64,000 nucleotides of DNA, from positions 22,692,001-22,756,000 of the forward strand of contig NC_043016.1 of NCBI RefSeq assembly GCF_006345805.1. The letters are read 5' to 3'. Positions 1-64,000 of the stretch are shown piece by piece. Positions within the stretch are counted from its first letter, which is position 1, and each line of letters begins with the position of its first letter. This DNA comes from Octopus sinensis. Lineage: Eukaryota. The notes beneath the pieces were generated by a model. It saw nothing but the letters and a program-made list of their open reading frames with translations, had not been told where the DNA came from and did not search any database. Position numbers and translations under genes: made by a program.

Positions 1-56700: not shown

Positions 56701-57529
56701 AGAGGATTTGTGCTTTATATTGAGGCTATTTAATTTGTACAAAAGCTGGGCAGTGTGATTCCTATTTTTAAAAGATATGCAGTTTTTAAAAGGGAAATTT
56801 CACTACATTAAACAGATGGGACTACATGGGAACTCTTTCAGTGACGTACATGGTCCCTATTTTTAGGACATTAAAAAGTTTAGCTGTTGATTACACACAT
56901 CTCTATCATCTCTCTATCACTAATTATGTTAAATTGGTAATCAGCTGTACAAATACTTTAATTAAAATCCTTCCAAAGACAATAATTTGATGTATTAGCA
57001 ATAGGTCAAAGAAGCATATATTAAAGTAGTGAACATGAAAAGGTTCTGTGAACCTATTACAGGAGGGTCTAATTTTACAGTAAGACAAAATACATATAAC
57101 CCCTGTATGTGTAATCATGTACTATTTTCCTAGACAACATTGTAAAATGAATTAATCTATAAATAAGTTCACAGCTAACATTTATATTACCTAGTAATAC
57201 AATATACACAAAGAGAATCTAGAATATTAATTAGCTAAAATAGTTTAATTCACAGAACTGAAAAATTAAGTTTTGAATATATAAAATAATTAGTATGGGT
57301 GTTTTATGTGCACCTGATTTTATAAGTGTTATTTGAGTAATACATTGAATTGAAAAAAAAGTAAGTTTTATTTACAAGTGACAATATAAAATATAAAACT
57401 GAGAAATCCTTTCAATGAACTGGAAATCAACAACTATTTAATCATAAAAGACAGAAATAGAAAATAAAATTATCAACATTAAATTATAATAAGCATTGGT
57501 ATTAAATATTCAAATAATTTCTGTATTTG

Positions 57530-57560
<31 letters not shown>

Positions 57561-58753
57561 CCATATAGGATCAGAAAATTAGGGATAATTGGAAGACCCC
57601 AAATACTGATCACTCTTAATAATGATAACAATAATAGCACATTTAACAAAAATCAATTTTAAACACATAAACAAAACAAAAAAGGGTAAAAGAAAGAGAA
57701 GTGTGATTCAGGTGATCTGTTAGTCATGGCCAATGGAGTTGGCTGTTTTATAATAAATGCAAGACAGTTTGTCTACTGTAAGCAAAAGCAAGACATGCAA
57801 ACTGAATTTATCTGATTTTGTTCCCTGTTGAACATAGCCATGTGTACAACAACAATAATGACAACATCAATTATTCACCTTCACCATTCCCATGAAAAAA
57901 TAAACAAATAGAGTAAATAAATTTTCAATGTAAGAGAAGAGGATAAGGGTAACTAGAATAAATATGTACATAACGAGAGGAATAAAGAGGGATAAATAAA
58001 TACAACCAAGAAAGGGGGTAAAGAAATAACTTCTAAAAACTGAAATAAGTGAATAAGCTATATATTTTTGATTAATTATATGATCTCAATTAACATCTAA
58101 CAAGGCCTGACAAGATTTTGTTAGGAAATAATACACAGAAGCAACAAAAAAAGCAACATTTAATTATGACATCACAAAATACTTGGGGACGTGAGCTCCT
58201 CATGGTAATAAATTTTTATTAATATGATTATAGAACATTTATTATAAGTGTTGTGGAGAACTATTCTGTAGAATATATAATATTCCTTTACATTGCAAGT
58301 ATACTACGATTGATTTCATCAGATCTACATAATTCTCATTGATGGTTTAATTTGCAAGAAAATTGGAGTTATTTAATGTCCAGATGCTTAATGAATATAT
58401 AGGTGAAACATCATCAGTTTTACCTCTGATCTAATTTAATTCGTTGGTCACAATTTTCAGAATTTATTTCAAATAATAGATGGAATTGAAAATCACATGT
58501 GTGTGTATCATTTTTTATAACTATGTATATATTTTTAACAATGATAATGCCCTGTATTCTTCCTGTTTTATGTTTTCATTTTGTTTTAAATATAAAAAAA
58601 TTTCCTTGTGCATCCTTCCATGAAGATATTCTCACTTGTAGTAATTAACCAAATTAATTTAGTTAAATTATATTTGGTTAATGTTATGCTGTAAGTAATG
58701 AATTGAAACAATTGTAAGTCTGGTCTTGTCAATGCTAATAAACTTTTATTAAT

Positions 58754-59240
58754 CATCATCATCATTGTTCGACCGTGGTCGAGACAATGGAATTTACCAT
58801 GTTACGCCCGACTTCACGGTCCATCATGGCATTATGGAGGTCCTGTTGCTGGATGCCTGTATCCCTGGAGATTACATCAGGGTAAGAGAGTGTGCGCCCT
58901 CTGGTATTGCGAGTAGATGGCTTCCAGAGGAGAAGAGTAGAAATTGCCTCGTTTTCAGCTCTACAACAATGTCCAGCAAACTGGACTCTCCTACCTTTCC
59001 CAAGAGATGACACGGGTGGTTGTTTCCCATATATTTGCATTTTGGATGGATGACGCTTCCACAAGAGATTTTGAGCTCTCATAAGGAGGCGAGTGTAGGT
59101 TCCATCCAACCGCCTCTCAAGCTTCTTTGATAACATCCAGGTTTCTGAGCCATATAGTAGAATTGGTTCGACTGTGGCTTTGAAGATTTCAAGTTTGAAG
59201 TCTCTACTTAGATTTGATGACCAGATCTTATTAATCCTAT
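58754..59240 (-). mobile_element. 5'-truncated RTE-X-like LINE with an intact ORF2 C-terminal frame
   Basis: KIWSSNL..FKATVEPILLYGSETW..LDGTYTRLL..RRVQFAGHCCR..LLLWKP..MMDRE; (TGA)n tail; possible TSD ttattaatc at 58746-54 and 59228-36. Confidence 0.88.
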
Positions 59241-59559
59241 CGCTATCTTCTCTCTTGTTTTGTACAATATTAATAATACTATGTATGTATGTGCCTGCTT
59301 TGTTAGGCATTAAACCAGTCTAATCTTGGATATGTTTATCCCTCTGAGGTTCATATCCTCATTTGTACTTTGATCTATATATACATCATATATATAATGT
59401 CTTTAGATCCATATAGATGTAACCATTGATCTATGGGTTGGTATGTTGTACTGTATGACTATTTGGTTATGATTATATTGTTGGACATGAACAGCTATTT
59501 TCAATACTTAATTTCTATAACAATTACTAAAGGTGGGCGCACACTTGCTCTGATTTATC

Positions 59560-60440
59560 ACTGCACTTACAGATAGTCTTCTTCATGCAGACCTTCTCCT
59601 GCCATGCCCAAGATCTCTTCTCAGCCAATCAGAAAATGCTCAGGGAAGAGAGCAGAGGCATCCATCCAATAATAGGGGACAACATCTTTCGATGGTTTGT
59701 GGCTGGGATAGCATGTAGATCAGACTGGGATGACCTGAAGGAGGCACTAACCCCTGTCTAGCTGGGGGTGGGAGTCAAGTGTGAATGTGAGGCTGCTGAC
59801 CATGTGGCCAGACATTACATACAGCATACATCACCTATGGAACTCCAACACACTCATGGCTGCTGCTAACAGGGCTGTTTCTTTAACAGGTGTCCAGCAG
59901 GGTGACCCTCTTGGTCCACATCTTTTTGCATTGGTTGTCAATGATGTTACCCAATTAGTCCTCTCACCCTTCAATGTCTCATAACTTGGATGACGTGACC
60001 TTAGGTGACTCAGCTGAGTCTGTAGTTGGCGACCTTCAGCAAATCATCTCAGTCCTAAAGCTTCTTGGGCTTGAAATCAACCCATCCAAGTCAGAGGTGA
60101 TAAACATGAGCTATGATGAAACTGAATTCCAAGACACCATACTCAGCATTCATCCCATCTCGGCAGAGGCTTGGCTGATATCAAGGAACGCTGTCTGCAT
60201 TCTTGGTTCCCCAAACCCCTCAAAAGCCATAACAGAGTGCCTGGAGACCAAGATTGTGGACTTATGTAGAATGACTGGGAGATTACACTTTGTTGATACA
60301 TACCTGATGCTCTTCCTTTTGCAAGCAGTTCCAAGAGGAAAAGCACCGGGTATGCAGTGCACCAGGTCACCCTCTTAGAGATTGCCTCAGTGATAATAAT
60401 GGCATTATCTTTCTCTTGCACTAGGAACATCCACTGCAGA
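59560..60440 (+). mobile_element. Decayed CRE-clade (early-branching non-LTR) reverse transcriptase
   Basis: RGIHPIIGDNIFRWFVAGIAC (cf. GGIRPIAVG..FRRL), LGVGVKCECEAADHVAR (cf. QLGVGV.GGCEAAVHAAR), TGVQQGDPLGPHLF, PFNVS*LDDVTLG, LGLEINPSKSEV. Confidence 0.82.
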
Positions 60441-60880
60441 GGCTGCAGTTAACCACAATGGTGAAACATGTTGGGAACAAATGATATAAATTTCATCTTG
60501 TGTTTATCATGTTTTCCTATTCTTTTATTTGTTTGTCATTTTACTACAACCATGCTAGAGTACCACCTTGAAGGATTTTAATCAAAAAAAAAAAATCAAT
60601 CCCAGGACTTGTTCTATTTTGTTGAACTGCTAAGTTACAGGGACATAAACACACCAACACTGGTTGCCAAGCAGTGATGGTAGGGACAAATACAGACATA
60701 TACATATATGGCAGGCTTCTTTCATTGTCCATATACCAAACCCACTCACAAGGCTTTGGTCAACACAAGGCTATAGTAGAAGACACTTTCCCAAGATGCC
60801 ATGCAGTGGGACTGAACCAACATGGAACCATGTGGTTGGGAAGCAAGTTTCTTCCCATACAGACCTGCCTGTACCTATAT

Positions 60881-60918
<38 letters not shown>

Positions 60919-60926
60919 TACATACA

Positions 60927-61710
60927 CAAGGTCTGACCAATAAGTATCCAGACTGTTATAATAACGAGGCTAAAGCACACAGAGTGAAGCTGCTAGGTAA
61001 AGATTGACCTTGAACTCTGTTGTGCATGCACACTAAGTTATCACATTCTAGCTCACTTCCACTGTTTACAGCAGTGCTTGGAAGGAAGGTGTGTAGCATG
61101 TGATCATCACATTGACCATGATAGGGAAAGTTGTTATGGCAATACCTGCTCAGAGGCCTACACAGTTATAGAAAATGTATGAGCTGCACACGAGTGTATG
61201 AGTGGTTCAGATGTTTCCAAGATGGCCAAGAAAAACATCACAGGTGTTCCTGCAGCTGTGAGGGGGGGGGGGAATCATCGAATCACCATCTTTGAGTTAT
61301 TAGAGGATGTGCAGATTAGTTGCAGTTTAATTCAGTACATTATCACTGAGGATTTGTATATAAGATACATGTCTGCCAAGTTTGTGACAAAACTGCTTTC
61401 AGCTGACCAAAAAGACATGGGTTTCAGTTGCACAAGACCTTGATAGTCTTGAGAACAAGGAAAACTTTTTGAAAACTTTGCATAGGCCTCTGAGCCGGTA
61501 TTGCCAAGCTTTTAGCAGATTCTCTGCTCAACTTTCACTATCATGGTCAATGTGACAATCACACGCTACACACATTCCTTCCAAGTACTGCTGGAAACAG
61601 CAGAAGTGAGCTAGAATGTGATAACTTAGTGTGCATGCACTGTAGAGTTAAAGGACAATCTTTGCCTAGCAGCTTCACTCTGCATGCTTCAGCTTCGTTA
61701 CTATGACAAC
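60927..61710 (+). mobile_element. Mariner-derived element whose ~180-bp left end is repeated in inverted orientation on the right
   Basis: TIR-like caaggtctgaccaataagtatccagact; transposase scraps VYEWFRCFQDG and MSAKFVTKLLSADQK; 60955-61133 matches the reverse complement of 61529-61710. Confidence 0.85.
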
Positions 61711-62821
61711 AGGCCAGATATATTTGCTTCTAGATATTTTCTATTTTCAATATGACACTTTTTTTGAAAACCACATTTTGATGCTATGATTTAGTGTAAA
61801 TTTTCAAAATACACTACATAGTGAAGTCCAGGATCGAAAATTATACAATCTTAAATGTGTAAATTGATTTAGCTCAAAAGATTTCAACCACTCATTGTAG
61901 CAACTCAGCTATTTAGTTGTATCTACTTGATGTGTTGGATGGGTGTCTATTAGAAATGCTACCAAAAAATACAATGTCTGAATTAAATATGTATCAGGAG
62001 AAAGTACAAAAATCAATGCTTTTTGCAGTGAAAAATGCATTGAGCTTGCAGGGCTAAATCCTAATACTCAAAGTTAGATTGCAGTAATGATTTATTCTAC
62101 AGAAATAGGGTCATGAGTTTGCAGAGAAGAATTCTAGTTGATTGACGAGACCCAGTAGATTACTGGGACTTACTGGAAGAATCACATCAACAAGACCACA
62201 CATACACAACAAAGACTGACGGAAAGCAGTTTACAACAGTGAACAATTCAGACATTTGCAGACGATAAAACATAAAAATGCCAACAACATGCTATGTTAC
62301 GAGAAATCAATTTGAACACTTGACAAATATTGTGGGACACTTTTTAATGTAAGAACATTGAAGTTACAAAATATGTTGATTCATATACAACATAATAGTT
62401 TTAATACACTGAGAATGTTGTTAAACATAAAATGACAATGACCAACAGAATAAGCAGTACAAATAAAGAATACTGATTCATCAGGACTTCACATACAAAT
62501 GGTACAGATATTTACAAGGACATTAAACAAAACAGTACAAATACAAAAGCAAGCAAATGTGCACACGCGCACAAAAAACACAGACATCCAAGGAAATGTA
62601 GCAAGACATGGCAGAACACAAAAGACAATCCTTGTCAAGCCTTGTTGCATAATTTTTTTTCTTTCCTTATGGATATTATATAATGCTATATTATAAACCA
62701 AATCATGGGATCTATTTAACAAATAAAAAAAGAAAGGACAATATTTAAAGCCTCTTCAACAGTGCTTGAATGCTGCAAAGCAACAACTTAAAGAGAGATG
62801 GGCTTAGGACAGTAATCTTAC

Positions 62822-62839
62822 CGAAAAAGTTGTCGCTCA
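62822..62839 (-). CDS. MAPK8IP3/SPAG9: JIP3/4 18-nt microexon (phase 1-1), encodes (V)SDNFF(G)
   Basis: Minus strand: tctttattttctttttctttttacctgctatcttcag|TGAGCGACAACTTTTTCG|gtaaga. The final G joins GT ATG GGT AAA of the 53758 exon to give FFGMGKE. Confidence 0.85.
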
Positions 62840-63258
62840 CTGAAGATAGCAGGTAAAAAGAAAAAGAAAATAAAGAATGATACATGTGTAATTATATTAA
62901 TAAAGCAATGGTTAATCAAATTGAAATAGATATTGTTTGATTTTACATTTTATTTTCAAGACAAACAGTTAAGCATAAAATGTAAAGCAATTTTAACAAA
63001 AAAAAAAGCATTCAAAAACATTTTCAGATATTTCATTAAACAACAGTAGAAGAGAAAAGAAAATGATGTAATTATTGCAATAAATACATTCTAGATCCTT
63101 GTATTTTTAAACCTTCCACACAATAGTTTAATACGAATATATAGTCTTCCTTTATGTGTATAGACACAAGCGCACAATGGCTTATAGAAAAGTTGATTTT
63201 AACATGCCACAGGGTAAGAAAGATAATTTTCTGTAGAGTATGTCTGAACATAAGCACA

Positions 63259-63309
<51 letters not shown>

Positions 63310-64000
63310 GTTTTGCTCAGAAAAAAGTTTGGTATTACAATTAAAAGAGTTTGAATGACAACCACAGTATGATGACTAAAACTTTAATTTTATTGAAAAT
63401 CCACATATTCTCTCTATAGAATTTAAATATGTCTGGTATTTTTTTAAGTGATGCAGATTGGACAATAAATATCAGGCAATAACCAAGTGAACCACAATAT
63501 AGCAAAAAAATTTATCAGATACGTTTAATCATACCAAACACATCTTTAGGCAAAGACAAGATATATATCATGGACATGCAATTTTTATAGAATGCCTGGG
63601 AGATATAAGACAATTATGTATAGCTCTTTTCAGACTGCATAGAACCCATGGAATAATGCAGAAGTTTAATATGATTACTATTAAGAGATGCAAACAAAAC
63701 AGTAACTTTTAGTTGCACCTAGTGCAATAAATATAACACACATATATATTACTAAAACTCAAAGTTTGTGTTTTCCTGCCCTTTGATTAATATGACAAAA
63801 ATTACAAAGAAAACAGTCATTTCCTCCTTTAAAAAAAAAAAAATCAAGTTGAAAATGTCAAATAGTGGCGGCGGCACTTCAGAGAGTTGTCACAGCTACT
63901 GCCGTCCAGCCTTTTTTCCTTCCCCAAATCATTTATACAACTTTCGGAGTGCCATGGACTGAAAGATAGATATTCTCCCTATATTTTTATGAGATATTTT

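What the first reader, a model, noticed from the sequence alone, without database searches (positions are those of the whole stretch)
62822..62851. 18-nt microexon (VSDNFF) with an SRRM4/eMIC-type UGC motif, apparently shared with vertebrate JIP3
Seen: an 18-nt symmetric exon 9,063 nt from the next exon, a long U-rich pyrimidine tract, and TGC at -12 to -10 (62849-51). Known: neural microexons regulated by SRRM3/4 (eMIC domain, bilaterian origin) carry UGC close to the 3' splice site. From memory, human JIP3 reads ..VRDDFFGMGKEV.. with VRDDFF on an 18-nt alternative exon, and fly Syd has ..VSDNFYGMGKEV... If confirmed, this is one of the rare microexons conserved between vertebrates and a mollusc, sitting directly before the ARF6/kinesin-light-chain-binding leucine zipper II.
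Basis: partly seen in the sequence, partly recalled or inferred. Interest (0 to 1): 0.75.

Follow-up and report, generated by a model that had tools for sequence, protein, structure and literature searches.

The report
Ancient 18-nt microexon in octopus JIP3/4
This is a real, alternatively spliced 18-base exon of the octopus JIP3/4 (Sunday driver) transport-adaptor gene, and it matches in length, reading phase and position an exon found in vertebrates, a brachiopod and arthropods; its neuron-specific, SRRM/eMIC-type control in octopus is plausible but untested.

Summary
On the minus strand, 62839-62822 is an 18-nt phase-1/phase-1 exon (VSDNFF) with AG/GTAAGA splice sites, a U-rich tract, TGC at -12..-10 and a 9,063-nt downstream intron.

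It is a real cassette. Octopus RefSeq isoforms and assembled cephalopod transcripts exist with and without it.

It is the same exon as vertebrate JIP3 VRDDFF. I read an 18-nt, phase-1 exon directly before the MGKE (leucine zipper II) exon in marmoset, the fish Danionella and the brachiopod Lingula, and in 14 non-redundant protostome loci (23 before de-duplication) pulled from metagenomes. The 'would refute' condition on length and phase is therefore not met.

The regulatory claim is only partly supported:
- A single TGC is expected by chance in 17-37% of cases.
- Danionella has no TGC within 120 nt.
- The exon has a 249-nt AG-exclusion zone (top 0.1% of the window). This zone is longer than that of the next exon in 19 of 19 orthologous loci.
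- The fly orthologue (syd, 18 nt) is listed as eMIC-sensitive in published data.

Tissue specificity in octopus could not be tested. The exon is already annotated and its fly and vertebrate counterparts are known. What is new is the exon-level homology across Bilateria, where a recent preprint describes the gene as a hotspot of convergent neural exons.

The parts
62822..62839 (-). 18-nt cassette microexon, phase 1-1, encoding V-S-D-N-F-F
   Evidence: The peptide is present in octopus proteins P0001-5 and P0354 and absent from P0007, P0358 and P0363.
62840..62841 (-). 3' splice-site AG
62842..62882 (-). U-rich polypyrimidine tract (86% pyrimidine at -40..-4)
62849..62851 (-). UGC at -12..-10, between the pyrimidine tract and the AG
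   Evidence: Chance expectation is 17-37%.
62905..62907 (-). Second UGC, at -68..-66
62842..63090 (-). AG-exclusion zone of 249 nt upstream of the 3' splice site, implying a possibly distal branch point. TTAAY branch-point-like motifs start at -61, -76, -133 and -200.
   Evidence: top 0.1% of 3,220 AG sites on this strand, against 65 and 61 nt for the next two exons. for the motifs.
62816..62821 (-). 5' splice site GTAAGA. GTAAG is also found in the four orthologues I located without using it as a search criterion.
62842..64000 (-). Upstream intron, partial. The upstream exons (..GEYASS and the acidic cassette ESDKENDREST) lie beyond the window end.
53759..62821 (-). Downstream intron, 9,063 nt
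53701..53758 (-). Next exon, (G)MGKELENLILENTELLATK: the start of leucine zipper II
51813..51870 (-). Exon (K)NALNVVKDDLIAKVDELT(S): the LZII core, the KLC-binding heptads in mouse JIP3
50437..50584 (-). Exon (S)EHEIMREEINSLQ...AQADEE: the rest of the LZII coiled coil
50015..50205 (-). Exon [49 protein letters not shown]...: the RH2 domain

Best explanation
Shown:
- The feature is an alternatively spliced 18-nt cassette microexon of the single octopus JIP3/JIP4 (Sunday driver/UNC-16) gene.
- Inclusion inserts VSDNFF between a disordered, alternatively spliced linker and the first residues (GMGKE) of leucine zipper II. This coiled coil binds kinesin light chain and ARF6 in the mammalian proteins.
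- It is orthologous, exon for exon, to the vertebrate JIP3 VRDDFF exon and to the arthropod V[NT]DN[FY]F exon, which includes the Drosophila syd neural microexon. It therefore dates at least to the last common ancestor of protostomes and deuterostomes.

Inferred:
- The exon is too short for ordinary exon definition. It is recognised through an unusual 3' region: a very long AG-free zone suggesting a distal branch point, a long U-rich tract, and a UGC 10-12 nt from the AG. It also has a strong GTAAG donor.
- In neurons, the eMIC-containing isoform of octopus Srrm234 would bind near the UGC and promote early 3' splice-site recognition, raising inclusion. Elsewhere the exon would be skipped more often.
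- At the protein level, the conserved acidic-aromatic D-x-F-F caps the N-terminus of LZII. It probably tunes motor or GTPase binding, or the linker-LZII conformation, and so alters axonal transport behaviour.

I give about 0.95 to the shown part and about 0.5 to the eMIC/neural part.
For: Exon reality and alternative use:
- O. bimaculoides RefSeq isoforms show all four combinations of the upstream acidic cassette and this microexon. X4 and X13 lack the microexon only, X6 lacks the acidic cassette only, and X7 lacks both.
- Assembled RNA contigs of a cuttlefish-like cephalopod (P0388-P0397) show the same four combinations.

Orthology:
- Lingula has ag|TCAGTGACACGTTCTTTG|gtaagc.
- Danionella JIP3 has ag|TCCGGGATGATTTCTTCG|gtaagg.
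- Callithrix MAPK8IP3 has ag|TGCGTGATGATTTCTTTG|gtaagg.
- All three are 18 nt, phase 1, and immediately upstream of the MGKE exon.
- Polypterus JIP4-like has a 15-nt exon (DHSFF) in the same place and phase.
- 23 metagenome-derived animal loci carry the 18-nt exon with the MGKEVENL exon 86-1,007 nt downstream.
- V, D, F and F are at least 90% conserved in the alignment, and the following GMG is invariant.
- The peptide is also present in priapulid, mite and nematode proteins, and as an 8-residue version in a sea star.

Regulation:
- The AG-exclusion zone is 249 nt, in the top 0.1% of the window.
- In 19 non-redundant orthologous loci its median is 129 nt, against 31 nt for the next exon. It is longer in 19 of 19 (Wilcoxon p=3.8e-6).
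- TGC at -30..-6 occurs in 10 of 19 loci against 5.3 expected (p about 0.009). The next exon shows no enrichment.
- Published eMIC exon code: long AG-exclusion zones, UGC near the 3' splice site and long pyrimidine tracts (PMC8797185).
- Fly syd exon DmeEX0009788 (18 nt) is classed eMIC-sensitive (Table S2 of PMC8797185).
- The fly exon is neural-specific, adjacent to LZII, and its deletion gives phenotypes (preprint 10.64898/2026.09.05.749416).

Protein context:
- Pfam LZII starts at the last F of the exon.
- The AlphaFold2 monomer model starts the LZII helix at the second F, with low confidence there.
- The KLC2 site lies at residues 433-450 of a construct that starts at 417, after the microexon.
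Against: - No octopus expression data were available, so neural enrichment is untested.
- One UGC is expected by chance in 17-37% of sites. The constitutive next exon also has a TGC at -5.
- The Danionella orthologue has no TGC within 120 nt, and the marmoset's nearest is at -35.
- The UGC enrichment across orthologues is modest. It is not corrected for the several distance windows tried or for relatedness of the loci.
- The octopus tract is U-rich with UCUU motifs rather than alternating UCUC, which fits PTB-type repression equally well.
- The fly exon is only 'sensitive', meaning a PSI change of 10-20 or a response to human SRRM4 overexpression, not 'dependent'.
- It was not among the four exons shared by the fly and mouse eMIC programmes.
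- In mouse, the eMIC-dependent Mapk8ip3 exon listed is a different 24-nt exon, SPRQSWRK.
- The protein-level role of the hexapeptide is pure inference. All solved LZII structures omit it.
Confidence: 0.55

Rival explanations
1. The exon is a genuine ancient alternative microexon, but in octopus it is not controlled by the eMIC domain or is not neural-specific. Inclusion could be the default in most tissues. Skipping could be set by other factors such as PTB-like repressors on the U-rich/UCUU tract, ELAV/CELF-type proteins or U1-associated PRP-40, as for another exon of C. elegans unc-16.
For: - UCUU motifs at -37, -28, -22 and -7, and a long AG-free zone, are also typical of PTB-repressed exons.
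- The single UGC is not significant.
- The Danionella orthologue lacks UGC.
- 9 of 13 O. bimaculoides isoform models include the exon.
- The fly exon has substantial inclusion in ovary and is only eMIC-sensitive.
- The mouse 18-nt exon is not in the held part of the eMIC-dependent list.
- C. elegans unc-16 splicing is run by UNC-75, EXC-7 and PRP-40.
Against: - The fly orthologue does respond to eMIC loss or SRRM4 overexpression.
- The conserved long AG-exclusion zone and the UGC enrichment match the published eMIC code.
- No Rbfox GCAUG lies within 300 nt on either side.
Confidence: 0.35
2. Convergence: protostomes and vertebrates independently created a microexon in the same intron, in line with the preprint's description of this gene family as a hotspot of independent, convergent neural exons. 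The resemblance would then be due to functional constraint.
For: - The preprint infers independent type I or type II convergent events in arthropod, deuterostome and vertebrate ancestors for this gene family.
- Exon length varies: 15 nt in Polypterus JIP4-like and 8 residues in a sea star.
- A quail assembly lacks the exon.
- Ciona, lamprey, rotifer and fluke proteins seen here lack it.
Against: - Same intron, same phase 1, and the same 18 nt in mollusc, brachiopod, teleost, primate and many arthropod loci.
- Shared V-x-D-x-F-F with the same split Val and Gly codons.
- The whole three-cassette order (..[EY/EF]..S | acidic | DNF[FY]) recurs in sea star and protostomes.
- The preprint's classes concern tissue-specific regulation and depend on ExOrthist orthology calls; an ancestral exon is still compatible with them.
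Confidence: 0.04
3. The exon is constitutive in octopus, and the skipped isoforms are annotation or assembly artefacts.
For: Skipped forms in octopus itself are known here only from Gnomon models.
Against: - Independent RNA-derived contigs of another cephalopod show both forms.
- Argonauta's single model skips the exon.
- The same 6-residue indel recurs in mammals, teleosts, spiders and a sea star.
Confidence: 0.05

Closest known systems
Drosophila melanogaster syd microexon DmeEX0009788 (chr3L:7931232-7931249)
   Same: [quoted passage not shown] It is neural-specific and classed eMIC-sensitive, and its deletion gives hyperactivity and reduced offspring. Insect genomic loci recovered here have the same AG/18 nt/GTAAG phase-1 structure.
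   Different: Insect peptides seen here are VNDN[FY][FY] rather than VSDNFF. The flanking introns are about 0.5 kb in fly, against 9 kb downstream and more than 1.1 kb upstream in octopus. I did not read the fly locus itself.
Vertebrate MAPK8IP3/JIP3 18-nt exon (VRDDFF)
   Same: Same length, phase and position, with 4 of 6 residues identical. It has a GTAAG donor and a long AG-exclusion zone (96-129 nt). It is alternatively included in mammals and teleosts.
   Different: - It is preceded by a 12-nt GEFS microexon instead of the longer ..NPGEYASS and acidic cassettes.
- UGC is at -35 in marmoset and absent within 120 nt in Danionella.
- It is not listed as eMIC-dependent in the part of the mouse table available to me.
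Vertebrate SPAG9/JIP4 microexons (Polypterus JIP4-like)
   Same: Same intron, phase 1..FF|G ending, GTAAG donor, long pyrimidine tract, and UGC at -15..-13.
   Different: It is 15 nt (DHSFF). The UGC is part of a UGCAUG (Rbfox-type) motif. Most annotated JIP4 proteins seen lack it.
Mouse Mapk8ip3 24-nt eMIC-dependent microexon MmuEX0027856 (SPRQSWRK)
   Same: It is a neural, Srrm3/4-dependent microexon in the orthologous gene.
   Different: It sits about 200 residues further N-terminal and is not homologous to the octopus exon.
C. elegans unc-16/JIP3 84-nt neuron-type-specific cassette
   Same: It is an alternative exon of the orthologous gene with neuron-specific control.
   Different: It is 84 nt, is controlled by UNC-75/CELF, EXC-7/ELAV and PRP-40, and its position relative to LZII was not established here.

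Membership tests
Exon orthologous to the vertebrate JIP3 / fly syd LZII-adjacent microexon | Host gene is the JIP3/4 (syd/unc-16) orthologue | tested here: met
   Window exons are identical to Octopus JIP3/4 proteins carrying RH1, JIP_LZII and WD40 domains. PDB JIP3 matches at 1e-115.
Exon orthologous to the vertebrate JIP3 / fly syd LZII-adjacent microexon | Same intron position: last cassette before the exon that starts (G)MG[KR]E | tested here: met
   Octopus, Lingula, Danionella, Callithrix, Polypterus JIP4-like and 23 metagenome loci.
Exon orthologous to the vertebrate JIP3 / fly syd LZII-adjacent microexon | Same reading phase (1-1, with split Val and Gly codons) | tested here: met
Exon orthologous to the vertebrate JIP3 / fly syd LZII-adjacent microexon | Same length (18 nt) | tested here: met
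   18 nt in octopus, Lingula, Danionella, Callithrix and the metagenome loci. Fly is 18 nt from the literature. Exceptions: 15 nt in Polypterus JIP4-like and 8 residues in a sea star, inferred from isoforms.
Exon orthologous to the vertebrate JIP3 / fly syd LZII-adjacent microexon | Sequence similarity of the encoded peptide | tested here: met
   VSDNFF against VRDDFF, 4 of 6 identical. V, D, F and F are at least 90% conserved in a 50-sequence alignment.
SRRM3/4-Srrm234 (eMIC)-dependent neural microexon | Length 3-27 nt, frame-preserving | tested here: met
   18 nt, phase 1-1.
SRRM3/4-Srrm234 (eMIC)-dependent neural microexon | Alternative cassette, not constitutive | tested here: met
   RefSeq isoforms with and without the exon, and both forms in cephalopod RNA contigs.
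SRRM3/4-Srrm234 (eMIC)-dependent neural microexon | UGC motif close upstream of the 3' splice site | tested here: inconclusive
   Present at -12..-10, but chance is 17-37%. Across 19 orthologues it is enriched about 1.9-fold at -30..-6 (p about 0.009, uncorrected). It is absent in Danionella.
SRRM3/4-Srrm234 (eMIC)-dependent neural microexon | Long AG-exclusion zone and long polypyrimidine tract | tested here: met
   AG-exclusion zone of 249 nt (top 0.1% of the window) and 86% pyrimidine at -40..-4. Orthologues: median 129 nt against 31 nt for the next exon, longer in 19 of 19. The criterion comes from PMC8797185.
SRRM3/4-Srrm234 (eMIC)-dependent neural microexon | Higher inclusion in neural than in non-neural tissue | not testable with these tools
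   No octopus RNA-seq access. The fly orthologue is reported as neural-specific.
SRRM3/4-Srrm234 (eMIC)-dependent neural microexon | Inclusion depends on the eMIC domain | not testable with these tools
   Only indirect evidence. The fly orthologue is classed eMIC-sensitive. It was not among the four exons shared by the fly and mouse programmes.

The most novel reading that the evidence does not exclude
The VSDNFF exon would be a surviving member of the ancestral bilaterian eMIC-dependent neural microexon programme. It would be the last unit of a three-cassette module (..GE[YF](A)SS | acidic | V-x-D-x-F-F) placed just before the bilaterian-specific kinesin-light-chain-binding zipper of JIP3/4. 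Its distal-branch-point architecture would have been kept for more than 500 million years. That would make it one of very few exons with both exon-level and regulatory conservation from cephalopods to mammals, and would mean that the 'convergent hotspot' reading of this gene partly reflects missed microexon orthology.
Probability: 0.3. Interest if true: 0.65.

Novelty: new member of a known kind. Interest (0 to 1): 0.5.

Why it matters
[quoted passage not shown] A 2026 preprint treats syd/MAPK8IP3/SPAG9 as a hotspot of convergent neural exons.

This locus shows that at least the LZII-adjacent microexon is one and the same exon in molluscs, brachiopods, arthropods and vertebrates, and it shares a distinctive 3' splice-site architecture across them. 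If its neural, eMIC-dependent use also holds in octopus, it gives a concrete handle on what the ancestral bilaterian microexon programme regulated.

The gene is relevant in its own right. It is a motor adaptor whose human orthologue causes neurodevelopmental disease, and the exon sits next to an interface (KLC binding) that itself arose with Bilateria. It also flags six conserved residues that every solved LZII structure has left out.

Tried and rejected
- Cephalopod genomic comparison to test conservation of the UGC failed. The Argonauta gene spans 185 kb, so no DNA was returned. Other cephalopod genes are expected to be as long.
- Six look-ups of non-longest isoforms or partial models returned nothing: human X7, Solea, one Danionella product, Mytilus edulis and Cryptotermes. 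Two Logan contigs stopped about 1.1 kb into the intron.
- The zebrafish microexon-knockout paper does not say, in the text or the supplements held, which mapk8ip3 microexon was removed. I did not use it as evidence for this exon.
- The C. elegans unc-16 'microexon' papers concern an 84-nt exon, so I rejected them as the same event.
- I looked for a pre-bilaterian origin. All 20 divergent representatives that I had named were bilaterian, so the question stays open.
- I looked for Rbfox, Nova and CELF motifs around the exon. Nothing was notable.
- The AlphaFold2 monomer model of an oyster N-terminal half places the FF at the start of the LZII helix, but with pLDDT about 55, which is too weak to build on.
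- No supplements are held for the 2026 preprint, so its per-species calls for octopus could not be read.

Full report

Yes. On the minus strand the sequence reads ...ttctttttctttttaccTGCtatcttcAG|TGAGCGACAACTTTTTCG|GTAAGAttac....
- The exon is 62839..62822, 18 nt.
- With the G donated by the upstream exon it reads GTG AGC GAC AAC TTT TTC = VSDNFF, and it passes a G to the next exon. It is therefore phase 1 on both sides.
- TGC is at 62851-62849 (-12..-10).
- Positions -40..-4 are 86% pyrimidine.
- The next exon, (G)GT ATG GGT AAA = GMGKELENLILENTELLATK, begins at 53758, so the intron is exactly 9,063 nt.
- Nothing competes for the site on the plus strand, and there is no Rfam hit.

**2. What gene is it, and is the exon used?**

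The window's minus strand encodes consecutive exons of the octopus JIP3/JIP4 (Sunday driver/UNC-16) orthologue, from this microexon to about residue 736. The upstream exons lie beyond position 64000.

A padded-query protein search returned O. vulgaris proteins reading ..NPGEYASS|VSDNFF|GMGKELENL.. It also returned an O. bimaculoides isoform reading ..ESDKENDREST|GMGKE.. without the hexapeptide.

Listing cluster members showed that the O. bimaculoides RefSeq isoforms cover all four combinations of an upstream acidic cassette (ESDKENDREST) and this microexon:
- X1-3, 5 and 8-12 have both.
- X4 and X13 have the acidic cassette only.
- X6 has the microexon only.
- X7 has neither.

RNA-derived Logan contigs of a cuttlefish-like cephalopod show the same four combinations. 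The exon is therefore a genuine cassette. Relative abundance and tissue distribution cannot be read from these data.

**3. Position in the protein**

- Pfam JIP_LZII begins at the last Phe of the microexon.
- The ARF6-JIP4 (2W83) and KLC2-JIP3 (6EJN) crystal constructs begin at MG[KR]E, immediately after it.
- In the KLC2 complex the contact residues are 433-450 of a construct that starts at 417.
- That paper also reports that the KLC-binding face of JIP3 is specific to Bilateria.
- An AlphaFold2 monomer model of an oyster N-terminal half starts the LZII helix at the second Phe, but confidence there is low.

**4. Is it the same exon as in vertebrates and other phyla?**

Human JIP3 in PDB 8PR2 reads VRDDFFGMGKEVGNLLLEN from residue 416. 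I obtained genomic loci and read the splice junctions directly:

| Species (gene) | Exon with flanks | Length | Peptide |
|---|---|---|---|
| Callithrix (MAPK8IP3) | ag\|TGCGTGATGATTTCTTTG\|gtaagg | 18 nt | VRDDFF |
| Danionella (JIP3) | ag\|TCCGGGATGATTTCTTCG\|gtaagg | 18 nt | VRDDFF |
| Lingula (brachiopod) | ag\|TCAGTGACACGTTCTTTG\|gtaagc | 18 nt | VSDTFF |
| Polypterus (JIP4-like) | ag\|ATCATAGTTTCTTTG\|gtaagg | 15 nt | DHSFF |

All are phase 1 and are the last cassette before the MG[KR]E exon.

A degenerate-pattern scan of metagenome contigs (AG, T, N4, GAY AAY TWY TTY, G, GTAAG) returned 49 loci. In 23 of them the MGKEVENL exon lies 86-1,007 nt downstream. These are host-animal DNA: insect-like, copepod-like and lophotrochozoan-like.

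At the protein level the peptide appears as follows:
- V[STNG]DNFF in most molluscs.
- V[NT]DN[FY][FY] in arthropods.
- VSDTFF in a priapulid.
- VNDTFI in a nematode.
- VMSPDNFY in a sea star.

V, D, F and F are at least 90% conserved, and the following GMG is invariant. Exact six-residue presence/absence variants occur in mammals and teleosts, and between two spider species; sea-star isoforms differ by the eight-residue version.

That criterion is not met. Convergence is very unlikely given the shared intron, phase, length and V-x-D-x-F-F.

The larger layout is shared too. Sea-star isoforms show IT|[VDPSEFS]|[DDSEESDVSYGFD]|[VMSPDNFY]|GMGKE. This parallels the protostome layout ..[G.xVNPGEYASS]|[acidic]|[VSDNFF]. 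It also parallels the vertebrate 12-nt GEFS/GEYS exon followed by the 18- or 15-nt exon.

**5. The regulatory claim**

One TGC proves little.
- In this window, 17% of all positions have a TGC at -20..-5 and 37% at -40..-5.
- The constitutive next exon has one at -5.
- The Danionella orthologue has none within 120 nt, and the marmoset's nearest is at -35.

There is no AG for 249 nt upstream of the 3' splice site (62842-63090).
- This is in the top 0.1% of 3,220 AG sites on this strand.
- The next two exons have 65 and 61 nt.

In 19 non-redundant orthologous loci:
- The AG-exclusion zone of the microexon has a median of 129 nt, against 31 nt for the adjacent MGKE exon.
- It is longer in 19 of 19 loci (Wilcoxon p=3.8e-6; the loci are not all phylogenetically independent).
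- TGC at -30..-6 occurs in 10 of 19 loci, against 5.3 expected from composition-preserving shuffles (p about 0.009, uncorrected for the several distance windows tried).
- The next exon shows no such enrichment.

Torres-Mendez et al. 2022 describe the eMIC exon code as long AG-exclusion zones, UGC near the 3' splice site, long pyrimidine tracts and strong branch points.
- Their Table S2 lists the fly syd 18-nt exon DmeEX0009788 as eMIC-sensitive.
- The same paper found only four exons at equivalent positions in the fly and mouse eMIC programmes, and syd is not one of them.
- The mouse Mapk8ip3 exon listed as eMIC-dependent is a different 24-nt exon, SPRQSWRK, about 200 residues upstream.

A September 2026 preprint reports that the fly syd microexon is neural-specific, with some ovary inclusion, and lies adjacent to LZII. 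Deleting it causes age-dependent hyperactivity and fewer offspring. The preprint describes the gene family as a hotspot of convergent neural exons. Octopus bimaculoides is in its data set, but no per-species result was readable.

**6. Most likely mechanism**

Shown: this is an ancient, alternatively used microexon that adds a conserved acidic-aromatic hexapeptide at the N-terminal edge of LZII.

Inferred (about 0.5): inclusion is boosted in neurons by the eMIC isoform of Srrm234 acting on the UGC, pyrimidine-tract and distal-branch-point region. The strong GTAAG donor would help an exon too short for exon definition.

Inferred (weak): the hexapeptide tunes motor or ARF6 engagement, or the linker-zipper conformation.

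The main rival (about 0.35) keeps the exon and its antiquity. It attributes control in octopus to other factors, for instance PTB-type repression on the UCUU-rich tract, or to little tissue specificity at all. Convergent origin and 'constitutive exon' are both unlikely (each 0.05 or less).

**7. Comparison with what is known, and novelty**

The exon is already in the octopus RefSeq models. Its fly and vertebrate counterparts are known, and the fly one has been studied functionally. This is therefore a new member of a known kind, not a new kind.

What the tools add:
- Junction-level proof of exon orthology across mollusc, brachiopod, arthropod-type and vertebrate genomes.
- A conserved, unusual 3' splice-site architecture.
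- A conserved three-cassette module.

The first point qualifies the 'convergent hotspot' description. The exon can be ancestral even if tissue-specific use was gained or lost repeatedly.

**8. Limits**

- No octopus expression data were available.
- No second cephalopod locus could be fetched, because the genes exceed 100 kb.
- The fly locus was not read directly.
- The mouse table was truncated in storage.
- Non-bilaterian orthologues were not recovered.

Noticed in passing
window 62842-63090 (-): There is a 249-nt stretch with no AG dinucleotide upstream of the microexon's 3' splice site. It is in the top 0.1% for this strand of the window. The orthologous exons in 18 other animal loci also have long AG-free zones (37-179 nt), always longer than that of the next exon.
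   Followed up: yes
outside the window (upstream exons); proteins P0354-P0364, P0548-P0553: The microexon is the last of three consecutive phase-1 cassettes before LZII: ..G.xVNPGEYASS, an acidic cassette, then V-x-D-x-F-F. The same order appears in sea-star isoforms. The vertebrate 12-nt GEFS/GEYS microexon looks like a remnant of the first cassette.
   Followed up: partly
L003 (Colinus virginianus JIP3 locus) 38410-48463: The quail assembly has the 12-nt GEFS microexon (from 46352) and the MGKEV exon (from 48462). No DDFF-type exon appears in any frame between the GADLL and MGKEV exons. This could be loss in this bird lineage or an assembly defect.
   Followed up: partly
L007 from 52425, L003 from 46352, L006 about 6991: The vertebrate JIP3 12-nt microexon (GEFS) has one to three UGCs within about 45 nt upstream. 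Its flanks are 74% identical between marmoset and quail over 163 nt. This is a clearer SRRM4-type picture than for the 18-nt exon.
   Followed up: partly
L006 8434-8451 (Danionella JIP3): The teleost 18-nt exon has a very long pyrimidine tract but no TGC in the 120 nt upstream. UGC is therefore not a fixed feature of this exon across species.
   Followed up: yes
window 4410-4509: A run of 100 N abuts the exon that starts DDGRMHAY (4407). The 26 residues VSEKTKKEKERERWEQYKQVRVHVKK present in O. vulgaris and O. bimaculoides proteins are not encoded anywhere in the window and probably sit in this gap. The O. sinensis model has a different short peptide there, which suggests the window may come from that assembly.
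   Followed up: partly
window 1364-1552 (-): Some RefSeq isoforms (for example O. bimaculoides X1 and X4) extend the exon ending ..LNEELK by VCAYDLECCL (1393-1364). Others splice at 1394. This is a second alternative event (alternative donor) in the same gene.
   Followed up: no
window about 24,500-28,300, 36,000-40,500 and 3,900-5,900: The introns contain long TA/CA/GA microsatellite arrays. They produce spurious long 'YIYIYI', 'CVCVCV' and 'SLSLSL' ORFs in mechanical ORF lists.
   Followed up: no
L008-L056 (JGI/ENA metagenome contigs): A 25-nt degenerate pattern for this microexon pulled out at least 23 animal (host or zooplankton) syd/JIP3 loci from 'metagenome' assemblies, several of them from the same sample series. 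This was a usable source of eukaryotic intron sequence.
   Followed up: yes
proteins P0202, P0209, P0370-P0378 (mammalian JIP3): Mammalian JIP3 isoforms differ by at least five short cassettes: SPRQSWRK(S) of 24 or 27 nt, a 31-residue cassette, GEFS of 12 nt, VRDDFF of 18 nt and VSSYLCTES of 27 nt. This confirms that the gene is unusually rich in microexons.
   Followed up: partly
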